NCBI GenBank assembly: GCA_963799845.1
Contig: CAWCYI010000004.1
Span: forward strand, 928,001-992,000
Direction of reading: 5' to 3'
DNA: 64,000 bases
Origin: an uncultured Nitrososphaerota archaeon
GTDB taxonomy: Archaea > Thermoproteota > Nitrososphaeria > Nitrososphaerales > CADDZS01
This document shows, one piece after another, positions 1-64,000 of the stretch. The first letter of the stretch is position 1; each line of letters starts with the position of its first letter. The notes under the pieces are model-generated. The model saw nothing but the letters and a program-made list of their open reading frames with translations, made no database searches and had not been told where the DNA came from. Both the position numbers and the translations under genes were made by a program.

Positions 1-2
1 AT

Positions 3-464
3 TTCTTTGATAAAGTCTACAAAATCAACCTGAAGGGACTGGTTTTCCTATCCAAAGCCGCGGGAGCGAAAATGGTCGAAAGAGGTAAAGGAGGTAAAAT
101 CATAAACATTTCTTCCATCGACGCGTTCCACCCCACATCTGTGGGCCTCGGAGCTTATGACACTTCCAAGGGAGGAGTGACGATGTTCACCAAAGCCCTC
201 GCTCTGGAGCTTGCACCCCACGGGATTATGGTGAATTCAATTGCCCCCGGAGGTATAGCGACGGAAGGCACTTCGAAACCTCTCACAGGAATGACCGAAG
301 AACAAACGAATCAGATGATGAAAGCGTTTCTTGCGAGGATTCCTTTGAGCCGAATGGGAGTTCCAGATGACATTGGGAAGGTGGCCCTTTTCCTGGCTTC
401 TTCTGCGTCCGATTACATAACAGGCCAGACGCTTATTGTTGATGGCGGCATGCTCCTCAGCTAG
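3..464 (+). CDS. SDR family oxidoreductase (5' end outside the window)
   Basis: IINISS, catalytic YxxxK (YDTSK), VNSIAPG and C-terminal ITGQTLIVDGG; frame is open to the window start. Confidence 0.95.
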   Translation, partial: FFDKVYKINLKGLVFLSKAAGAKMVERGKGGKIINISSIDAFHPTSVGLGAYDTSKGGVTMFTKALALELAPHGIMVNSIAPGGIATEGTSKPLTGMTEEQTNQMMKAFLARIPLSRMGVPDDIGKVALFLASSASDYITGQTLIVDGGMLLS

Positions 465-494
465 TTGCGAGAGAAGTACAGCTCACCTCATGGA

Positions 495-563
495 TTTACA
501 AGTAAATTGGGGTTCAAATCCCACATTCCGCTCATGAGAATATCACAAGGTGAAATCTAGTAG
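495..563 (+). repeat. Repeat family 1, copy A (palindrome plus tRNA-3'-like core; right palindrome degenerate)
   Basis: TTTACAAGTAAA-TTGGGGTTCAAATCCCACATTCCGC...CTAGTAG; aligns with 2431, 5580 and 6583. Confidence 0.85.
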
Positions 564-730
564 TTTCCTACGAATACAAGCCACCCATTCTGGCAAATTC
601 TCGTATTTACTATCAACAGCCTACAGTGGTACCTGCTCTTGGGTTCGAGTCCAGATAGACGCGCTTACATGTCGAACAACCGCCCATCTTGGATAGCGTG
701 CAACTGCGACAGGAGGTTTCTGTCCGGAGT

Positions 731-1933
731 CTACTTTTTGACTTGGACACCTTGTCGCCACACAGCTCGGATGGACAGCGTGTCTGAGATGTTCGTCGTT
801 GGGTCCCCATCGACCAGCAGCAGGTCGGCGCGAGCCTGAGGAATGACCCGCCCCCTGTCGGTGAGACCGAACCTGCGCGCAGGGATGGATGTGGCTGCCT
901 GTAGTGCTTCGATCGGGCTCAATCCAGCCGCGACTAGGAGTTGCAGTTCCTGGTGCAAGCTGGCACCGTGGCCGAGTCCACCTAAACTGGGGATAGGCTC
1001 CGAAGCATCACAACCTGCCAGAATGTCTACACCCGCCTCGTGGAGGGCTATGACCCCAGCATACGCATCTTCGAGCTTTCCTTGGGGGTATACATTCATG
1101 CTGCGGGAGAGCGCGTCGAGCCACTTCTGGTTCAGCTTGGAACTTACTCGTTTGTCGGCGGCGAGCGCAGATGCATTATTGCCAACGGCAGAGGAGATCG
1201 TCACAAGAGTGGGGATAACAAACGCGCCGGAGGATGCAATGGAATCCACAAATTCGGCAGTAGGTCGACTATCAAAGAACAAGTGTGCCAGACCATCTAC
1301 TCCAGCTGCAATAGCTCTTTGGCCCCCTTCGGCGGTCGTTACGTGCGCGATGGCCAGCCTACCATTACGATGAGCTTCCTTTACGGCTGCACCGAGGATT
1401 TCATCATCAAGCACAGGAAGCCCCGGGAAACCGATACAGGTTCCGTCCTCAATGAAGATTTTGATGTAGTCGGCTCCGTCAGCGATCTGCTTGTCTACGA
1501 ATTTGACTGCTTCGTCAGGGGTCGAGACACAAGGATAACGATAGAATAGGCGAATGAGTAAGTTGTTGCTCGAACTCATGTATTCAGTCGGGTGACCTCC
1601 TGGAGGAGTGAGGCCCATCCCAGAGGATCGCAAATCCGCGACATCACTCCGTTCAGCGATTTCCTTACGCTTCTTCGTTGTCCAATGACCGTTCATCTCC
1701 AACTCTGTGGTGACACCAAACAACAAGGCGTCACGCAATCCGTGCATGTCGGTATGCACATGGGAGTCAATCAAGCCGGGCATCAGGGTTGCGCTGTGAC
1801 CATCGATGACAGTTGCCCCAGATGGTACCTCCCCACCCACCGACTGTATATTTCCCCCGTTTATCACTACAGTCGCGTCGTCGATGATACGAACACCGTC
1901 GAAGATCCTCGCGTTGATAATGGCTGTAATCAT
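731..1933 (-). CDS. Amidohydrolase family protein
   Basis: TLMPGLIDSHVH metal motif, IKIF, AIAHV, GLAH and ADLLLVDGDP. Confidence 0.93.
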   Translation of the reverse strand: MITAIINARIFDGVRIIDDATVVINGGNIQSVGGEVPSGATVIDGHSATLMPGLIDSHVHTDMHGLRDALLFGVTTELEMNGHWTTKKRKEIAERSDVADLRSSGMGLTPPGGHPTEYMSSSNNLLIRLFYRYPCVSTPDEAVKFVDKQIADGADYIKIFIEDGTCIGFPGLPVLDDEILGAAVKEAHRNGRLAIAHVTTAEGGQRAIAAGVDGLAHLFFDSRPTAEFVDSIASSGAFVIPTLVTISSAVGNNASALAADKRVSSKLNQKWLDALSRSMNVYPQGKLEDAYAGVIALHEAGVDILAGCDASEPIPSLGGLGHGASLHQELQLLVAAGLSPIEALQAATSIPARRFGLTDRGRVIPQARADLLLVDGDPTTNISDTLSIRAVWRQGVQVKK

Positions 1934-2430
1934 GCTAGCAATAGATCTATTTCTATTCTACATAGGTAAGGCTATCTTCAATGGGAAGAGATTCTGACAA
2001 AGTGGAAGTAAACTGAGACACAAATTCCTAAAGTGAGAGACTAGGGATGGAGGTGAAAGAAAGTGTCGAAAAAGTTTGAAATCGGAGAAGGGAAAAGCGC
2101 TTCTCCACTGTCAACTGCGATATGATTACAAATCGTATCAAGATCGAGCAAGACTGAGGGATTGTTGCAAACGAATTGCACTATTCGCCACGCGCAAAAA
2201 ATTCCAGTTCGATATCGGAAGTTAACCACATCGCGTCGACGCCGTTACTGGCAAGGTAATCTACAGTAGTCCAGGACCTATCGCCATGAGTCTGCTCGGT
2301 TTCAGACTTGATGACATCGTATTCGAATCAATCTGTGCCAGGTGGAATTAATGGATCTACAACTTCAATTCTCGGAAAATTAAACCCACAAGAATAGGTC
2401 GTTGGATTCTAATATTATTCTTTATACTAT

Positions 2431-2504
2431 TTTACTAGTAAATTGCGGTTCAAATCCCACATCTCGCGCATGGAATTATTTTGTGCTCAGAATTTACTAG
2501 TAAA
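2431..2504 (+). repeat. Repeat family 1, copy B
   Basis: TTTACTAGTAAATT-GCGGTTCAAATCCCACATCTCGC...AATTTACTAGTAAA; perfect 14-bp terminal inverted repeat. Confidence 0.9.
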
Positions 2505-2638
2505 GAATAAACCAATTTTCATGTTCATGGTTGGCCCGAGTTTGTCTATTGTCAATTCTACCGTTGTCAATTTGCTTGTCTTGATTTTAGGACAAAGATT
2601 CATAATAAGCGAGCCACACCCTTGCGCAAGGCCTGAGC

Positions 2639-3100
2639 ATGAAACCTGCAGAGAAGTCCCCGAAGTCCGCCAAAAGCACTACCGCGACCAGCAAGAAGTC
2701 CAAAGGATTCACGGACGAGGAACGAGCCGCGATGAAGGAGCACATCCAAGAGCAGAAAGCGGGCAAGGCGGACGGGGAAAGCGCTGTGCTTGCGAAGATC
2801 GCCACGATGTCTGAACCGGATCGCGCCATGGCCAAGCGTCTCCATGAAATCATTATGAAGAGCGCGCCAGCCCTCTCGCCGAGGACCTGGTACGGGATGC
2901 CTGCCTATGCTAGGGACGGCAACGTCGTCTGCTTCTTCCAGCCAGCGCAGAAGTTCAAGACAAGGTACGCGACATTAGGTTTCAGCGACGAGGCGAATCT
3001 CGATGAGGGCGATATGTGGTCGACCGCCTTCGCTCTGATGGGATTGAATGCCGCCGAAGAGGCAAGGATCGGCGCGCTGATAAAAAAAGCGGTGACCTGA
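2639..3100 (+). CDS. DUF1801 / YdhG-like protein
   Basis: [11 protein letters not shown] and [10 protein letters not shown] are typical of DUF1801. Confidence 0.88.
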
Positions 3101-3102
3101 AT

Positions 3103-3528
3103 ATGAAAGCAAGTGCAACTTCTTCCCCGAACGGTAAGTCTACCTCTCAACAGATAGATGCAATAATTAAGAAGTCGGATGACTGGCGAGGCAAGAGATT
3201 ATCACAACTTCGCATTTTGATCAGGAAAGCCGACACTGACATAATCGAAGAAGTGAAGTGGAGAAAACCCAGCAACCCGATGGGAGTCCCGGTCTGGTCT
3301 CATGACGGAATAGTCTGCATAGGAGATACGCTCAAGAACGCCGTGAGACTGACATTCCCAAAAGGCGCTCAGATTAAGGATACAAAGAAGCTCTTCAACA
3401 TGCGCCTAGACAGCAATACAGTTCGTGCAATTGACTTCCACGAAGGTGACGCTGTAGACGAAGCTGGGTTAAGAGCACTCATTCTCGAAGCTGTGAAGCA
3501 GAACACATCGAAAGTGCGCGAGCGATAA
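3103..3528 (+). CDS. DUF1801 / YdhG-like protein
   Basis: DWRGKRL, EEVKWRKP, GVPVWSHDG and LTFPKGA; ATG at 3103 just after the upstream stop. Confidence 0.88.
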   Translation: MKASATSSPNGKSTSQQIDAIIKKSDDWRGKRLSQLRILIRKADTDIIEEVKWRKPSNPMGVPVWSHDGIVCIGDTLKNAVRLTFPKGAQIKDTKKLFNMRLDSNTVRAIDFHEGDAVDEAGLRALILEAVKQNTSKVRER

Positions 3529-3592
3529 ATAGCTCTGCGCGTGACTGGGCCAGCGAATCGTCCATTATCGCCAATTCAATTCCTGGGAACAA

Positions 3593-5570
3593 TCAGTAGA
3601 CTCCAATCTTTTTCATTATTTCTGCAAATTTCTCGTTAGTTTGTTTGAGCCTGTCAAAAACAGGGAAATGTCCGAAGAGGATCATGCTCAGCTTCCCTAT
3701 CTCTATACGCTTTTTCAAAGAATTCGACGGCTCTTTCATCTTCTTGGAGACCCAAGTATACCAGGCCAATATCAAATGCACCCGACCTCCCGATTCTATC
3801 TCCCTTTGTAATTTCGTCGATAATTTCTGCCGCTTCCTTTTTTCTCTGAGAGACAGCTAAGACGTATCCGAGATAACTCAAACAGTATGAGAGTCGATCG
3901 GTGAGCTCAACTGCCTTGTTGGTCTCCCTTAGTGCGTCATCAAACTTTCCCTTCTCTACGAAAATTAGTCCCTTGAAAAGTCTCGGATAGATTCCTCGGG
4001 GATCCAGATCGAGCGACTCGTTGAATAAATTTAGGGCATTATAGTACCTTCTAGTATTGTAGAGCGTCTTCCCAATGTGCCATTTCAGGAACGCCCAGAG
4101 CGGGTCCAGCTCAAGCGCCCGACTGTTTTCCCGCTCTGCCTCCGCAGCTCTGTTGGACAATCCAAAAGTGTCCCCCAGCCATAAATGCGGAGTAGAATAG
4201 CTTGAATTAAGTTCAATGGCCCGCTTGAATTCTCTTTCAGCTGTAGGAATATCATAATCTGATTGTAGGGAAACTATTCCCAGTGAGCAGTGCGCCTCTG
4301 CGAGCTCCGGGTCTGCATCAATGGCGAGTTTTGCATAGTGTTTTGCTTTCGCGAAACCTTCCTTTTCGGTTATTTCCTCCCCCGCCATGTACGTGTAACA
4401 TTCGGAAATTCCGGATAAGGCCAGACCGTAATTAGGTTCCAATACGAGAGCCTTCTCGAAGCATTCAATAGCTCTGAAGAAACGCTCTCCCATCTCCATA
4501 GTCCGCATGAAGTATCTTCCCTTGAGGAACAAATTGTACGCCTCCGCATTCCTGGATGATTCTTTCTCGATTCTTGCTCTGGCACTCGGAAAAAATGTCG
4601 ATTGTAAAGTCGAACTAACTGTTTCTGCGATCTCTGTTTGAATTGCAAAAACCTTCTCCAATTTCCTATCGAACTTTTTTGACCATACGTGCCTGTCCTC
4701 AGCTGTATCGATGAGCTGCACGGTAATGCGCAGATCGTCTCCTGCCTTCCGGACACTTCCTTCGAGGATCAATCCGGCGTCGAGTTCTTTCGAAATCTCT
4801 TTTACCTGGACGACTGCATTATTCTTGTAACGCATTATAGAAGTGCGGGAAATTACGTCGAGACCTTGAACTTCGGACAGAGTCGTGATGAGTTCTTCCG
4901 TCAATCCATCTGCAAGGTATTCATCTCGTGGATCTGGGCTTATGTTTGAAAAAGGCAGTACTGCAATTCGGCGATCATTCGAATTTTCGCGAGTCTTTTC
5001 CCTTACGACGCCTGCTTCCCAAGGCATTTCGACCGAGTACAATTCCGTGGGAAATTCAACGTTCTTCAGTGACTGCTTTCCGAGCAGTCTCAGAGGCTGG
5101 TCTATTTTGTTGTGCACCTGGTCGAACACCTGCCGGGAAATTGCGACTCTTTCGGGAGGTGATAGCTGCTGAATTCTTGATGCAATGTTCACTGCATCGC
5201 CGAAAACGTCATTGTCTTGATGTATGACATCGCCCAGATGAATGCCAATCCGAAGTGTGGTCTTCCACTCCTCTCTTGAGGAGAAGTTGTAGTCGTGAAG
5301 AAATTCTTGGATCTTAATCGCGCACTTGACGGCATTCAGGGCGCTATCAAATTCCACGAGAAAGGAGTCTCCAATTGTTTTCACCTCACGTCCTCGATTT
5401 TTCGGAAAAAATGGACGGAGAAGATGAAAGTGCCTTTGAAGAACCGCCATCGCCAGTGACTCATTGGCTTGAGTAAGAGCAGTATAGCCGACCATGTCCG
5501 TGAACATTATCGCCGCGAGGCGGCGCTCATCCAACGACAAAAAGTTCAGACTACTCCGGTTAGTGGACAT
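3593..5570 (-). CDS. Class III adenylate cyclase + TolB-like + TPR protein (frameshift near 3690)
   Basis: RRLAAIMFTDMVGYT, KTIGD, DVFGDAVNIASR, IAVLPFSNIS, EGSVRK and TPR repeats; C-terminus (..EKFAEIMKKIGVY) is in another frame. Confidence 0.9.
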
Positions 5571-5579
5571 TTGTATTAT

Positions 5580-5636
5580 TTTACTAGCAAATTCGTGCTC
5601 AAATCCCATATCTCACATTCGGGATTTACTAGTAAA
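5580..5636 (+). repeat. Repeat family 1, copy C (short, 57 bp)
   Basis: TTTACTAGCAAATTCGTGCTCAAATCCCATATCTCAC..GGGATTTACTAGTAAA. Confidence 0.85.
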
Positions 5637-5684
5637 ACTAGATCTTATCTTAAAGTACTTTGCAAGAGCTCTCCCTAGCATAGT

Positions 5685-6362
5685 CTAGCGGAGTGAGAAG
5701 CCTTGCAGACCGGAATTTTTTCTGGTAACTATCTTTGATCTTCGTCTTCTTCTAGTCCACCAGCTAATTGGAATTGGACAATTATCGGCTAAGGCTATGC
5801 TCCCCTGTCTGAGCTTTTGGTCGACAATCGCAAAGTCTGATTTTGCCTCTTCGATTTCGTATGGAACGTCGTACAGAAAGAGGTCGACGCTTTCAACTTC
5901 CTTTATCAAATCTGGAAGAATTTCACTACTCTTTCCTAGTCTCAGATCCCAGTTTTTCTTCAACGATTGAGGAACCGCCCAACCGGATTTTTTTCCCGGG
6001 GGCAAAACCCAAGATACTTTTGGTCGAGGAATGTTTTCAATTTCTTTCTCGGGGAGATCTATTGAATGGAGCACGCCTTTTCCATTTGATTCCAAGGCGT
6101 GCAAGAAATATGCTGACGAAACACCGGCCGAAACACCGACCTCGACGACATGTTTCGGTCTCGTGATTGTCACAAGTGTGCGCAGCTCAAACGGCGCACA
6201 AATCTGAATGTAACTAGAGCGCCCACCCTCTGCCAAGTTGCGCTCCATCAAATGGCGAAAAACGATGTCTTGACTTATCAATTCGTTTTGCATCTTTGAC
6301 ATCCCAAGGCTGACTCTAGCTGAGCTTTGACACGAAGAGTGCATCGGGAGCGCCCCGTTCAA
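5685..6362 (-). CDS. Class I SAM-dependent methyltransferase (Methyltransf_24-like); start uncertain
   Basis: VVEVGVSAGVSS, LHSIDLP and VDLFLYD. Confidence 0.85.
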   Translation of the reverse strand: MNGALPMHSSCQSSARVSLGMSKMQNELISQDIVFRHLMERNLAEGGRSSYIQICAPFELRTLVTITRPKHVVEVGVSAGVSSAYFLHALESNGKGVLHSIDLPEKEIENIPRPKVSWVLPPGKKSGWAVPQSLKKNWDLRLGKSSEILPDLIKEVESVDLFLYDVPYEIEEAKSDFAIVDQKLRQGSIALADNCPIPISWWTRRRRRSKIVTRKNSGLQGFSLR

Positions 6363-6582
6363 TTTTTGGTCTGGTTTCTTTTTAACGAGTCTGACGTGCT
6401 AGGATGCGATGATTGCACCGTCTTTCATAATAAGAATTTGAAGTCTCCTATTTGAAAATTCAATTGTTGTACGAAGGGTAGTTTTTCCCTTCTAAAGAGC
6501 ATCAGAAGTCTTAATCTCTGAGTTTCTCGACCTTCGATTTTAATTCGGAAAGATTCAAAGGTTTCGAATTCAACGATCATTT

Positions 6583-6655
6583 TTTACTAGTAAATTGTGG
6601 TTCAAATCCCACATCCCGCTGTTGGATTATCCTTCCTTGGGATTTTACTAGTAAT
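6583..6655 (+). repeat. Repeat family 1, copy D
   Basis: TTTACTAGTAAATTGTGGTTCAAATCCCACATCCCGC...TGGGATTTTACTAGTAAT. Confidence 0.9.
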
Positions 6656-6882
6656 TACGTGTCCGAATCCCGTTTCTGATTCGAATTCGGAATGTTCTCC
6701 AACGGGACTCGCACCTGTATTCGGATAAAATTCTTGCAGGCAGAAGACCGTGAGCTCCCGATTACGGAGCTAGATTGAGAGGATACAGCTACTGTCCTTA
6801 AAAAGACCCCAATGGGGTCGTAAGCCAGTGAATTATCATAACCACAAAACAATCTATCATAAAGAAAAAATCGATAGGTTAC

Positions 6883-7863
6883 ATGGTCGTCCCGGATCTA
6901 AGGGACACTCATACGCTGCTGAATCACGCAGCACTTGCTGCGAAGGCTGGATTCTCTGTGATTTGGGTTCCAGACCACTTTCATCCCTGGTTTCACACAG
7001 GAGCCTTCGAAGCTAATTCCTGGATTTGGCTTTCGACCGCCATGGATAGAATCAAAACGGTCCCGTTCGCTTCGGGGGTGACCGTCCCAATTCTAAGATA
7101 TCATCCCGGAATCGTGGCACAGGCGTTTGCAACTCTCGAAGTAATGCACGGCCCAAGAATCATTCTCGGAGTGGGGAGCGGTGAGGCACTGAACGAGATA
7201 CCACTGGGATTTGAATATCCTCCACTACCTGAAAGAATCGACAGAATGGTCGAAGCGATTACGGTCATGCGAAAGTTGGGCACAGAAGAGTTCGTGGATT
7301 TCAAAGGAAAGTACTACACGCTGAAAAAAGCAAATCTGTACATGAAGTCCACAGTACCGATATACATCTCCGCGCTCGGCCCGAAGACAGCGAAGATCGC
7401 AGGAAAAATTGGCGACGGTTTCATTACCTTCCCATCGCCGATGGACCGACTGAAGAATGTGATCTTTCCAAAAATCAGAGAGGGCGCGCAATCGGTGGGC
7501 AGGTCTTTTGACGATATCACAAAAGTATTAGAGCTGGACGTGTCTCTCGATCTAGATTATCAGAAAGCACTGGATGCCCTGAGGCCTCAGAAGCCAACTC
7601 TCGTCCCGAACATCTTCAACACTAACGAGTACGATCCGAGGAAATTAGAAGAGCGTGGAAATGCCGAAGTAAGTGACGAGGATCTCGCAAAAGCGTTCAT
7701 TGTCGGATCTTCGGTCGATGATCATATCACGAGAATTGAAGAGGCGTTTGATGCAGGCTTCGACCACGTATTTGTGTCCAGCAACAGTCCGGACGAAGAG
7801 AGATTCATCGACGAATACAAGAAAAAAGTGATACCATACTTCGAAAAAAGATCTGAGGAGTAA
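6883..7863 (+). CDS. LLM class F420-dependent oxidoreductase (G6PDH-like)
   Basis: DHFHPW, RYHPGIVAQAFATL and LGVGSGEALNE. Confidence 0.93.
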   Translation: MVVPDLRDTHTLLNHAALAAKAGFSVIWVPDHFHPWFHTGAFEANSWIWLSTAMDRIKTVPFASGVTVPILRYHPGIVAQAFATLEVMHGPRIILGVGSGEALNEIPLGFEYPPLPERIDRMVEAITVMRKLGTEEFVDFKGKYYTLKKANLYMKSTVPIYISALGPKTAKIAGKIGDGFITFPSPMDRLKNVIFPKIREGAQSVGRSFDDITKVLELDVSLDLDYQKALDALRPQKPTLVPNIFNTNEYDPRKLEERGNAEVSDEDLAKAFIVGSSVDDHITRIEEAFDAGFDHVFVSSNSPDEERFIDEYKKKVIPYFEKRSEE

Positions 7864-8102
7864 AAACGTCGCCGCCGTTCATCATTTCGCGGAGGGAAAT
7901 CGCAGGGTAGCGAAAGAAAATAATTCTGGGTGAGAACAAGAAACCTGCAACGATAAAAGTGAGACTTATCGGCCAGGAGACGAACTTAATATTCTCTGGT
8001 AGCGCCTTACGCTAGAACGCGATGCAGCAGGTACCTCACAGGTCTTTCTTTCCCGCCTTGCAATTTCGTTATCGAAGAAGAAGATACATAACTTCCCCTT
8101 TT

Positions 8103-9611
8103 TCAGCCCAGTCCAGGTGGACTGGAAGTTTTGTAGTGGTTGTCGAACCAGTGGTTGCCAGCGCCTGCTCCATCCCAGTAGAGATCGAACTGCCCGCTGT
8201 TCTTCACAGTGTTCTCTGCGATGATATTGTTACTTGACCCCCCGACAACTGCGATGCCGTACTGCCCGCTGTTTTTTACTAGGTTGTGTGTCACGTGAAC
8301 TCCGTTTGCGGCAAACGTGCCGATATCCGGGAATGTACTACCTAGCAAAACACCTATGATCGTTCCATCGATTGTATTGTCACTGACCTGCCCGGGGTCG
8401 CCTAAAACGAAGACTCCAGTTCCTCCATCCAGAATCGTGTTACCTGACACTACGACCGATTTGAGATCCTGACTCAAGATCACGGGAAACTCTGCGGTGT
8501 AGCATCCACAACTAGTGTTTGTCTGAAGCACGTTTCCGGACACCACCGCGTTCAGAGTGCTTACCGTGTTGAAGTCTGCCAAGATGACGCCGTTAGCCCC
8601 CTCACTGACCTGGAGAACTTGGTTGTTCGTGATGTAAACCGTGGACGGCAAAGTGCCGGGCTCGTAGGCGTCCTCTTCCGCCAATATTCCCACGCCGTCT
8701 ATCACGTTCGAAATTTGGTTCCCGCAGTAGGTTAGCTTGCTGTTGTACGCGTCATAGAAGCCCGTCGCCACGATGGAGTTGGTGATCGTGTTGTGGCAGA
8801 CCATGACCGTTGCGCTAAGAAGAGTGTCGCTCCAGGGCCCAGAGTTTGAGGAGTTGAATACACTGTTGGTCACCGAATAAGTGCCGGAAAGTGGAATTAT
8901 TTGTGTCAGGGCGTTGGTCCACCCCTTCGGCAGTCGGGAGACTTCGTAATTGATCCCGTTCAACATGTTTTGTCCCGAGGAGTCACCTGACGCTCCGAGC
9001 ACTGTCACGTGGTCAATCGTGGCAGAGGCTTTCAGGCCGGTAATTTCGATTGCCGCGACGAGCGCAGTATAGGGTGTACCCAAATCGTTCCAGCCCATGG
9101 TCGGCGCAGTGTATGGATCGGTAAGCGTCATCCCGGTGATCGAGTACGAACCGCCCTCGAAGGTGAACATTGCGGGCCATGGATCATGTGGCCCAGGCAA
9201 GCCTGCCCAGAACGGAATTGTTGGTGTATTGTATGCCGGGTTGGGTGATGGCAAGTTTGGAAGCGCTTGGATTATCGTCAATCCCTGACCCATCCCGACG
9301 AAATTTCCTCGGAAACCATAAACAGCGATCTGATCAATGTAGTACGTTCCCTTCTCTAACTGAACCGTGACCGGCGACCCCATACTGCCTTGATTTAGAG
9401 CATTTTGGATGTCCTTTGTATCGTTGTGCCCATTTGGATAGACGGTAATGACCCTCATATTAGAGCTTGAGGACGAATATGCAGCCGTGCTTTGCATGAA
9501 CAGAGGCGATAGTGCCAGTAAAAATATGACTACAATCGCTACTGCTGTAACTAGTGCCGAAGAAGAAACTATATTCCTTCTCTTGTTCTTCCATTCGTTT
9601 TGAGTTATCAT
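8103..9611 (-). CDS. Secreted right-handed parallel beta-helix protein
   Basis: N-terminal hydrophobic signal, DIQNALN..LEKGTY and repeated xxxxNxIxN beta-helix rungs (NosD/CASH-like). Confidence 0.8.
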   Translation of the reverse strand: MITQNEWKNKRRNIVSSSALVTAVAIVVIFLLALSPLFMQSTAAYSSSSSNMRVITVYPNGHNDTKDIQNALNQGSMGSPVTVQLEKGTYYIDQIAVYGFRGNFVGMGQGLTIIQALPNLPSPNPAYNTPTIPFWAGLPGPHDPWPAMFTFEGGSYSITGMTLTDPYTAPTMGWNDLGTPYTALVAAIEITGLKASATIDHVTVLGASGDSSGQNMLNGINYEVSRLPKGWTNALTQIIPLSGTYSVTNSVFNSSNSGPWSDTLLSATVMVCHNTITNSIVATGFYDAYNSKLTYCGNQISNVIDGVGILAEEDAYEPGTLPSTVYITNNQVLQVSEGANGVILADFNTVSTLNAVVSGNVLQTNTSCGCYTAEFPVILSQDLKSVVVSGNTILDGGTGVFVLGDPGQVSDNTIDGTIIGVLLGSTFPDIGTFAANGVHVTHNLVKNSGQYGIAVVGGSSNNIIAENTVKNSGQFDLYWDGAGAGNHWFDNHYKTSSPPGLG

Positions 9612-10008
9612 GTACTTTCACATCTGTGTTTTTCTTTGAAAGATCAATGTATGTCGTTGGCTAAGAGTTATTTGAATGACAAACACGATTATCAAAATAG
9701 GTAATCAACTTAGGGCACCCATGATTCAAGCGTTGTAGGGCAGAAACCCTCATCCCGAGGGCAACGGAGGGAATGCTGTGTCCCGACAAAGGTCTACTCC
9801 TGCCGCGTGAGGAAACATCTCGCCTCTCGGGTCAAATCAAGAACAGTGAGGTCAGAAAGATTCAGAAGACAAATCACTATTCCATCATAACTTCCGAAAA
9901 CTTTGAAAGTGAGGTTCTAAGGTTCGTCCGAGATTAGGACAAAAATTCAAGTCTCCGACTTAGTGATTACTTCTACCGAGTGTCGAACTTCAGGTTTTTT
10001 GTCAACGT

Positions 10009-11038
10009 TCAGGGCATAGCTTCTGCAACCTTCAAAAGCTCGTTTTCCGAAATTCTCCCCGGTGAATAGACGGACAAGCGTCTTTGGAGCATTCTCAAGA
10101 CCCACGACAATGTCCTCTTTCTGCTTCAAGCGGCCTTCGCGGAGCCAGCCCGAGATAGCCTGGATCGCTTCCGGGAAGCGTGAAACATAATCCAGCACGA
10201 GGAAACCTTCCATCCGACTCCGCCGAGCTATGAGGATTGTGTAGTTCACAGGGCCGTACGGCTCTGTCGTGTTGTAGCGTGATATTGCACCGCAAAGCAC
10301 TATCCGCGCGTGAAGACTTATCCGCATGAGCACTTCGTCGAGGACGGGGCCGCCGACATTGTCAAAATACACATCGATTCCTTTAGGGCAAAGCTCTGAA
10401 AGCCTAGTACCAACGTTCTCGGAATGGTAGTCGATCGCCGCGTCAAAACCCGCGCCTTTGATAACCCAGTCACACTTTGCTTTCCCGCCGGCAATCCCGA
10501 TGACTCTGGACCCTTTGATTTTCGCTATCTGACCGGCAATAGAACCGACAGCACCGGCCGCGCTGGAGACGACAAAGGTCTCACCAGCTTTGCTCTGAGC
10601 GATATCGTTAACGCCAAAGTAAGCGGCGAGCCCAGTCATTCCAAAAAGGCTGAGCGCCAAGTTCGGTGGCACCCCGGGGGGAACTCTTTGCATCGTTAAG
10701 AGTCCTCTTCCATCAGTAGCGATATAGTCCTGCCAGCCGAATCCTCCTAAGACAAGTTCCCCGACCTTGTAGTCCGGACGGCGCGATTCCACAATCTGAC
10801 CGACTGCAAAGGCTGGCATCACCTCGTCTAGGGGAATCTTCGGGACGTAAGTGTCACGGGACATCCAGCCTCTCTGCGTGGGGTCAAACGAGAGCCAGAG
10901 GTTGCGAATCAGTACCTCTCCTTCCTTTGGACTCGGAACCGGAGCCTCGGTCCATCGAAAATTACTTTCCTTGATCATTCCTTCGGGCCTGGAGCTAAGG
11001 AGCCACTGACGATTTGTTTGTTGCATTAGTGATGTCAA
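10009..11038 (-). CDS. NADP-dependent oxidoreductase, CurA/PTGR family (frameshift near the C-terminus)
   Basis: WLSFDP, VSSAAGAVGS, GIDVYFDNVGG and GENFGK; canonical end (LLKVAE) is in another frame. Confidence 0.93.
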
Positions 11039-11437
11039 CTATCTGACAGGTAACCCTCACTTAAGTTACCGAGACGATCTTCAATTTTGAGAACATACTG
11101 ACAGAATTTATCGTTTCATTCCGTCCTCTACTGGCACAAAAGGGGATCAAAAGTGCAAAAAAAATTGGAAGGGCGCCACCCTGCGCGAATCCCGTTTCTG
11201 TCTTGAGCAGGGAATCTGCTCCAAAGGTACTCGGACCTAATTAGGGTCAAATCCCCAGAGATCGTCCCCATCGATTCATAGTCTTGGAAAGTTGTACAAT
11301 AATTTGGATGTCTACTTGTTTTTGACACCTCGAAGCATTTCAAAACAATGGGGGACCGGAAAAATCGAGCCCCCTCAATTTCAAATTGTATCGGCCTGCT
11401 TGGTGTCCGCCTTGAGCAACCGTAGACGATCCTCATT

Positions 11438-12532
11438 TCAGTGCGTACCTGGAGGAAATATGATCGTTCTCGCGTCCCAGTACGTCTGATCTGTGTAGTG
11501 GATATAATCCGGATTCTTTCCATTTTCCACCGCAAAATAGTACGAGAATAGATAGGGAGGAATTACGCTCAGAAACGGGGAGAGGTACTCGTGGATTTTA
11601 TTGATGCGCATGACGTAGTCGGCGTCAAAATCTGAAAGATCGCTAACCACCATAGTCTTCGCGCCTATCTTTTTTGAGGCAGCCAATAGATCTCTCGTTC
11701 TCTCGATCGAGGGCCCGGATGGAGCCAATGCAACGACAAGCGTCTGCTTGTTAAACGACATTGCCGGACCGTGAAGGATCTCTTCAAGCTCCATCCCCTC
11801 TGCCGCGAGGTAACTTGCCTCCTTGATTTTGAGTGCAGCTTCTCTGGCCGTGACAAAGTTAGGACCCGCGCCTGCAAAAAATATCTTTGATACGTTTCGA
11901 AGCTCGCTCGCGGCTTTCCTCGCCGGCTCGTCCATCCTGGAAATTGTTGATTCGATTTCGTCTGCAAGTTTCGTTTCAAATTCTTTCTTCACGTTTTGGA
12001 GCTCAGTATTGGCAGGTTGAGCAAATTTCAGCGAGAGTGCGAACACAGCCGCGGCAGAATTAGTGTACGCCTTTGTGTGGCATCTGGATTTATCGGGCGA
12101 GTCGCCGATGACAAGAGTACTGTCGACAACCTTGGAAATGGGCCTGTCCGCAAAGTGCGTCACTCCAATAGTTTTAGATCCATTGGACCTTGCTCTAGAT
12201 AGCGCATCTAGAGTAGATTTTGTGATGCCGCTGTGCGATACTCCAACAGTCACCAGCGGCTTCCTTCCAAGCCGTTCGTAGTTTACGAGTTCGAAAGCTG
12301 GCACTGCGCGCCAATCCCTTTCAGAGAGATTCAAAACCTGCGAGCCCATCATGGCTGAATACAGCGCGGTTCCGTTACCCGTGAAAACCAACTGGCTTTG
12401 GGCAGATGGGTCTAGTGTAAAATCGGAAATGGTTCGAAGGGTGGATTTGAAACCTTTCGGGATGTCCCTTATCATATCGTAAGTGAGATATGGATGAGAG
12501 TTTCGCTCCGCGACCAGTGCCGGTGTGCTCAT
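11438..12532 (-). CDS. Double SIS-domain sugar-phosphate isomerase/deaminase (GlmS/AgaS-like)
   Basis: SHSG, HTKAYT, AREAALKIKE, EEILHGP and GKNPD. Confidence 0.9.
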   Translation of the reverse strand: MSTPALVAERNSHPYLTYDMIRDIPKGFKSTLRTISDFTLDPSAQSQLVFTGNGTALYSAMMGSQVLNLSERDWRAVPAFELVNYERLGRKPLVTVGVSHSGITKSTLDALSRARSNGSKTIGVTHFADRPISKVVDSTLVIGDSPDKSRCHTKAYTNSAAAVFALSLKFAQPANTELQNVKKEFETKLADEIESTISRMDEPARKAASELRNVSKIFFAGAGPNFVTAREAALKIKEASYLAAEGMELEEILHGPAMSFNKQTLVVALAPSGPSIERTRDLLAASKKIGAKTMVVSDLSDFDADYVMRINKIHEYLSPFLSVIPPYLFSYYFAVENGKNPDYIHYTDQTYWDARTIIFPPGTH

Positions 12533-12783
12533 GTTTTTGAAATTACCAAGTTGATTACCTCTAGGATCGATTATGTAACGTTTCAGGTATAGATAGCGTC
12601 AGAGGACCTTTCGTAGGGCAAGAATATTTCTTTGGAAACCCGTTATTCTCTTTGCAACTGACCGAAATTCGCCCTGTCTTCGAATTTTTGCTCTGACTAT
12701 CTCTCAGTAGTCTTCAAATTGTATGGAATCCAAGTTTGTTTGCGGTCAAGTTGTTGTCTCAGGAGCCCCTCTGTTGGAATCTC

Positions 12784-12830
12784 GGCTCAGCATCTAGGTG
12801 GAAAAGTCGATTCTACTGCGAGTTGCTCTA
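12784..12830 (+). repeat. Repeat family 2, copy 1
   Basis: GGCTCAGCATCTAGGTGGAAAAGTCGATTCTACTGCGAGTTGCTCTA. Confidence 0.9.
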
Positions 12831-12924
12831 AGCGGATTTCCTCATTTCTAGCCAAAAACAAGGTCAAATGAAGCAAGCAGCTATATAGAGAAGTTTCCTC
12901 TTTTTCAAAGCTCTTGCAAACTTA

Positions 12925-13386
12925 ATGCTTGAGAAAAATGTGTCTGAAGCGAAAAGCCCTAGGAAGACTCTCGAAATCGAAGCGGCGAGCTTCCTCCTTG
13001 GTGTCGCTGGTCTGTTTTTCCTGCTTGAGGGCATGATACATTACGCTGACTTTTTCATCACAGCACATGAAGGGAATAATTCCCTAGTTCCGGTGTCTTT
13101 GATACTTGGGAGCATCGCGATTGGGCTATTGTATTTTCTTCTTGCGTGTTTGTGTTTGCAGAACCAAGGAAATGCGTGGTTCTTCGGTTTTGCAGCAGTT
13201 TTTGCTGGACTGCTTTCAATATCCTACTTCATAATCGAGATTGTTGAGTCCCTTGGGCCGAAGTTTTATTTTTTTGGGTCTTTCAATTATGTTCAATTCA
13301 TTACCGGATACGGATCTGTTACGATTCTTGCAGAGCTATTAATCGTATTTTTCTCTTACAGAGTCTTGAAGACACTTTCGACTTAG
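12925..13386 (+). CDS. Hypothetical 4-TM membrane protein
   Basis: ATG start and four hydrophobic segments; lies between two family-2 repeats. Confidence 0.75.
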   Translation: MLEKNVSEAKSPRKTLEIEAASFLLGVAGLFFLLEGMIHYADFFITAHEGNNSLVPVSLILGSIAIGLLYFLLACLCLQNQGNAWFFGFAAVFAGLLSISYFIIEIVESLGPKFYFFGSFNYVQFITGYGSVTILAELLIVFFSYRVLKTLST

Positions 13387-13403
13387 TTAGAGAAGGAAAA
13401 GCC

Positions 13404-13457
13404 CTCAGCATCGCGAAAGAAAAGTCGATTCTACTGCGAGTTGTTCTGGAGAGATAA
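13404..13457 (+). repeat. Repeat family 2, copy 2
   Basis: CTCAGCATCGCGAAAGAAAAGTCGATTCTACTGCGAGTTGTTCTGGAGAGATAA. Confidence 0.9.
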
Positions 13458-13574
13458 AACGCTGTTCGTACCCTTACGATTCCGCCGACCCCTTGGTAAT
13501 TCGAAAGTTCAATCCTCTGTAGTTCACGCACTAGAGCAATTGCTTGCCAAATCCAGAACTTCACGTATTACAAT

Positions 13575-13958
13575 CTATTCGACCATTTTCCAATATGAAT
13601 CCTTTCGGACTATCTTGCCGTTTCTGAATTCGAAGAGATCACAGCCTCTTACGGCTACGTGCTCCCCAGACTTCTTCGTGCCTGTAAGCAACCATTCAGA
13701 GGCACCCCTGTCCCCACATACCCAATGTGTATCTTCGCCGTAGTGCACATCAGGGATGCCCGCAAAGCGGGTGGCAAGGCCCTCCCTGACCTTTGCCTTC
13801 CCCACAAATCTTGTTCCCCACGGTTCGGTTCCGCGTGGAAGGTCGAATGTGCAGTCATCTACGAAGAATTCCATGATATCGTCCAAGTCGTGTCGATTGA
13901 AAGCATCTAGAAACTTCCTAAGAACATCGATTTGATCAACTTCCTTTTTTTCTGCCAT
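13575..13958 (-). CDS. NTF2/SnoaL-like domain protein
   Basis: DAFNRHDLD, RFAGIPDV and GCDLFEFRNGKIVRKDSYW. Confidence 0.92.
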   Translation of the reverse strand: MAEKKEVDQIDVLRKFLDAFNRHDLDDIMEFFVDDCTFDLPRGTEPWGTRFVGKAKVREGLATRFAGIPDVHYGEDTHWVCGDRGASEWLLTGTKKSGEHVAVRGCDLFEFRNGKIVRKDSYWKMVE

Positions 13959-14157
13959 ATCGGGATAAACTTTGGCAAAGAGGTGAGATAAAGAATTCGC
14001 GCGGGGTCACCAATGTCCGACTTAGGTCAATGGGAAGCTATCAGTTAAGTCCCATGCTGCGATCTTGTTTAGCCGGACACGATGGGACTATCCCCGCAAG
14101 ACATACCCTCACAGCATGCTCTAAATCCGTTCTTTTTCTTTTAACTAATGAAAGTCT

Positions 14158-14204
14158 GGCTCAGCAACGCGATGGAAAAGTCGATTCTACTGCGAGTTGC
14201 TCTA
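14158..14204 (+). repeat. Repeat family 2, copy 3
   Basis: 32 nt identical to copy 1 (TGGAAAAGTCGATTCTACTGCGAGTTGCTCTA). Confidence 0.9.
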
Positions 14205-14276
14205 TTGGATCGTTCTTCCAAACTTTCTTTTGTTATAATTAATAGTAATCGGAGTCCGATGCCATTTTCTTACTTT

Positions 14277-14837
14277 TCAATCGTTCTTCTTGTCGGACTG
14301 ATACCGAAGCAGCGTGACTCCCGATTCAAACATCTTGGCTTCTATGAGTTTCAGGTTCATTACACTTGTTCCGCGTTTGAAAAGATGCTTCCCCTTCCCA
14401 AGAACTAGAGGATACACCCACAGATTATAATGATCGATGAGATTTTGTTGCGCCAAGCTATTCACCAGCTCGCAACTTCCGAAAATCAAGATGTTACCCC
14501 GAACTTGTTCTTCCTTCAATTTGGATACTTCCTTCGTGACGTTTTCCTTGATTAGCGTTGAATTATTCCATTTAGCTTCTTTCAGTGTGGTTGAGACGAC
14601 GTATTTCGGTAGGCTGTTCATTCTATCGGCATATCCTGTCGGATCCTTTGGCATCGAAGGCCACGCAGCGGCAAAACCTTCGTAAGTTGCTCGTCCGAAT
14701 AGAAGAGCATCGCTCGTGAATAACTCATCGACTTTGACCTTCAGGTAGTCTTCGGTTGGTTGGAATTGGAATGCCCACTGGGGATCCTCCATGACACTGT
14801 CCAATGTCAGGAATTCTGAAACAATTATTTTTCTCAT
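14277..14837 (-). CDS. Dihydrofolate reductase family (RibD C-terminal-like) protein
   Basis: MRKIIVSEFLTLD, LFGRATY, PKYVVSTTL and YPLVLGKG. Confidence 0.92.
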   Translation of the reverse strand: MRKIIVSEFLTLDSVMEDPQWAFQFQPTEDYLKVKVDELFTSDALLFGRATYEGFAAAWPSMPKDPTGYADRMNSLPKYVVSTTLKEAKWNNSTLIKENVTKEVSKLKEEQVRGNILIFGSCELVNSLAQQNLIDHYNLWVYPLVLGKGKHLFKRGTSVMNLKLIEAKMFESGVTLLRYQSDKKND

Positions 14838-14956
14838 GTTTGCTTTCTCGGTTTGGTGAACTATCGGCCAACTCTTCATAAGTCTTGGTTTGCATGAATT
14901 TCTAAGTAACCGACTTTTGAAATCAAGAAATTCCATTTCAAATTACCGAAGACTTG

Positions 14957-14988
14957 TTCAAGCTATCCAATGATATTGGAGGGTAGCC
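14957..14988 (+). repeat. Repeat family 3 hairpin, copy 1
   Basis: TCAAGCTATCCAATGATATTGGAGGGTAGCC; similar to 23363-23393. Confidence 0.55.
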
Positions 14989-15460
14989 CTGTATGAAGTA
15001 GCTTCACGGATTGCTCTAAATTTGTTCCTAGTGACGGACCCCCTCATCACTAGCATAGCGGGAACCATTATCGGTAAGACTAAAGCCAGTCCAAGGAAAA
15101 CACTTGAGTGGCCTGCGAGCTACTAACAGTGAAAGTAGAAGGGACCGTTTGCCGTTGTTAAACTAACCTTGCAGGGGCAGGCTTAAAGCTGTCAGGGAAG
15201 AACAAGAGATTGATTCCATTACCTTGGTTAGGGTTTTTCTGTCAACAATTTTCTCCAGTTTTGGAAAAAATGGTTGATGAAAAGCAAAGGCATTATTTTT
15301 TGAAAAATATCTTGACCTCATGCTTTAAGAATCAGGACTACACATTGCTCTCTTTGCTGTCTTGTTAGATCCGACGCAAACTGAAATCGATTTGGGAAGC
15401 ATGATTTGTTTCCGTTCTATCGAAAAATCTGATCAAGCCTTCGGCAGTTAGAAAAAAAGT

Positions 15461-16279
15461 TTGACAACTCAACCCGGTACTTCTCCCTCTCATGCTACTC
15501 GAAATAGCATTCTAACCGTAATCATTATCGCATCAATTGTCTCCGTTGCGATCTTGAGCAGCAGCGGTATTGCATTTCAAAATTCCTCTAAAGTACCAGC
15601 AACCGAAACTATTGTTGAAACCTCGACTGGCATTGTTATTCTTACAACTGTAGAACAGGTTACGACTTCGGTTTCTTATCCAGTTACTCAAACAGTGATC
15701 TCCGTTACTCCCATAACCAGCGTGGAAGAAATTCCCACAACTATAATAGAAAACAGCACCACTGAGACTGTCGATGTAACCTCGGTTGGAACGCTATACT
15801 CTACTGTATACCAAACTCAAACTTCTCTGGTCTATTTCTTTACAACCGAAATTCAATATTCTGTCGTAACACAGAAAAGCACTTCGACTTTCGTAGTCAC
15901 TGTAACTCACACCAGCGGAACTGCAACCAGCACGATTACTGCTACCACAACTCCAACTGTTACTCAGACTGCAACTACAACTTTATCCACATTTACTACC
16001 ACTATAACTTCTCCAACCACAGCAACTACCACCCTTTCAACCGCGACCACTACTACTACCCTTCCGACTACAGTTACTACGACTCTCTCCACCGTTACCC
16101 TTACCACATCAATAACCAAAACAACAACCCTCAGCACCGCAACTACAACTGATACGGTTCCTACCACCACAACAACAACGACCGGAGGATCGACAGTCAC
16201 TCAGACAGTGCCGACTACGGTCACGACCACGGTTACAACAACGTGTACGACCACTGCAGGTTTGGGTGGCAACTGTTAG
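15461..16279 (+). CDS. Thr-rich, mucin-like membrane-anchored surface protein
   Basis: N-terminal TM segment, four TTTLST units and a terminal Cys pair. Confidence 0.8.
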   Translation: MTTQPGTSPSHATRNSILTVIIIASIVSVAILSSSGIAFQNSSKVPATETIVETSTGIVILTTVEQVTTSVSYPVTQTVISVTPITSVEEIPTTIIENSTTETVDVTSVGTLYSTVYQTQTSLVYFFTTEIQYSVVTQKSTSTFVVTVTHTSGTATSTITATTTPTVTQTATTTLSTFTTTITSPTTATTTLSTATTTTTLPTTVTTTLSTVTLTTSITKTTTLSTATTTDTVPTTTTTTTGGSTVTQTVPTTVTTTVTTTCTTTAGLGGNC

Positions 16280-16381
16280 ATTCTCTTATTCGTCCTCAGT
16301 TATTATCGATATTTTGTTAACAAAGAATATCATTTGTCAATCTGCTTGACAAGATCCGACTCCATGACTCCCTCATTATCG

Positions 16382-16498
16382 ATGCAAGCCTATGAAGAGG
16401 TCGGAAAACTGATGGATGACAAGAGCGAGCAAGTCAAAGGAAAGCTGGAGCAGGCCAAGGGCGAAGTAAAGAAAGACTTGGGAAAAGCAAGCCAATAA
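16382..16498 (+). CDS. CsbD-like small protein (38 aa, possibly N-truncated; not in the ORF track)
   Basis: Hand translation MQAYEEVGKLMDDKSEQVKGKLEQAKGEVKKDLGKASQ matches the CsbD GKLTDD..GK.EQ.KG pattern. Confidence 0.65.
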   Translation: MQAYEEVGKLMDDKSEQVKGKLEQAKGEVKKDLGKASQ

Positions 16499-17083
16499 AA
16501 TCTAAACGTAGGCCACGTGATTCTTATCAGAGGTATTTTTCCAAATATCTCCTTTCAGCTTAACTTTGCCGGATTGTTCAAAAATAACGAGGTTCTATTT
16601 TCTTGATACTGTTTGAAATTTCAGATAGACAGAGGACCCAATTCAAGACATATGAGACTAGGATCTGCTGTTTGTATTTTGGATTGGCTAAGTTCCGAAA
16701 TGAATGTTGACATTGGAACGAGTGTTCCAAAACTCAATCGATCGGTTTGTAGTCTGTGTGAATTGTTTTCTTATCTGATTGCCGATAATAGGTTGACTAG
16801 CATTCATGATATGTAGAACTATCGTCTTTCCAAGACTGGGCAATGTTTCTGGATGGTCTCAGGAAACAATATTAGTTACCGTTGGATTTTCTGACGGACC
16901 CTGGTGATACGAAAGCCGATCGTTCATTTGTCCCGTGAAAATTGAAGAAAAAATTCGTTATGCCCATCTTAATTGACCGCTTTCTTATTATCACTCCCAC
17001 AGATGCTCTGACGCGGGAAAGTCGTGAAGCATCGAGACTGAACGAAGATAATTGGTTTGATGAGTACTTTCTCGGAATTGAAT

Positions 17084-18211
17084 TAACCTGGCCGACATAA
17101 GTTCATAGACACCTGTTGGTCAGAAGGAATTTCTTCATGTCAAGATGCGAGCAAAACCTTCGCGTTCGATAGTATTCTGCCAGGATTGATTTCAGTTCTT
17201 TCAATGACGTCGGAAAGGTTGGAAGCCTTGAGAGATCCTTCTCACCCTCGCGCCAACACTCCTCCATCATGTTGAACTCTGGCGAAGCTGTCGGGATCCA
17301 TCTGACTCTGAGAGTCTTCCTGTTCTTACCCAAATAATCAGTTACGATCCTGGTTTTGTGGTGTTGCCTTGCTTTGTCAAGGAAGAGATAGAGTGATCCA
17401 AACTTCCTGTGCACCTTCTTCAGGTAGTCGAGGAATGTCTCGCCATTGAATTTCTCGTACTGCCTGAAGATTTGTGTCCCGTCCAGGCTGATCGCTCCAA
17501 ACACCACGGTGTTGCCGTGCGAGCCTGACACAATCCGAATCGGTCGAATCCCTTTGACCGCCCACACCCTTTTGGTTTCTATGTTCTGGACGAAGATTGA
17601 TTCGTCTTCGGATGCTACGGTGAAGCCTTCCGGGATATTCCTGAGGAGTCTTGCGGTCCTTTTTTAAATTCGAGCCTCTCTTCGAGGGAAGCCTTGTGAA
17701 GTAACCTCTTGTCAGGGACAATTGCTCTCACTCCCCACTTCTGCATCAACCTGTAGATGTGTCTCTCAGTGTATGCCACGTCTGCTTCCTTGCGGATCAT
17801 CTCCCTGACCTCCTTCACGGTCCAGCCGCATTCGTTCTTCACGACCTTCCTCTTCACCGCAATGAACTTGTTGTGATCGAGCTTCGGAGGTCTCCCGCTC
17901 CTTTCCATCGTCTTGAGTCCTTCTAGCCCATCTTTCTCGAAACGTCTAAGCCACGGTGTCGTCCATGATTTGTGCCGGTGAACTTCCCTTGCTACGTGCG
18001 ACGCCGGGACACCCTCGTACTTGACCTTCAGAACGAGGAATATCCTCTTGCTTACGTTTGCGTCCCTCTCCTCTCTATAAGCCTCTTCAACAATCTCCTT
18101 CGGTGCCTGTAATCGAGACATACAACCTGAGATAGGAAGGGAAGTTGGCCAAAAATGAGAATGTCTAGGTCTGTGGCCCTTTCAGTCTAATAATTTATGT
18201 CGGCCAGGTTA
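17084..18211 (-). mobile_element. IS630-family insertion sequence, apparently complete
   Basis: Perfect 17-bp inverted ends TAACCTGGCCGACATAA / TTATGTCGGCCAGGTTA, including the TA target duplication; two-ORF transposase. Confidence 0.95.
17103..18121 (-). CDS. IS630 transposase (HTH ORF + DDE ORF joined by a -1 frameshift)
   Basis: RSGRPPKL HTH; DES, LFLDKARQH and SPEFNMMEECW DDE motifs; slippery TTTAAAAAAG at about 17659-17668. Confidence 0.92.
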
Positions 18212-18227
18212 GATTGAGGAATTTGTA

Positions 18228-18521
18228 ATGGAAGAGGACGATATCAAAAATAGAAAATGGGATTCTCGGGAAAGGGAGATGAATAGAATTCATAAACTTC
18301 GCTCCAAACGTGGTCTCAGTCCCCAACCTAAGACGAGAAAATTCGATCCGAGAAAAAGGTTCAAATCCATGCTGGTCTGTTTGAGCGTCTTCCTCTTTTC
18401 AACTCTATTCTTGTTGTGGAGCTTGAATGTTCCGGGAGCCCTTTTTCAGGAATTTTTCTCAATGATAGGCACGCTTTTTCGGGGACATTCTTGGCTATCA
18501 ATTACGGCAAGGACGCAATAA
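18228..18521 (+). CDS. Hypothetical membrane protein
   Basis: Basic N-terminus followed by a TM segment. Confidence 0.6.
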   Translation: MEEDDIKNRKWDSREREMNRIHKLRSKRGLSPQPKTRKFDPRKRFKSMLVCLSVFLFSTLFLLWSLNVPGALFQEFFSMIGTLFRGHSWLSITARTQ

Positions 18522-18590
18522 TGACACTCTTTTATTTACTCACCAAAAGTTCTCTGAGATAATCAATCTGGAATCAATGGGGCAAGTATC

Positions 18591-18752
18591 ATGTCCAAAG
18601 CTAATGTTATTTGCGAAAGTTGCAGGGCAGCAAATCATAGAGAGTGCCAAGCCCCGATATCCCTATCTGTAACTCAAGACGGGAGAATAAAGAATACAAG
18701 TTATGTATGCTGCGACAACGTAGTGAGCTGGATCGAACAGACTGTTATCTAG
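18591..18752 (+). CDS. Small Cys/His-rich putative zinc-binding protein (53 aa; not in the ORF track)
   Basis: MSKANVICESCRAANHRECQ...YVCCDN; ATG start, TAG stop. Confidence 0.6.
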   Translation: MSKANVICESCRAANHRECQAPISLSVTQDGRIKNTSYVCCDNVVSWIEQTVI

Positions 18753-18970
18753 TCTATGATTTTGGGAGAGTGCAGTCAATCATCTTCAAGTCATGAATGT
18801 GAACTATAAGCCCCAAACTTATCGTGTATTGCTTTTGGTCACCCAACTACATTCAGTATTTATTCGATCCTAAAACAGATTAGGCCAACAAAACCGATGC
18901 AAATGAGTCGAATAGACATTTATTGGCAGTCAAGCAATCTATCTAATTATGACTTCACTTACCATTTCGA

Positions 18971-19222
18971 TTGAACACAACAACTCGTACGAACTCAGCT
19001 ACCGAACTTGTCCTCACTCTTCAAGAGTCCAGAGCGGTTGTTAATCCCGTGAGTGCTCCCCAGACTGATAATTCTAGGACGACGTTGGACCTTCCAGATC
19101 TTCAAAATGATGCAAGAGAAAGAATAATGATGGAAGCTTCGAATTGGGCGAATGCCAAAGGCCTAAAGTCTATCCCAACAGTAGGCTTGCAGGATGAGAC
19201 TTACTTTTTGACGATCCGCTAG
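18971..19222 (+). CDS. Hypothetical protein
   Basis: ORF only; fills the gap and has a plausible composition. Confidence 0.5.
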   Translation: MNTTTRTNSATELVLTLQESRAVVNPVSAPQTDNSRTTLDLPDLQNDARERIMMEASNWANAKGLKSIPTVGLQDETYFLTIR

Positions 19223-19542
19223 ACAGACTATGCCAATGTTCAATATTATCTGGACTGAAATTAATCCTAATCTTCGCAGCGTTGAAACGTCTTCCTTGAC
19301 CTATTCCTTCTTTGACGGGTCTTTGGTTTTGAACCAATCCTTGTCATAATGACGCTGAAGCTGTATGGGTAAGGCTGAAGCGAAGTTGCCTGACAGATAG
19401 TAAAATTCGGCTGACCCAAAACCTAGGATGCATCCTCCCCCGTCGTCAGCGGGGCTTTTAACTCCAGCAGCCTGTTGTTTCCCGTGTCCGCGATTCACAG
19501 GTTGCCGCTGGAACACCCGCTCAGCCTCTGCCAGCTATCGCA

Positions 19543-19828
19543 TTGGCCATTCAGCTCGCCAAGAACATCTGTTTTAACGCTTATCTTACTGGCTTTAAGC
19601 TTCGAGTATCATTGGCTTCTAAAACGGAGTTTGTGTGCGTTGGCTGTACTAACAAGATTGAAATCTCAATCTCGAGATCCTCAACATATGATTATCCGGG
19701 AAGCAAAGTGCGACACACTCGGCGATATCAAGATTGATTACAAATGCTCGAAGTGCGGAACTATTAACGCTCGTTTTTGGGATGTGGAACACAACGAATA
19801 TTTTGGGACATCCTTCAATAGCGAATGA
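19543..19828 (+). CDS. Small zinc-ribbon protein (frameshift near 19695; start uncertain)
   Basis: FVCVGC in one frame and YKCSKCGTIN in the adjacent frame. Confidence 0.6.
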
Positions 19829-19857
19829 TTTGCGTTTTTTTGGGGGAACGATTCGCT

Positions 19858-20652
19858 TTGGATGAAAATATAAACGGAATAAATGTACACTTCATCGACG
19901 TCGGGGTGCAAGACGATAGAAAGTCCCCAGTTGTACTAATCCATGGATTCCCTTTTAGTTCCGAGATGTGGAGCGCCCAGATCCAATTACTAAAAGACGA
20001 ACATCGCGTGATTGCCTACGACATTAGAGGCCATGGCAAGAGCGGTGTTAGCGATGGTCAATACATGCTGGAGTTTTTTGTCGACGATCTAATCGCACTG
20101 CTGGATCATCTCAACGTCTCAAAAGCCGAGTTATGTGGACTTTCTCTGGGTGGGTATATCGCACTACGCACAATAGAAAGAAATCCTGAGAGAGTCTCTT
20201 CACTTATACTTTGTGATACTGGCCCCCAAGCTGATTCAAACGAGGCAAAACTGAGACGCGCCGCCAGCATAAGATCGGTGAAAACTGACGGAGTCAATGC
20301 GTTCGCCGAGACATTCTTGAAGGCAGTTTTTGCACCGGAGAGCTTCCAATCAAAACCTGGAGAAGTGGAAATGATTAGACGGATAATCCAATCCAATTCG
20401 CAAACTGGAATCTGTGGGACATTGCTGGCACTCGCGGGGAGGACCGATACTTCAGATGCCCTATCACGGATCAATGTTCCAACGCTTATTTTGGTTGGAG
20501 AACTGGACAAAGTCACGCCTCCGAATCTCTCTGAGCTGATGCACGATAAGATTCGAAATTCGGAGTTTCACGTACTTCCGAACGCGGCGCATCTGAGCAA
20601 TTTGGAGAATCCTGTTGAATTTAACAAACAATTGACACATTTTGTGGGGTGA
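19858..20652 (+). CDS. Alpha/beta hydrolase (3-oxoadipate enol-lactonase-like)
   Basis: IHGFP, DIRGHG, GLSLGG nucleophile elbow, GELD and AAHL. Confidence 0.93.
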   Translation: MDENINGINVHFIDVGVQDDRKSPVVLIHGFPFSSEMWSAQIQLLKDEHRVIAYDIRGHGKSGVSDGQYMLEFFVDDLIALLDHLNVSKAELCGLSLGGYIALRTIERNPERVSSLILCDTGPQADSNEAKLRRAASIRSVKTDGVNAFAETFLKAVFAPESFQSKPGEVEMIRRIIQSNSQTGICGTLLALAGRTDTSDALSRINVPTLILVGELDKVTPPNLSELMHDKIRNSEFHVLPNAAHLSNLENPVEFNKQLTHFVG

Positions 20653-20759
20653 GGGTTTGCATGATCTTTCCTCTCTTTTTGCTTGAAAAGCAAACTACTC
20701 TAGTCGCGTTCTTCTATGGGGTAGAGGCTATCGATACTACATCGCAATAATCTACCCTT

Positions 20760-20879
20760 ATGAAAGAAAGGATGGACGACTCTGGCAGTATTACTTGCAG
20801 CTGTGGTAAGACCTTTCCCGACCTACAGACGTTTTCTCGGCATCAGCAGGGAATAGATATTACAGTCGTTCCTTCTTAG
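20760..20879 (+). CDS. Small C2H2-like zinc-finger peptide (39 aa; not in the ORF track)
   Basis: ITCSCGKTFPDLQTFSRH. Confidence 0.5.
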   Translation: MKERMDDSGSITCSCGKTFPDLQTFSRHQQGIDITVVPS

Positions 20880-20962
20880 GAAAAGTTCGACAATTGAGTA
20901 GGAATAGTTGAAAGCAACGAATAACCTCTTTCTCTGCACCTGTGTTATGAAATAACCAAGGG

Positions 20963-21235
20963 TTGTGTGATAAAGTGTACAGAACGTTCATTTTTAGCTT
21001 TCCTTTCGACCCATTGGTATCTATACTACAGTGCATTGTCAGTGAATCGAGAGAATCAGAACATGATGCAGACAAGAGGGAATATTTTGTGAAGTCATTT
21101 GCTGAACTCTGTCAAATGTCGAACGGGTTGCTTAAGCTACTTTACAAGAAATCGGTCAAATATGACGCTCTGGTGATCTCTGCTAGCCTAGGGATATTTG
21201 TATTGACAGTCTTAGCCTTTGTTCAGGCAAGTTAA
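20963..21235 (+). CDS. Hypothetical protein with C-terminal TM segment
   Basis: ORF only; start uncertain. Confidence 0.4.
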   Translation: MCDKVYRTFIFSFPFDPLVSILQCIVSESRESEHDADKREYFVKSFAELCQMSNGLLKLLYKKSVKYDALVISASLGIFVLTVLAFVQAS

Positions 21236-21483
21236 CCCGAATTCGAATGTTGAGAGAAATTTTTCGCTGAGTAATAGCGGTGATCTTAGAGGGATGATCG
21301 AGAATAGTTGCCATCCTACAATGACCACATTCCTAGCTCGGAGAATTTCGCTAATTCTTGGAAGTATCAATTCACCGTAAAGCTCCGACATTTAAGACTG
21401 CGAGCTCGTGATCAGCTACTAATTATTGTTTAATTGCCTTGTCTTATAGTGATTTTGTTTTAGCAAACCAAAGTCTTGATGAC

Positions 21484-21538
21484 GACTCAGGAGGACCTTG
21501 GAAAATCGATTCCGCGGCTAGTTGCTCTGGAGAGATAA
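21484..21538 (+). repeat. Repeat family 2, copy 4 (diverged)
   Basis: CTCAG..GGAAAATCGATTCCGCGGCTAGTTGCTCTGGAGAGATAA. Confidence 0.75.
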
Positions 21539-21766
21539 TCTGTTGATTCTTCGAAGAGCACAGATCTTGTTTCTTAGTTCGAATGTGATGTGTGTAAATT
21601 AGTATTCGAACTTCTCACACGTGAAAAATATTACAAGGTTTTTCCTTTTCGATTATGTCTAGGAGATTCTTGTTAAAGTCGTTTCTTGTTTGACAAATCC
21701 AAACGCTTGGTGTTTGTACGATTAAAGAAGATCAGACTCTGCCAGACACATTACTCCGCAGCATAA

Positions 21767-22719
21767 TTATGTTCGCAAGGTTCTTGCGTGCGGTGCATAT
21801 GCTGAGCTATGTTGAAGTTTTTCAAGCTGCTCCTCATACACGGAATATAACGAGATTATCTCCTGCACAATGTCTATTCTCCCGGTTGAAACTCCCTTTT
21901 GAGCCAAAGCCCAATTCAAGATCTGCTGTGCCATGGCCAGGTTCGTAATTATGAGGGCAAAATATCCGTGATGAAGATCATCCAGATTGGCGAAAATTAG
22001 CTGGTCGCCGAGATAGGAAACAATCTCTTCTACGAGATATTTTCGTCTGGGATCGTCGTAGAATATCAAAAGGCCGCAGGCAATACCTCCGCTCAGGAAC
22101 TTCGGATATCTAGTTCAGCCACCAGGTAAAGTGCGTCCCCTTCGCTCAACCGGTTGATCCTTCGCTTTACCGTCTTAGTCGATAGCCCGAGTTCATTAGC
22201 GATATCTGTGTACGGCTTTAGGGGTTCCTTCTGAAGACTTGCAATTATCCTTAGGTCATAGCTTGACAGTGTAATTCTGCAGATTGGAAAAGGCTCACTG
22301 GCACTGGTTATGGAACTGGATCCTGCAATGCTCGAAATGAGTTCCGTCGTCTTCTTCAGCGTCTGCTCGCCTTCGTAGTAAAAGGCTATGCAGAGTGAGG
22401 GCCCGAAGAGATTTTTTATCACAGCAACGCCGGGGATCAGTGATACCTTCTGAATCACTTCCTGTTTTGCGGATGGACTTTTCACATCAAACCAGATTTG
22501 GGCCATCTTCTGATTGACCAAGTTCGGATTAATACCAACCCACCATCCCCTCAGGAATCCTGACCTCCTGAGCCTGTCGATTCTGTTCTTGACGGTATTC
22601 TCGTCGACCTCTAATTTTCTGGCTATGGAAGACAATGACTTCCTGACGTTTGCATCGACGGGAGACGTAGCCTTGCTTTCGAGAATATCATGTATGATTC
22701 TGACATCAAGGCTGTCCAT
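21767..22719 (-). CDS. Tandem-HTH Lrp/AsnC family transcriptional regulator (frameshift near 22095)
   Basis: Two wHTH motifs (IARKLEVDENTVKNRI; IANELGLSTKTVKRRI); C-terminal domain lies in ORF 21767..22069. Confidence 0.88.
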
Positions 22720-22826
22720 TTTTCTTAATCTGATTCCGATATTCGTCTATATTTATCTGATCTGGTGACAATTTTCTATTCAAACTCACGGTGAATTCTT
22801 ATCGTGAAGTTACCAAGCCCCTGAGC

Positions 22827-23246
22827 ATGAGCAAGCAAGAAAACTTACAGACATTCAACGAATGGATAAGCGCGCATAGGGCACACGATCTCGACAAGCT
22901 GATTGGCTTCGTGACCGATGACGTTGTCATCAGAAGCGCAGCCGGCGAGAACATGCCGCCAGCCAATGGGAAGGCCGAAGCCCGAGAGCACTGGCAGGGG
23001 ATATACAACACGTTTCCAGACTTTAAGATGGAAGCTGTTGCTCTAACTGCAGAAGACGATAGATTAGTCGCCGAAATCTCGCATGGAGGAACTATGAAGG
23101 GAAAGATGGGCAATCAAGAACCAACAGGGAAATCCTATCGGTTAACTGGAGCTTTCCGAATGGACTTCACAAACGGCAAGATTCAGCATATCCAATCATA
23201 CTGGGACACGGCTTCGATGGCGGGTCAGTTGGGCTTACTGCCTTAA
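22827..23246 (+). CDS. SnoaL-like ester cyclase family protein
   Basis: AHDLD, TFPDF, HGGT, PTGK and SYWD; divergent from the Lrp/AsnC gene. Confidence 0.9.
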   Translation: MSKQENLQTFNEWISAHRAHDLDKLIGFVTDDVVIRSAAGENMPPANGKAEAREHWQGIYNTFPDFKMEAVALTAEDDRLVAEISHGGTMKGKMGNQEPTGKSYRLTGAFRMDFTNGKIQHIQSYWDTASMAGQLGLLP

Positions 23247-23362
23247 CGACCCCCCCTCCTTCTTTATTTCTGCCCAAAAAAACGGTTAATTTTAGCCAAC
23301 TAACTGTTTGAAGTTGCTTTTCTGATTCCTTTGAGACTGCGATTCACTTAGTTACGAACTAC

Positions 23363-23398
23363 TCAAACTATCCAACGATATCGTTGGGATGCCTGAGT
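23363..23398 (+). repeat. Repeat family 3 hairpin, copy 2
   Basis: TCAAACTATCCAACGATATCGTTGGGATGCC; contains the perfect palindrome CCAACGATATCGTTGG. Confidence 0.55.
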
Positions 23399-23640
23399 TG
23401 AGGCGCAGATCACCTTGAACCCGAATTCAACCTCAAAGAATAGATCTTGGCGCGCCATTCGTCTACCCATTCATTCATCTCTCCAGCTTTGACTCGGGTA
23501 GCCACGAAACTGGAATTCCATATCGGAATGTCTTAATATTTTTAGATCACAATGTTATCCTGATCGTTATCCTTTTGTTCAATCGGTTGCGATAACCAAG
23601 TTCTTCAGCTCGTATGAGGTAGGTCAACAAAACGAAAATC

Positions 23641-24219
23641 TTGGTTATGTCGGATACACACTATCCGCTGACAGACACAAAGCAATTCCTGAGCATCATA
23701 AACGAAGAACGGCCAGACAAAACAATCTTCTTGGGAGATAACGTCCAGAATATCAGTTATGCCGATGAATTCCTACGGCTAATTCAAACATCTCCTTGCA
23801 AAGACTACTCCTTCATAGTGGGTGACCATGATTTTTCTCAACATGGTGAAAAATCACTGACTCTGGATCTAAATGGTAGAAAACTCATTTTCATTCATGG
23901 GTTTCAATTTAATTTACATTCGGAGTATATGACGGGCAGGTTAGCGTCCACACTGAGAAAGCTAGATAGCAATTTACCCGTGCTAGGATACGCGGTATTC
24001 TCAAAAATCAAATCGCGAACCAATAACACCTATTTGATACTCGGACACTCTCACGCGCTAAAGTTCTTTCCGAGATTGAAGATAGCTTGCGCCGGTTGTT
24101 TGACGACCGAGAAAAACATCTACAACGACAGGGGATATCTGGTCTTCAATACAGTGGATGACAGTGTGTTACTTTCTGTTAACAAGCTTGATGGTGGTAG
24201 TCACATCTTCGAAATCTAG
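23641..24219 (+). CDS. Metallophosphoesterase (calcineurin-like); start uncertain
   Basis: SDTH, LGD, GDHD, FIHG and GHSH. Confidence 0.88.
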   Translation: MVMSDTHYPLTDTKQFLSIINEERPDKTIFLGDNVQNISYADEFLRLIQTSPCKDYSFIVGDHDFSQHGEKSLTLDLNGRKLIFIHGFQFNLHSEYMTGRLASTLRKLDSNLPVLGYAVFSKIKSRTNNTYLILGHSHALKFFPRLKIACAGCLTTEKNIYNDRGYLVFNTVDDSVLLSVNKLDGGSHIFEI

Positions 24220-24744
24220 CTATACACAAAAGCACGTACTGGTGCTGTTGTTTCCAGACGGGCCGTTTGTAATCAAACAAGGTGATGTTACGGTCGTGGT
24301 GTTGTAAGTGATTAATGAATCAACGGTGATGTTTTCGTATGATGTAGTGGTCGTAATGCTCGTTGATGTGGCGAGCGTGGCGTTAAAGTATTGATCAGTC
24401 GCATTTGTGGGAAACTGATAGATCGTAGAAGATTCACTAGTGTATCCTAGAAAACACACTGCATTTTCAACGATTTCCGTGACAAGCACCAATTGAACTA
24501 TCTTCTGCGGCCTGAGGGATTCATTTACTGTCTTCGTCAAGGTCGTTTCTGCTGTCTGATTAGAAACCAGAGTCGTTAGAAACTGTCTAATTATAGTCTG
24601 GTTCGAAATGATCTTTACAGTTCGAAGAACGGTACTTGTCTCCGTAGTAGTCGAGTAAAAAGAAAGGCTGATCGAAAGACCAATTAAAAGAACCATGAAA
24701 GCAACAACAAGTATAACGATCAGGACTTTAATTGTGGAGCTCAA
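24220..24744 (-). CDS. Thr-rich membrane-anchored protein
   Basis: N-terminal TM segment, Thr runs and C-terminal Cys residues. Confidence 0.65.
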   Translation of the reverse strand: MSSTIKVLIVILVVAFMVLLIGLSISLSFYSTTTETSTVLRTVKIISNQTIIRQFLTTLVSNQTAETTLTKTVNESLRPQKIVQLVLVTEIVENAVCFLGYTSESSTIYQFPTNATDQYFNATLATSTSITTTTSYENITVDSLITYNTTTVTSPCLITNGPSGNNSTSTCFCV

Positions 24745-25071
24745 TCGGAAGGAATCTAACAGTAGAATCTATTTTAGGATTGTTTTGTAATCGCTCATGA
24801 TAGGTTGTTTAGGCACCGACGAAAATCCTGCAAGTAATTTTTGCAATGCCCAACAAACACTGCATTGCTATGAAGAATGGATTAAGAAATAATTACCTAG
24901 AGTGGGGTTATCGTGAGCTTCTGCAGAGGTCCGCCACGTTCGCAGACATGCCTCACGCGTACCACATTACCCGAGATTTCGCGAATCTCTGAGCCGTCTA
25001 GGATAGGAATAGTTGTATCTATTCATAGATAACCTTTTCGCTATTTCCACTCTGTACTCGCAAGATCGAAA

Positions 25072-26059
25072 TCAGATCGGGTATTCGCCACACGCAGTGC
25101 AAAAAGTAGCCAAATTAGTTATATTCGAATTGCACGCGGAGCATACTCTTCGCGATCTATCTGGCCGGAGGGCCGAACGCATTTCGGTAAATTTCGTAGT
25201 AATGCAATTGTTCCTTGTCGCGCAATCTTTCTCCGTCACTTTCAAAGTACCGTCTCTTCTTCTCGCTGAATTCATCGTTGAGAATTTTCATCGAATAAAA
25301 CTGAGGGAGGATCGTCGTCCCAGAACCGTACTCTATCGGGGTCTTTTTTCTCCACACAATCTCTTCAGGAAGCTTGCTTTCGAATGCTTTTCTCAACAGA
25401 TACTTTCCAAAGACCTGACCTTCTCTCTTCCCTACGAGGTACTCGAAGGGTATCTCCTTCATTGCGAAATCTCTAACCCTCTCGTCGAGGAATGTGAGTA
25501 TTGCTTTGATTTCTAGTGACCTCGCGAGCGGAATCGAGGAGAAGTGCATCACTTCCCACAAGTGTTTGAGTTTAGCTTGGGCCTCTGCTTTCTGGAGTGA
25601 ATTTACAAAACTGTATCCTGCAAAAAGTTCATCCGCCGCGTCTCCCGTCAGAACTCGCTGAAAACCTTTGGATTCCGCCCTCTCTAGTCCAAGAAAAACA
25701 GTAACACTGTTCCTAACTTCCATCGGATCGAAAGACTTGAGTGTCTTGATGACTTTTGGTAATGATGATTCTATTTCGTTAAAGTTGACTTCGATGATAT
25801 CGTGTCGAATCCCGAATTTCCCGGCAAGCATCTTGGAAAAGTCGAGATCAGGCGCAGGAGAATCTTTCAATATCACCGTAAATGCGTGGATTTTCTGATC
25901 AAGTGACGTCGCGATTGTAACGATAATGCTAGTGTCCAGTCCTCCAGAGAGGAGGATCGAATCTCCATTTCCATCTTGGACGGATGAATAAAGCAGCTCT
26001 TTGAGTCTCGAAGAGGTTTGCTCGAGACTTATCTCCAAACTGGTCACGGAGAAGTACAA
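25072..26059 (-). CDS. Asparagine synthase-like protein (no glutaminase domain) with C-terminal zinc ribbon (frameshift near 25165)
   Basis: LSGGLDTS, LTGDAADELFAGY, GKYLLR and WRKKTP; tail CSAC..FCTACG is in another frame. Confidence 0.88.
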
Positions 26060-26529
26060 TTACCGCTACAGAAGCTCCAGGCGAAGACGGAGTCGTTGGT
26101 TACCTGAAGTTCGTCGGGGCCGACCGGTGCCTGTTGCCATGAAGTCGTCTTGTTGTAGGTCCACAAGAGCCAGTACATCGTATTCGTATTCCCTACATTC
26201 AAGATCGCTGTAACAAAATGAGACTGATACTGCGGATAGTAAGTCGCGTTGACGTCGCCCTTAGCAATTATCTGCGTTTCTACGTAGAGGTTAGTTCCGG
26301 GCTGCACGTTTGTAACGTTGTACCAATTTCTGGTCCCATTCCCGAAATCGATCAGGACATTTGAAAGGTACTTGACGTTCAACTGATTCAATTCTTGAAC
26401 ATAGGTCGAATTCTCCGAAGCAACCTGGCTGTACTGGTAGTAGTACAATCCCGCAATGCTTGACACAATCACTATTATCGCGACGAGGACCGCGATCAGG
26501 CCGTAGATAGATCTCGGCCGCGTCGTCAA
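26044..26529 (-). CDS. DUF4430-like membrane-anchored extracytoplasmic protein (ECF-associated)
   Basis: TM segment, IDFGNGT, FVTAI, YWLLW and W..APVG. Confidence 0.75.
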   Translation of the reverse strand: MTTRPRSIYGLIAVLVAIIVIVSSIAGLYYYQYSQVASENSTYVQELNQLNVKYLSNVLIDFGNGTRNWYNVTNVQPGTNLYVETQIIAKGDVNATYYPQYQSHFVTAILNVGNTNTMYWLLWTYNKTTSWQQAPVGPDELQVTNDSVFAWSFCSGNCTSP

Positions 26530-27138
26530 TTTGCAGAACCTCCATTTGAGCTGAGAGGTTGCGTTCCCTCAACCGTCGAAGACAGTAATTTGTTACTTTG
26601 CGGTCTCAAACGTCTGAAGTAAACTATGATAACTGATGCGAGAGCCGCCCCGATCACGAAGTCTCCGAGCTCATGGAACACCATGAACGGAACCCCAAAC
26701 GCTTCAAAATAAAGGAACTTTGCCAAAGTCAGATAGGGCCACGTCGCTATGATGGCTGTGCCGAAATTTGTGATAGTATCCCAGAAAAAAGCGCAGATCG
26801 CCATTATCGAGCCGAAGATTAGGTTCAGAGAAGAAACGGGGGCGATGTCCTGACCCCAGACCCTTGAAGCCCCCCAGCCAGCCAAAACGTAGACCAAATT
26901 TCCTGCGATAAGAAACGGGATGATTGGTCCTCCGAAACCATAAGGGCTGATACTTCCCCAAATCAATTCAGAGAGAACAGCTGATAGACGTACCAATTTT
27001 AAGACCGAGGGAATAGGTCGAGGCAAAGGTGAGAGTAAATACGAGCTTGACGTTTGGTATCGGAGCGAGTACATAGTCGCTTGCAATGATCAGTGAAGTG
27101 AAAATAGCAATGATTGAAATACTCTTTGTAGATTGCAT
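26526..27138 (-). CDS. ECF transporter S-component-like membrane protein (frameshifted near the 5' end)
   Basis: MQSTKSISIIAIFTSLIIASDYVLAPIPNVKL, then ISPYGFGG, FWDTITN and GVPFMVFHE. Confidence 0.75.
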
Positions 27139-27242
27139 GGCTGGCTGGCTTAGCCAGACAGCTCCTTAAGCATTTCGTGGGAGGCCAAAAAGGGAAATGA
27201 AGGGAGGAAAACATCCTCCCGATTGATCGGATTTTCGCGTTA

Positions 27243-28043
27243 CTAGCCCAGCAGATAGACGACCTGCACCTGCATGGTGTATTGAGTCTGGCCCGGCGAG
27301 ATCGGGACCGAGTAATTCACTGAAGTAGTTGACGCGAGGACAACCTCACTGCCGTATGAGTAGTAGTTTGGCTGCTGATAGTTAGATCCAAGAACTGAAA
27401 CACTCTGTATTCCAACGATCTTCACGTTCTCTGATCCTGCTGTCAGGAGAGCGGTCTCATTCGCACTGGCGATTGCATTCTTTAGAGCCTGATTTTGGAG
27501 CTGAGTCTGCAGAGAATTTGAAAGTACGTACTGGATGCTCTGAATCTGGTTTACTCCGGCATTCACGGCCGCATTGATTACGCTGTCAAGCTTGGAGACG
27601 TCACTGCCCGAGAGAGTTACCTGAACGTTGTTGCTCGCCTGATACCCGTTTATGGTGTTGGAATACTGCGCATAGGTCGGACCAAAATTGAAGTTTGTAG
27701 TCTGAACATCGCTGCTGTTGATTCCCACGCCCTTTTCGATTGCGGTAATAACGTTCGTCATGTTAGCGCTGTTTTGCAATAGAACGGAAGTAGCGTTCGG
27801 CCCCGAATTTGTCACGCCCAGGACGATCTGGACCTCATCCGGTATCGCGCTTGCGATTCCGACACCCGGAACTGAGATCGTTGACGGCGTGCTGCTGCTA
27901 TTTGTCGAAACCGTGCTCACAGTATCGGCTTGAGAGGCCCTCGACACTGTCGCGGAATACGCGACAAGCCCGAGGAAGGCCACGGCTAGGATTGCTATCA
28001 CAAGAGATATTCCCACTATCTTACCAGACATATTGTTGCTCAT
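27243..28043 (-). CDS. SIMPL (DUF541) domain protein
   Basis: TISVPGVG..PD, GYQASNNVQV, AGVNQI and ALKNAIASA. Confidence 0.9.
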   Translation of the reverse strand: MSNNMSGKIVGISLVIAILAVAFLGLVAYSATVSRASQADTVSTVSTNSSSTPSTISVPGVGIASAIPDEVQIVLGVTNSGPNATSVLLQNSANMTNVITAIEKGVGINSSDVQTTNFNFGPTYAQYSNTINGYQASNNVQVTLSGSDVSKLDSVINAAVNAGVNQIQSIQYVLSNSLQTQLQNQALKNAIASANETALLTAGSENVKIVGIQSVSVLGSNYQQPNYYSYGSEVVLASTTSVNYSVPISPGQTQYTMQVQVVYLLG

Positions 28044-28170
28044 GGTCTGGAGTAGACAAAGGGCGGCCGATTTAGTTCTAGGGTAAAGAACAGTGATGTT
28101 GACTCTCAGAACGATCCCGAATGAAATGGCAAGGAAGCGTTATTTGGCTGCAGTCCAGTTTTAGGTCCCT

Positions 28171-28464
28171 ATGGTCAGGACATGGGTCTCCGGCGGCCAG
28201 AACACCGAGGTGGTCGACAGACTCCGAAGGGAAATCTCCGATCTTGAGGCCAAGAGGGACAAACTGGTCGACTCTAACAAGTCAAAACTATTCCAGTGGG
28301 CGTCGCGCGCGCTCAAATCAGACAGCATACCTTCAGGAAACTTGACAAAAGAAATCAGGGAGATTATGGCAGAATACGAGTCGATAACCCAGGAGCTCTT
28401 TGACAAGGAAGTGCTTCTTTCAGAGAGAATGGACGAGCAGGCGAAATTCGATTCATTGGGCTGA
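28171..28464 (+). CDS. Hypothetical coiled-coil protein
   Basis: ATG start; charged helical composition. Confidence 0.6.
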   Translation: MVRTWVSGGQNTEVVDRLRREISDLEAKRDKLVDSNKSKLFQWASRALKSDSIPSGNLTKEIREIMAEYESITQELFDKEVLLSERMDEQAKFDSLG

Positions 28465-28532
28465 TTGTCCATTATTGTGTTTCTAAAGTTTCGTTAAAAT
28501 CCGTCTGAATTTCATTTTGAGGTCGGAACGCT

Positions 28533-28895
28533 TTGCGCAGTTCGGCAGGCTTCATCGTGGGAATTCTCTTTCTCTCTTTGGGAAGCTTGATTATGATTAC
28601 AAAACTTCTTACTCCAACTATATGTTCGTGTCCAGCTCAACAGGTCGGACAGCCGAATACTTGTGTCTGCCAACCCGACTTGTCATTCTATCTCTCAATG
28701 ATTTTCGGCTTGATTATAGTCACAATGGGGGTCGCAATTGCAATCAACTACGGCAGAAATCCAAGAGCTTCGGGAATCTTTGGAAGTAGTGACCCCAGAA
28801 AATTAGGCGCACAAAACTGTTCAAAACATAATCCTGTTTACCAATCTGGAAAAATAGACACTTTCTCCGAGGTCTTAATTACTAGATTTCATTGA
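28533..28895 (+). CDS. Small 2-TM protein with a CSCP..CVC loop
   Basis: Two TM segments flanking a four-Cys loop. Confidence 0.55.
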   Translation: MRSSAGFIVGILFLSLGSLIMITKLLTPTICSCPAQQVGQPNTCVCQPDLSFYLSMIFGLIIVTMGVAIAINYGRNPRASGIFGSSDPRKLGAQNCSKHNPVYQSGKIDTFSEVLITRFH

Positions 28896-28950
28896 TTCTT
28901 ATATAGAATTTTTTTTCTGCGTTTCACACACGTGAGCACTTTTCAGCCAA

Positions 28951-29070
28951 AGAGCTGACGTTCAAGCTTTGTAAGCTCAGAAGAGCTTGAAACGAGCTGA
29001 ACGGAGCTCAGTAAGCTCGGAACGAATTGAACGGAGCACAAAGAAAGTGGCGATGGAGAGGGGGCCCCCT
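28951..29070 (+). repeat. Repeat family 4, copy 1: phased AGCT array plus AGGGGGCCCCCT palindrome
   Basis: AGCT every 9-12 bp; shares GCTTGAAACGAGCTG and the G/C palindrome with 55590-55695. Confidence 0.7.
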
Positions 29071-29126
29071 AGGAGTTCTACAATCGTTCGTGTGTACTCC
29101 TTAGAAAATGGAATCCGAAGGGCCTT

Positions 29127-30533
29127 CTAGTCATCTTCCAGTCTGAGAACTTTTCCGGGATTCAGAATGTTGTTTGGGTCCCACTGTTTTTTGAGATGCC
29201 GCATTAGCTCGAGGACTTCTCTTCCATTGCTCTTTAGGAGCTGGGCCTCCGCGAAGGCTATCTTCTGCTCTCCGATCCCGTGTTCTCCTGTGACAGATCC
29301 CCCGACTTCAATCGCATAGTTGCAGATATCCGCGAACGCCAGATCAGCCGCCTCCCTGGACTCTTTCGAATTTTCATCATACAGAATGCTCGGGTGCACA
29401 TTGCCGTCTCCCGCGTGGCCTCCTGTGGGGATCCGCAGGCCGTATTTTTTCGAGACCTGCTTTACAAATTCCAGATAGTCCACGAGCTTGTCTATGGGAA
29501 CCACCACGTCCTCCGTGTGCAGCGCCATGTTGAGCGACTTTAATCCCATGTAGTTGAGCATCCTGGCATTGTACAGCCGCTCCTCGTCCGCCTCGTCCTT
29601 TGCCACGTAATTTGCGGTCGAGCCGCACTCTTGGCAGATCTTGAGCAGCTCGGATAATCTGGAATCCGTCTCGATGAACAGGATGGCCTCGTCTTCCGGT
29701 ACGCCTAGATCAAACGCAGTGTTGACGGAGTGCATCGTCTCCCTGTCCATGAACTCCAGCAGCACGGGCTGGATCCTATTTTCCCTGATCTTCTGGATCG
29801 CCTTCCCCGCGGACGCCCAGTTATCGAAAAAGACAAGCAGCCTCTTGTGCTCGGCACTCTTCGGAGGGATGGGAGTGATCTTCACCCACGCCTCGGTGAT
29901 CAGACCCAAAGTCCCCTCGCTACCGCACATAAGATGGACGAAATCGTAACCCACGCGGTTCTTCGGCAGGGGCTCGCCAAATTTTACGATTGATCCGTCG
30001 GCGAGGACAACCCTCAGTGACAATATCCAGTCCTTCACGGTGCCGTACTTGAAGCACTTCATGCCTCCCGAGTTCTCCGCGATTGCGCCGCCGATTGTGC
30101 ACCAGGGAGTGCTCCCTGGATCTGGCGGAAAGAAAAATCCATACTTTTTCAGCTCGTCGTTCAGGTCTTCAAGAACAACTCCTGCCTCGACGTGCGCGTA
30201 CCAGTTTACCGTGTCGATTTTCAGGATTTTCTTCATCCGGGTGAAATCGACTACTATCCAGCCGTGGGCCGATGACGCACCGGTCAAACTCGTTCCGGCA
30301 CCCCTCGCTACGATGGGAGTTCGCGTTTCATTTGCTCTTGCGACTATCTTTGAGACTTGCAAAGTCGAATCGGGGCGCAAGACGAACAGTGGTTCGGAGG
30401 GGTAATCCGCCATGTCCTTGAGATAGTCCTGGATCTTTTCCTGAGAACTGGTCCGAATGATGTTCTGCTCGCCCAGGAGCCCAACAAAATATTCCGGCGA
30501 CGACTCCACTTCGTTCACTGTCCCAGTTTTCAT
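29127..30533 (-). CDS. FAD-linked oxidase, GlcD/D-lactate dehydrogenase family
   Basis: RGAGTSLTG, FPPDPGS, GSEGTLG, GHAGDGNVH, GEHGIG and DPNNILNPGK. Confidence 0.95.
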   Translation of the reverse strand: MKTGTVNEVESSPEYFVGLLGEQNIIRTSSQEKIQDYLKDMADYPSEPLFVLRPDSTLQVSKIVARANETRTPIVARGAGTSLTGASSAHGWIVVDFTRMKKILKIDTVNWYAHVEAGVVLEDLNDELKKYGFFFPPDPGSTPWCTIGGAIAENSGGMKCFKYGTVKDWILSLRVVLADGSIVKFGEPLPKNRVGYDFVHLMCGSEGTLGLITEAWVKITPIPPKSAEHKRLLVFFDNWASAGKAIQKIRENRIQPVLLEFMDRETMHSVNTAFDLGVPEDEAILFIETDSRLSELLKICQECGSTANYVAKDEADEERLYNARMLNYMGLKSLNMALHTEDVVVPIDKLVDYLEFVKQVSKKYGLRIPTGGHAGDGNVHPSILYDENSKESREAADLAFADICNYAIEVGGSVTGEHGIGEQKIAFAEAQLLKSNGREVLELMRHLKKQWDPNNILNPGKVLRLEDD

Positions 30534-30551
30534 TCGGAAAAGTGGAGCGTC

Positions 30552-31202
30552 CTAACTCTGTCTCTGGATGTGAAGGTTGAACATCGGAGTCTGGTACTTC
30601 ATCCGGAGCCTGAAAAAGAGCGTGAACCACATTTCAACTCCCCGCGAAGTCGATATATCGCCCAGGTCGATTATACTCTTCCAGCCGAGTTCACCGAGAA
30701 TCTTTTGCACTTGCGCTTTCGCCTGCGGGTCGTTCCCGCAAACAAAAACATCATGCTCGCCTGGAACCCCCATCGGATTCACCATGACCTGAGCTGCCAT
30801 TGTGTTGAGAGACTTTACCACTTTCGCTTCTGGAAATTCCCTCTGAATCTGTTCTCCAACTGAGTCTGTGTTCACAATGGTCAGAGTCGGCGGCATACCC
30901 TTCGAAAAATCAAGCGCGTTTGCCACATCGACCAGCACCTTTCCCTTGAGATTTTGAGCCCCTGCCATCCTCAGCGCCTCAACAGATACATTTCCAGAAG
31001 TACAGTTGAACACGATCTCCCCGAAAGAAGCCGCGTCGGCGAATGTTCCCTGCGAGGCCTTCGCTCCCGCATTTTTCACCCACTCTGCCGCCTTTTCATT
31101 GTTAGAGGTTCGAGACCCCATCTTCACTTCGTAACCGAGCTGAACAAGTTTCGTGCCAAGTGTATTGCCTACAATCCCAGTTCCAATAATTCCAATTCGC
31201 AT
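30552..31202 (-). CDS. NADPH-dependent F420 reductase-like (F420_oxidored) protein
   Basis: GIIGTGIVG, GSR, VDVAN and VVKSLNT. Confidence 0.9.
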   Translation of the reverse strand: MRIGIIGTGIVGNTLGTKLVQLGYEVKMGSRTSNNEKAAEWVKNAGAKASQGTFADAASFGEIVFNCTSGNVSVEALRMAGAQNLKGKVLVDVANALDFSKGMPPTLTIVNTDSVGEQIQREFPEAKVVKSLNTMAAQVMVNPMGVPGEHDVFVCGNDPQAKAQVQKILGELGWKSIIDLGDISTSRGVEMWFTLFFRLRMKYQTPMFNLHIQRQS

Positions 31203-31248
31203 GATCTGGATTGAGGCTCTCGCTCGGCTAATAAGCGTAGCAAACCAG

Positions 31249-31771
31249 CTAGCGAGTTTTGGAAGCGGCTGACGATTTTCCCGCGAATAACTCAGTCCAC
31301 TTTTTCGAGAGATCATCCCTCCTCGGCTTGTACACCTTCTCGTAGAACTCTTGATGTGATTTCAGCGTGTCATCGTCATAGCTTTTACGATCTTGAGTGC
31401 TTCGTCCCAGGCTCTTCTAAAGTTGGTCTCGTTTCCAAACCTTGAAACTATCTGTTTTTCAAAATCCTTCGGTGACTGAACCTCGCCGCCGATTTCAAAG
31501 AGCGGGTTGTTCTTGGTTGATTTCTCATCCAGGAAGGCTTTCTCATTTCCGAGGAAATATTCTTTGTTTTCAGGTTGTGCTGATTCTTTTTCCTTTGATG
31601 ATTTACCGTGAAATCCTTGGGTCGATGGTTTTCCTTTGAACCCCCTTTTCGCGGCAGCATAAAATATAGATCTATTCAGCCCCCAAGAATATGCGGAGTC
31701 TTCCGGCAAACCAAGCGCCTTCGCAGGGCAGCTTGGAGAATTGCCATAATTTGGAAACGACCTATCGCCAT
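31249..31771 (-). CDS. Conserved archaeal hypothetical protein (two frameshifts)
   Basis: MAIGRFQIMAILQA / ALGLPEDSAYSWGLNRSIFYAAAKRGF / FYEKVYKPRRD distributed over different frames. Confidence 0.7.
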
Positions 31772-31852
31772 CTGTTTTCTGAGATCCCCAAAAACATTGT
31801 AGATGAAATGATTTATGGTCAAGAGGGATTGAAAATCTAGAAGAAATCATCG

Positions 31853-32414
31853 TTGCTACCGTTAGTTTATTGTGGAACGACGATCTCGGTGATCCAGGGT
31901 GACATTGTGGATCAAGAGACAGATGCAATCGTGAACGCTGCCAGCTCTTCTCTCATGGGCGGCGGGGGTGTTGATGAGGCAATCCACAGAGCAGGAGGTC
32001 CCGAAATCCTCAAGCAGGTGCCTTGCGATCCGCAAGCGGGAATGGCCCGACGGGCTTCCGACCGGGAAGGCAATTATCACTGGTGGGGAAACTTGCGAGC
32101 TGAGTACGTAATCCACACCGTAGGTCCAGTTTGTTGTGGAGGAGCGAAGGGTGAAAAAGAGAACTTCAGCTGCCTGCTACGAAAATTCTCTGCAACTCGC
32201 GGCATCCAAAAATCTAGAGTCGATTTCGTTCCCAGCGATCAGTACTGATGCCTACGGATATCCCATTGATCTAGCATCAATTGTTGCTCTAAATTCGGTT
32301 ATAGAAGGAATAGACAAGATCGGAAATCGTAGATTGAAAGAGATCCGTTTCGTCTTATTCACGGTTGGAGACTATGAATCGTATCTCGGCGCTGCGAAAT
32401 CCAAGTTTCAATGA
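31853..32414 (+). CDS. Macro-domain O-acetyl-ADP-ribose deacetylase (several frameshifts)
   Basis: GDI, DAIVNAA, GGGGVDEAIH, VIHTVGP and SISFPAIST..YGYP. Confidence 0.9.
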
Positions 32415-32653
32415 TGAATCATACGTGACGTCAGAATTTAGGTTTCAATTAATCTCCTGGGACATCAAGCCTGCCAAATGCATCTGAACTTCGTAATCCA
32501 GAAAATTTACTGGTAATTAGTACCACGAATCCATTATGCTCTAATTACATTATATCCGAACTTGATTCTTACAGGATCAAGTCTCCATTGACAGTACGAA
32601 TTAAAGGCATGTTATTATATCACCGAAATACCGTGTCCCTAGGTAACTACAAA

Positions 32654-33154
32654 GTGAATCGTAAGATTCTCTCGAATATAGGAAAAGAGAGAAAAGCCAT
32701 CTCTCCAATAATCGCGACGCTGCTCCTGATTTTGATCGCAATCGCGGCAGGGGTGGTAGTGTACGCTTACGTTATCGGTTTCATCGGCAATTCTACATCA
32801 AACACAGGGGGCAATACCAGTGTACTTCAAGTTGAGAATTTCTGCGCCAGCATCAATACACACTGTACCGGATCAAATGTCTACTCGGTTGTAATCCAGA
32901 ATACTGGCAGCGGTGCTTTTCCAACTGGTAACTTCCAAATATACTTCGTCGACATCACTGCTTCTGGTCAACCCACGGGTGTTGTGGCCACATGCAGTTC
33001 ATCGAATGTAAGTCCAGGATCCTCAGCGACTTGCTCGGGAAGCTCTTGGGCCGGAGTGCTTAGTCCAACTCCCAATGCAGGAGACACGATCACGGTTAAG
33101 GTCGTTACCCCTGACGGAGGAGAGGCGACGAGTAGCACGAAGGTCATATCTTAA
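32654..33154 (+). CDS. Archaeal type IV pilin (class III signal peptide)
   Basis: RKA/ISPIIATLLLILIAIAAG prepilin motif. Confidence 0.92.
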   Translation: MNRKILSNIGKERKAISPIIATLLLILIAIAAGVVVYAYVIGFIGNSTSNTGGNTSVLQVENFCASINTHCTGSNVYSVVIQNTGSGAFPTGNFQIYFVDITASGQPTGVVATCSSSNVSPGSSATCSGSSWAGVLSPTPNAGDTITVKVVTPDGGEATSSTKVIS

Positions 33155-33156
33155 AG

Positions 33157-33978
33157 GTGCATAGAAAATTGAACACAAACAAACTTTCAACAAGTAAGCG
33201 AGGAATCAGTCCGATAATCGCGACATTGCTTTTGATTCTTATCGCGATCGCGGCAGGAGTCGTAGTGTATGCCTACGTCATCGGGTTCGTAGGAAACAGC
33301 ACAGGAAATTCTGGAGGACAGGTTGCAAACCTCAGTATCGACCAGGTTACATTTGCAAGTGCGGCATCGTCGGTGCCAGCTCAGGTGTTTCTGAGAAATC
33401 AGGGGCCTGTCGCTGATTCATTTACTGCAAACTTCTTCGTAAAGTCCTCGATCCTGAACCAGCAATTGGGACCAGCAATCACAGTCAGCTGTTCCGGAGC
33501 TACTCCATGCTCTGGGGCGGGAACATCGTATACTATTCCTGCAGGACTCCAATTAACTGCTACAGGAAGTAACACTGTAACGGTGTCTCCGATCACTGCG
33601 ATTACTTGTGCAGGTTCCCCCAGTGCTTTGACGGTAAGCGTGTTCGGTCAAGCAGCTACAAACATTGAGACTTGCGCAGCGGGTACTGCAACGCCTGTTG
33701 TTGCCACTTTCACATTAGGTACAGGAGTCGTCGTGTCATCGAGTCTTGTGACTGCGGCCGGAGGCCCTGGGTCGAAGCAAATAATTTCTTCAGCTGCTTT
33801 GATCTATGGTGTAATCATCACTACGGGATCAATCACAGTGCCTGCGGGAACTGTCTTCCAGTTCAATCTTGCCCAACAGGGAGTTGGCACAAATCCACTC
33901 GTTTCGGGAACAACCTACACAATCTCTGTAACCGGTAACGACGGAGCATCGACAACGATCAGCGGCAAGTCCTCTTAG
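33157..33978 (+). CDS. Archaeal type IV pilin (class III signal peptide)
   Basis: KRG/ISPIIATLLLILIAIAAG; followed by a T-rich terminator-like tract. Confidence 0.92.
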   Translation: MHRKLNTNKLSTSKRGISPIIATLLLILIAIAAGVVVYAYVIGFVGNSTGNSGGQVANLSIDQVTFASAASSVPAQVFLRNQGPVADSFTANFFVKSSILNQQLGPAITVSCSGATPCSGAGTSYTIPAGLQLTATGSNTVTVSPITAITCAGSPSALTVSVFGQAATNIETCAAGTATPVVATFTLGTGVVVSSSLVTAAGGPGSKQIISSAALIYGVIITTGSITVPAGTVFQFNLAQQGVGTNPLVSGTTYTISVTGNDGASTTISGKSS

Positions 33979-34080
33979 ATCGAGGGCCCGATTTCTTGGG
34001 CTTTCATCCTCCTCCTTTCTTTTTTTATCGTAACGGACTAGAACGAGTTATTAGTCAAAGTACCGAATTCTCTGCCGTAG

Positions 34081-34923
34081 ATGTCATCGATTGTTACACT
34101 GGGCCTCGTCCAGATGTCGATGAGCGAGGACAGAGAGGAAAATCTCTCAAAAGCTCTCGGAATGATCGATGAGGCAGCTTCGAAGGGTTCTCAGGTCGTC
34201 TGCCTCCCAGAACTTTTTGCAACTCGGTATTTTCCCCAAACTGAAAAATCCAGTTTACAGCCGGAGAAGATTCCCGGTCCCACTAGTGAATTCCTCTCGA
34301 ACGCTGCAAGGAAAAACAACATAGTGCTTGTCGGCGGCTCAATCTACGAGATTGACGGGGACAAAAAGAAGTACAATACCAGCGTTGTCTTCGACGAGCA
34401 GGGCAAGTTGCTCGGGAAGTACAGAAAAGTGCACATCCCAGAGGACGAATCGTTTTACGAACAGGATTATTTTAGCTCGGGAAAATCGTACCCCACTTTC
34501 AAAACTTCTTACGGAAGGATCGGCTCGCTGATCTGCTTTGATCAGTGGTATCCGGAGGCCGCGAGAATTGAAAAGCTCCTCGGTGCGAACATTCTGTTTT
34601 ATCCCACTGCGATTGGAACTGTCCAGGGTATTGAGCAAACAGAGGGAAGCTGGCAGGACGCTTGGGAAGCAGTGCAGCGGGGTCATGCAGTTTCTAACAG
34701 CATGGTGGTCGCGGCAGTGAATCGGACCGGTAGAGAGGGTGAAATGAAATTCTGGGGCGGATCATTTGTCTACGACCAGTTTGGAGAACTTCTTGCACGA
34801 GCAGTGTCCAAAGAGCAGATCCTCGTCGTAGAATGCGATCTATCTCTTGGAGATGAAATCGAAAAGGGCTGGGGCTTTCTTCGAAACAGGATGCCCAAGA
34901 CATACACAAAGATAATCAAGTGA
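34081..34923 (+). CDS. aguB: N-carbamoylputrescine amidase (carbon-nitrogen hydrolase)
   Basis: LPELF, YRKVHIP, ICFDQWYPE, YPTAIG and QRGHA; overlaps aguA. Confidence 0.88.
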   Translation: MSSIVTLGLVQMSMSEDREENLSKALGMIDEAASKGSQVVCLPELFATRYFPQTEKSSLQPEKIPGPTSEFLSNAARKNNIVLVGGSIYEIDGDKKKYNTSVVFDEQGKLLGKYRKVHIPEDESFYEQDYFSSGKSYPTFKTSYGRIGSLICFDQWYPEAARIEKLLGANILFYPTAIGTVQGIEQTEGSWQDAWEAVQRGHAVSNSMVVAAVNRTGREGEMKFWGGSFVYDQFGELLARAVSKEQILVVECDLSLGDEIEKGWGFLRNRMPKTYTKIIK

Positions 34924-35954
34924 AATTGCAAACGACGCCGTTTGAGCTCGGCTTTAGAATGCCGGCAGAGTGGGAGAGACATGAATCTACGTGGCTATCG
35001 TGGCCGAAGGATCCGCTGACTTTTCCTGACGACATCATAGATCGAGTCGAGCAGACCTACCTAGAGATGATTCAAGCCCTTCAAACGGGAGAGTGTGTAG
35101 ATCTACTTGTGGATGACCAGAAAACCGAGGACAGAGTGACTTCAATGCTCTCCTCCACGACAAACGTCCGGTTTCATCAGATAAGATCTCAGGACGTGTG
35201 GATCCGGGACTATGGCCCCATCTTCGTTCGAAGCTCAGGAGGAGTTGCCGTTACAAAATGGATCTTCAACGCGTGGGGCAGAAAGTACGATGAGCTCCTG
35301 AAAGACAACGAGACCGGAAAGGAAATCTGCAAAGAGTTAGGCGTTAGTGTGTTCGAGCCTGGTATAGTTCTAGAGGGAGGATCGATCGATGTTAACGGCT
35401 CAGGTTTGTGCCTGACGACGACGCAGTGCCTTCTAAACAAAAATAGAAATCCGCAATTGAGCAAACGTGAAATTGAGAAGTACCTACGCGACTTTCTTGG
35501 AGTCACGAATCCCATCTGGCTCGGGGAGGGAATTTCAGGCGATGACACGGACGGGCATGTCGATGATATTGCAAGGTTTGTACATTCGAATAAGATAGTT
35601 TGCATGATCGAGGATGATCCCTCTGATGAAAATTACGAGGCACTAAAGGGAAATTTGAAGACGCTCGAGAATGCGATAACCTCTGATGGAACTCCTCTGG
35701 AAGTTGTTCTTCTAAAGATGCCTGGAAAAGTCGAAAACTCCGAAGGCAAACTTCCAGCCAGCTACGCAAATTTCTACATCGGAAACGACGTCGTGCTGGT
35801 GCCGGTTTTTGGAGACAAGAATGATGCCGCAGCATTATCAACTTTAGCGGAGGTTTTTCCCCAGAGGAAAATCGTCGGAATAAACTGCAGGGAACTTGTC
35901 TCCGGCTTCGGGGCAATCCACTGCGTGACTCAGCAACAACCCGCGTTGAGTTAA
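34920..35954 (+). CDS. aguA: Agmatine deiminase
   Basis: MPAEWE, WIRDYGP, FNAWG, EGGSI, DTDGHVD, ASYANF and GAIHCVTQQQP. Confidence 0.95.
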   Translation: MKLQTTPFELGFRMPAEWERHESTWLSWPKDPLTFPDDIIDRVEQTYLEMIQALQTGECVDLLVDDQKTEDRVTSMLSSTTNVRFHQIRSQDVWIRDYGPIFVRSSGGVAVTKWIFNAWGRKYDELLKDNETGKEICKELGVSVFEPGIVLEGGSIDVNGSGLCLTTTQCLLNKNRNPQLSKREIEKYLRDFLGVTNPIWLGEGISGDDTDGHVDDIARFVHSNKIVCMIEDDPSDENYEALKGNLKTLENAITSDGTPLEVVLLKMPGKVENSEGKLPASYANFYIGNDVVLVPVFGDKNDAAALSTLAEVFPQRKIVGINCRELVSGFGAIHCVTQQQPALS

Positions 35955-36060
35955 TGAAACTCCTAAATCATGGTTCTATGCTAATCAACTTCATTGGAAA
36001 CCTGTCCCGGCGATGGAAACAGCCGAGTCGGGCAACGGCAAGAAATAGAGTGCTCATATC

Positions 36061-37224
36061 GTGAAGATCGACTACAGCAAGCATTGGGATCGAGTGAAAT
36101 TCTGGAAGGATGTCGTAGAAAGAACCGACAGCTTCCTCGGCTCGTCGCCACCGGCGGTATTCATCGGCAGCAGTTTCTATCCCAAGGTCAACATCGGAGT
36201 TCTGTCTCCGCCTAACAGGGAGGAAAACGCGGGCATACTAGACGATCCGGAATCCTGGTACGCCCAGAGGTCGAGTCTCGGCGACATCCTAGACTACCGC
36301 AGCCGGATGATCTTCTCCCGCTCGCACGTGGACGATGTTGCAAGACCGGTCAGCAAGATTCTGGATTCGATGCAGGAGCTCGCGATTAGTTCAAAATCTC
36401 TGGACGTCGAGATCAAATTATCGAAAAAACCTTCCTTCGCCTTTGAATTCGACCAGCACGCATCCCCCATAGGAAATCCTGCGCCGGTTGAAAAGATCAG
36501 GGTCGTTGACAACGCGACAGTTCCGCGTGAGGTCGATGGGGTAATCAGTGACACGGACATGAAGACCGAAGACGCGCTGAGGTATCTCAGGGGAAATGTC
36601 CCGATATACCAGATCTCGAAGATTCTTTCCGTCGGAATGCTCGGTGTCAAAAGCGAGCGGCGCATCGTCCCGACAAGGTGGTCGATAACTGCGGTTGACA
36701 GCAACATGGGAAACCTGATTTTGAAAGAGGTGAAGGGCTACGACGAGATCGACAAGCCGCTTCTGTACCGCAACGAGTACCTTTACAACGACTACCAGAT
36801 CCTTCTCCTTCCAAGGAAATATCAGTACCAGCTCGTCGAGATAGATCTGACGGAATCTATGGACGCGCCGACGGTCGGCTCGGATCATGAACCCCACTTT
36901 GGTCGGAAGATGTACGCTAAGGAGACGGCCGGAGGTTTTTACGCGGCGAGGTTATCTGCCTTGGAAGGTCTCAGCAAAATGAGGAGGCAGGCAACCGTGC
37001 TTATTGTTCGCGAAGTAAAGCCCGAATACACTGTGCCGGTCGGAGTCTGGGAAGTCCGGGAGACCGTCAAGGGAGCCTTTGACAAACCGCCGATAAAGTT
37101 TGAAACCGAGGAGGAGGGTTTCGCGGCGATATCCCATCATGCAATAACGCGAGACCTCTGGAAGTCAAAAAGCAGTTTGTTCCACTCTCTTCGAGAGCAG
37201 ATGGAGATCCGCAAGTTCTTCTAG
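36061..37224 (+). CDS. nreA: Nre family archaeal DNA repair protein
   Basis: GSSPPAVFIG, RRIVPTRWSITAVD, GGFYAARL, PVGVWEVRE and C-terminal PIP box QMEIRKFF. Confidence 0.92.
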   Translation: MKIDYSKHWDRVKFWKDVVERTDSFLGSSPPAVFIGSSFYPKVNIGVLSPPNREENAGILDDPESWYAQRSSLGDILDYRSRMIFSRSHVDDVARPVSKILDSMQELAISSKSLDVEIKLSKKPSFAFEFDQHASPIGNPAPVEKIRVVDNATVPREVDGVISDTDMKTEDALRYLRGNVPIYQISKILSVGMLGVKSERRIVPTRWSITAVDSNMGNLILKEVKGYDEIDKPLLYRNEYLYNDYQILLLPRKYQYQLVEIDLTESMDAPTVGSDHEPHFGRKMYAKETAGGFYAARLSALEGLSKMRRQATVLIVREVKPEYTVPVGVWEVRETVKGAFDKPPIKFETEEEGFAAISHHAITRDLWKSKSSLFHSLREQMEIRKFF

Positions 37225-37525
37225 AGATGTCCTGATTTGCCTCCAAGAGCTCGAAGATCGTTCTCGTCTCTCGAATTCAGAGCGAGCGTTTTGAAGGCAG
37301 TCTGCAATTCAGGAAGTTAGAGTCCATCTATTCCCGCCGATTATTGGGAACTAATCCTCTTGGATATGTCGCTTTGCGATATAGCATTATCAGATTTTTT
37401 TCGTAGCCGTAATTCATCTGGCTTAAATCAAACTATTCCGTTAATATTTCGAATGCAAATTTAGGAATTATTCCACCGAGGATCTTGTTAAAACAACTTT
37501 CAAGATCGTCCGCGATAATATCCTA

Positions 37526-37720
37526 GTGGCCGTTGTAATTATCCCCATTCTTTATGTCGTATTCTTTGGTGAGGTTGCAAATTTTGTTTTGGGCTCATTT
37601 TCTATCCAAATATTCGAAGACATTACAATAGGCATTTTCTTGTGGGTCATATTCTTTGGAATAGTTTTGGGTAGCCATGGCCTGGACAAGATTCAAGGAA
37701 AATTAAACAAACACCTCTAG
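37526..37720 (+). CDS. Small hypothetical membrane protein
   Basis: Two hydrophobic segments. Confidence 0.45.
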   Translation: MAVVIIPILYVVFFGEVANFVLGSFSIQIFEDITIGIFLWVIFFGIVLGSHGLDKIQGKLNKHL

Positions 37721-37831
37721 CTACAGAAAAGGATCCTTTGCGTGAAAGAGATTGTCGCGAATAGGAATATTTTTGGTTCCTAACAAAAATAAACCAAGAA
37801 TTCATCGAATACATCCTAGAGATCGGCAATC

Positions 37832-38347
37832 ATGAATCCCATTTCAAGGTGGTGGCTAGATCACCGCCAGAGGGTAGCAAGATCTTTCATCCATAACTCT
37901 GTTGTAGTTGACTGCGGTGCTCGTACTGAAAAAATCATTCCAGACGCGATAGGTTTCGACGTAGTCAAAGGCTCAGATCTCGTCGCGGATGCCTGTTATC
38001 TTCCATTCCGCAACAGCTCGATGGATACAATTGTTGCGTGCGAACTTATCGAACACATGAATTTCAAGGAAATAGAGGCCTATATCACCGAAGCCCGTCG
38101 TACCTCCAGTCACCTAGTTATCTCAACTCCGAACGCAGATTCTACGTCCTGGAATGTCTTTTGGTATTTTTGGCAGAGGACTGTTGGACGGCCCTGGCGA
38201 CACGCCCATATCGCTCTGTACTGCTCCGAGTTCCTCGATTCCTTCTTCACCCAGCACGGATGGCGAATCAACAAGTTTGTGAAGACCCGCTGGTCGCTAT
38301 TCTACGATCTGGTTTCTGACGGCAATGCCGCTATGGCGAGAAGTTAG
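37832..38347 (+). CDS. Class I SAM-dependent methyltransferase
   Basis: VDCGA, ADACYLPF, ELIEH and ISTPN. Confidence 0.85.
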   Translation: MNPISRWWLDHRQRVARSFIHNSVVVDCGARTEKIIPDAIGFDVVKGSDLVADACYLPFRNSSMDTIVACELIEHMNFKEIEAYITEARRTSSHLVISTPNADSTSWNVFWYFWQRTVGRPWRHAHIALYCSEFLDSFFTQHGWRINKFVKTRWSLFYDLVSDGNAAMARS

Positions 38348-38545
38348 CGGGAATATTCAGGAGTCAGATCAAGGGCTTCGAGGAATGCCTTGGCCTGCCG
38401 CTCTCTTACACACATCGGAAGTTTTCAATGGTCCATATCTGAGAATTTCTTTCGCGTTTTCGCAACCGCGTTATCGCTTTCACTCGATATTCACGAGTGC
38501 GACCAGCTAAAGATAGCGAAACCAAAAGGGCACAATTCTTAATAG

Positions 38546-38578
38546 TTACAGTAATATTACTGTAATATTACAGTAATA
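38546..38578. promoter_or_regulatory. Triple 11-bp alternating palindromic array (putative operator)
   Basis: TTACAGTAATA-TTACTGTAATA-TTACAGTAATA. Confidence 0.6.
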
Positions 38579-38606
38579 TCGCTAATCTTCATAAGAGGAT
38601 GTTGAC

Positions 38607-38873
38607 TTGTTGGCAAGACGCGTTCGCCGTCGGCGGTTGTCTAGGAAAATGGCAGGCGGGATAGCTTTCATAGTCGCGAGCCTTGTTGGTGGGTTTGTCT
38701 CAAGCGTCGGAACAGACGTGTACCATTCTCTCAGGAACGAGTTCTCCAACCAGTCTGGACTTCCTTTGAGCTTTCCACAAGTAATCTTTCTTATCATCGG
38801 CATCGCCGGGCTCGGGCTCATGCTCTCTGGATTGATGGATACCAGTAAGCCCAGGGCAAGAAGAAGGTCGTGA
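38607..38873 (+). CDS. Small 2-TM hypothetical protein
   Basis: Arg-rich termini and two TM segments. Confidence 0.55.
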   Translation: MLARRVRRRRLSRKMAGGIAFIVASLVGGFVSSVGTDVYHSLRNEFSNQSGLPLSFPQVIFLIIGIAGLGLMLSGLMDTSKPRARRRS

Positions 38874-38938
38874 GTGCATAGCGTATCCTTAATGCTTTAA
38901 TATTTAATTTCCTAACTGTTTTAGCTTGTTCTAATTTC

Positions 38939-40690
38939 TTGCAGTACAAATGGACGGCTTTATCAAACACGACGATCGGCGCGCTGTTGGCGTCGCTCGA
39001 CGGGACTATAGTTCTGATTTCTCTCCCCGCGATCTTTAATGGGATCAAGATCGATCCGCTCGCTCCGGGCTCCTTCCAGTATCTGCTGTGGATTTTATTC
39101 GGTTACAGCGTCGTTACCTCTACCGTCCTCGTTACCTTCGGCCGCATCTCCGACATTTTCGGAAGGGTCCGGCTGTTCAACCTGGGGTTTGCAATATTCA
39201 CCGTGGGTTCGTTTCTCTGCTTTGCCGTGCCGAGCTCGGGGACAAACGGCGCGATCGAGCTCATCATTTTCAGAATCGTTCAGGGTATTGGGGGAGCGTT
39301 CCTCTTTGCGAACGGGGCGGCGATAATCACAGACGCATTCCCGGAGAACGAACGCGGCCAGGCCCTCGGCATCAACATGGTATCCATTCTGGCCGGGTCG
39401 TTGATCGGATTGATAGCCGGCGGGATTCTCGCCACATACAACTGGCGGCTCATCTTCCTGGTCAGCGTGCCCATCGGGATTTTCGGTACCGTTTGGTCTT
39501 ACGCGAAGCTGAAGGAGGTAGGCGCGATAAGGCGAAATCAGAAACTTGACATCTGGGGTAATGCGACCTTCGGCGTCGGTCTGACGCTCCTTCTGGTCGC
39601 GGTCACGTACGGGCTCTCCCCGTACGGAAATGCGCCGACTGGCTGGGGAGATCCGTGGGTGATAGGGTGCCTCGTCGGCGGGACGGCGCTTCTACTTGGT
39701 TTCATCTTTATCGAGACAAAGACCGTCGACCCCATGTTCCGGCTCGATCTTTTCAAGAACAGACAGTTTGCCGCGTCCAACTTTGCCGGATTGCTCTCGG
39801 CAATTTCCAGGGGTGGAGTACAACTTATGTTGATCATACTCCTGCAGGGCATCTGGCTTCCCCTCCACGGTTACAGCTACGCTTCCACGCCGTTCTGGTC
39901 CGGGATCTTCCTCGTCCCGATGCTCGTGGGGTTCGTCATCATGGGGCCGATCGGGGGGCGGTTTTCAGACAAACACGGCGCCAAGCTGTTTGCGACGACC
40001 GGGATGGCAATCTCGGCAGTCAGTCTGATCGCTCTTTCGCTTCTGCCGTTCAACTTTGAATTTACAGAGTTTGCCGTGATCCTGCTGGTTTTCGGTATCG
40101 GTGCAGGGATGTTTGTCTCTCCGAACACGGCGGCGATCATGAACTCGCTGCCGCCGGAGCACCGCGGTGTCGGCTCGGGGATGAGAGCAACTCTGCAGAA
40201 CGTCGGTCAGACGATGAGCCTCGCGGTATTCTTCACGATAGTCTTGGGGGCCCTATCATCCAGTCTGCCCGGCGCGATCTCTGCCGCGCTGCAAAATGCA
40301 GGGGCTTCGCAGCTGATACCGGCGTTCAACCACCTCTCGCCCTCTTCCGCGCTCTTTGCAACATTCCTTGGATACAACCCCGTCCAGAGCTTGCTCGCGG
40401 CGCTGCCGGCATCCACTGTCGCTGCCATCCCGGCTGCGACGAAAACGCTCTTGCTTGGTACCACGTTCTTTCCAAATGCAATCGCTCCCGCTTTCATTTC
40501 CGCGCTGAGGATAGCTTTCTACATCGGAGCGGCGCTGTCTGCAATCGCGGCGGTTACTTCCTCGCTGAGGGGAGATGCAAAGCCTCGGCCGCGAATCAAG
40601 CCAATGTTGGAAGCTCCTCGGGTAAGCGCTAAACAAGCTGTTCTTCCTTCCAGCGAGCCAGCGGCTACTCAACCCGACGGAGCAAAGTGA
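38939..40690 (+). CDS. MFS transporter, DHA2 (14-TM) type
   Basis: [30 protein letters not shown] and PMFRLDLF. Confidence 0.95.
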
Positions 40691-40693
40691 GCA

Positions 40694-41157
40694 TTGTCAG
40701 TCAAGCGAGTCGAGTTATCGAAGGATCGAGTGGAGCTCTGGCGCGGGATATCTGATGCCTGGCGGCAGGTGCATCGCGAGGGCGAAAAAAATATCTCGAG
40801 GCTCGGGATTTGCACGACGGAGTTTCGGATTCTCCGCTTTCTTCACGAGACAGGACCGATGCCAATGGCAAAGCTCTCCGGCGATACTGGAATGAGCCAG
40901 CCCGCGATTACGGGTTTGATCGACAAGCTTGAAAGTCACGGCCTCGTCAAGAGAGACAGGGACAGCAAAGATCGTCGGATCATAAACATCGCAATTACAT
41001 CAAAGGGCGAGTCACTATTTCGGCGTGGTCTCAGGATGCACAGGCGGTTTGTCAAGGGCTCGCTGGCAGCATTGAGTGATTCGGAGCTTTTCAGCTGACT
41101 TCGATGATGAAGAAAGTTGCTGAGGCCGGTTCGATTTCGAGTCTTCGAACCGGTTGA
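40694..41157 (+). CDS. MarR family transcriptional regulator (frameshift near 41090; end uncertain)
   Basis: ITGLIDKLESHGLV and DRRIINIAITSKG. Confidence 0.9.
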
Positions 41158-41229
41158 TGGATCGAAGGTCTGCGGGTACTGAATGAACTTGAACTATCAA
41201 GACCTGCTTTTTTGCCAAGCTACTCAAGT

Positions 41230-41330
41230 CAGTCGGACTTGGGTGTTACTCACCGAAGCCGCCGAAGGTGGTTGGGGCTCGCGGGCACGGCTTTTGGTCG
41301 TGAGGAGTTTGCGGTCGATGAAGCTGCGAT
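41230..41330 (+). pseudogene. Tautomerase-family C-terminal fragment
   Basis: RTWVLLTEAAEGGWG and LAGTAFGREEFA in two frames; family assignment is from memory of similar bacterial proteins. Confidence 0.45.
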
Positions 41331-41479
41331 GAATCTGATTCAGAAATTTATCCGAGCAAGTACCATATCAATGGACACTCTGCCTCATCTTGTGGGAACA
41401 TCGACATGCGACCGGGGAATACAATATCGACAACAGAAGATCCGGACGAGCTAGTCGAATCTCCATCATCGCAACTCTA

Positions 41480-42181
41480 CTAGAACCCTATAGGCTCGCG
41501 GATGAGCACTAGCGTTATCCTACCGGGACGTTCGCCGTTGATTATCAGGATCTTCCCGAGAAAGGACGGACTGTTCCTCGTTTCGTGCATTCGGGCATCC
41601 TCGAGGGGATAACTGTATGTCTCCAGTCGACGCAAACCAGTATCAAGATCCGGAACCAATTTTTGCGAGCCAACCACCCAGATCACTTTCTCGGCCGATG
41701 CCGCATAAGGACCGAGCTGGTTTCCAGAACCGGACGCTACGAGGACCTGCCCCGCCTCCGTCACGGCATGCACGCTTCCGACGATTACGTCCGGCGCAGC
41801 ACCGAGTTTCACTCTTTCTCGGAACTGTGTTTGTGGATCCATCTTGTCAAGTTCCCTTCGCAAAGATTTGTATCTCGATCCAACGCCATTGATATCTTGA
41901 TCTAAGCCAGAAAGCCTGACAGTTTCGCTCAAAGAAGTGAATACCGTCTTGTCGAGAGGAAGTATAGTGTTCACAAGTGAACGAGCTTCGGTCGACGATC
42001 CGACTATTTGGACCGTGAAGCCGCGGTGCCTCAGAGAACCAGCAGCCACCTGGATTTGTTTCTCTGTTGCCGGTTTAGAGAAACGATAATCAATAGGGAT
42101 TCCGTATTTTGTCCTAATTTCAAGCATATTTTCTTGATTTTCAAGGTTTTTTTCTTTTTGCGCTTGTTCTTGTTGCGTCAA
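41480..42181 (-). CDS. LUD-domain (YkgG-like) protein
   Basis: VGSVHAVTEAG, SGNQL, VVGSQKLV and LIREPIGF. Confidence 0.85.
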   Translation of the reverse strand: MTQQEQAQKEKNLENQENMLEIRTKYGIPIDYRFSKPATEKQIQVAAGSLRHRGFTVQIVGSSTEARSLVNTILPLDKTVFTSLSETVRLSGLDQDINGVGSRYKSLRRELDKMDPQTQFRERVKLGAAPDVIVGSVHAVTEAGQVLVASGSGNQLGPYAASAEKVIWVVGSQKLVPDLDTGLRRLETYSYPLEDARMHETRNSPSFLGKILIINGERPGRITLVLIREPIGF

Positions 42182-42308
42182 TTCTACACAGACAAGGTAT
42201 GTATCGGGCGAGCAATATAATAGTATTGCACGTCCAATAACCCCTTTTACTGTGGTTGGAAGATAGAAGGATGGAAGTACGATGTCTGGATCGAAATCGA
42301 ACCTCTGG

Positions 42309-43345
42309 TCATCGGCCCAAAATCCCATGAACTCGGTCTCTCAAGCCGACCGTATAGACTGTTGCAACCGATATTACTCCTCCCAGCGCTACGTCAAAAA
42401 TTCGACCTCGGCATACTCCAGTCCGGCGGGGAAAATAATGTTGAGAAGCACTATGACAAAAGGTGCAAAGAATACTTGTACCAACCCAAGGTTAACTCCT
42501 CTAGTCGCGGACATCAAGAGTGAAAAAATAAACAACATTTCAGGAGCACGTACAGATTGCTAATTTCGAGTACCACTGCCGCGCCGATTGCTGTGCCTAC
42601 TAGCGTGTCGATGACCATCATCGAAGTAAACGTCAAGGTCAAGCTTAGGGTGGGCCTGAATGTGAGAATTATAATGACGACAACCCAGAAATCTCTTGGC
42701 AATCCTAGCGCGAGCGCAATTCCGAAACCGATCGCCGATGCAATTCCAAGGGCGGCTGCGTTCAAAATTACCTCTGACCGAGGCGTTGTAGGATTGACAG
42801 GACTTCTTGTTGAAATACGATTAGTTTTGTCTGATGATTTTTTGCGCGAAACGATGAGTCGGTGAAGCTCGACACCAGCCAGTGCGAAGACCGCGCCAAG
42901 CAACGACAGATAAGATCTCTCAAACGCAGTTGAAACGGAGCCTCCAGGCAGGCCAGCTCCGACGGCGAACGAAATGGCAGTAAAAGTCGCGAGCTGAGCC
43001 CATTTTGGATCAATCCGAGCCAAGGCCGGGACGAATACACCTATACCGATTAAAGCAGGGGCAAGAAAACCAGTCGTTCCTGCGAGGGTTCCAAGTGCCC
43101 ACGCCAGAGCTTCTGTAAAACATGCGGCCAGGAGTATCCATGAAGGCAGAGTGGATCGCGGCCCCTCGGTGTTGGTTAGAAAGACAGCCCCCAGCCCAAC
43201 GAAGACCGCCCCTGGGAAGCTTGTTACAAATCCGATGACCAACGGGCAGCATGACTAAGATCGCCGATCGGAGACCAGTAGAGAAGCTGAACGCGGTCTT
43301 GTCGAGACTCATAACTCCCTTGAAGAGATTGCTCGGGCTGCTCAT
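42309..43345 (-). CDS. FUSC family membrane protein (several frameshifts)
   Basis: GLRSAIL, FWVVVIIILTFRP and RIFDVALGG in different frames. Confidence 0.8.
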
Positions 43346-43446
43346 CGCGGTGATCTGCAGCTCAAACCGACCCCACAGTCAACTAATAAGGAGTGAATCA
43401 GCATAGTGAAAGAGTTGAACTAACACTCTTGACAACCCAAGACAAA

Positions 43447-44397
43447 ATGCGCGCCGCAGTAATTTACCGCTTCGGCGGTCCAGAGACACTTACGATTGCA
43501 ACACTTGATGTCCCCGAGATAGCACCAGATCAAGTGCTAATTCACGTCGAGTCCGCCGGAGTGGGCAAGTGGGATGCTTTTGAGCGCGAGGGAATGCTCG
43601 CCCAGATGTACGGAGGGACTCCCCACTTCCCGTATGTGCTCGGTTCCGAAGGAGCTGGCAGGATCGTTGCAATTGGCGAAAAAGTTAGGCGTTTCTACGA
43701 GGGAGACTATGTGTACGGTTTCGTGGATGCGAGAAATCCGAAGGGCGGATTCTACGCCGAGTACACCGCCGTGAACGAAGATCAGGTTTGGCCTGTCCCC
43801 GTCAAACTAACGACTGAACGGGCTGGTGCCCTGCCGATTGACGGTGGAACTGCTCTCCGCGGTCTGAGAGACGTGCTTGCCTTGAAACGAGGCGAAACTC
43901 TCATGGTCTTCGGGGCCAGCGGCGGAATGGGGCATTTGGCCCTGCAGCTAGGGAAGCGTATGGGTGCGCGGGTCTTCGCGGTTGCTTCAAGAGCAGATGG
44001 TGTCGCGTTCGCTCAGAGGCTCGGTGCCGATGCTGAAGTGGATGGTCATACGGCGGATGTAGCAGCTTCGGCGCGCGAGTTTGCCCCGGGCGGTATCGAT
44101 GCGGCGCTCCTCACGGCGGGTGGCGAGGCGGTCGAAAGAGCACTGACGGCAATGCATGACGGCGGTCGCGTAGCTTACCCCTACGGAGTCCGCCCCGAAC
44201 CAGTCGGGCGATCGGGCTTGCAAGTGAAGGGTTACAGCTCCAACTCCGACCGAGAGTTGATGGACAAGTTGAACGAGTTAATCGACCTGGACCCGTTCGA
44301 AGTGCACATCTCCCGGATGTTCTCCCTTGAGCATGTGGACGAAGCACACCTTGCGCTAAACACCCACTATCTCGGCAGACTAGCCTTGCAGCTCTGA
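43447..44397 (+). CDS. NADP-dependent quinone oxidoreductase (MDR family)
   Basis: FGGPE, PYVLGSEGAG, GFYAEY and GASGGMG. Confidence 0.92.
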   Translation: MRAAVIYRFGGPETLTIATLDVPEIAPDQVLIHVESAGVGKWDAFEREGMLAQMYGGTPHFPYVLGSEGAGRIVAIGEKVRRFYEGDYVYGFVDARNPKGGFYAEYTAVNEDQVWPVPVKLTTERAGALPIDGGTALRGLRDVLALKRGETLMVFGASGGMGHLALQLGKRMGARVFAVASRADGVAFAQRLGADAEVDGHTADVAASAREFAPGGIDAALLTAGGEAVERALTAMHDGGRVAYPYGVRPEPVGRSGLQVKGYSSNSDRELMDKLNELIDLDPFEVHISRMFSLEHVDEAHLALNTHYLGRLALQL

Positions 44398-44553
44398 GAT
44401 ACCCGGCATGAAGTATCTGTTCATTCGATACTTGCAATCATTTCAGATATCTGATTAACGTGGGTCCAAAATATCGACTGAATATTTTCATCCTGCTTTC
44501 GCTAACAACATCGTCTTAAAGGAAAAATAGATCTATAAAAAAATTCAATCGAG

Positions 44554-45549
44554 TTGAATAAACTAAAGATTAGTGTCGATGTCGGAGAAAATTACAACGA
44601 TCCTCTTCGCTTCGTCGAGTGCGCACTGGTCGCGGAAAAGTATGGTTTTGACACTATTTGGTACGGCGATCACTTCCTGCCTTGGTTTCACGGTGGAAAC
44701 AGGTCGTCATTCGTCTGGTCTGTCATGCCGGTCGCTCTAGACAGGACGAGAAAAATCAACATCGGCCCGGATGTGACCTGCCCCATTGGAGGCAGGTTTC
44801 ATCCCGCCATCATCGCTCAGGCATCCGCCACACTCGACAATATGTATCCGGGCAGATTCCTTTTGGGAGTCGGCTCCGGAGAGGCAATCAACGAGGCGCA
44901 ATTTTTTCCGAATGGCTGGCCGAACTGGAACGAGCGAATTGAAAGATTGAATGAAGCCGTGAAGCTGATGCGCCAATTGTGGGAGAAGAAGGACTACTTT
45001 ACTTTTGAAGGAAAGTACTTCACGATGAAAGATATTTTCCTTTATACCCGCCCCAAAACTCCTATCCCGATCTATTTCTCGGCCCTGGGAGTTAAGGCAG
45101 CCTCGTTTGCGGGGATGTACGGCGATCATCTGGTAACGATGGGCTCTCCCGAAAGGTGTGCCGAAGTTATTTTTCCTGCCTTCGAATCTGGCGCGAGAAA
45201 TGCCGACAAAGATCCTTCTCAGGGGGAAAAGATGGTCCTGCTCGATGTATATTTTGGAACGAAGGATGAAGGGATGAAGAGACTAAGAGAGACCGGGGAA
45301 GCGGGTTCCCTCGACATGGCGGCGTTTGGAGTTCTCGACCCACGAAAAATTGAGGAAATCGGACATGGGATCAGTGAGGAAAAGGTATCTTCTGTAAAGT
45401 GTTTTTGCCCCACGCCTGAGGATCTGATAAGAGTTATCGAGAGTTACGCTAGGATCGGAACGGACCATATCGCCATCGCGACAAACTCCTTTCCCGACAA
45501 GATTCAGATGATTGGAGAGGAAGTTCTACCACAATTTCAAAACGGATGA
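44554..45549 (+). CDS. LLM class F420-dependent oxidoreductase (G6PDH-like)
   Basis: DHFLPW, HPAIIAQASATL and GVGSGEAINE. Confidence 0.93.
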   Translation: MNKLKISVDVGENYNDPLRFVECALVAEKYGFDTIWYGDHFLPWFHGGNRSSFVWSVMPVALDRTRKINIGPDVTCPIGGRFHPAIIAQASATLDNMYPGRFLLGVGSGEAINEAQFFPNGWPNWNERIERLNEAVKLMRQLWEKKDYFTFEGKYFTMKDIFLYTRPKTPIPIYFSALGVKAASFAGMYGDHLVTMGSPERCAEVIFPAFESGARNADKDPSQGEKMVLLDVYFGTKDEGMKRLRETGEAGSLDMAAFGVLDPRKIEEIGHGISEEKVSSVKCFCPTPEDLIRVIESYARIGTDHIAIATNSFPDKIQMIGEEVLPQFQNG

Positions 45550-45641
45550 TCGAGAAATCTGAGTTTGCCCTTCGTTTCATATAGAACTCTCTAAATAACT
45601 GACGATACTCCGGTCTAAATTATCGGCTGGGTGTATTTGTC

Positions 45642-47673
45642 ATAATCCTCAAGAAGAATCTGGCAATCAGTAGAAGCGTCGCGGTAGTCATCGCCATCGT
45701 CGTAATAGTGGTCGCAGCTGGAGTTGGGGGATATGCCTTACTCTCTTCTTCGTCTAGCAGCTCTACAAGCTTGCAGACTTCGTCTGCGTCATCAACATCA
45801 ACCGCGAGCACAACTTCAGCGCCAACCTTCTCCTCCAGCACTTCGACTACTTTGACTCAGAGCTCTCAGCTCGTCGTCAACCAGCTCGGTTTCAAGTACC
45901 TCTTCCTCTTCATCTACTACTTCTTCCGCTTCGTCGACTTTCCAGAACACCCTGACCATTGACGACGTATATTGGCCTGCGCCCGGTGATCTAAACCAAT
46001 TATATGCGGTAGGCGAATCGCCATGGCCCGACTGGCTCGAGGACACGGTTTACCAGCCGCTGGTTGCAGTAAACTTGACGGCAGAGTACCAGCAGGGAAT
46101 CATTCAGTACCTTCCGGGTCTAGCTTCAAACTGGACAGTCTCCGCTGATGGCGAGACTTACACCTTCACCCTGCGGCCGAACGTAACTTTCTCCAACGGA
46201 GATCCGCTGAATTCGTATCAAGTCTGGATGGAAATGTACGGATTCTATTACATATCGAGTAACAGCTCAGCCTGGCTGGAATCGTACTCCCTGTTCAACA
46301 TGAACGCTTCCAATTTTGGTCCCGCGACGATCGCCCTAATCAACCAGAGTGGTTTAATTGATCCGTCGCAGCAGGCACTTGCCATAATGTCGAACAGCTC
46401 GTGGCCGATCTACGCCCCGAGTGCAAGTCAGATCGTTTTCCAACTCGCCGCTCCCTTCAACTATTTCCCGGGCACCCTAGTGGCGTTTGAAGGATTGATA
46501 TTCGACACACAATGGCTTTTGGATAACGGCGGGTTCGGCACTCCAACCTCGTTCAACACTTACTTCAACCAGAATCCGATCCCCGGAACCGGGCCGTACG
46601 AAGTTAAGACAGTCTCAGAAAATGCGTACGTGCAGTTTATACAGAATCCAACCTACTGGGGCGACAGCCTCTCTCCAGCTCAGATCGCGATGCAGCCGAT
46701 GTTTGATCCGGGTCACGCAAAAACCGTGATTGTGAAAAACGTTCCTGACGATCTAGTGCGCTACACGGATCTTACTACTGGAGCGGCCCAAATTGTAGGG
46801 GTAGAGTCTGCGGATTGGAATTTAGTACAGGCCAATCTCGATAAGCTCTCATACTTCACCCTGCCCCCATGGGGCGCTCTAACAACCGCCGTCGCGATGA
46901 ATACCCAGATCTTCCCGACAAACAACACCGACTTCCGCCTCGCGATCGTGCACGCGATCAACTATTCGGACATCGCTAGCACGGTGTTTTTTGGTCAGAC
47001 CGCTTCCATGGTCGGCCCAGAATACCCTGCGTGGAGCCAATTTTACGATCTGGGGAATCTCGCGCCCTACACCTATAACATCACCCTTGCAGAACAATAC
47101 CTGAACGAATCCAAAATTACAAACCCCGGGACTCTAGATTTCAGCACGATTTCCGGCTGCTCGTTCTGCATTGCGATCGCACAGATAGTTCAGGGCGATC
47201 TTTCCCAGATTGGACTCAACGTCCAGATCGAGGCGAGTACGGTCGGCACCCAGCAGGCACCATACGGCAACTTTGGATACGAAATCACGAATGAAAACGA
47301 GATTGCACCGTTATCGATGCTCGGGACGGGTGACTGGGCGCCTGCAACTCTGACTCCCGCGGATTATTGGGTGTCGTTCGTCAGCAACCAATCATTGCTC
47401 GGGAACTATGCGATATACTCAAACCCGACTGTCCAAGCGTGCGTTAATGCCTTCACGAGCACATCAAACGTTGCGCAAATCCAGGGACTATGCACAAGTG
47501 CCCAGAAGCAGATCTATGACGACGCGCCCTATGCGTGGCTTGGGGTGAACAGGCTTTGGTATGTTGATGGCTCTCTCGTCTGGGAGAAGGGGGTGGTACA
47601 GAACTTCTACGTGGATCAGGTGTGGAGCGGTCAGGACCTTGCTCCTATGTTCAATACCGTCACGTTCGGCTGA
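45642..47673 (+). CDS. ABC peptide-type (family 5) substrate-binding protein (frameshift near 45865; start uncertain)
   Basis: Class III-like signal KKNLA/ISRS, Ser/Thr linker, GLASNWTVSADG.TYTFTLR.NVTFSNGDPL and GTGPY. Confidence 0.9.
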
Positions 47674-48747
47674 TCATCGGGATTTTCCGCGGGCGAGGAT
47701 CGGCCAGACAACCTCGACCTCCCCATCTCGTATCCCGTAAAACTGGTTGTGCATGTTCACGGTTGTGTCCGTGTCGCTCGGATAGACCTCGACCTTGTCT
47801 CCAAGCTTGAGGCGTGTGTGGTTTGGACCGAGTTTTAGATGCGTGTGCTCGGCAGAGAGCTTCGTAACTTCGATGCCCTCCAGGCCCTTTACTTCGGGAA
47901 GTCCTTGATTGGTTGGAATCGATTTCAAGCCGGCGTCCAGGATGGCTCGATCTTCTGCGGGAACACTCGTTACTGTAGTCAAGATACTCAGCGCTAGCTC
48001 AAAATCGATCCCGCAATCGCGGTACGCGACATCCATCGTGACGTACGAACCCGCCTGCACGTCGGTGATACCTGAATAATTGCCGGTAAAGTTGTATGTT
48101 CCAGTCCCGCCCGCGCTGACAATCTCGACCGGGATACCCTTTTCTTCGATCAAGTCCTTGGTCGAAACGATGAGGTTGCAAGCTTTTTCATCCTCGACCT
48201 TTCTTTCTTTGGGATCAAGCATCAGACTGACGTGTCCCTCGTAGCCTCCCAGCCCCCTGAATTTGAGATTCTGCGACGATACAATCTTTTGGGCGAGAGC
48301 AAGAGCATCTGCGCCGGGTCTGACTCCGGCTCGATGATGGCCAATGTCCACCTCTATCACGATCCCGAGAGTTACCCCGCGAGCTCTTGCCGTGCTGGAT
48401 AGTTTTGAGACATTTTCCGCGTTGTCAACGGCGACGATGACATCCGCGTGCTTTGAAAGACCTAGGAGCCGTCCAATCTTGTCATCGGTGACAATCTGGT
48501 TCATTATCATAATGTTCTTGATCCCGGACCACGCCATAACCTCGGCCTCCTCCAGTTTTGCAACGGCGACTCCAACCGCCCCGGCGTCGATTTCTTTCAG
48601 AGCAATGATCGGCGTCTTGTGATTTTTCACGTGCGGACGCAGCTTTGCCCTTTTCCCGCTGAAATACTCCGACATTCGTCTGATGTTTTTTTCCATCAAG
48701 TCAAGATCGAGCAAAAGCGCTGGAGTTTCCAATTCTCTAAAGTTCAA
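47674..48747 (-). CDS. DSD1 family PLP enzyme (D-threonine aldolase / D-serine dehydratase)
   Basis: TPALLLD, LRPHVKNHK, GYEGH, GGTGT, DAGLKS and LSAEH. Confidence 0.93.
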   Translation of the reverse strand: MNFRELETPALLLDLDLMEKNIRRMSEYFSGKRAKLRPHVKNHKTPIIALKEIDAGAVGVAVAKLEEAEVMAWSGIKNIMIMNQIVTDDKIGRLLGLSKHADVIVAVDNAENVSKLSSTARARGVTLGIVIEVDIGHHRAGVRPGADALALAQKIVSSQNLKFRGLGGYEGHVSLMLDPKERKVEDEKACNLIVSTKDLIEEKGIPVEIVSAGGTGTYNFTGNYSGITDVQAGSYVTMDVAYRDCGIDFELALSILTTVTSVPAEDRAILDAGLKSIPTNQGLPEVKGLEGIEVTKLSAEHTHLKLGPNHTRLKLGDKVEVYPSDTDTTVNMHNQFYGIRDGEVEVVWPILARGKSR

Positions 48748-48804
48748 TTTCTAGCGAAGCAGATTTTTATGCTGCACGTATTAAGGGAATACAGTTCCTT
48801 AGAG

Positions 48805-48957
48805 CTAGTCAAGCATGGCATCGTTTGCATAAGCCGCGAGATAGATGGAATCCCACTCGAGACAGCACATGTGATGCTGCATTAGACAGACAGAAGCCCT
48901 TGTGTCGAGGCAGATCTGGCAAATGCAAAGATCGGCTGTTACGCTATATTCGGACAT
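48805..48957 (-). CDS. Small Cys/His-rich protein (50 aa; not in the ORF track)
   Basis: MSEYSVTADLCICQICLDTRASVCLMQHHMCCLEW... Confidence 0.6.
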   Translation of the reverse strand: MSEYSVTADLCICQICLDTRASVCLMQHHMCCLEWDSIYLAAYANDAMLD

Positions 48958-49051
48958 CTAGGTTGACCTCCATGAAAGGAATTAGTTAGTAGGGAGTCAT
49001 GTAATGGCTAGATCTAGATAACGATTGCTTGGGATAACCAGGTAGAATAGT

Positions 49052-49621
49052 TTGAAGACGAAACTTGATCTAAAAGCGCTCTTGGGAGTCTTGAATGAAT
49101 TTGCGCGATTTTACGTTCAGGGGATCAGAGTTAGATTCTCCAATAGTATGCGGGGCGGCGAAAGTGGAAGATCAGATCTCGAGGGACGCATAATCTATCT
49201 CGCAACAAAGCAGCAGCTCAAGGCAGATTCGATCAGTCTGGGTCTATCCTACGCATATCGCATCGGACCAAAGTACAGAAGGATGAAACTGACAAGGAAT
49301 GAAATGTATTTCCTGACTCTTCTTCATGAAATTGGTCATTTCAGAATCAAGGAGAAAGTTCCCTTGAGCTACCTGATGCTCAGAGACCAACTGATCAGGA
49401 AACACGATCACCGGGTCGAGTTTGACTACATCGAGCGGAGGCTCAGACGGAGGGCCAATGAGACAGAAACTGCGTGGAAGCTCAGGCTGGCTGGTTTCGA
49501 AACCTGGCTGGTAATCGGTGAATCGATTTCCCATCACATAAAAGTGGAGAACTGGGCCATCGACGAGTTTGAAAAGAAAAGAGGAGCAATCAGGAAGAAT
49601 TTGCTGGCGACAGGTCTTTAG
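49052..49621 (+). CDS. Hypothetical protein with HExxH motif
   Basis: TLLHEIGH plus a distal ENWA. Confidence 0.7.
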   Translation: MKTKLDLKALLGVLNEFARFYVQGIRVRFSNSMRGGESGRSDLEGRIIYLATKQQLKADSISLGLSYAYRIGPKYRRMKLTRNEMYFLTLLHEIGHFRIKEKVPLSYLMLRDQLIRKHDHRVEFDYIERRLRRRANETETAWKLRLAGFETWLVIGESISHHIKVENWAIDEFEKKRGAIRKNLLATGL

Positions 49622-49680
49622 TTAGGCGTTAATCCTTATCCCAAACAGTTTAATTGACTGGACCGGAGTGAATCGGGATT

Positions 49681-50379
49681 ATGGAAGCTAACGGGAAACC
49701 TGATTTTGAGGCTATAGTTTTCGACGCGTACGGAACTCTGTTCGATCTTGACTCCTTCGCGAGCGAAGCAAACAGGATCTATCGCGGGAGGGGAAAGACG
49801 ATTTCTCAAACAGTCAGGCAAAAGCAGCTGGAGTTTGCGATGACCCGTGACATCATGGGAAAATACACCAATTTTGAGCTGCTAACAAGAAACGCGATAG
49901 AATTTGCTCTGAAAAAATCTGGAATAAAGCGGACGGATACGGCAGTCGAAAAATTGTTTTCAAAATTTCTCAGCCTCAGGACTTTCAAGGACGTGCTACC
50001 TGCTCTAAACGACTTGGACGAACTCAACACTAGGGTGGCAATCCTGAGCAACGGGACTCAATCCATGCTCGACAAGCTGATTGAAAAAGCCGGTCTGTCG
50101 CTTCTTTCGGAGGACGTAATCAGTATCGATGAGGCAAAGGCGTACAAGCCAAATCCCAAAGCTTACCGGCACGGGATGAACGAGCTTGAAATTTTCGAGA
50201 AGGAGAAGATTCTCTACGTGTCTGGGAATTCGTGGGATGTTGCCGGAGCGAAGGCATTCGGATTCAAGGTTGGATGGGTCAACCGCACAAAGCAGCCACT
50301 GTTTGACGAAGGTTTCTACGAATTCAGACCGGACTTCGAGTTTTCAAGTCTCGCGCAGATAACCAAGCTCTTCGAGTAA
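49681..50379 (+). CDS. Haloacid dehalogenase type II
   Basis: FDAYGTLFD, ILSNG, YKP and VSGNSWDVAGA. Confidence 0.93.
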   Translation: MEANGKPDFEAIVFDAYGTLFDLDSFASEANRIYRGRGKTISQTVRQKQLEFAMTRDIMGKYTNFELLTRNAIEFALKKSGIKRTDTAVEKLFSKFLSLRTFKDVLPALNDLDELNTRVAILSNGTQSMLDKLIEKAGLSLLSEDVISIDEAKAYKPNPKAYRHGMNELEIFEKEKILYVSGNSWDVAGAKAFGFKVGWVNRTKQPLFDEGFYEFRPDFEFSSLAQITKLFE

Positions 50380-50420
50380 TCTTCCGCTAAGATTATACAA
50401 AGTATATCGAAGGTATCCCG

Positions 50421-50996
50421 ATGATAACTCCATTACCTCTCGACATTTTTGGCGCTGTATCGACCGATGCCTCTCTGCTCAGTTCGATCGCAATCATTCT
50501 CGGCGCCGTTTTCGTTGTGTTCCAGCTGCGCGATGACAAGAAGCTGCTCGAAGCTTCCGTGAGGCAGGCGAATTCCTCGCAAGAGCAGGCCCGCCTTACT
50601 ACCGAACAGCTCAAGCAAAATCATGATCTTGCCACCGTAGATCTTGTAACCAAGATCTACGACCAAGCAAACAGCATAGAGGTTCAGAATTCGTGGCTGA
50701 CCGTCCTCAATTCTAAGATCACATCCCCCGACGATTTTGCCAAGGTTCCAGAATCAACGCAGCTTGCCTTCCTACAGATGGCGTCGTTGTTTGAATCGAT
50801 AGGGCTTCTCGTCGAGAAGAACTACGTCGATTCGAACTTGATCGACGACATGTTCGCGACGCAGCAGGCGTGGGAAAGTTTGAAGCCTTTTGTCATGTGG
50901 ATGCGAAAAAAATACGCGACTGAAGAATACTACTACTTTTTCGAAAAGCTCAACAACAGACTTTCGGAGAACCCTGAAAACCTAATTGTAGGATAA
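50421..50996 (+). CDS. DUF4760-like membrane-anchored helical protein
   Basis: TM segment, FESIGLLV, W..LKP and YFFEKL. Confidence 0.7.
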   Translation: MITPLPLDIFGAVSTDASLLSSIAIILGAVFVVFQLRDDKKLLEASVRQANSSQEQARLTTEQLKQNHDLATVDLVTKIYDQANSIEVQNSWLTVLNSKITSPDDFAKVPESTQLAFLQMASLFESIGLLVEKNYVDSNLIDDMFATQQAWESLKPFVMWMRKKYATEEYYYFFEKLNNRLSENPENLIVG

Positions 50997-51054
50997 TCAC
51001 GTCCAAAACTCCTAAATCTTGTCTGTCTGATTTTCAACTTGGTGGTAAAGAAAC

Positions 51055-51537
51055 TTGGTTGACGCGACTACTCTGATCGTGATAAGCACCTTAGTACAGA
51101 CGCTCGTGATAACGGTCACGCTGATTGTTTTTGTGATGCAATTTCGCAGTCAGGAGAAGGCGATCAAGGAGGCGTCATACCAAGGCCTCATGGGTCGGTA
51201 CAACGATTTTATCACAACAATGGTCGATAAGCCGGTGGTTGCGAAGCTTTTGATGGACGAGTCGTTGCGAGAGACAGTTTCTCCGGAAGACGCGACCATC
51301 ACTGCTCATTTGCTCCTGGCTTACGGCATTATTGAAGAAGCTTTTCTCCTTTAAGCAAAGAAGTGGATAGACGAAGACACGTGGCTGCAGTGGTCTGCGT
51401 GGCTGGTTGCATTATCCGCGCATCCACTATTCAAGGGCATCCCTGAGAAGACAGCGGGAACTTTTGACAGAAGATTTGAGGAGTATGTAAGAAAGATAAT
51501 ACGAGAAAATAGTGTCAAGGCTGCGGTTGCCGGATAG
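51055..51537 (+). pseudogene. Membrane-anchored helical protein with an in-frame TAA at 51352
   Basis: Frame continues after the stop as AKKWIDEDTWLQW...FEEYV. Confidence 0.7.
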
Positions 51538-51562
51538 AATTCGTTACGGCAAATTCGGTGCA

Positions 51563-52512
51563 TTAAAACTTTGGGAGTACGATTTCTCCGAAAAGCATCA
51601 AGGATTGTAATTCGTTGGGGCCACTGAAGCTTGTAATCAGGTACTCGATTCCCGCGTCGGCAAATTCCTCGATCTGGTCTTGGACCTGTTTTGGAGTGCC
51701 GTATATCATAGCCTCTTTCAACATCCCGGCTGGCATCATATTCGACAATTCCGCTACCTTCCGGTTTACCTCTTCTTCGTCTTTGCTGATAAGGACGCGA
51801 GTGAGCTTTGTCTTCAAGATCGAGTCATAGTCCCTTCCGGCTGCTTCGCAATGCATTCGAAGCACTGCTAATTTTTTCTTGACGGTTTCCGGCGATCCGA
51901 ACAGATTGCACGCATCTCCATACCTTGCAACCGTTCTGAGAAGGAATTTTTCTCCACTGCCGCCGATCAAGATCTTGGGAGTCGGCTTCTGGATCGGCTT
52001 TGGATTGCAGATCGCGTTTTCAATCTTGTAGTATTTTCCATTGAAATTAGTTCGGTCTTCGGTCCACATCTTTCTAACTATCTGGACTGCTTCTTCAAGA
52101 CGGGCGAGTCGTTCCCGGTCGGCGGAAACGGGATGCCATATGCCCGCGCTTCAACATCGTTCCAGGCCGCGCCGATTCCAAAGAACAGCCTACCCTTGCT
52201 CAGGACATCTAGAGTAGCCCCGATTTTTGCGAGCACTGACGGGTATCTGTAAGAGTTCCCGGTAACCATAGTTCCCAATTTTATTTCGGATGTCAGACCT
52301 GCAAGGACGGAAATAGTCATCCATCCTTCGAGCATCGGTTCCTCGGGCTTGCCAACATTCATGATCTGGTGAAAATGATCCATAACCCAGAACGAATTAA
52401 ATTTTAGATCCTCGGCGGTGTTAACAAGAGTAGAAAGCGTATCGATAATTTTAGCTCCTTCGCCATCATAACTAAAGTTGGGGTGCTGGATTCCGAATTT
52501 CATGCGAGACAA
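51563..52512 (-). CDS. LLM class F420-dependent oxidoreductase, Rv1855c-like (frameshift near 52110)
   Basis: WVMDHFHQ, YRYPSVLAK, GIGAAW, PKPIQKP and IGGSGE. Confidence 0.92.
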
Positions 52513-52705
52513 TTTCTTTTTCTGCTCACGATTCTAGTGATACAGGGTCAATAAACAAGTCGGAGACGGTATTTCAAATTCTTCATGTTACAAAAAGTTC
52601 TGTGCGCCGATACGTATTGGGAATACGTTTGTCTTAAGTACAAATTCCGCTCTAATCGCTCTTTAGGAAAAACTCGAAGTATTCCTGATGAGAAGTTCAA
52701 ACTAA

Positions 52706-52892
52706 TATAACAGCACATCGCGCGCCACTCAAGGAGGGAGACACGGTATATCTGCTGGATAAGAAGGTAAGAGGGAAGGTCCTCGGGAGATTGAAGTATC
52801 TGGTGCTACTTGAAATCGAGGGCACGCACGAGAAACTGAAGGAGCATCGAGGAGACCTCAAGCTCATCCACCCAAAGATGAGCAAATTCTGA
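52706..52892 (+). CDS. Small KOW/SH3-like protein (start unclear; not in the ORF track)
   Basis: PLKEGDTVYLLDKKVRGKVLG... Confidence 0.5.
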
Positions 52893-52922
52893 TTCGATGA
52901 TGAGGCTAAATCTAAAGCGTTA

Positions 52923-53882
52923 TCAGGATAGAATTTCCTTCAGCTGAGCGGGCGAAATGTTTGCTCCGCTCGTCACTATCGCGACCTTCTTTCCTTTCAA
53001 TTTCTCCTGCGATTTGATCAGCGCAGCTAGCGGAGCTGCCCCGGCTGCTTCCACCAAGTTGTGAGTTTTCTCGATCAGCAGCAAAATGGCCCTTCGAATT
53101 TCATCGTCCGACACGAGGACGAAATCATCCAGCCGCGACCGAAGAATTTCTTGTGTGAGCTCGAAACCGACGCGGGTTGCGAGACCTTCAGCAAACGTCC
53201 CCATCTTGTCTGAAACCAGTTTTCCCTCCTTCCAGGAAAGATACGCGGCCGGCGCGGCGGATGCCTGGACGCCGATAACCTTTGACGTGGAATTCATCGC
53301 TCTTGCAACGATGCATGCTCCCGAAGCCATGCTCCCTCCACCGACTGGAAGTATGATCGCGTCTACATCTGGAAGATCCTCGAAGATCTCCAGAGAGAGC
53401 GTTGCAACTCCAGCGATCAGCTTTGGCTCGTTTGCAGAGTGGACGTATCTGATGTCATGCTGAGCAGCAGTTTTTTCTGCGTACTCCCTTGATTCGTCGA
53501 AATCTTTTCCGTACTGGACAACTTCCGCGCCGAGCCTCTTGGTCGCTTCGACCTTCAGCGGGTTCGCATTGACCGGCATGATAATCGTAGCTTTTACTCC
53601 GAAAATTCGCGAGGCATACGCAATCGATTGTGCGTGATTCCCGGTGGAAGCGCTGATCACGCCCCTTGATTTTTCGCTGTCGGACAGCTGCGAGATCAGG
53701 TTTATCCCGCCGCGGACCTTGAAGGCGTTCGTCGGGAGGTGGTTTTCATGTTTAACGTAGACCTGCGCCGACACCATATCTCCAAGGCTGTCGTACTTGA
53801 TCAGCGGAGTCCTCGGGAGATAGGCCTTGATCCTTCGCTTGGCGTCGAGAACGTCTGACAGAGACGGGATGTCTTTTGCCAA
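52923..53882 (-). CDS. Threonine/serine dehydratase (PLP, no ACT domain)
   Basis: KHEN..AFKVRG, STGNHAQ, PVGGG and SGAN. Confidence 0.93.
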   Translation of the reverse strand: MAKDIPSLSDVLDAKRRIKAYLPRTPLIKYDSLGDMVSAQVYVKHENHLPTNAFKVRGGINLISQLSDSEKSRGVISASTGNHAQSIAYASRIFGVKATIIMPVNANPLKVEATKRLGAEVVQYGKDFDESREYAEKTAAQHDIRYVHSANEPKLIAGVATLSLEIFEDLPDVDAIILPVGGGSMASGACIVARAMNSTSKVIGVQASAAPAAYLSWKEGKLVSDKMGTFAEGLATRVGFELTQEILRSRLDDFVLVSDDEIRRAILLLIEKTHNLVEAAGAAPLAALIKSQEKLKGKKVAIVTSGANISPAQLKEILS

Positions 53883-53927
53883 ATCAGGAATTTCGTGTCA
53901 ATAAAGCTCCATAACTCTTTCTCGGAT

Positions 53928-55496
53928 TCAAAGCAAAGGGCTGACGTGGCGGTCGATCGGGATTTCGATCAGGGAAGATTTGCCTGATTGGATTGCGTTT
54001 TGCACGGTCGAGGTTATCTGATCGGGATCGGCGACCCGCTTGAACTCGACGCCGTATCCCTTCGCCAGCCCCTCGAAATCGATTCCGGGGATGTCGAGGC
54101 CGGGCAATCCCTCTTCGTGGAGTAGTATTGCAAATGACTTGAGGATGGCGTACTCGCTGTTATTCAGGACGATGAACGTCACGGCCGTATGATAGTTTGC
54201 GGCACTCCACAGAGATTGAATCGAGTACCGAGCTGAACCGTCTCCCACTATGCAAACCACGGGCCTCTCGATCTGCGCAATTGCCCCGCCGACCGCTGCC
54301 GGCATAGCAAACCCGAGGCCTCCATTCGCGGTATGGAAGTGGCTCTTCGATCCGGTAAGATTGAGTCTCTCATATTTTTCAGAGGTTGGAGCTTCGTCAA
54401 ACACTACTGCGTTAGAAGGGATAACTTCGGCAAGCCTCTGGTAGACGTACTCGGAAGTTGGAGGGATGGAACGGTTCGCGTGGGTAGTCTTGTGGTGCAG
54501 CGGCGGTGACCCTTCCCTCTGCTTCACCAGACTCAGCAGCTGCTTGATTCCAAGAGAAACGTCTCCGACTACGCTAGTTCCGGTGACAGCGCGAGACGCC
54601 ATCATCGGATCGTTCGTAATCTGGAACACTTTGGTTCCAACATTGACGAAAGGTCCGGGGATGTAGGGGTAGTATTCGAAAACTGGAGTGCCGATGGCCA
54701 AAACGGTATCGTAAGGTGCGAGTGTATCGCTGACCGTCTTCATCGCGGATGGGAGACGACCGTGAAAAAGTTCGTGGCCAGGCGGAAAGCTCCATCGGTA
54801 GGCAACGGGCGGAAAAAATACGTGGGATCTCAAAAGCTCGGCCAGTCTTACGAGATCAGTGTTAGAACCGGAAGCGTCAACCTGCTCTCCGGCAATTAGA
54901 GCGATCTTTCCAGCCTGTGAAAGCGCCTTTGCAATCTCCTCGATCGCGCTTTTATCCGGAGCGACCCTGTAGCTGACACTTCTTATCTCAACGGTCGGGC
55001 ACTCGTCTTCGAGCCCGTCCATCGGGATGGAGACAAAAACAGGGCCCCTCGGTTCGCTCATTGCAATGTGGTAAGCTCTCTCGATCGCTTCCGGAACATC
55101 GATAGATCTCTGCGGCTCAACGCTCCACTTTACGTAGGGTTTTACAAACTCCGTCTGCCTACCCCAGAGACGTGGTTCTGTCCGGAGCTGTCTGCGATCC
55201 TGCTGACCGGCAGTTATGATGAGCGGAGCCTGCGCATGCCAAGCGGTGATGATCGCACCCATCGCGTTTCCAGTTCCGGCCGCCGTGTGGAGATTTACAA
55301 CGGTGGGTTTGTCGCTGAGGAAAGAATACCCAACGGCCATAGCTACGGCCGAGCCTTCGTGCAATCCTAGGATGTAGCTAAAATCACCGTGGAAATTTTC
55401 GAGAAACGGCAGCTCCGTAGAACCAGGATTTCCGAAAATGACAAAAAGCCCGTGGGCCTTCAAAACCTGAAAGATCCTTTCCCTCACGCTTGCCAA
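53928..55496 (-). CDS. mdlC: ThDP-dependent benzoylformate decarboxylase-like enzyme
   Basis: FGNPGSTELPF, LHTAAGTGNAMG, GGLGFAMPAAVG, GDGS..YS and YAILK. Confidence 0.88.
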   Translation of the reverse strand: MASVRERIFQVLKAHGLFVIFGNPGSTELPFLENFHGDFSYILGLHEGSAVAMAVGYSFLSDKPTVVNLHTAAGTGNAMGAIITAWHAQAPLIITAGQQDRRQLRTEPRLWGRQTEFVKPYVKWSVEPQRSIDVPEAIERAYHIAMSEPRGPVFVSIPMDGLEDECPTVEIRSVSYRVAPDKSAIEEIAKALSQAGKIALIAGEQVDASGSNTDLVRLAELLRSHVFFPPVAYRWSFPPGHELFHGRLPSAMKTVSDTLAPYDTVLAIGTPVFEYYPYIPGPFVNVGTKVFQITNDPMMASRAVTGTSVVGDVSLGIKQLLSLVKQREGSPPLHHKTTHANRSIPPTSEYVYQRLAEVIPSNAVVFDEAPTSEKYERLNLTGSKSHFHTANGGLGFAMPAAVGGAIAQIERPVVCIVGDGSARYSIQSLWSAANYHTAVTFIVLNNSEYAILKSFAILLHEEGLPGLDIPGIDFEGLAKGYGVEFKRVADPDQITSTVQNAIQSGKSSLIEIPIDRHVSPLL

Positions 55497-55589
55497 GATT
55501 TTCACAATTTGTCGTTTCCAGTCTCGCGATAAAGATAGTGGTAGAATCAAATTGAACTCGGTGTTTTGAACTCTGATTGAGCGGCAGAT

Positions 55590-55695
55590 AGCTGAAACAA
55601 GCTGTTTCAATCAAACAGGGCTTGAAACGAGCTGCTAGAAAGCAATCTGCTGAGTACATACGCGCGGATGTGGAGCTCCCCGAGGGGGGGCCCCT
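55590..55695 (+). repeat. Repeat family 4, copy 2
   Basis: AGCT units, GCTTGAAACGAGCTG (55620-55634) and AGGGGGGGCCCCT. Confidence 0.65.
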
Positions 55696-55943
55696 CCATA
55701 TTTTATCAAAGGTTTGTAGGAGGCGAGATGGCGGCGCTCGATGCTATTACAATATCGTCAATCTCACTAACCAAAGATTAGCAACGAAGACTCGGTGTTC
55801 CTTTGGCGGATCGCTAAACCAGAAATGTCGATTTCCCACCACTTCGTATGCAAATTTTGCTAGTCTTTGAGAGTTCAATAGTCGTGTGACGATGGCGAAT
55901 GGCCGATCAGATACTCGTCAATGATTTTTAGCGCGTGTTTGTT

Positions 55944-56294
55944 TCAAAAATTGGTAATGCATTCACGAAAAGATTCCAAGTCCCTAATAGAACCTCTAAC
56001 GACCTTCAAGTTATGAGATTCAATCCCTTTATTTGTATCCTCGATTACTTGCTCGAAAATTTGCTTTTGTTCGTCAGTTAGTCTTATCGTATTCTGATCT
56101 AAAACAGAAGGCTCCTTCGCGGATTGAAACAGAGACTCAAAAGTTTGCAATTTGTCCCTCACAATTTCATTAGCATTAGGAAGATCCGGGGAATTGAGTT
56201 CCTCAACATACCTCTCCTTCGTTTTCATTGCACTCACGATGTTTTCTACACTTTCGATATGAGGCTGGAATCGATTTTTTGGGTTCGATTGCAT
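55944..56294 (-). CDS. Hypothetical protein
   Basis: ATG start; helical composition. Confidence 0.6.
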   Translation of the reverse strand: MQSNPKNRFQPHIESVENIVSAMKTKERYVEELNSPDLPNANEIVRDKLQTFESLFQSAKEPSVLDQNTIRLTDEQKQIFEQVIEDTNKGIESHNLKVVRGSIRDLESFRECITNF

Positions 56295-56516
56295 TATTCT
56301 AATGAAGGCTTGGAGATCCTATAATAGATTTTAGAGTATCAACTCATAACTCCCTTTTCCAAGGAAGGCAAAATGCGCCCAGTTTTGGAAGTCAGGAATC
56401 ATAGGAGAGCCTGATACCTCCTCAAAAATTGGGACATGTTTGTCTAAGCACCGAACCTAGAAAAGCCATCGGAATGTGCTCCGCTGCTTATGCAACCATG
56501 TGCGGTCAATCCAAGA

Positions 56517-56948
56517 TTAATAGATCTCCTCCGGCGTGACCACTGCAACGTATTTCTTGATTTTACTTGAAAATGGTTTGTCCCTCGTGACAAAATACTC
56601 GACACCGGATCGCAGGGCTGTAGCGAGATGGTACGCATCGTGGACAGTGATTTTGTCTTTCAAGACATGCCGGGCGGCTTCTCGGCACATGTCCTTATCG
56701 AGCGGAACGATGGAGAGGGACTGAATATCCTCAAGCGCAGAAAGAGCTCTCTCTGCTTCGATTCCATACCCGCTGGCATTCATGTCGAGCATGATTTCGA
56801 CCATGGCCACGGCAGAGGTTACGGCATACAATTTGTCTGCCTGAATCTTTCGAAGCAAGGCGGCTGAACTTGCCTCAAAGGGCGATTCCTTGTACACGAC
56901 ATTGAGGAAAATATTCGTATCCAAGTATAAAGCGACGTTATCACTCAA
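56517..56948 (-). CDS. vapC: PIN-domain VapC toxin
   Basis: YLDTNIF, DAYHLATA and VTRD. Confidence 0.93.
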   Translation of the reverse strand: MSDNVALYLDTNIFLNVVYKESPFEASSAALLRKIQADKLYAVTSAVAMVEIMLDMNASGYGIEAERALSALEDIQSLSIVPLDKDMCREAARHVLKDKITVHDAYHLATALRSGVEYFVTRDKPFSSKIKKYVAVVTPEEIY

Positions 56949-56951
56949 AAT

Positions 56952-57212
56952 CTAGTGGCCCTTAGAACTTACTTGGCGGTCTATTTCTTTGCGGAGCTTT
57001 CGAACGCTCGCCACAGAAGACCCCTTGCGTTGGATTCTCAATAGATTTTCTAGCCTGTTAACGGGATCTTTTTCAAGGGGCCTCAGCAGGATTCCCTCTG
57101 GAGATAGCTTTGCCTTCACCACGCTATCTTCTTTAATTCCGGCAGCATCACGCAGAGCTTTCGGAAGTATAGTGACCCCCTTCCTTCTGACCTTGAGGAC
57201 GGCTTCGTTCAA
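56952..57212 (-). CDS. vapB: AbrB/MazE-type antitoxin
   Basis: KVRRKGVTILPKALRDAAGIKE..ILLRP; immediately upstream of vapC. Confidence 0.9.
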   Translation of the reverse strand: MNEAVLKVRRKGVTILPKALRDAAGIKEDSVVKAKLSPEGILLRPLEKDPVNRLENLLRIQRKGSSVASVRKLRKEIDRQVSSKGH

Positions 57213-57250
57213 ACCAGACCTGTACTGGAGGTTGAACTTTTTTAAGTTTT

Positions 57251-57267
57251 GTTAAACCTGGTTTAAC
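57251..57267. promoter_or_regulatory. Putative vapBC operator
   Basis: 8-1-8 palindrome GTTAAACC-T-GGTTTAAC about 40 bp upstream of vapB. Confidence 0.6.
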
Positions 57268-57415
57268 TTATTGAAAAAGCTTCACGAGGAAAAATCGTCC
57301 CGTATAATGGGTGGTGAAATTCGGGGAAATGACAGATGAGCTACGGATCGCAAGTACAGATTAAGGAATGAATTAGGAAAACGCGTAATAGGATCATCAA
57401 CCATTATCTTAGGTT

Positions 57416-57847
57416 ATGACTCTCTTTGGGAACAAACGTAAAGCAGAAGCTACCAAACAAATACAAGAGCAATCGCCCAAGAAGCTCACGCTGAAGGATC
57501 TAGTTCCAAACGATGAAAAAATGTATCTGGCAATGCAAACCTTTCTCCTTGGAGATCCAGAAAGGCAGCTTCCGATGCTTGGTAGTACCGATTCACTGCT
57601 AGCCAAGGGCGATCAAGATAAAGCGAACGGAGAAAAATTGAGGGCGCGAATGAGCTATGAGACCGCGGCAAAAATAGAAATTTACAAGCAGAACAAGGAT
57701 GGCGCTGAAAAGTGCCTCCGGCTCGCAAAAGAGGTTACAGAGAATGAAGACCGCCGCGCGTTGCTCGAGACAATGCTCGCGAACATGGATGAAGTCCTGC
57801 GCATTTCAAAGTTGTATACTAGCTCGGCAACTCATCGGAACATGTGA
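57416..57847 (+). CDS. Hypothetical helical protein
   Basis: ATG start; TPR-like helices. Confidence 0.7.
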   Translation: MTLFGNKRKAEATKQIQEQSPKKLTLKDLVPNDEKMYLAMQTFLLGDPERQLPMLGSTDSLLAKGDQDKANGEKLRARMSYETAAKIEIYKQNKDGAEKCLRLAKEVTENEDRRALLETMLANMDEVLRISKLYTSSATHRNM

Positions 57848-57932
57848 CGGAAACTTTTCCCCGAGCTTTAATTGGATAGTGTAGATTATGTTGGATTCTA
57901 TCGATTGATTCCCTGAATCTACGCTTATTTTT

Positions 57933-59071
57933 CTATCGGGTTATTTTGCCGGCTTTCAGCAGTGCTCTACCATCTACAGTGACATCGGCTCCTCGAAGAA
58001 GCAGCCAAGATTTGAACTCGCCCTGGGGCTGCGTTCTTCCTGCAGTCCTGTTCGATCCTCCGAGCCATTCGTTGGAGCCAATGAAAAAGGCAACCACTCC
58101 CTGCTCCTGGTCTTCAAAGAGAGGCGAGTTGCGAATCTTCGGATTTAATCCAATAGATAGTATGCCGGGGCGATCGCGGATCTCCACCAGCCTTGATGTA
58201 CATGTCGGAAAAATACTTCTCACCGCGAACGTCAGCTGTATCTTGAAAGTCTTCCATTGTTGAATGCCCAATCCCCACCGTCGCTACGCCCCCGCGAAGG
58301 ACCATGCCTTGTCGGACGATTCGCAATGAACTTTCCTTCAGCAAACTTCTCATCAACTGCGACATCAACGACGCCAGAAGGAATGTTGCTTTCTCCAAAG
58401 CCCGCCTTTACATCTGCCTCATCAACAACGCCGTCGTCGACGAAAGCCTTTCTCCCTTTCAGGCGGAGCTCCAGCTTGGTTCCATTTCGATGAGTAATCA
58501 ACACTCGATGACCGTTTTCAAATTCTTCCGCGATCTTTCTGCCGTCTCTTACCATTTGCTGGGGGTCTATCGTACTTGCTTCAAGGAGTTCTGTGATCCA
58601 GTCAGTGTAACTGATCCCATATTCTTTTGCAAGCTCTTCTGTCGCTCGGGTGAGTTCTATCCTACACCATCGCAGTCCGGTCTCCTCTGCTGTCTTGAAC
58701 CATTTATCCTCATATGCAGTTAGTTCCTTTAACGTTGAGCTAGGAAGGTTGTGCCAGCGCGTTCTGTCTGCTGGACCCCAAAAGTAGACGTATGCATCGG
58801 TCTCCCTGAGTGTCGCCCACTCCTGGGCGCCGATCACCCCAAGACTCTTTGCACGGCCATCCTCGACGTTAGCCCAGAAAGCATTGTCGCTATCGTAAAT
58901 CGCCATCGGTATAAGACCCATCTTCCTCGCTTCGATCAAAAAGGAGTCGAGCCAGGGGAGCGCACGTGTCCATGCTTCAATAGTGACTCTCTCCCCTTTT
59001 TTGAGGGCAAGAGAATTCCGAAGTACATTTCTCGCGAGCCGTGGGGCCCATGCCTTGATGTCTATTTCCAT
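57933..59071 (-). CDS. M29-like (thermophilic) aminopeptidase family protein (frameshift near 58260)
   Basis: KKGERVTI, NGTKLEL, SNIPSG, LSIGLNP and VTVDG. Confidence 0.82.
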
Positions 59072-59132
59072 CTCTACTAGAACTGCTGCAAGAAAGACCA
59101 ACTGCCAGAGATTAGTAAATCTTTAGTGCAGA

Positions 59133-59151
59133 ACGTATAACCGTTATACGT
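59133..59151. promoter_or_regulatory. Putative RHH operator
   Basis: 9-1-9 palindrome ACGTATAAC-C-GTTATACGT 15 bp upstream of the RHH gene. Confidence 0.65.
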
Positions 59152-59165
59152 GCTTTGACACCAAG

Positions 59166-59345
59166 ATGCCCTTCACGACCATCAGAATAGAATGGGAAAC
59201 TCGAGACAAACTTCGTGATCTGGGTCGGAAAGGAGAAACCTACGATGAAATCATCAAGCGACTTATTGAAACCACGGAGTCGCAGCGGAGGTCATCTGAA
59301 ACGCAATCCTTCAACAGACCTTCGCGCCCGAGCGACTTTGGCTAG
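59166..59345 (+). CDS. Ribbon-helix-helix DNA-binding protein (59 aa; not in the ORF track)
   Basis: MPFTTIRIEWETRDKLRDLGRKGETYDEIIKRLIE, a typical archaeal RHH pattern. Confidence 0.85.
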   Translation: MPFTTIRIEWETRDKLRDLGRKGETYDEIIKRLIETTESQRRSSETQSFNRPSRPSDFG

Positions 59346-59446
59346 CCAGCTTCGAAAATGTTAAATGCACGCGCGCGTGCTCACAACCTTTAAGCGACAC
59401 GTATAGTACTGTATAAGAACTATAATCGCTATACGATTTCGGACAA

Positions 59447-59944
59447 TTGATAAATAATCGTCCACTGTTGTTCAGGAATATGCAAGCCTTAATTTCCCAC
59501 GAAGAACAGCAGAGTGTGAATAGCAATGGACCAGACACTCAATCTGCCCTAAAGAATGTCAACTCACGTAGCAAGATGACGCTGTTCGTAAGAAGTAAGA
59601 AGGTAGCTGTTGCAAGTAAGACCGTAACTATCCCTGTATACGTTAATGCTCTCTCAGGTTCAAATAAGGTCTCAAAGCGAATCACAATCTACGAGAATGT
59701 TTTGGATGAGGAACAGAAGGATGCACTCGAGAACTCTGCCGCATTAGCAAAAAGTCTCGGCATAGAACTCGAAGTCAGAGATGTTGCAACGTTCAGGATA
59801 TTTACTCGAATAATTAGCTCAATCTTTCGGGACAAGTTTGTGACACGAACTCCATCGGTTTCCTTCGCCGGAGAGGCAATTACATCATTGGTAAGCGCGA
59901 GTCATCCGATCGCCGTACCAAGAAATTATAAGGTGCCAATCTAG
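59447..59944 (+). CDS. Hypothetical protein (start uncertain)
   Basis: ORF only. Confidence 0.6.
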   Translation: MINNRPLLFRNMQALISHEEQQSVNSNGPDTQSALKNVNSRSKMTLFVRSKKVAVASKTVTIPVYVNALSGSNKVSKRITIYENVLDEEQKDALENSAALAKSLGIELEVRDVATFRIFTRIISSIFRDKFVTRTPSVSFAGEAITSLVSASHPIAVPRNYKVPI

Positions 59945-60264
59945 ACAAAAATGTTAGTTCTCCGCATCCTTACGATTGCAACTTTCTTCGCTGCCTCAGA
60001 GATTCGCTGATTTATGGGACAGACGATGGGTATCGCAATAGTATATTTTTCTGTATAACCTATGATGATCTCTTCTAAATTTTCAAAAGTCATCATCAAA
60101 ATCAACACGGGTATCTGCGAATTCCACTTTCGAGATATCCTCCCCGTAGGAGATATCAGTCAGGGCAAATTTTCCTACAGATCAATAACAGAGCGCAAAC
60201 TTTGTTTGCGCTGTACTTAAGACTACGGGATCAAAACAGAAAAAATTCCGTGGAAGTATTCGAG

Positions 60265-61557
60265 ATGGATTCACTATCTAAAGGAGAGTCAGGAGGCAGC
60301 GTTCTTTCAAGAGACACGAAGCTGATCCTTTCGTGGGTCCTGATTAACTCGATTCCAATCGGATACATGAACGTCGTACCTCTGGTATACCTCGTCGAGG
60401 TGGGGTATAACCCGTCTCTCATAGGCGCGATCTACGCGCTCGGGGCTGTTGCTAACACGATCGGGTACATCCCCTTTGGAATGCTCGCGGACAAGTACGG
60501 GCGAAAGGTCTTCGTCATTATCGGAGGTTTCTTGCCGTTTTTCTCGTATGCGATCTTCGGTCTGACTCTGAACGCGGACTGGCTCATCTTCGCAAGCATA
60601 CTCGGTGGCATCGGCCTAGCCGGGGGCCTGGGGGTCGCGATAAACAGTACGGCTCTACTACCTCTATTGACTGAAAAGACGACCGACAAAAACAGGACTC
60701 TACTCTTCGGGATTCTTCAGGGGTTCTGGATAATTGCGATCACGATCGGCTCTCTGCTCAGCTTTCTTCCGAGCGTCCTGATCTCGAATTTTTCCTTGAG
60801 CTCGTACCAAGCTCATTCATACGCTTATTTTGTAATGTCTGCCCTAGTTGCAGTTTCAACGATCCCCATCTTGTTTGTCAAAGAGAAGAAAATAGAGAGA
60901 ACGCCGTTTCCGCGTGGGCAGACATCCCGGATTTCAAGCAGGCTGCAAATCATTTCAGGAAGGAGGATTCTGAACTTTGTGATCGTGTTTGCATTCGCAG
61001 GCCTCGGCGTCGGCGCGATAGTTCAACTCATCCCCACCTGGTACGCATTGAGATTTGGGGCGAACGAGACTACAGCTGGACTGTGGATCGCGATTGCCGA
61101 ATTTTCCGGGATCATCGCGATCCCAATCATCCCCAGGCTGGTGAAGCGCGGCGGTACCGTACTCGCTTCCTCCTCTACGATGATAATATCCTGCGTCTTT
61201 CTGGCTCTGATGCCACTGTCCACGTTCTTCCACGAAGCTGCCGCCCTTTTTGTCATTCGGGCAATTTTTACGACGATTTCGTGGCCGATCTTGCAGTCTT
61301 ACATGATGGGAATCGTCAATGAAAAGGAGAGAGCCACCACGACGGGAATAACTTACACTGCTTGGGCGCTAATGTCGTCGATCGGGACATACATCGGGGG
61401 ATATCTCTTGGGAGCGAATTTGCTGTCATTGCCATTTGTATTCGGGGTGGGTGGTTATCTTGCGTCCGCGATTTTGCTGTATGTTTTATTCAGAAAAATA
61501 AAACCGCCGGAGGAACTGGAACTCGATCTTGGTTCGAGCGAGATAAAAACCGGATGA
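60265..61557 (+). CDS. MFS transporter (12-TM)
   Basis: GMLADKYGRK motif A and multiple TM segments. Confidence 0.93.
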   Translation: MDSLSKGESGGSVLSRDTKLILSWVLINSIPIGYMNVVPLVYLVEVGYNPSLIGAIYALGAVANTIGYIPFGMLADKYGRKVFVIIGGFLPFFSYAIFGLTLNADWLIFASILGGIGLAGGLGVAINSTALLPLLTEKTTDKNRTLLFGILQGFWIIAITIGSLLSFLPSVLISNFSLSSYQAHSYAYFVMSALVAVSTIPILFVKEKKIERTPFPRGQTSRISSRLQIISGRRILNFVIVFAFAGLGVGAIVQLIPTWYALRFGANETTAGLWIAIAEFSGIIAIPIIPRLVKRGGTVLASSSTMIISCVFLALMPLSTFFHEAAALFVIRAIFTTISWPILQSYMMGIVNEKERATTTGITYTAWALMSSIGTYIGGYLLGANLLSLPFVFGVGGYLASAILLYVLFRKIKPPEELELDLGSSEIKTG

Positions 61558-61644
61558 GGTTTGAACCGGGAATGCAGGAAAACGGGAGCATCGTTATGAA
61601 TTCTTAATATCTTAATAACAGATTTCACGCCGGAGATAGGTGTC

Positions 61645-62499
61645 ATGACTGCTAACCTAAAGTTCGGTTTAACTTCCCTACATGCGGGTGTGAACAGCTA
61701 CCCAGAAAAGATGATGTGTGTAGCCCAGGCCGCCGAAAGAGCGGGTTTTGATTCCCTGTGGGCGGGTGGACATCCATTTCTTTCCGAAAAACAAACACGC
61801 ATGCCATCAGCTACGCGGATGCTAGACCCAATAGTCGCTCTTGCCTTCATCGCCGGTCAGACTCGCACAATTCGGCTTGGGACAGGAATTATCCTACTCC
61901 CGCAGTTCAATCCGCTGATTCTTGCCAAGGAACTTGCCAACCTCGATGTCGTCTCCAGCGGCCGGTTGATATTCGGAATCGGTGTGGGTTGGTCGGAACA
62001 CGAGTACGAAGTACTAGGCGTCTCGTATCACGATCGTGGGAAGCGGGCAGATGAATATCTGAAAGCGATCAAGGCAATGTGGAGCGAGGACAAACCCGCC
62101 TTCCATGGTCGCTTTGTCTCATTCGATAGCTTGCAATCATATCCCCACCCCGTGCAGCAGCCGCACCCGCCAATCGTCGTTGGTGGAAACTCACCTAGAG
62201 CCTACCGGCGCGCTATTGAACAGGGAAACGGTTGGTTCGGCTACGGGCTCAATCTGGAGGAGACAGCACGCTCAATTGCTGATATACGCGAAGCTACAAA
62301 GAACCATGCTCGTCCCAAGGGCCTAGGAGAGTTAGAAATCAGTGTCGCTCCACGCGTGCCCGTTGATAGAGCAATCGCTCAACAATTCTCTGAGCTGGGC
62401 GTTCACCGATTGATTTTGATTCCGCCGCAGAATGTGGACACGCCTGCAGTGGAACAATTCATTGAGAATGTTGGAGGTACTTTAGTTGGACGAGTATGA
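61645..62499 (+). CDS. LLM class F420-dependent oxidoreductase, Rv2161c-like
   Basis: AERAGFDSLW, LDPIVALAF, GIGVGW.EHEY and PPIVVGG. Confidence 0.93.
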   Translation: MTANLKFGLTSLHAGVNSYPEKMMCVAQAAERAGFDSLWAGGHPFLSEKQTRMPSATRMLDPIVALAFIAGQTRTIRLGTGIILLPQFNPLILAKELANLDVVSSGRLIFGIGVGWSEHEYEVLGVSYHDRGKRADEYLKAIKAMWSEDKPAFHGRFVSFDSLQSYPHPVQQPHPPIVVGGNSPRAYRRAIEQGNGWFGYGLNLEETARSIADIREATKNHARPKGLGELEISVAPRVPVDRAIAQQFSELGVHRLILIPPQNVDTPAVEQFIENVGGTLVGRV

Positions 62500-62633
62500 T
62501 TTTGTGCGATGAAACTAGAGCGATCTTAGATTGACTTACAATTAGATTCGGAACGTCTGTCTAGATTAAGCAGGAAATCACGGGTGAGATCCTATATGAT
62601 TGGATCCAAATTATTGCCCTCAGTTCATAGCCC

Positions 62634-62680
62634 GGCTCAGTATCGAAGCAGAAAAATCTATTCTATAGCGAGTTGCTCTG
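62634..62680 (+). repeat. Repeat family 2, copy 5
   Basis: GGCTCAGTATCGAAGCAGAAAAATCTATTCTATAGCGAGTTGCTCTG. Confidence 0.8.
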
Positions 62681-62777
62681 TCGAGCAAAAAAAGCGAGTA
62701 GAAACCATCAGCTGAAAAGCTTCCGACGAAACTCCTAAACGATTTGAAACTTCAATGAGAGCCTTCGTCAAAACGAA

Positions 62778-63998
62778 TCAATCTACATCGGAGAAACCAA
62801 TTTTCTTCAGCAAAGACTGAAACCTTGGATCCGGGCGAAGGTCTTCGAAAGGAAAATCGCTGTTGATCGAGACAATAAAAACTGCATGTTGCGCATAGGC
62901 TCTCTCCAGCCATTCGAGCGCCTTGTCTTTTTCGCCTAGACTCGAGTAAACTCCGGCAATTATCGTTTCGGACACATGGCCTTGTTCCCTCATCCTGAGC
63001 AAATCGGCAAGAATGCCTCTTACCTCATCCATTTTTCCAGCTCTTGCGTAGGCGTATGCAAGTTCGTTTTCAAGATGTAGACCTGAATGTTCTATACTTT
63101 TTCTCATCTCCGTGAGTCCTTCTTCAACCCTTCCCTTCTGAACGTAAGCAACGCCCAAATTAGATTGGGCAAACACCGAATTCGGATCCAATTCCAAGGC
63201 ACTTTTCAGAAGCACTATGGCTTCGTCGGGTCGGCGAGAATAGAGAAAAAGAGTACCTGCAGAGGTGCAGGTCGAAGCGGAGAGAGGATCCAATTCCAAA
63301 GCACGTTTGCATTCTACGATGGCTTCGTCAAATTTTCTGATCTGACAGTACAGATGTCCGAGCTCCAAATGGGCATCCACCAAGCTAGGACTAAGTTCTA
63401 AGGCTCGTCTGAATTCGATTTCCGCACCTCGGAAATCCCACTTATCCCAAAGCAGAACCAGGCCGAGCGGGACATGAGATTCGGGAACGGACGGATCCAA
63501 CTGGATTGCCTTTTCAGCAAATCTTTCGGCCTTGGGGAAGGCTTCGCTCGATGGAAGCAATTCGAAAATACCGATTAAGGCGTAAGATCTTGCGATCTCA
63601 GCGTAGGCTTGAGCATAATAAGGATCCTCTTGAATTGCCTGCTCGCAATAATCTATAGTTTTTTTGGTGGAATCAAGAGTTCCTCGGTGCCGGTAAGATC
63701 TGCCTTTCAAGTAAAGAGTGTAAGCTTCCAAGTTCTGAGTCGGTTTCTTTCCTAATTCTATGCTTTCCTTTGGTAGAATTGTAACCTGAAGTGAATCGGC
63801 GACTTTTTGAGCGATCTCCTTCTGCAGTGAAAACAGGTTCTCGAATTTTCTATCATAATCCTCAGACCACAGATGCTCATCACTTTCCACATCGATTAGC
63901 TGAACAGTAATCCGCAGATCATCAGCGGCCTTCCGGACACTCCCCTCCAATACTGCGCCAACATTCAGTTCCTTCGCAATTTCTGAGAGACTCTTGTT
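62778..63998 (-). CDS. TolB-like + TPR protein, paralogue of 3593..5570 (5' end outside the window)
   Basis: EGSVRKAADDLRITVQLID, TPR repeats and LRPDPRFQSLLKKIG. Confidence 0.9.
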   Translation of the reverse strand, partial: NKSLSEIAKELNVGAVLEGSVRKAADDLRITVQLIDVESDEHLWSEDYDRKFENLFSLQKEIAQKVADSLQVTILPKESIELGKKPTQNLEAYTLYLKGRSYRHRGTLDSTKKTIDYCEQAIQEDPYYAQAYAEIARSYALIGIFELLPSSEAFPKAERFAEKAIQLDPSVPESHVPLGLVLLWDKWDFRGAEIEFRRALELSPSLVDAHLELGHLYCQIRKFDEAIVECKRALELDPLSASTCTSAGTLFLYSRRPDEAIVLLKSALELDPNSVFAQSNLGVAYVQKGRVEEGLTEMRKSIEHSGLHLENELAYAYARAGKMDEVRGILADLLRMREQGHVSETIIAGVYSSLGEKDKALEWLERAYAQHAVFIVSINSDFPFEDLRPDPRFQSLLKKIGFSDVD

Positions 63999-64000
63999 AG

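Follow-up and report, generated by a model that had tools for sequence, protein, structure and literature searches.

Palindrome-bounded repeats resembling tRNA 3′ ends as probable boundaries of integrase-less gene cassettes in an archaeal genome

A 64,000-nt stretch of an archaeal genome (hereafter the window) carries co-oriented repeats in which a 12-bp palindrome lies on either side of a ~26-33-nt segment that appears to be taken from the 3′ end of a tRNA gene (tRNA-Leu, or tRNA-Gly for one variant) and spans part of the T-arm together with the 3′ acceptor strand. We consider it somewhat probable that these repeats serve as att-type recombination sites, marking off cassettes that lack an integrase and are stacked in tandem. 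Each unit would then represent the attP of elements integrating at the 3′ end of tRNA-Leu or tRNA-Gly genes in this archaeal order or, equivalently, the junction between two units integrated in tandem. The system resembles CIME or ssrA-island accretion, and would by analogy be integron-like in function, without being an integron. Tandem cassette accretion had been proposed in a first-pass annotation of the window; its tRNA-3′ origin, attP-like architecture, integrase-less units and breakpoints are supported by the analysis below, while a recombinase, excised forms and a tRNA-proximal array were not found.

The four intergenic copies recognized in that annotation (A, B, C and D) begin at 495, 2431, 5580 and 6583, and are far above chance: the palindrome TTTACTAGTAAA, allowing at most one mismatch, has seven matches in the window, all on these copies, where 0.05 would be expected, and none of 100 shuffled windows reached seven. 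Copy A (495-531, plus strand, nhmmer E 1.7e-9) consists of the left palindrome TTTACAAGTAAA (495-506, one mismatch) and a tRNA-Leu-like core TTGGGGTTCAAATCCCACATTCCGC; it lacks the right palindrome and is thus of a ‘palindrome-core’ type with attR-like geometry. Copy B (2431-2504, plus strand, E 2e-11, DNA fold z -3.25) is a long form of 74 nt, comprising a palindrome (2431-2442), the core, a 17-nt extra segment and a second palindrome (2493-2504). Copy C (5580-5636, plus strand, E 2.5e-10, fold z -3.8) is a short form of 57 nt with the order palindrome TTTACTAGCAAA, core TTCGTGCTCAAATCCCATATCTCACATTCGGGA, palindrome, and 10 nt separate its left edge from the start codon of a minus-strand cyclase-TPR gene. 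Copy D (6583-6655, plus strand, E 1.7e-9, fold z -4.4) is again a long form, of 73 nt, with palindrome, core TTGTGGTTCAAATCCCACATCCCGC and palindrome TTTACTAGTAAT. Copies A, B and D match the core GGTTCAAATCCCAC exactly and C differs from it at three positions; the inner inverted repeat AAATCCC/GGGATTT described for C and D is present in both. Single-stranded folding, predicted earlier for C and D, is better than that of shuffled sequences for B, C and D on both strands (z -3.3 to -4.9), and no better for A (z 0.27). A fifth unit (variant 3; 6644 to ~6682, plus strand, E 8e-4) shares the right palindrome of copy D, followed by a core resembling a tRNA-Gly 3′ end, TACGTGTCCGAATCCCGTTTCTGA; this unit and the genome-wide extent of the family are additions to the first-pass annotation.

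Pfam assignments bear out the claim that the intervals hold unrelated genes, none of them an integrase. A plus-strand SDR gene, its 5′ end cut by the window start (3-464), is placed between a core plus right-palindrome copy just outside the window (C4:927465) and copy A. Interval A-B (532-2430) contains an amidohydrolase gene (731-1933, minus strand) and ~500 nt with a 62-aa ORF matching no Pfam family. Interval B-C (2505-5579) contains three genes, encoding two DUF1801 proteins (2639-3100 and 3103-3528, both plus strand) and an adenylate/guanylate cyclase-TPR protein (3654-5570, minus strand), and interval C-D (5637-6582) contains a Methyltransf_24 methyltransferase gene (5685-6302, minus strand). 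To the right of the array, a plus-strand block at 6716-7982 with an LLM (luciferase-like) oxidoreductase gene (6883-7863) is 96% identical to a same-genus genome, G003; the homology begins at 6716, ~30 nt right of the last repeat unit, and in G003 the upstream neighbour of the block is a tRNA-Gly gene followed by the palindrome and a variant-3 core.

In the 4.6-Mb metagenome-assembled genome (MAG), from a host described as a soil archaeon, the family comprises ~71 copies (nhmmer E<0.05) at 60 sites, and the palindrome, which is perfect, has 40 exact occurrences. ORFs of at least 100 aa make up 77% of the genome but contain only 5 of the 71 copies. A neighbouring site is found within 10 kb for 80% of sites, compared with 22% under random placement (maximum 42% in 1000 trials), and, of the neighbouring pairs within this distance, 32 share one orientation and 4 are opposed. 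The delimited units are 0.6-8 kb long with 1-3 genes. The arrays are spread over at least 12 separate clusters, contrary to the idea of accretion at one tRNA-proximal array. Copies are ~70-95% identical, with similarity confined to 0-57 nt, 0-74 nt or a composite of ~135-160 nt, and both tandem and composite arrangements occur. The family is also found in related genera and on at least 120 metagenome contigs.

Repeats of this kind could instead be regulatory DNA, which we regard as improbable. A dimeric transcription factor might bind the palindrome as its operator, with two such operators at a spacing of 45-62 bp, or the whole unit might act as a bidirectional transcription terminator or insulator between genes. 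The many exact copies of a perfect 12-bp palindrome would suit such a function, as would the T-runs beside it on both strands and the frequent position of units past gene 3′ ends, which flank them on 75 of 120 sides, with 24 of the 60 sites between convergent genes. The same palindrome, paired at a distance of ~45 nt around an unrelated inner sequence, also occurs in bacteria with no relation to one another (Chloroflexota, Ktedonobacter, Prevotella), and looks like a protein-binding motif. However, the distance from unit to start codon varies from 21 to 1473 nt, which disfavours the operator alternative raised in the first-pass annotation. Orientation relative to genes is inconsistent, yet neighbouring units are strongly co-oriented, and the flanking genes are unrelated in function. 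A regulatory element would also have no use for a tRNA-3′ core, or for the agreement of that core with the local tRNA in relatives, and would not be expected to coincide with homology breakpoints at unit edges.

The likeness of the core to the 3′ part of archaeal tRNA-Leu, noted at the outset, extends to this genome's own tRNA-Leu genes, which end in ...GTGGGTTCAAATCCCACCCCCCGCA, while variant-3 copies elsewhere contain CGAATCCCGTACCTCGCA, the 3′ end of the tRNA at C7:113855-113947. That the repeats stem from tRNA 3′ ends is supported by attL- and attR-like junctions in relatives, where the palindrome follows genuine tRNA-Leu and tRNA-Gly genes. In G022, a tRNA-Leu gene is followed by CTAA, the palindrome and an ORF, read here as a ribbon-helix-helix/coiled-coil, mobile-element-like protein, with weak coiled-coil Pfam matches only. 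At another contig end of G022, the palindrome is followed by TTAATGCTG and AAATCCCATCCCCCGCA, together the last 17 nt of its own tRNA-Leu, including the private CCCAT variant. Joining these two junctions gives palindrome-core-palindrome, and the attP so predicted has exactly the architecture of the repeat. In G003, a tRNA-Gly gene is followed by AACCTA, TTTTCTAGTAAA and a variant-3 core, and a tRNA-Leu gene by CTCACGA and TTTTCTAATAAA, a match to the repeat's right half. Single-gene units are present at an orthologous PALP-tRNA-Leu locus in G010 and in metagenome contig L056, and agree with the earlier claim of integrase-less units. In G010, the tRNA-Leu gene is followed by a degenerate palindrome, one 349-aa gene of no integrase family, and the palindrome with a tRNA-Leu-3′ copy; in L056, it is followed by a full repeat, one RibD_C gene and a second full repeat, whose core reproduces a tRNA-Leu 3′ end almost perfectly. 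Across the metagenome contigs (at least 120), one and the same palindrome stands before the 3′ ends of various tRNAs, CCA being present in many; a constant palindrome arm with a core that depends on the target would be expected to give this pattern. No tRNA was found at either end of the window array; the tRNA gene postulated to its left is missing from C4 between 489,581 and 1,366,359 in an ARAGORN search with introns.

A tRNA-derived core is also open to a small-RNA interpretation, which appears very unlikely. The transcribed units would either supply the 3′ halves for split tRNA genes or act as a tRNA-like processing signal, and the palindrome would be a leader able to base-pair with a partner transcript. 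Nearly all tRNA genes of this genome contain introns (a search allowing introns finds 35, one without them 9), and 15 metagenome copies have an AT-rich, TATA-like stretch ~10 nt upstream of the palindrome and a core ending in the acceptor strand and CCA, followed by T-runs. A hairpin, ATCTCG/CGGGAT, alternates with ATTCC/GGAAT between copies. Against it, the 5′ strand of the T-stem is not complementary in most copies, and the copied piece thus starts inside the T-loop, like an att core. The RNAalifold consensus is weak (-1 to -4.6 kcal/mol), variants 1 and 2 fold differently, and Rfam matches neither a tRNA nor another family on the units. Moreover, in ~70 copies the core corresponds to none of the genome's own tRNAs, and partner 5′ halves were not observed.

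Comparison with related genomes, fragmented MAGs that are 58-96% complete and for which most synteny tests therefore fall on short contigs, revealed homology blocks that begin or end at repeat edges, as the recombination-site reading had anticipated. For example, a unit consisting of a repeat and a 102-aa gene is 93% identical in G003, with unrelated flanks, the homology opening exactly at the left palindrome and closing at the first T's of the next. Within this genome, mosaics between paralogous loci stop inside the core (a 99% block), at a half-palindrome (a 100% block) or at repeat edges. The breakpoints thus vary in place, including the left palindrome edge, the inside of the core and the border between core and right palindrome, and homologous recombination between repeats could have produced some of them. 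In four contexts (L056; G002:C28; and, in this genome, G000, C4:1374220 and C6:1746707), a RibD_C-type gene has a family member on either side. Genes in general run in both directions relative to the sites, RibD_C being antisense to them in three contexts and sense in one, which fits poorly with a cassette always travelling with its own directional site.

Some of these features would also be expected of a REP/BIME- or MITE-like selfish intergenic repeat, a 57-74-nt hairpin unit of att-site origin that spreads by means of a transposase, piles up in gene-poor accessory regions and serves as a passive hotspot for homologous recombination and IS insertion, leaving mosaic breakpoints. We find this explanation possible but rather doubtful. 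The discrete edges and palindromic ends, the strong single-strand hairpin potential on both strands, the gene-3′-end preference, the tandem and composite units and the absence of integrase linkage are all consistent with it, as is an IS110-family element within the palindrome at three places, with an AG core duplicated at both junctions. IS110/IS1111 elements likewise insert in REP and attC sites. The MITE alternative is nevertheless weakened by the divergence of the copies, which are not near-identical, and no target-site duplication was seen. In the only clear syntenic filled/empty case, an insertion polymorphism that also favours the att-type reading (the site is syntenic in G003, G004 and G002), G000 has ~300 extra nt with the unit at one end, rather than the unit alone, its palindrome and core abutting a conserved gene's stop codon with the core facing outward. 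The genome's only Y1 transposases are carried by IS200/IS605 copies, whose ends are unrelated to the repeat, and a palindrome after a genuine tRNA, with a matching tRNA-3′ copy beyond a single gene, would remain unexplained.

The same tRNA junctions could mark arrays of transposons, either cut-and-paste or casposon-like, whose insertion target is the tRNA 3′ end. The palindromes would then be terminal inverted repeats (TIRs), the core a duplicated target, and palindrome-core-palindrome the junction of two tandem insertions. A tRNA end and palindrome at one side, and a palindrome and tRNA-end copy at the other, fit TIRs with target duplication as well as they fit attL and attR, and tandem casposons at one target are described in the excerpted text of PMC6563490. 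Cas1 genes are present in the genome, with a Cas1 fragment ~0.9 kb from the unit at C6:1748317. We nonetheless give this scheme little credence. One complete Cas1, of 397 aa at C4:202687, has no palindrome nearby, the region of the other has no family members within ~4 kb, and the unit common to G000 and G003 opens with palindrome and core and stops before the next palindrome, as a TIR-bounded element would not. The copied tRNA segment (17-28 nt, diverged) is also longer than casposon target duplications, which are 14-15 bp.

Returning to att-type recombination sites, integration would place a palindrome after the tRNA (attL-like) and, at the far end of the insert, a palindrome with a tRNA-3′ copy (attR-like). 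Dozens of sites in this genome would thereby bound units of 1-3 genes without an integrase, stacked side by side into co-oriented arrays and later scattered through rearrangement, IS activity and recombination between sites. The cutting and joining would fall to a trans-acting site-specific recombinase; the likeliest candidate is a tyrosine integrase encoded by a virus, by a plasmid or in some unbinned portion of the genome. Crossover may then take place in the tRNA-like core, with the palindromes as arms bound by this enzyme or by an accessory protein. No recombinase is linked to the sites, the four PF00589 matches in the genome all being far from the arrays; searches for an SSV-type integrase and a serine recombinase found none, and no protein family recurs beside the 80 metagenome loci. 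Nor was an excised circle or empty array junction present in assembled contigs from four runs of one study, where the apparent repeat ‘joints’ are other genomic copies.

Among known systems, REP/BIME and MITEs share with the present repeats a short, abundant, hairpin-forming and intergenic nature, a frequent position past gene 3′ ends and targeting by IS110-family elements, but differ from these diverged copies with their tRNA-derived core, genuine tRNA junctions and co-oriented neighbours, for which linkage to RAYT or another transposase is absent. Like integron attC sites, the repeats are targeted by an IS110-family element, as attC sites are by the IS1111-attC elements. Further likenesses to integrons, including the archaeal integrons of Ghaly et al. 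2022, are the small, mostly single-gene, recombinase-less units, the hairpin-capable sites with conserved ends and variable middle, co-oriented in arrays, and a cargo of accessory genes of bacterial type. Unlike in integrons, the IntI, attI and Pc platform is absent, the core is a tRNA 3′ mimic, genes run both ways in multiple scattered arrays, and the ends do not fit RYYYAAC/GTTRRRY, in line with the site class being distinct from attC, as first suggested. Archaeal tRNA-targeting integrative elements with tyrosine recombinases, as covered in excerpts of PMC8371274 and PMC6563490, likewise prefer the 3′ part of the tRNA, which they restore, have direct repeats at both ends and can integrate in tandem at one site; by contrast, they are kilobases long with their own integrase, and those excerpts make no mention of a 12-bp palindrome on both arms or of dozens of integrase-less single-gene units. 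The tandem ssrA-specific islands of Dehalococcoides, in the excerpted text of PMC3146451, have boundaries made up of direct repeats that reproduce a tRNA-like gene's 3′ end, with insertion in the T-loop and a conserved motif immediately upstream of each repeat; a serine-recombinase module is present in 16 of 31 islands, and some units without an integration module are discussed as cis-mobilizable elements joined by accretion. The archaeal units resemble these islands, and CIMEs, in being co-oriented and in carrying tRNA-3′ copies that each follow a constant motif, here the palindrome. They differ from the islands, as far as the same excerpt describes them, in having the motif at either side of the core, in their archaeal host and in that no integration module came to light; their sites, rather than all lying within 100 kb downstream of a single ssrA, form at least 12 scattered clusters, with units of 0.6-8 kb and 1-3 genes.

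The four co-oriented repeats claimed by the first-pass annotation were found in the window exactly where it had placed them, at 495-531 (copy A), 2431-2504 (B), 5580-5636 (C) and 6583-6655 (D). The palindrome TTTACTAGTAAA, at up to one mismatch, occurs seven times in the 64-kb window, always within the copies (0.05 expected; 0/100 shuffles reached seven). It lies on both sides of a tRNA-3'-like core in copies B (74 nt), C (57 nt) and D (73 nt) and on the left side only in copy A, and three copies carry the core GGTTCAAATCCCAC without a mismatch. A fifth unit, from 6644 to ~6682, takes the right palindrome of D as its left palindrome and carries a core different from that of D. The genes separated by the copies are unrelated, as had been claimed, with Pfam giving an SDR, an amidohydrolase, two DUF1801 proteins and a cyclase-TPR protein, a methyltransferase and then an LLM oxidoreductase. 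Single-strand DNA folding of B, C and D gives z-scores of -3.3 to -4.9; the RNAalifold consensus, over 21 short and 8 long copies, is weak, and the variants fold differently. No Rfam family was detected on the units in a permissive scan of window positions 1-8000, and no tRNA gene was detected in the window by ARAGORN.

The window (C4:928001-992000) belongs to G000, a 4.6-Mb MAG of 9 contigs (GC 47%, completeness 87%, contamination 4.9%), which is assigned to Thermoproteota by its RpoB, and the DNA of which is present in soil metagenome runs of one study. Its contigs C7 (8985-14985) and C8 (1636-7632) have 6 kb in common at 99.87%, one repeat copy included, indicating some redundant or strain-variant sequence in the assembly, for which the contamination estimate is 4.9%. 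The palindrome occurs 40 times exactly and 79 times at up to one mismatch in G000. A search with an nhmmer profile (E<0.05), leaving out the duplicate contig C8, gave 71 copies of the repeat family at 60 sites, composites merged, with palindromes (≤2 mismatches) on both sides in 20 copies, on the left only in 34, on the right only in 9 and on neither side in 8. Three core variants grade into one another: variant 1 (TTGGGGTTCAAATCCCACATCTCGCA), which resembles the T-arm and acceptor strand of tRNA-Leu; variant 2 (TTCGTGCGGGGGTCCCACATCTCGCA); and variant 3 (TTCGTGTCCGAATCCCGTACCTCGCA), the last 18 nt of which are the tRNA-Gly 3' end. Composite units consist of variant 3, 77 nt and variant 2, or of variant 2 followed directly by variant 3.

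ORFs of at least 100 aa make up 77% of the genome and contain 5/71 copies. For 80% of sites another site is found within 10 kb; random placement gives 22%, and no more than 42% in any of 1000 trials. Clusters lie on C4 (5), C6 (at least 6), C7, C1, C3 and C5. Neighbouring sites have the same orientation in 32 pairs and the opposite orientation in 4, while flanking genes occur in both orientations relative to the sites (classes of 24/14/13/9), with a gene 3' end facing 75 of 120 flanking sides and the distance from site to start codon varying from 21 to 1473 nt. Similarity among copies ends sharply at the outer palindrome edges. The only protein families recurring beside the G000 sites are an expanded cyclase family (13/128 flank ORFs), IS110 fragments and an ABC ATPase. 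The cyclase-TPR gene of the window (3654-5570) belongs to the first of these. This paralogue family is large, dozens of DNA matches at 64-78% being present in G000 and in relatives, and one member follows a tRNA-Leu and a degenerate palindrome at C8:15718-16930.

The proposal in the first-pass annotation that the repeats derive from tRNA 3' ends, as att sites of tRNA-targeting integration, is largely upheld by junctions at real tRNA genes in relatives and in a metagenome contig. In G000 itself, ARAGORN finds 9 tRNA genes without intron search and 35 with it, which means that nearly every tRNA gene bears an intron; some introns are at non-canonical positions or number more than one per gene, and Rfam tRNA matches span 66-141 nt. 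The tRNA-Leu genes end in ...GTTCGTGGGTTCAAATCCCACCCCCCGCA and the tRNA-Gly(CCC) gene at C7:113855 in ...GGGTTCGAATCCCGTACCTCGCA. Of 41 genomes examined from the order, 12 contain a 14-mer of palindrome plus TT, among them G000 and 7 of the 12 other genomes of the same family; the reversed control pattern has one match each in 2 genomes. In G022, from another family, tRNA-Leu(CAG) is followed by CTAA, the palindrome and an ORF reaching the contig end, which on our reading of its sequence may encode a mobile-element-like ribbon-helix-helix/coiled-coil protein (Pfam: weak coiled-coil matches). Near the end of another G022 contig, the palindrome is followed by TTAATGCTG and AAATCCCATCCCCCGCA, the final 17 nt of the same tRNA-Leu(CAG), its private CCCAT spelling included. 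If these junctions are taken as attL and attR, the corresponding attP would be palindrome-core-palindrome, the architecture of copies B, C and D.

Further junctions were found at tRNA-Leu and tRNA-Gly genes. In G003, from the same genus as G000, the 3' flank of a tRNA-Gly reads AACCTA, TTTTCTAGTAAA and a variant-3 core, and that of a tRNA-Leu reads CTCACGA and TTTTCTAATAAA, a match to the right half of the repeat. G010 has a PALP gene, tRNA-Leu, a degenerate palindrome, a single gene for a 349-aa product that matched no integrase family, and the palindrome with TTCGTGTTCAAATCCCGCCACCCCCGC. In the metagenome contig L056, PALP-tRNA-Leu is followed by two full repeats with one RibD_C gene between them, and the second of these repeats has a near-perfect tRNA-Leu 3' end as its core. 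Thus the orthologous tRNA-Leu locus carries different single genes, each framed by family members. The sequence 3' of tRNA-Leu differs in each relative examined, and three MAG contigs terminate within a few hundred bases of tRNA-Leu. An intact tRNA with a direct 3' copy at the other end of the insert is present in G010, L056 and G022 (on two contig ends) and absent at the window array.

A source tRNA to the left of the window, also suggested in the first-pass annotation, is not borne out, the array ending in G000 without a tRNA. Genomes of the same genus have a high-identity match to the LLM block (6716-7982) only (96% in G003, 86% in G004), and the genes to its left have no better than paralogue-level matches in the six same-genus MAGs (58-87% complete). 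The LLM gene lies ~430 nt from tRNA-Gly, palindrome and variant-3 core in G003, and adjoins D and a variant-3 core in G000, with the 6-kb array on the far side; the tRNA-Gly of G000 is on a different contig, and its 3' flank is not the same. These placements indicate that the right end of the array falls together with a breakpoint of rearrangement linked to a site of tRNA-Gly type. The motif GGGACTCGCACC occurs at window 6703-6715, just left of the G003 homology breakpoint (6716), and again at G000 C6:903660, left of an IS110-like insertion; it is the reverse complement of a variant-2-like core start and may represent a degenerate inverted unit. A DUF1801 homologue in G007 was set aside as a partial gene match (90% over 315 nt) with no repeats nearby.

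The role of the repeats as boundaries of integrase-less units stacked in tandem is likewise largely sustained by sequence comparison. Cargo between sites includes amidohydrolase, DUF1801, cyclase-TPR, methyltransferase, RibD_C, SDR, ABC transporter and a 349-aa protein of no known family, and no integrase. RibD_C-type genes have family members on both sides in L056, G002:C28, G000 C4:1374220 and G000 C6:1746707 (left copy weak, E 0.08). In the cluster at C4:1372-1377k, a unit of repeat and 102-aa gene is 93% identical in G003, and the homologous stretch opens precisely at the left palindrome and closes on the first T's of the palindrome that follows, with unrelated flanks; the best homologues of the neighbouring genes in the cluster are on separate G006 contigs, two of them long. 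Within G000, a 99%-identical block stops inside a variant-3 core, a 100%-identical block of 873 nt stops at a half-palindrome, a 92% block begins at the left edge of a composite, and an 88% block stops at the border of core and right palindrome; homology breakpoints have no single fixed position. A site syntenic in G003, G004 and G002 has ~300 nt extra in G000, with the palindrome and core against the stop codon of a conserved gene and the core outward, the geometry of attR. Presence or absence with breakpoints at repeats was therefore seen, in few cases and on short contigs. Three solitary sites were compared with relatives (C4:241019, C6:1591357 and C4:1749193): the first has no homologue in them, and at the last a 95% block shared with a relative stops 258 nt short of the unit. 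Contigs from the soil study (4 DNA runs) break at repeats, and where they are joined or carry inserted letters, the sequence is that of other genomic copies, such as C4:1374964 and C4:1749193.

Beyond G000, the palindrome followed by TTSGKG, N5-9 and ATCCC occurs in at least 120 metagenome contigs. In 80 of these loci nhmmer detects 96 copies (one in 65 loci, two in 14, three in 1), the constant palindrome preceding 3' ends of several different tRNAs, many with CCA, which is consistent with a constant arm and a target-specific core. No protein family is common to more than 4 of the 80 loci, and a gathering-threshold Rfam scan of 20 loci gave ordinary tRNAs only. In a subgroup (L059, L060, L064, L065, L077, L078, L085, L089, L096, L098, L105, L111, L112 and L129), the opposite strand carries, ~15 nt before the palindrome and separated from it by an ATATA-rich stretch, another tRNA 3' fragment (...GAGAGTTCGAATCTCTCCCGGGCTACCA) that has CCA and a perfect T-arm, so that one palindrome is common to two tRNA ends that face outward. 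Among genome contigs other than those of G000, two exact palindromes 30-60 nt apart occur at 8 loci, all bacterial and with unrelated inner sequence; the pairs in L001-L003 (Chloroflexota, Ktedonobacter) and L006-L007 (Prevotella) may be the operator of some regulator there. Viral contigs have the double palindrome at 4 unrelated loci and the palindrome-core pattern at none. No literature description of the repeat was found, full-text matches to the 12-mer being unrelated and the supplementary att tables of PMC6563490 falling outside the comparison.

A tyrosine recombinase near the repeats, as the first-pass annotation envisaged, was not found: none of the four PF00589 matches in the 87%-complete G000 MAG (C4:2115564, C7:200823, C2:35074 and C3:6015) is in or beside any cluster. 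SSV-type integrases and serine recombinases were not found in G000, and PF00589 had no match in two repeat-bearing relatives, both incomplete MAGs. IS200/IS605 was rejected as the mobiliser, the ends of its two copies being unrelated. A degenerate ~1.2-kb IS110-family element lies inside the palindrome in three places (C6:961379-962589, C6:903701-904902 and C4:1954607-1957756), with junctions TTTACT-AG-[GTGACATG...CATGGG]-AG-TAAA, indicating duplication of a 2-nt AG core; judging from these sequences, it appears to be an IS specifically targeting the palindrome. A full-length 1.55-kb IS110 relative (4 copies, DEDD_Tnp_IS110 and Transposase_20) has GTCCGAATCCC-like flanks resembling the variant-3 core. 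Window ~17073-18217 (C4:945073-946217) is one of ~20 copies (99.9-100% identical) of a 1.13-kb IS with terminal repeats TAACCTGGCCGACATAA, two ORFs (HTH; DDE_3, IS630-like) and varied insertion sites, one copy ending 28 nt from the repeat at C6:967998. Complete Cas1 genes are present at C4:202687 and C4:236442, and a Cas1 fragment (Pfam positions 178-281), its frame opening at a TGA stop, at C6:1748317-1748640, ~0.9 kb right of a repeat.

A tentative and rather unlikely interpretation is that the family constitutes an autonomous, second IntI-independent archaeal gene-cassette system, active in soil and sediment Thermoproteota, in which a recombinase acting in trans shuffles accessory genes. 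In such a system, the 3' end of tRNA-Leu (and tRNA-Gly) would be the primary docking site, palindrome-core-palindrome would be the counterpart of attC on circular single-gene cassettes, and the putative recombinase would capture and shuffle accessory genes, many of bacterial type. If the sites are active, a soil archaeal lineage would be able to gather and reshuffle single accessory genes (DUF1801, RibD_C, SDR, amidohydrolase, cyclases) with no integrase per gene. This would amount in function to an integron made from tRNA-targeting integration machinery, and would help account for a genome of unusually large size (4.6 Mb at 87% completeness) with many paralogues. The palindrome with its tRNA-3' mimic, found in at least 120 metagenome contigs, provides a simple tag by which archaeal MAGs can be scanned for integration hotspots and for regions that vary, and the conserved palindrome a handle for isolating a binding protein or recombinase.

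The family was compared with known systems. MITE and REP units insert alone, with target duplication and with empty sites elsewhere, as near-identical copies with a linked transposase, whereas the one syntenic filled/empty case here (few sites compared) involves 300 nt, the copies are diverged, and the IS200/IS605 ends are unrelated. The 3' half of a split tRNA has an intact T-arm and a leader that pairs with the trailer of the 5' half, whereas in most copies the 5' T-stem strand is non-complementary, and no Rfam tRNA lies on the units. Casposons have terminal inverted repeats that enclose Cas1 and a DNA polymerase, and they duplicate their target; this link was rejected, there being no palindrome near the Cas1 gene at C4:202687. 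Elements integrating at tRNA genes carry their integrase inside, in contrast to the integrase-less cargo here. Integrons have IntI, attI and a promoter beside the array, whereas no PF00589 match in the 87%-complete MAG is in or beside any cluster. Their attC sites, by the motifs of the first-pass annotation, end in RYYYAAC...GTTRRRY, whereas here (T)TTTACTAGTAAA is on both sides, and the motifs do not match because TTTAC lacks AAC and GTAAA lacks GTT. Integron cassette genes are mostly in one orientation, whereas here the sites are co-oriented (32 versus 4 pairs) and the genes are not (24/14/13/9). Assignment to the integrons thus breaks down at three points: the integrase, the site motifs and the orientation of the genes. 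The closest known process is the accretion, in tandem at tRNA-like genes, of elements that have no integrase (CIMEs; the Dehalococcoides ssrA islands, PMC3146451), in which all repeats are downstream of a single target gene, in contrast to the clusters on several contigs here; beside such accretion, integrons are the closest known systems functionally.

Follow-up and report, generated by a model that had tools for sequence, protein, structure and literature searches.

Small gene modules that are bounded by short double-stranded sites, and whose recombinase is encoded elsewhere, are known as the pdif modules of Acinetobacter plasmids and from Xer-dependent IMEX; each pdif site is a XerC/XerD site of 28 bp, and the orientation alternates from site to site. 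The repeat described here, which we call family 2, differs from pdif in that its core is 46 to 47 bp long, its copies are co-oriented, and its dyad symmetry is weak. It also resembles the att sites at which integrative elements and integrase-less cis-mobilizable elements (CIMEs) accrete in tandem, among them the archaeal and thaumarchaeal elements surveyed in PMC6563490, in that direct repeats with a core of tens of base pairs bracket inserted DNA, and in that several co-oriented units stand in a row with their own integrase absent. That source gives 29 to 69 bp for the att sites of crenarchaeal elements, a range that includes the length of the present core, and names the thaumarchaeal host group as one known to carry such integrated islands. 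However, compared with integrative elements and CIMEs, each unit here consists of one gene and measures 0.6 to 0.9 kb, no tRNA or protein gene could be identified whose end the core would represent (its similarity to tRNA is weak), at least 12 separate loci carry copies instead of one target at which they are stacked, and no integrase adjoins any copy.

Integrons and CALINs have been reported from archaeal MAGs, Thermoproteota included (PMC9668308). Unlike such cassettes, the present repeat is accompanied by no IntI, hairpin, or GTTRRRY/RYYYAAC boxes, and it is conserved in sequence rather than in structure. MITEs and REP/BIME elements share with it the properties of being short, noncoding, multicopy, and intergenic, often between convergent genes, and of forming mosaics with other repeats, but the searches made here detected neither terminal inverted repeats nor target duplications, and no palindromic hairpin either. 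Also in contrast to REP/BIME elements, neither of the two Y1 transposase genes of the genome (IS200/IS605-type loci) carries the repeat in its flanks when searched with nhmmer. The family 2 repeat is an element of about 60 to 100 bp, restricted to one genus and built on a 46- to 47-bp double-stranded core, and it is not an integron attC site, a REP element, or a terminator.

The window that we analyzed is a stretch of 64,000 nucleotides from the 4.6-Mb genome of a Nitrososphaerales archaeon (G000, 86.7% complete). An earlier note on this DNA had described three repeat copies bracketing single genes, and the array was recovered as reported: exactly three matches to the 29-mer core at three or fewer mismatches are present, at 12801–12829 (no mismatch), 13419–13447 (one), and 14175–14203 (none), with spacings of 618 and 756 bp, and no match arose in 100 shuffled sequences. 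Likewise, copies 1 and 3 have 32 identical bases in common (TGGAAAAGTCG...GCTCTA), the two diverged, co-oriented further copies exist (21502–21542 and 62630–62690), and (G/C/A)CTCAG stands 17 to 18 nt ahead of the 29-mer in all five window copies (Table 1). The right flanks of copies 1 and 3 are unique from 12830 and 14204 onward, respectively, and copy 2 continues into the common right extension GGAGAGATAAAACG at 13448–13461. The gene-sized spacers and the dispersal of the copies exclude a CRISPR array, in agreement with the note.

Table 1. Repeat copies in the window and the features beside them (window positions).
Feature	Position	Strand	Composition or context	Support
Copy 1	12766..12829	+	Left arm type A (12766–12783, CCCCTCTGTTGGAATCTC) and 46-nt core (12784–12829)	E 5.2e-17
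153-aa hydrophobic protein gene ("4-TM")	12925..13386	+	Between copies 1 and 2	
Copy 2	13402..13461	+	Core 13402–13447, CCCTCAG...GTTGTTCT	E 9.6e-17
AAA-TPR paralogue family gene, truncated 5′ fragment (residues 11–35)	13472..13546	-		tblastn, 76% identity over 25 aa
SnoaL-like (NTF2-fold) protein gene, 127 aa	13575..13958	-	Between copies 2 and 3	Pfam SnoaL_2, E 1.4e-23
Short piece of another repeat family, D7 (...GCTCTAAAT...)	14099..14136	+	Immediately ahead of copy 3	
Copy 3	14141..14203	+	Left arm type B (CTAATGAAAGTCTGG) and core 14158–14203	E 2.1e-16
RibD_C-domain (dihydrofolate-reductase-like) gene	14277..14936	-		Pfam RibD_C, E 7.6e-20
Copy 4, diverged	21481..21545	+	6 mismatches in the 29-mer; common right extension GGAGAGATAA	E 4.7e-06
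Copy 5	62617..62690	+	Left arm between types A and C, core, right arm R2	E 1.3e-14
TPR gene	62778–63998	-	Stop codon ~100 nt past copy 5	

The claim of one gene per interval holds in the sense that each interval contains one full gene, but the second interval also contains a piece of 25 codons from an AAA-TPR gene. In the first interval, the hydrophobic protein gene is the sole ORF of at least 60 aa that has relatives. Because these relatives are 49 to 53% identical and reside in a sister genus (G007 and G011, with a pseudogene in G006), we regard the ORF as a real gene; no Pfam family was found for its product. Within the order, it was found in four of 151 genomes, where its context differs and the repeat is absent. 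The NTF2-like assignment of the gene in the second interval was borne out by Pfam. The AAA-TPR fragment forms the right arm R3 of copy 2, and tblastn located no remaining part of the truncated gene within 7 kb; fragment and repeat recur together at G000:C4:1701954-1702132. The D7 segment ahead of copy 3 has a counterpart ahead of a copy in G004:C215. Beyond copy 3, the RibD_C gene, whose stop codon points to the repeat, has a paralogue at C6:1746728-1747267 (76% DNA identity). When the loci of relatives were compared, the bracketed genes lacked synteny, as the note's reading would have it, and among 26 window proteins tested, that of the SIS gene alone recurs at the relatives' SIS loci. The bracketed genes are accessory.

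The conserved unit exceeds the 29-mer and comprises a core of 46 to 47 bp (GGCTCAG...GAGTTGCTCT, 12784–12829 in copy 1) together with recurrent arms. The core has sharp edges, and the arms on its left and right come in a small number of alternatives that are combined in different ways. Typing of 30 copies from G000, G003, G004, and metagenome contigs distinguished left arms A, B, or C, a middle segment M1 or M2, and right arms R1, R2, or R3 or else a unique right side. Every pair of two-state characters was seen in all four combinations, and the pattern is therefore reticulate and not tree-like. Similarity stops directly after GAGTTGCTCT in copy 1, copy 3, C6:966801, L059, and L079, and the places of crossover vary among the left edge, the interior of the core, and the right edge. 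Because crossovers occur at several places, homologous exchange or gene conversion fits better than a single fixed cleavage site. Truncated genes are found among the arms, as rearrangement breakpoints, and a short form without the middle 24 nt occurs once in G004:C215 and never in G000. The repeat is not coding: one consensus frame is open and one copy falls within the read-through end of a TrmB-like ORF, but the idea of a protein-coding remnant was dropped because stops interrupt most copies and their differences do not follow a codon pattern.

The repeat is not limited to the window array. A genome-wide profile check with nhmmer yielded 19 copies at E ≤ 1e-4 and five weaker ones, all spread over five contigs of G000, and 12 of the 19 clear copies lie outside arrays, each more than 5 kb from the nearest other clear one. 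Two of six other genomes of the genus (G003 and G004) also carry the repeat, as do seven metagenome contigs; 25 of the 32 stretches returned by the metagenome scan were discarded as chance 18-nt matches. A search of 34 relatives at greater distance gave no copy, and a search of species-representative genomes with the core pattern matched the G003 contig only. Among G000, G003, and G004, the core is 87 to 92% identical, a value above the 66 to 75% identity that a housekeeping gene, the SIS gene, has within the genus. Contigs from four DNA runs of one study, one of which may be the source, contain no joint that bypasses a unit of the array, but they break at cores that are identical over 28 nt, so that alternative joints could not appear in them.

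Single small genes between two co-oriented copies were seen in three genomes. Besides the units of the empty/filled pairs below, such genes are the SnoaL gene of the second window interval and a GNAT gene, which both G003 and L063 carry. A comparison of empty with filled sites, which the earlier note had put forward as a check, gave two pairs with the arrangement typical of att sites, namely one core at the empty site and two direct cores with one gene at the filled site; the paired sites are paralogous and not orthologous. In the first pair, the empty locus at C4:1702132 has a left side matching that of copy 1 (96% over 52 nt), followed directly by a right side matching that of copy 2 (91% over 142 nt), and the window is the filled form, in which 618 bp with one gene lie between the two and the core is duplicated. 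In the second, G004:C215 equals G004:C15 plus ~580 bp, with one NTF2-like ORF between two copies. Since each pair sets paralogues, or contigs from a single MAG, side by side and not orthologous sites of close strains, the pairs may also have arisen by an ordinary duplication whose products later diverged.

The reading that we favor, with a probability of roughly 40%, is that the repeat may serve as an att-like recombination junction for segments that carry accessory genes. The earlier note had suggested recombination sites or relics of transposon ends. Joints between gene-sized segments were indeed found, but searches gave no linked recombinase or transposase, and no terminal inverted repeats or target duplications that would mark a transposon end. 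Counting for the junction are the sharp core with its recurrent arms, the breakpoints, the single-gene units, the two empty/filled pairs, the accessory nature of the bracketed genes, the high conservation and att-like length of the core, the truncated genes in the arms, and the proximity of copies to cyclase/AAA-TPR loci; counting against it are the failure to find a linked recombinase, the several places of crossover, the 12 solitary copies, the paralogy of the pairs, and the inconstant gene orientation. As we envisage the process, two copies of the core would exchange with one another. One would be a resident core, often lying shortly downstream of a cyclase/AAA-TPR family gene, past its stop codon, and the second would ride on a small DNA segment that is probably circular. 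Exchange of core with core would then insert the segment and leave two co-oriented cores bracketing it, and the reverse reaction, or exchange among dispersed copies, would lead to gene deletion, truncation, and reshuffling of arms. The exchange is presumed to be catalyzed by a trans-acting recombinase and not by plain homologous recombination, and the inserted units would pass through a circular form. Should the core work in this manner, it would show how non-ammonia-oxidizing soil Nitrososphaerales, whose genomes are unusually large, collect and reshuffle small accessory genes, and it would constitute a second type of site next to the tRNA-derived one in the same genome. The tie of the repeat to the fast-evolving cyclase/AAA-TPR family suggests that gene capture is connected with such families.

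A bolder version, which we consider improbable, holds that soil Nitrososphaerales possess a new gene-capture system with a core that is neither attC nor tRNA, wherein a recombinase encoded elsewhere inserts single-gene circles beside genes of the sensor-like cyclase/AAA-TPR family. If true, the recombinase might reside on an unbinned plasmid or virus, and the system would be a functional archaeal counterpart of the integron that is differently built.

Searches of G000 for a recombinase returned only three weak matches to PF00589 (Phage_integrase), all far from any copy, and no match to the serine recombinase family PF00239; Pfam also identified no recombinase among 54 + 26 flanking ORFs. The tyrosine-recombinase-like genes of the genome are three, at C4:2115564-2116022, at C7:200823-201323, and at C2:34783-36309 = C3:5724-7252. 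Candidate integrase fragments beside C4:1121064 were rejected, as they have no Pfam match at E ≤ 5 and no relatives in 101 genomes, and the ORFs beside that position gave only weak wHTH leads (Atlas, 0.87).

A different and rather unlikely explanation is that the repeat is a MITE-like nonautonomous transposon of ~95 nt (arm A, core, and GGAGAGATAA..GAGATAA) that inserts near gene ends, with the bracketing pairs being secondary. Such an element would account for the roughly 19 to 24 dispersed copies in part of one genus and for their conservation above the genomic background. The form A-core-R1 is the commonest (9 of 30 copies), with ends that are fairly constant in three genomes and in metagenomes, and the distance from copy to stop codon at TPR paralogues varies from about 10 to 100 nt, as independent insertions predict. 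By hand, ATCTCGGCTCAGC and GCTCTGGAGAGAT can be matched as inverted complements at 9 of 13 positions. However, no inverted 9-mer with one or no mismatch links the two ends in six full copies, and the aligned ends of 13 copies exhibit no constant target-site duplication; loosely similar CTCAG / TTCAG and CTGTTCGTA strings occur on both sides. Furthermore, BLAST and nhmmer turned up no longer element with such ends, all matches being short copies, the terminal repeats of IS630 differ from it, the two IS200/IS605-type loci are without it, and the reticulate combinations of arms are unlike MITE subfamilies.

About as doubtful, in our estimation, is the view that the repeat is a passive relic, that is, a piece of flank from the expanding cyclase/AAA-TPR family that was copied along with its genes, stayed behind as they decayed, supplies chance homology for ordinary recombination, and has neither a dedicated function nor an enzyme. 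The association with this family is strong: cyclase/AAA-TPR loci span 3.3% of the genome, and 7 of the 19 copies are no more than 1.5 kb away from such loci (P = 1.6e-6). Four copies in G000 are found 57 to 151 nt past TPR C-termini, a placement repeated in three of the five copies of G004, and two copies abut the truncated 5′ AAA-TPR gene fragment and were duplicated with it as one unit. Crossovers at several positions also agree with ordinary recombination. Nevertheless, of the 27 matches to TPR C-termini in G000, only 4 are followed or preceded by the repeat at 151 nt or less, and many copies adjoin unrelated genes. The repeat is also far more conserved than the coding parts of the paralogues, which are 38 to 40% identical at the protein level between G000 and G004, and its position after the stop codon varies even though paralogues that lack it still conserve the neighboring flank. 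Were the repeat a decayed flank or a MITE, it would be an ordinary repeat, of use mainly for marking variable islands and for warning assemblers, since contigs break at it.

Less probable than either is a cis-acting, nonmobile sequence, such as a protein-binding array, a small unstructured RNA, or an element of a 3′-UTR or of termination. Each unit has two or three GAGATAA-like boxes, spaced at ~10 and 36 nt, conservation between genomes is high, and by our own ORF calls the stop codon of the downstream (right-hand) gene faces the repeat in 13 of 19 copies, which is a tendency only. The distance from that stop codon ranges from 18 to 366 nt, though, and the orientation is inconstant, with three of five scorable metagenome loci agreeing and two not. 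A structured RNA, a riboswitch, and a terminator were each rejected: RNAalifold on 19 copies gave -0.36 and 0 and thus no consensus fold, DNA folds of four copies on both strands were not significant (z -1.2 to +1.4), and Rfam had no match at the gathering threshold or at E ≤ 10. T-runs in the unit do not exceed 4, which together with the lack of a significant fold shows that the repeat is not a hairpin terminator; the note had named a generic terminator as something that would refute its own reading. In addition, most of the genus and every other relative that was searched lack the repeat, so that it is no general signal of the organism.

That the repeat acts as attC in a CALIN, an integrase-free array of integron cassettes, can be dismissed as highly improbable: although each gene-sized interval (618 and 756 bp) holds one gene, the cargo is cassette-like (SnoaL/NTF2, GNAT, and a small membrane protein), and the sites lie closer than the 4 kb that PMC9668308 sets for two or more sites, TIGR02249 detects no IntI in the 86.7% complete G000, neither strand forms an imperfect-palindrome hairpin, the GTTGCTC at the junction GAG|TTGCTCT misfits GTTRRRY with no inverse core (GAGCAAC) upstream, and the 12 solitary copies do not form arrays.

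An origin of the repeat from a tRNA, a tRNA intron, or a split tRNA was set aside as no more than a lead, as alignment scores are not significant and ARAGORN finds no tRNA at any window copy. The likenesses in question are a D-loop insertion in the tRNA at C3:7289-7413, which resembles the repeat by eye with no significant alignment score, and the tRNA at C6:181585-181709, whose T-arm agrees with left arm A at 14 to 15 of 15 nt in a weak alignment (z 0.7 to 2.4) and part of which also resembles arm C, again with a nonsignificant score. A four-way att logic linking the repeat to the "...TTGCTCTAAAT" family was abandoned when no 3L-2R hybrids were found. The repeat does resemble family 1 of the same genome, in that both are co-oriented repeats at the joints of small accessory genes in the same kind of islands. 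Family 1 differs in sequence, has 41 copies, and contains a clear tRNA T-arm motif (GGTTCAAATCCCAC) that the present repeat lacks, and a site of the family 1 kind has a candidate integrase adjoining a tRNA, for which there is no equivalent here. The earlier note had considered the two families independent; this is upheld for their sequences, but a family-1-like TTTACTAGTAAA lies 60 to 110 nt upstream of three copies of the present repeat.

The repeat under study (family 2) had been described in an earlier note by its positions, its spacings, the single gene in each interval, its diverged copies, and a shared CTCAG, and this description proved correct. The same sites were recovered: the 29-mer of the repeat occurs at window positions 12801, 13419 (one mismatch), and 14175 (copies 1 to 3) and is contained in none of 100 shuffled sequences, and two more copies, diverged and co-oriented, were located by repeat finding and alignment at approximately 21502 and 62653. 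In all five window copies, (G/C/A)CTCAG lies 17 to 18 nt upstream of the 29-mer. The intervals between copies 1 and 2 and between copies 2 and 3 are 618 and 756 bp, and each contains one full gene; genes around the repeat copies were assigned by ORF heuristics, with Pfam as the sole check. DNA contigs matching the array region end at the identical cores of the repeat, and a search for RNA runs containing the stretch found none.

Table. Features of the array region and component parts of family 2 (window coordinates)
Feature	Position	Strand	Sequence or remark
Family 1 copies	493-545, 2429-2481, 5578-5630, 6581-6633, 6642-6671	co-oriented	TTTACTAGTAAATTG.GGTTCAAATCCCAC..., tRNA T-arm-like motif
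153-aa hydrophobic protein (4-TM gene)	12925-13386	+	first interval
SnoaL-like protein	13575-13958	-	second interval, Pfam
Left arm type A			CCCCTCTGTTCGTATCTC
Left arm type B			CTAATGAAAGTCTGG
Left arm type C			GTGGTAGCCCGG
Middle of core, form M1			GAAAAGTCG
Middle of core, form M2			GATAATGTTCG
Right arm R1			second GAGATAA box, after GGAGAGATAA
Right arm R2			GCGAGTAGAA, after GGAGAGATAA
Right arm R3			gene fragment, after GGAGAGATAA

With a profile built from 14 copies, we recovered 24 places in the source genome (G000, 4.6 Mb in nine contigs, with the window at C4:928001-992000), of which 19 have E <= 1e-4 (contigs C4, C6, C7, and C9) and five are weaker, one of them on C1. Relatives of the neighboring SIS-domain gene are Nitrososphaerales MAGs. 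Among 40 relatives searched, a tally that counts in one unpublished genome (G001) on which nothing else here depends, family 2 is present in two of the six other genomes of the genus (one match in G003 and five in G004); the 34 genomes from other genera, many of them incomplete, yielded no copy. The G003 contig was also the sole match when one genome per species was scanned. In metagenomes, 32 stretches were retrieved, seven of which carry true copies by profile (L051, L056, L059, L063, L073, L078, and L079, with L063 repeating the G003 locus); the remaining 25 are chance 18-nt matches. Copies from G000, G003, and G004 are 87 to 92% identical over ~62 nt, and the SIS gene is 66 to 75% identical within the genus; the repeat sequence is either constrained or recently spread. 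In run X3, from another soil sample, a loose end before window position 13425 carries a copy whose left side, GATGCTCGGCTCAGATACTAGTGATAATGT, is unlike that of every G000 copy, which indicates further variants in related populations.

Alignment of the copies with their flanks defined a sharp-edged core of 46 to 47 bp (GGCTCAG...GATTCTACTGCGAGTTGCTCT, 12784-12829 in copy 1). Left arm C is perhaps a diverged form of arm A. To the right of the core, GGAGAGATAA follows in most copies, and in the others the sequence is unique immediately past ...TTGCTCT. When 30 copies were tabulated, all four combinations were present for left with middle, middle with right, and left with right, so the copies are reassortments of these parts and not members of tree-like subfamilies.

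Insertions of gene size at the core are indicated by comparisons between paralogous loci or between contigs of one MAG rather than between strains, which is the main weakness of the insertion evidence. At C4:1702132 (reverse strand), sequence matching copy 1 in its left arm and variable part (96% over 52 nt) continues without interruption into sequence matching copy 2 in its right extension and R3 arm (91% over 142 nt). Compared with this site, the window carries 618 additional bases comprising the 4-TM gene, and its core is duplicated. Similarly, G004 contigs C15 and C215 have both flanks in common, and C215 is longer by ~580 bases, in which one NTF2-like ORF stands between two copies; of these, the first is a short form without the middle 24 nt and the second is full. 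In G003 (and in L063), a full and a partial copy enclose a GNAT acetyltransferase gene, and this unit adjoins a TPR gene end. The repeat flanks neither the relatives of the 4-TM gene in a sister genus (49 to 53% identity) nor a pseudogene of it in the relative G006. In a synteny check, only one of 26 window proteins (SIS) recurs in the SIS loci of relatives. The bracketed genes are accordingly considered accessory.

The best-supported reading, to which we assign a probability of roughly 0.4, sees the core as a recombination junction, either site-specific or homologous. Recombination of a resident core with one carried on a small segment would insert that segment, and exchange among dispersed cores would result in deletion, truncation, and reshuffling. 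In PMC6563490, att sites of crenarchaeal elements are 29 to 69 bp, a range that includes the length of the family 2 core; integrase-less units within arrays are treated as cis-mobilizable elements; and the targets of thaumarchaeal elements are tRNA genes, intergenic regions, and 3' ends of protein genes. No recombinase linked to family 2 was found in G000: the integron-integrase model had no match, no serine recombinase was detected, and the three Phage_integrase matches are weak and all far from family 2 copies. This result, together with crossovers at several positions, argues against a dedicated site-specific system, and ordinary homologous recombination between copies, or gene conversion, may be enough.

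Several copies are followed by a module (D) that is the antisense C-terminal coding end (...DPRFQALLKKIGFPD-stop) of a paralogous TPR family whose N-terminal part is an adenylate cyclase or AAA-ATPase. Arm R3 of copy 2 is a fragment of such a gene: on the minus strand, 13472-13546 encodes residues 11 to 35 of the AAA-TPR N terminus, the rest of the gene being absent, and this fragment recurs with the repeat unit at C4:1701954-1702132. Of 19 copies, seven are no more than 1.5 kb from cyclase/AAA-TPR loci, which make up 3.3% of the genome (P = 1.6e-6), and three more touch fragments below the threshold length. However, the repeat lies within 151 nt of the stop in only four of 27 TPR C-terminal matches, the distance varies, and the intervening flank is common to paralogues without the repeat. 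Family 2 is thus linked to the TPR family but is not simply an inherited 3' flank, and a passive flank relic is rather unlikely. The TPR family itself has ~30 loci in the genome (including window 3654-5609 and 62778-63998, both minus strand), with a conserved C terminus (...DPRFQALLKKIGFPD) and many fragmentary members.

A MITE-like element is as improbable as a flank relic, and a regulatory or RNA function is less probable still. RNAalifold yielded no consensus structure (-0.36 and 0 kcal/mol for the two strands), and single copies folded as DNA on both strands were no better than shuffles (z -1.2 to +1.4). Rfam gave no match in the window at gathering level and just two, both chance-level, at E <= 10 in 12600-14400. 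The two Y1 transposase genes of G000 reside within 2.7-kb IS200/IS605-type repeats whose flanks contain no family 2 copy. Neither a terminal inverted repeat nor a constant target duplication was found for family 2. Given these negative structure, integrase, transposase, and inverted-repeat results, at least one defining test goes against each of four readings: classical MITE (no terminal inverted repeat), REP/BIME (no fold, Y1 flanks without the repeat), hairpin terminator (no significant fold), and attC (no IntI match in the genome, no fold), the last of which can be practically dismissed.

The earlier claim that family 2 is independent in sequence of family 1, another repeat family with 41 copies in the genome (nhmmer), many in co-oriented arrays, stands, but this independence does not extend to location. 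A family 1-like TTTACTAGTAAA segment lies 60 to 110 nt upstream of three A-type copies, and arm A occurs without the core at C4:735339, adjoining a family 1 copy, and at C4:927343, so the two families are physically interleaved. Alignment gave no convincing support for a tRNA origin of family 2, and ARAGORN found no tRNA in the window. In G000 as a whole, ARAGORN called only 35 tRNA genes, most of which contain insertions that are long or in unusual places; one of the calls, with a 1.8-kb 'intron', must be false. The tRNA at C3:7289-7413 has a 25- to 28-nt D-loop insertion that resembles the family 2 core by eye but not by alignment score. Immediately after this tRNA comes a tyrosine-integrase-like ORF, which is 508 aa long in C2 and split in C3. 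Contig C2 (36 kb, 44% GC) ends in a stretch (C2:29064-36319) that repeats the start of C3 (1-7262) at 99% identity and stops 27 nt short of this tRNA; it is probably an element integrated there.

Other elements were observed near the array and near further family 2 copies. An IS630-family insertion sequence at window 17084-18211 (HTH and DDE_3 ORFs, 27-nt terminal inverted repeats) has a contig depth of ~105-112 versus ~6.5 for its flanks, indicating roughly 16 copies; copies adjoin family 2 at C4:1494001 and C6:966801. At C4:1119500-1121142 (L029), ORFs of 178, 105, 109, and 47 aa on one strand read away from the family 2 copy at C4:1121064. No match came from Pfam and no relative from 101 genomes, and winged-helix leads are only weak; the ORFs may represent a decayed mobile-element gene. 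Motif AAGAAATTCCGTTTCAAATTACCGAAGACTT (14925-14955), at the start of a RibD_C gene, recurs at five other genome sites (C4:2084432, 1249381, 2085023, and 522777; C6:4005) and is possibly a promoter or operator that these sites share. Another repeat, ATCCAATGATATTGG...TTCACGG.TTGCTCTAAATTTG, is present at 14960-15036, 14099-14136, and 32267-32304, with four further copies (C4:1122205, 1244797, and 1127586; C1:150573); TTGCTCT is common to this repeat and the right edge of the family 2 core.
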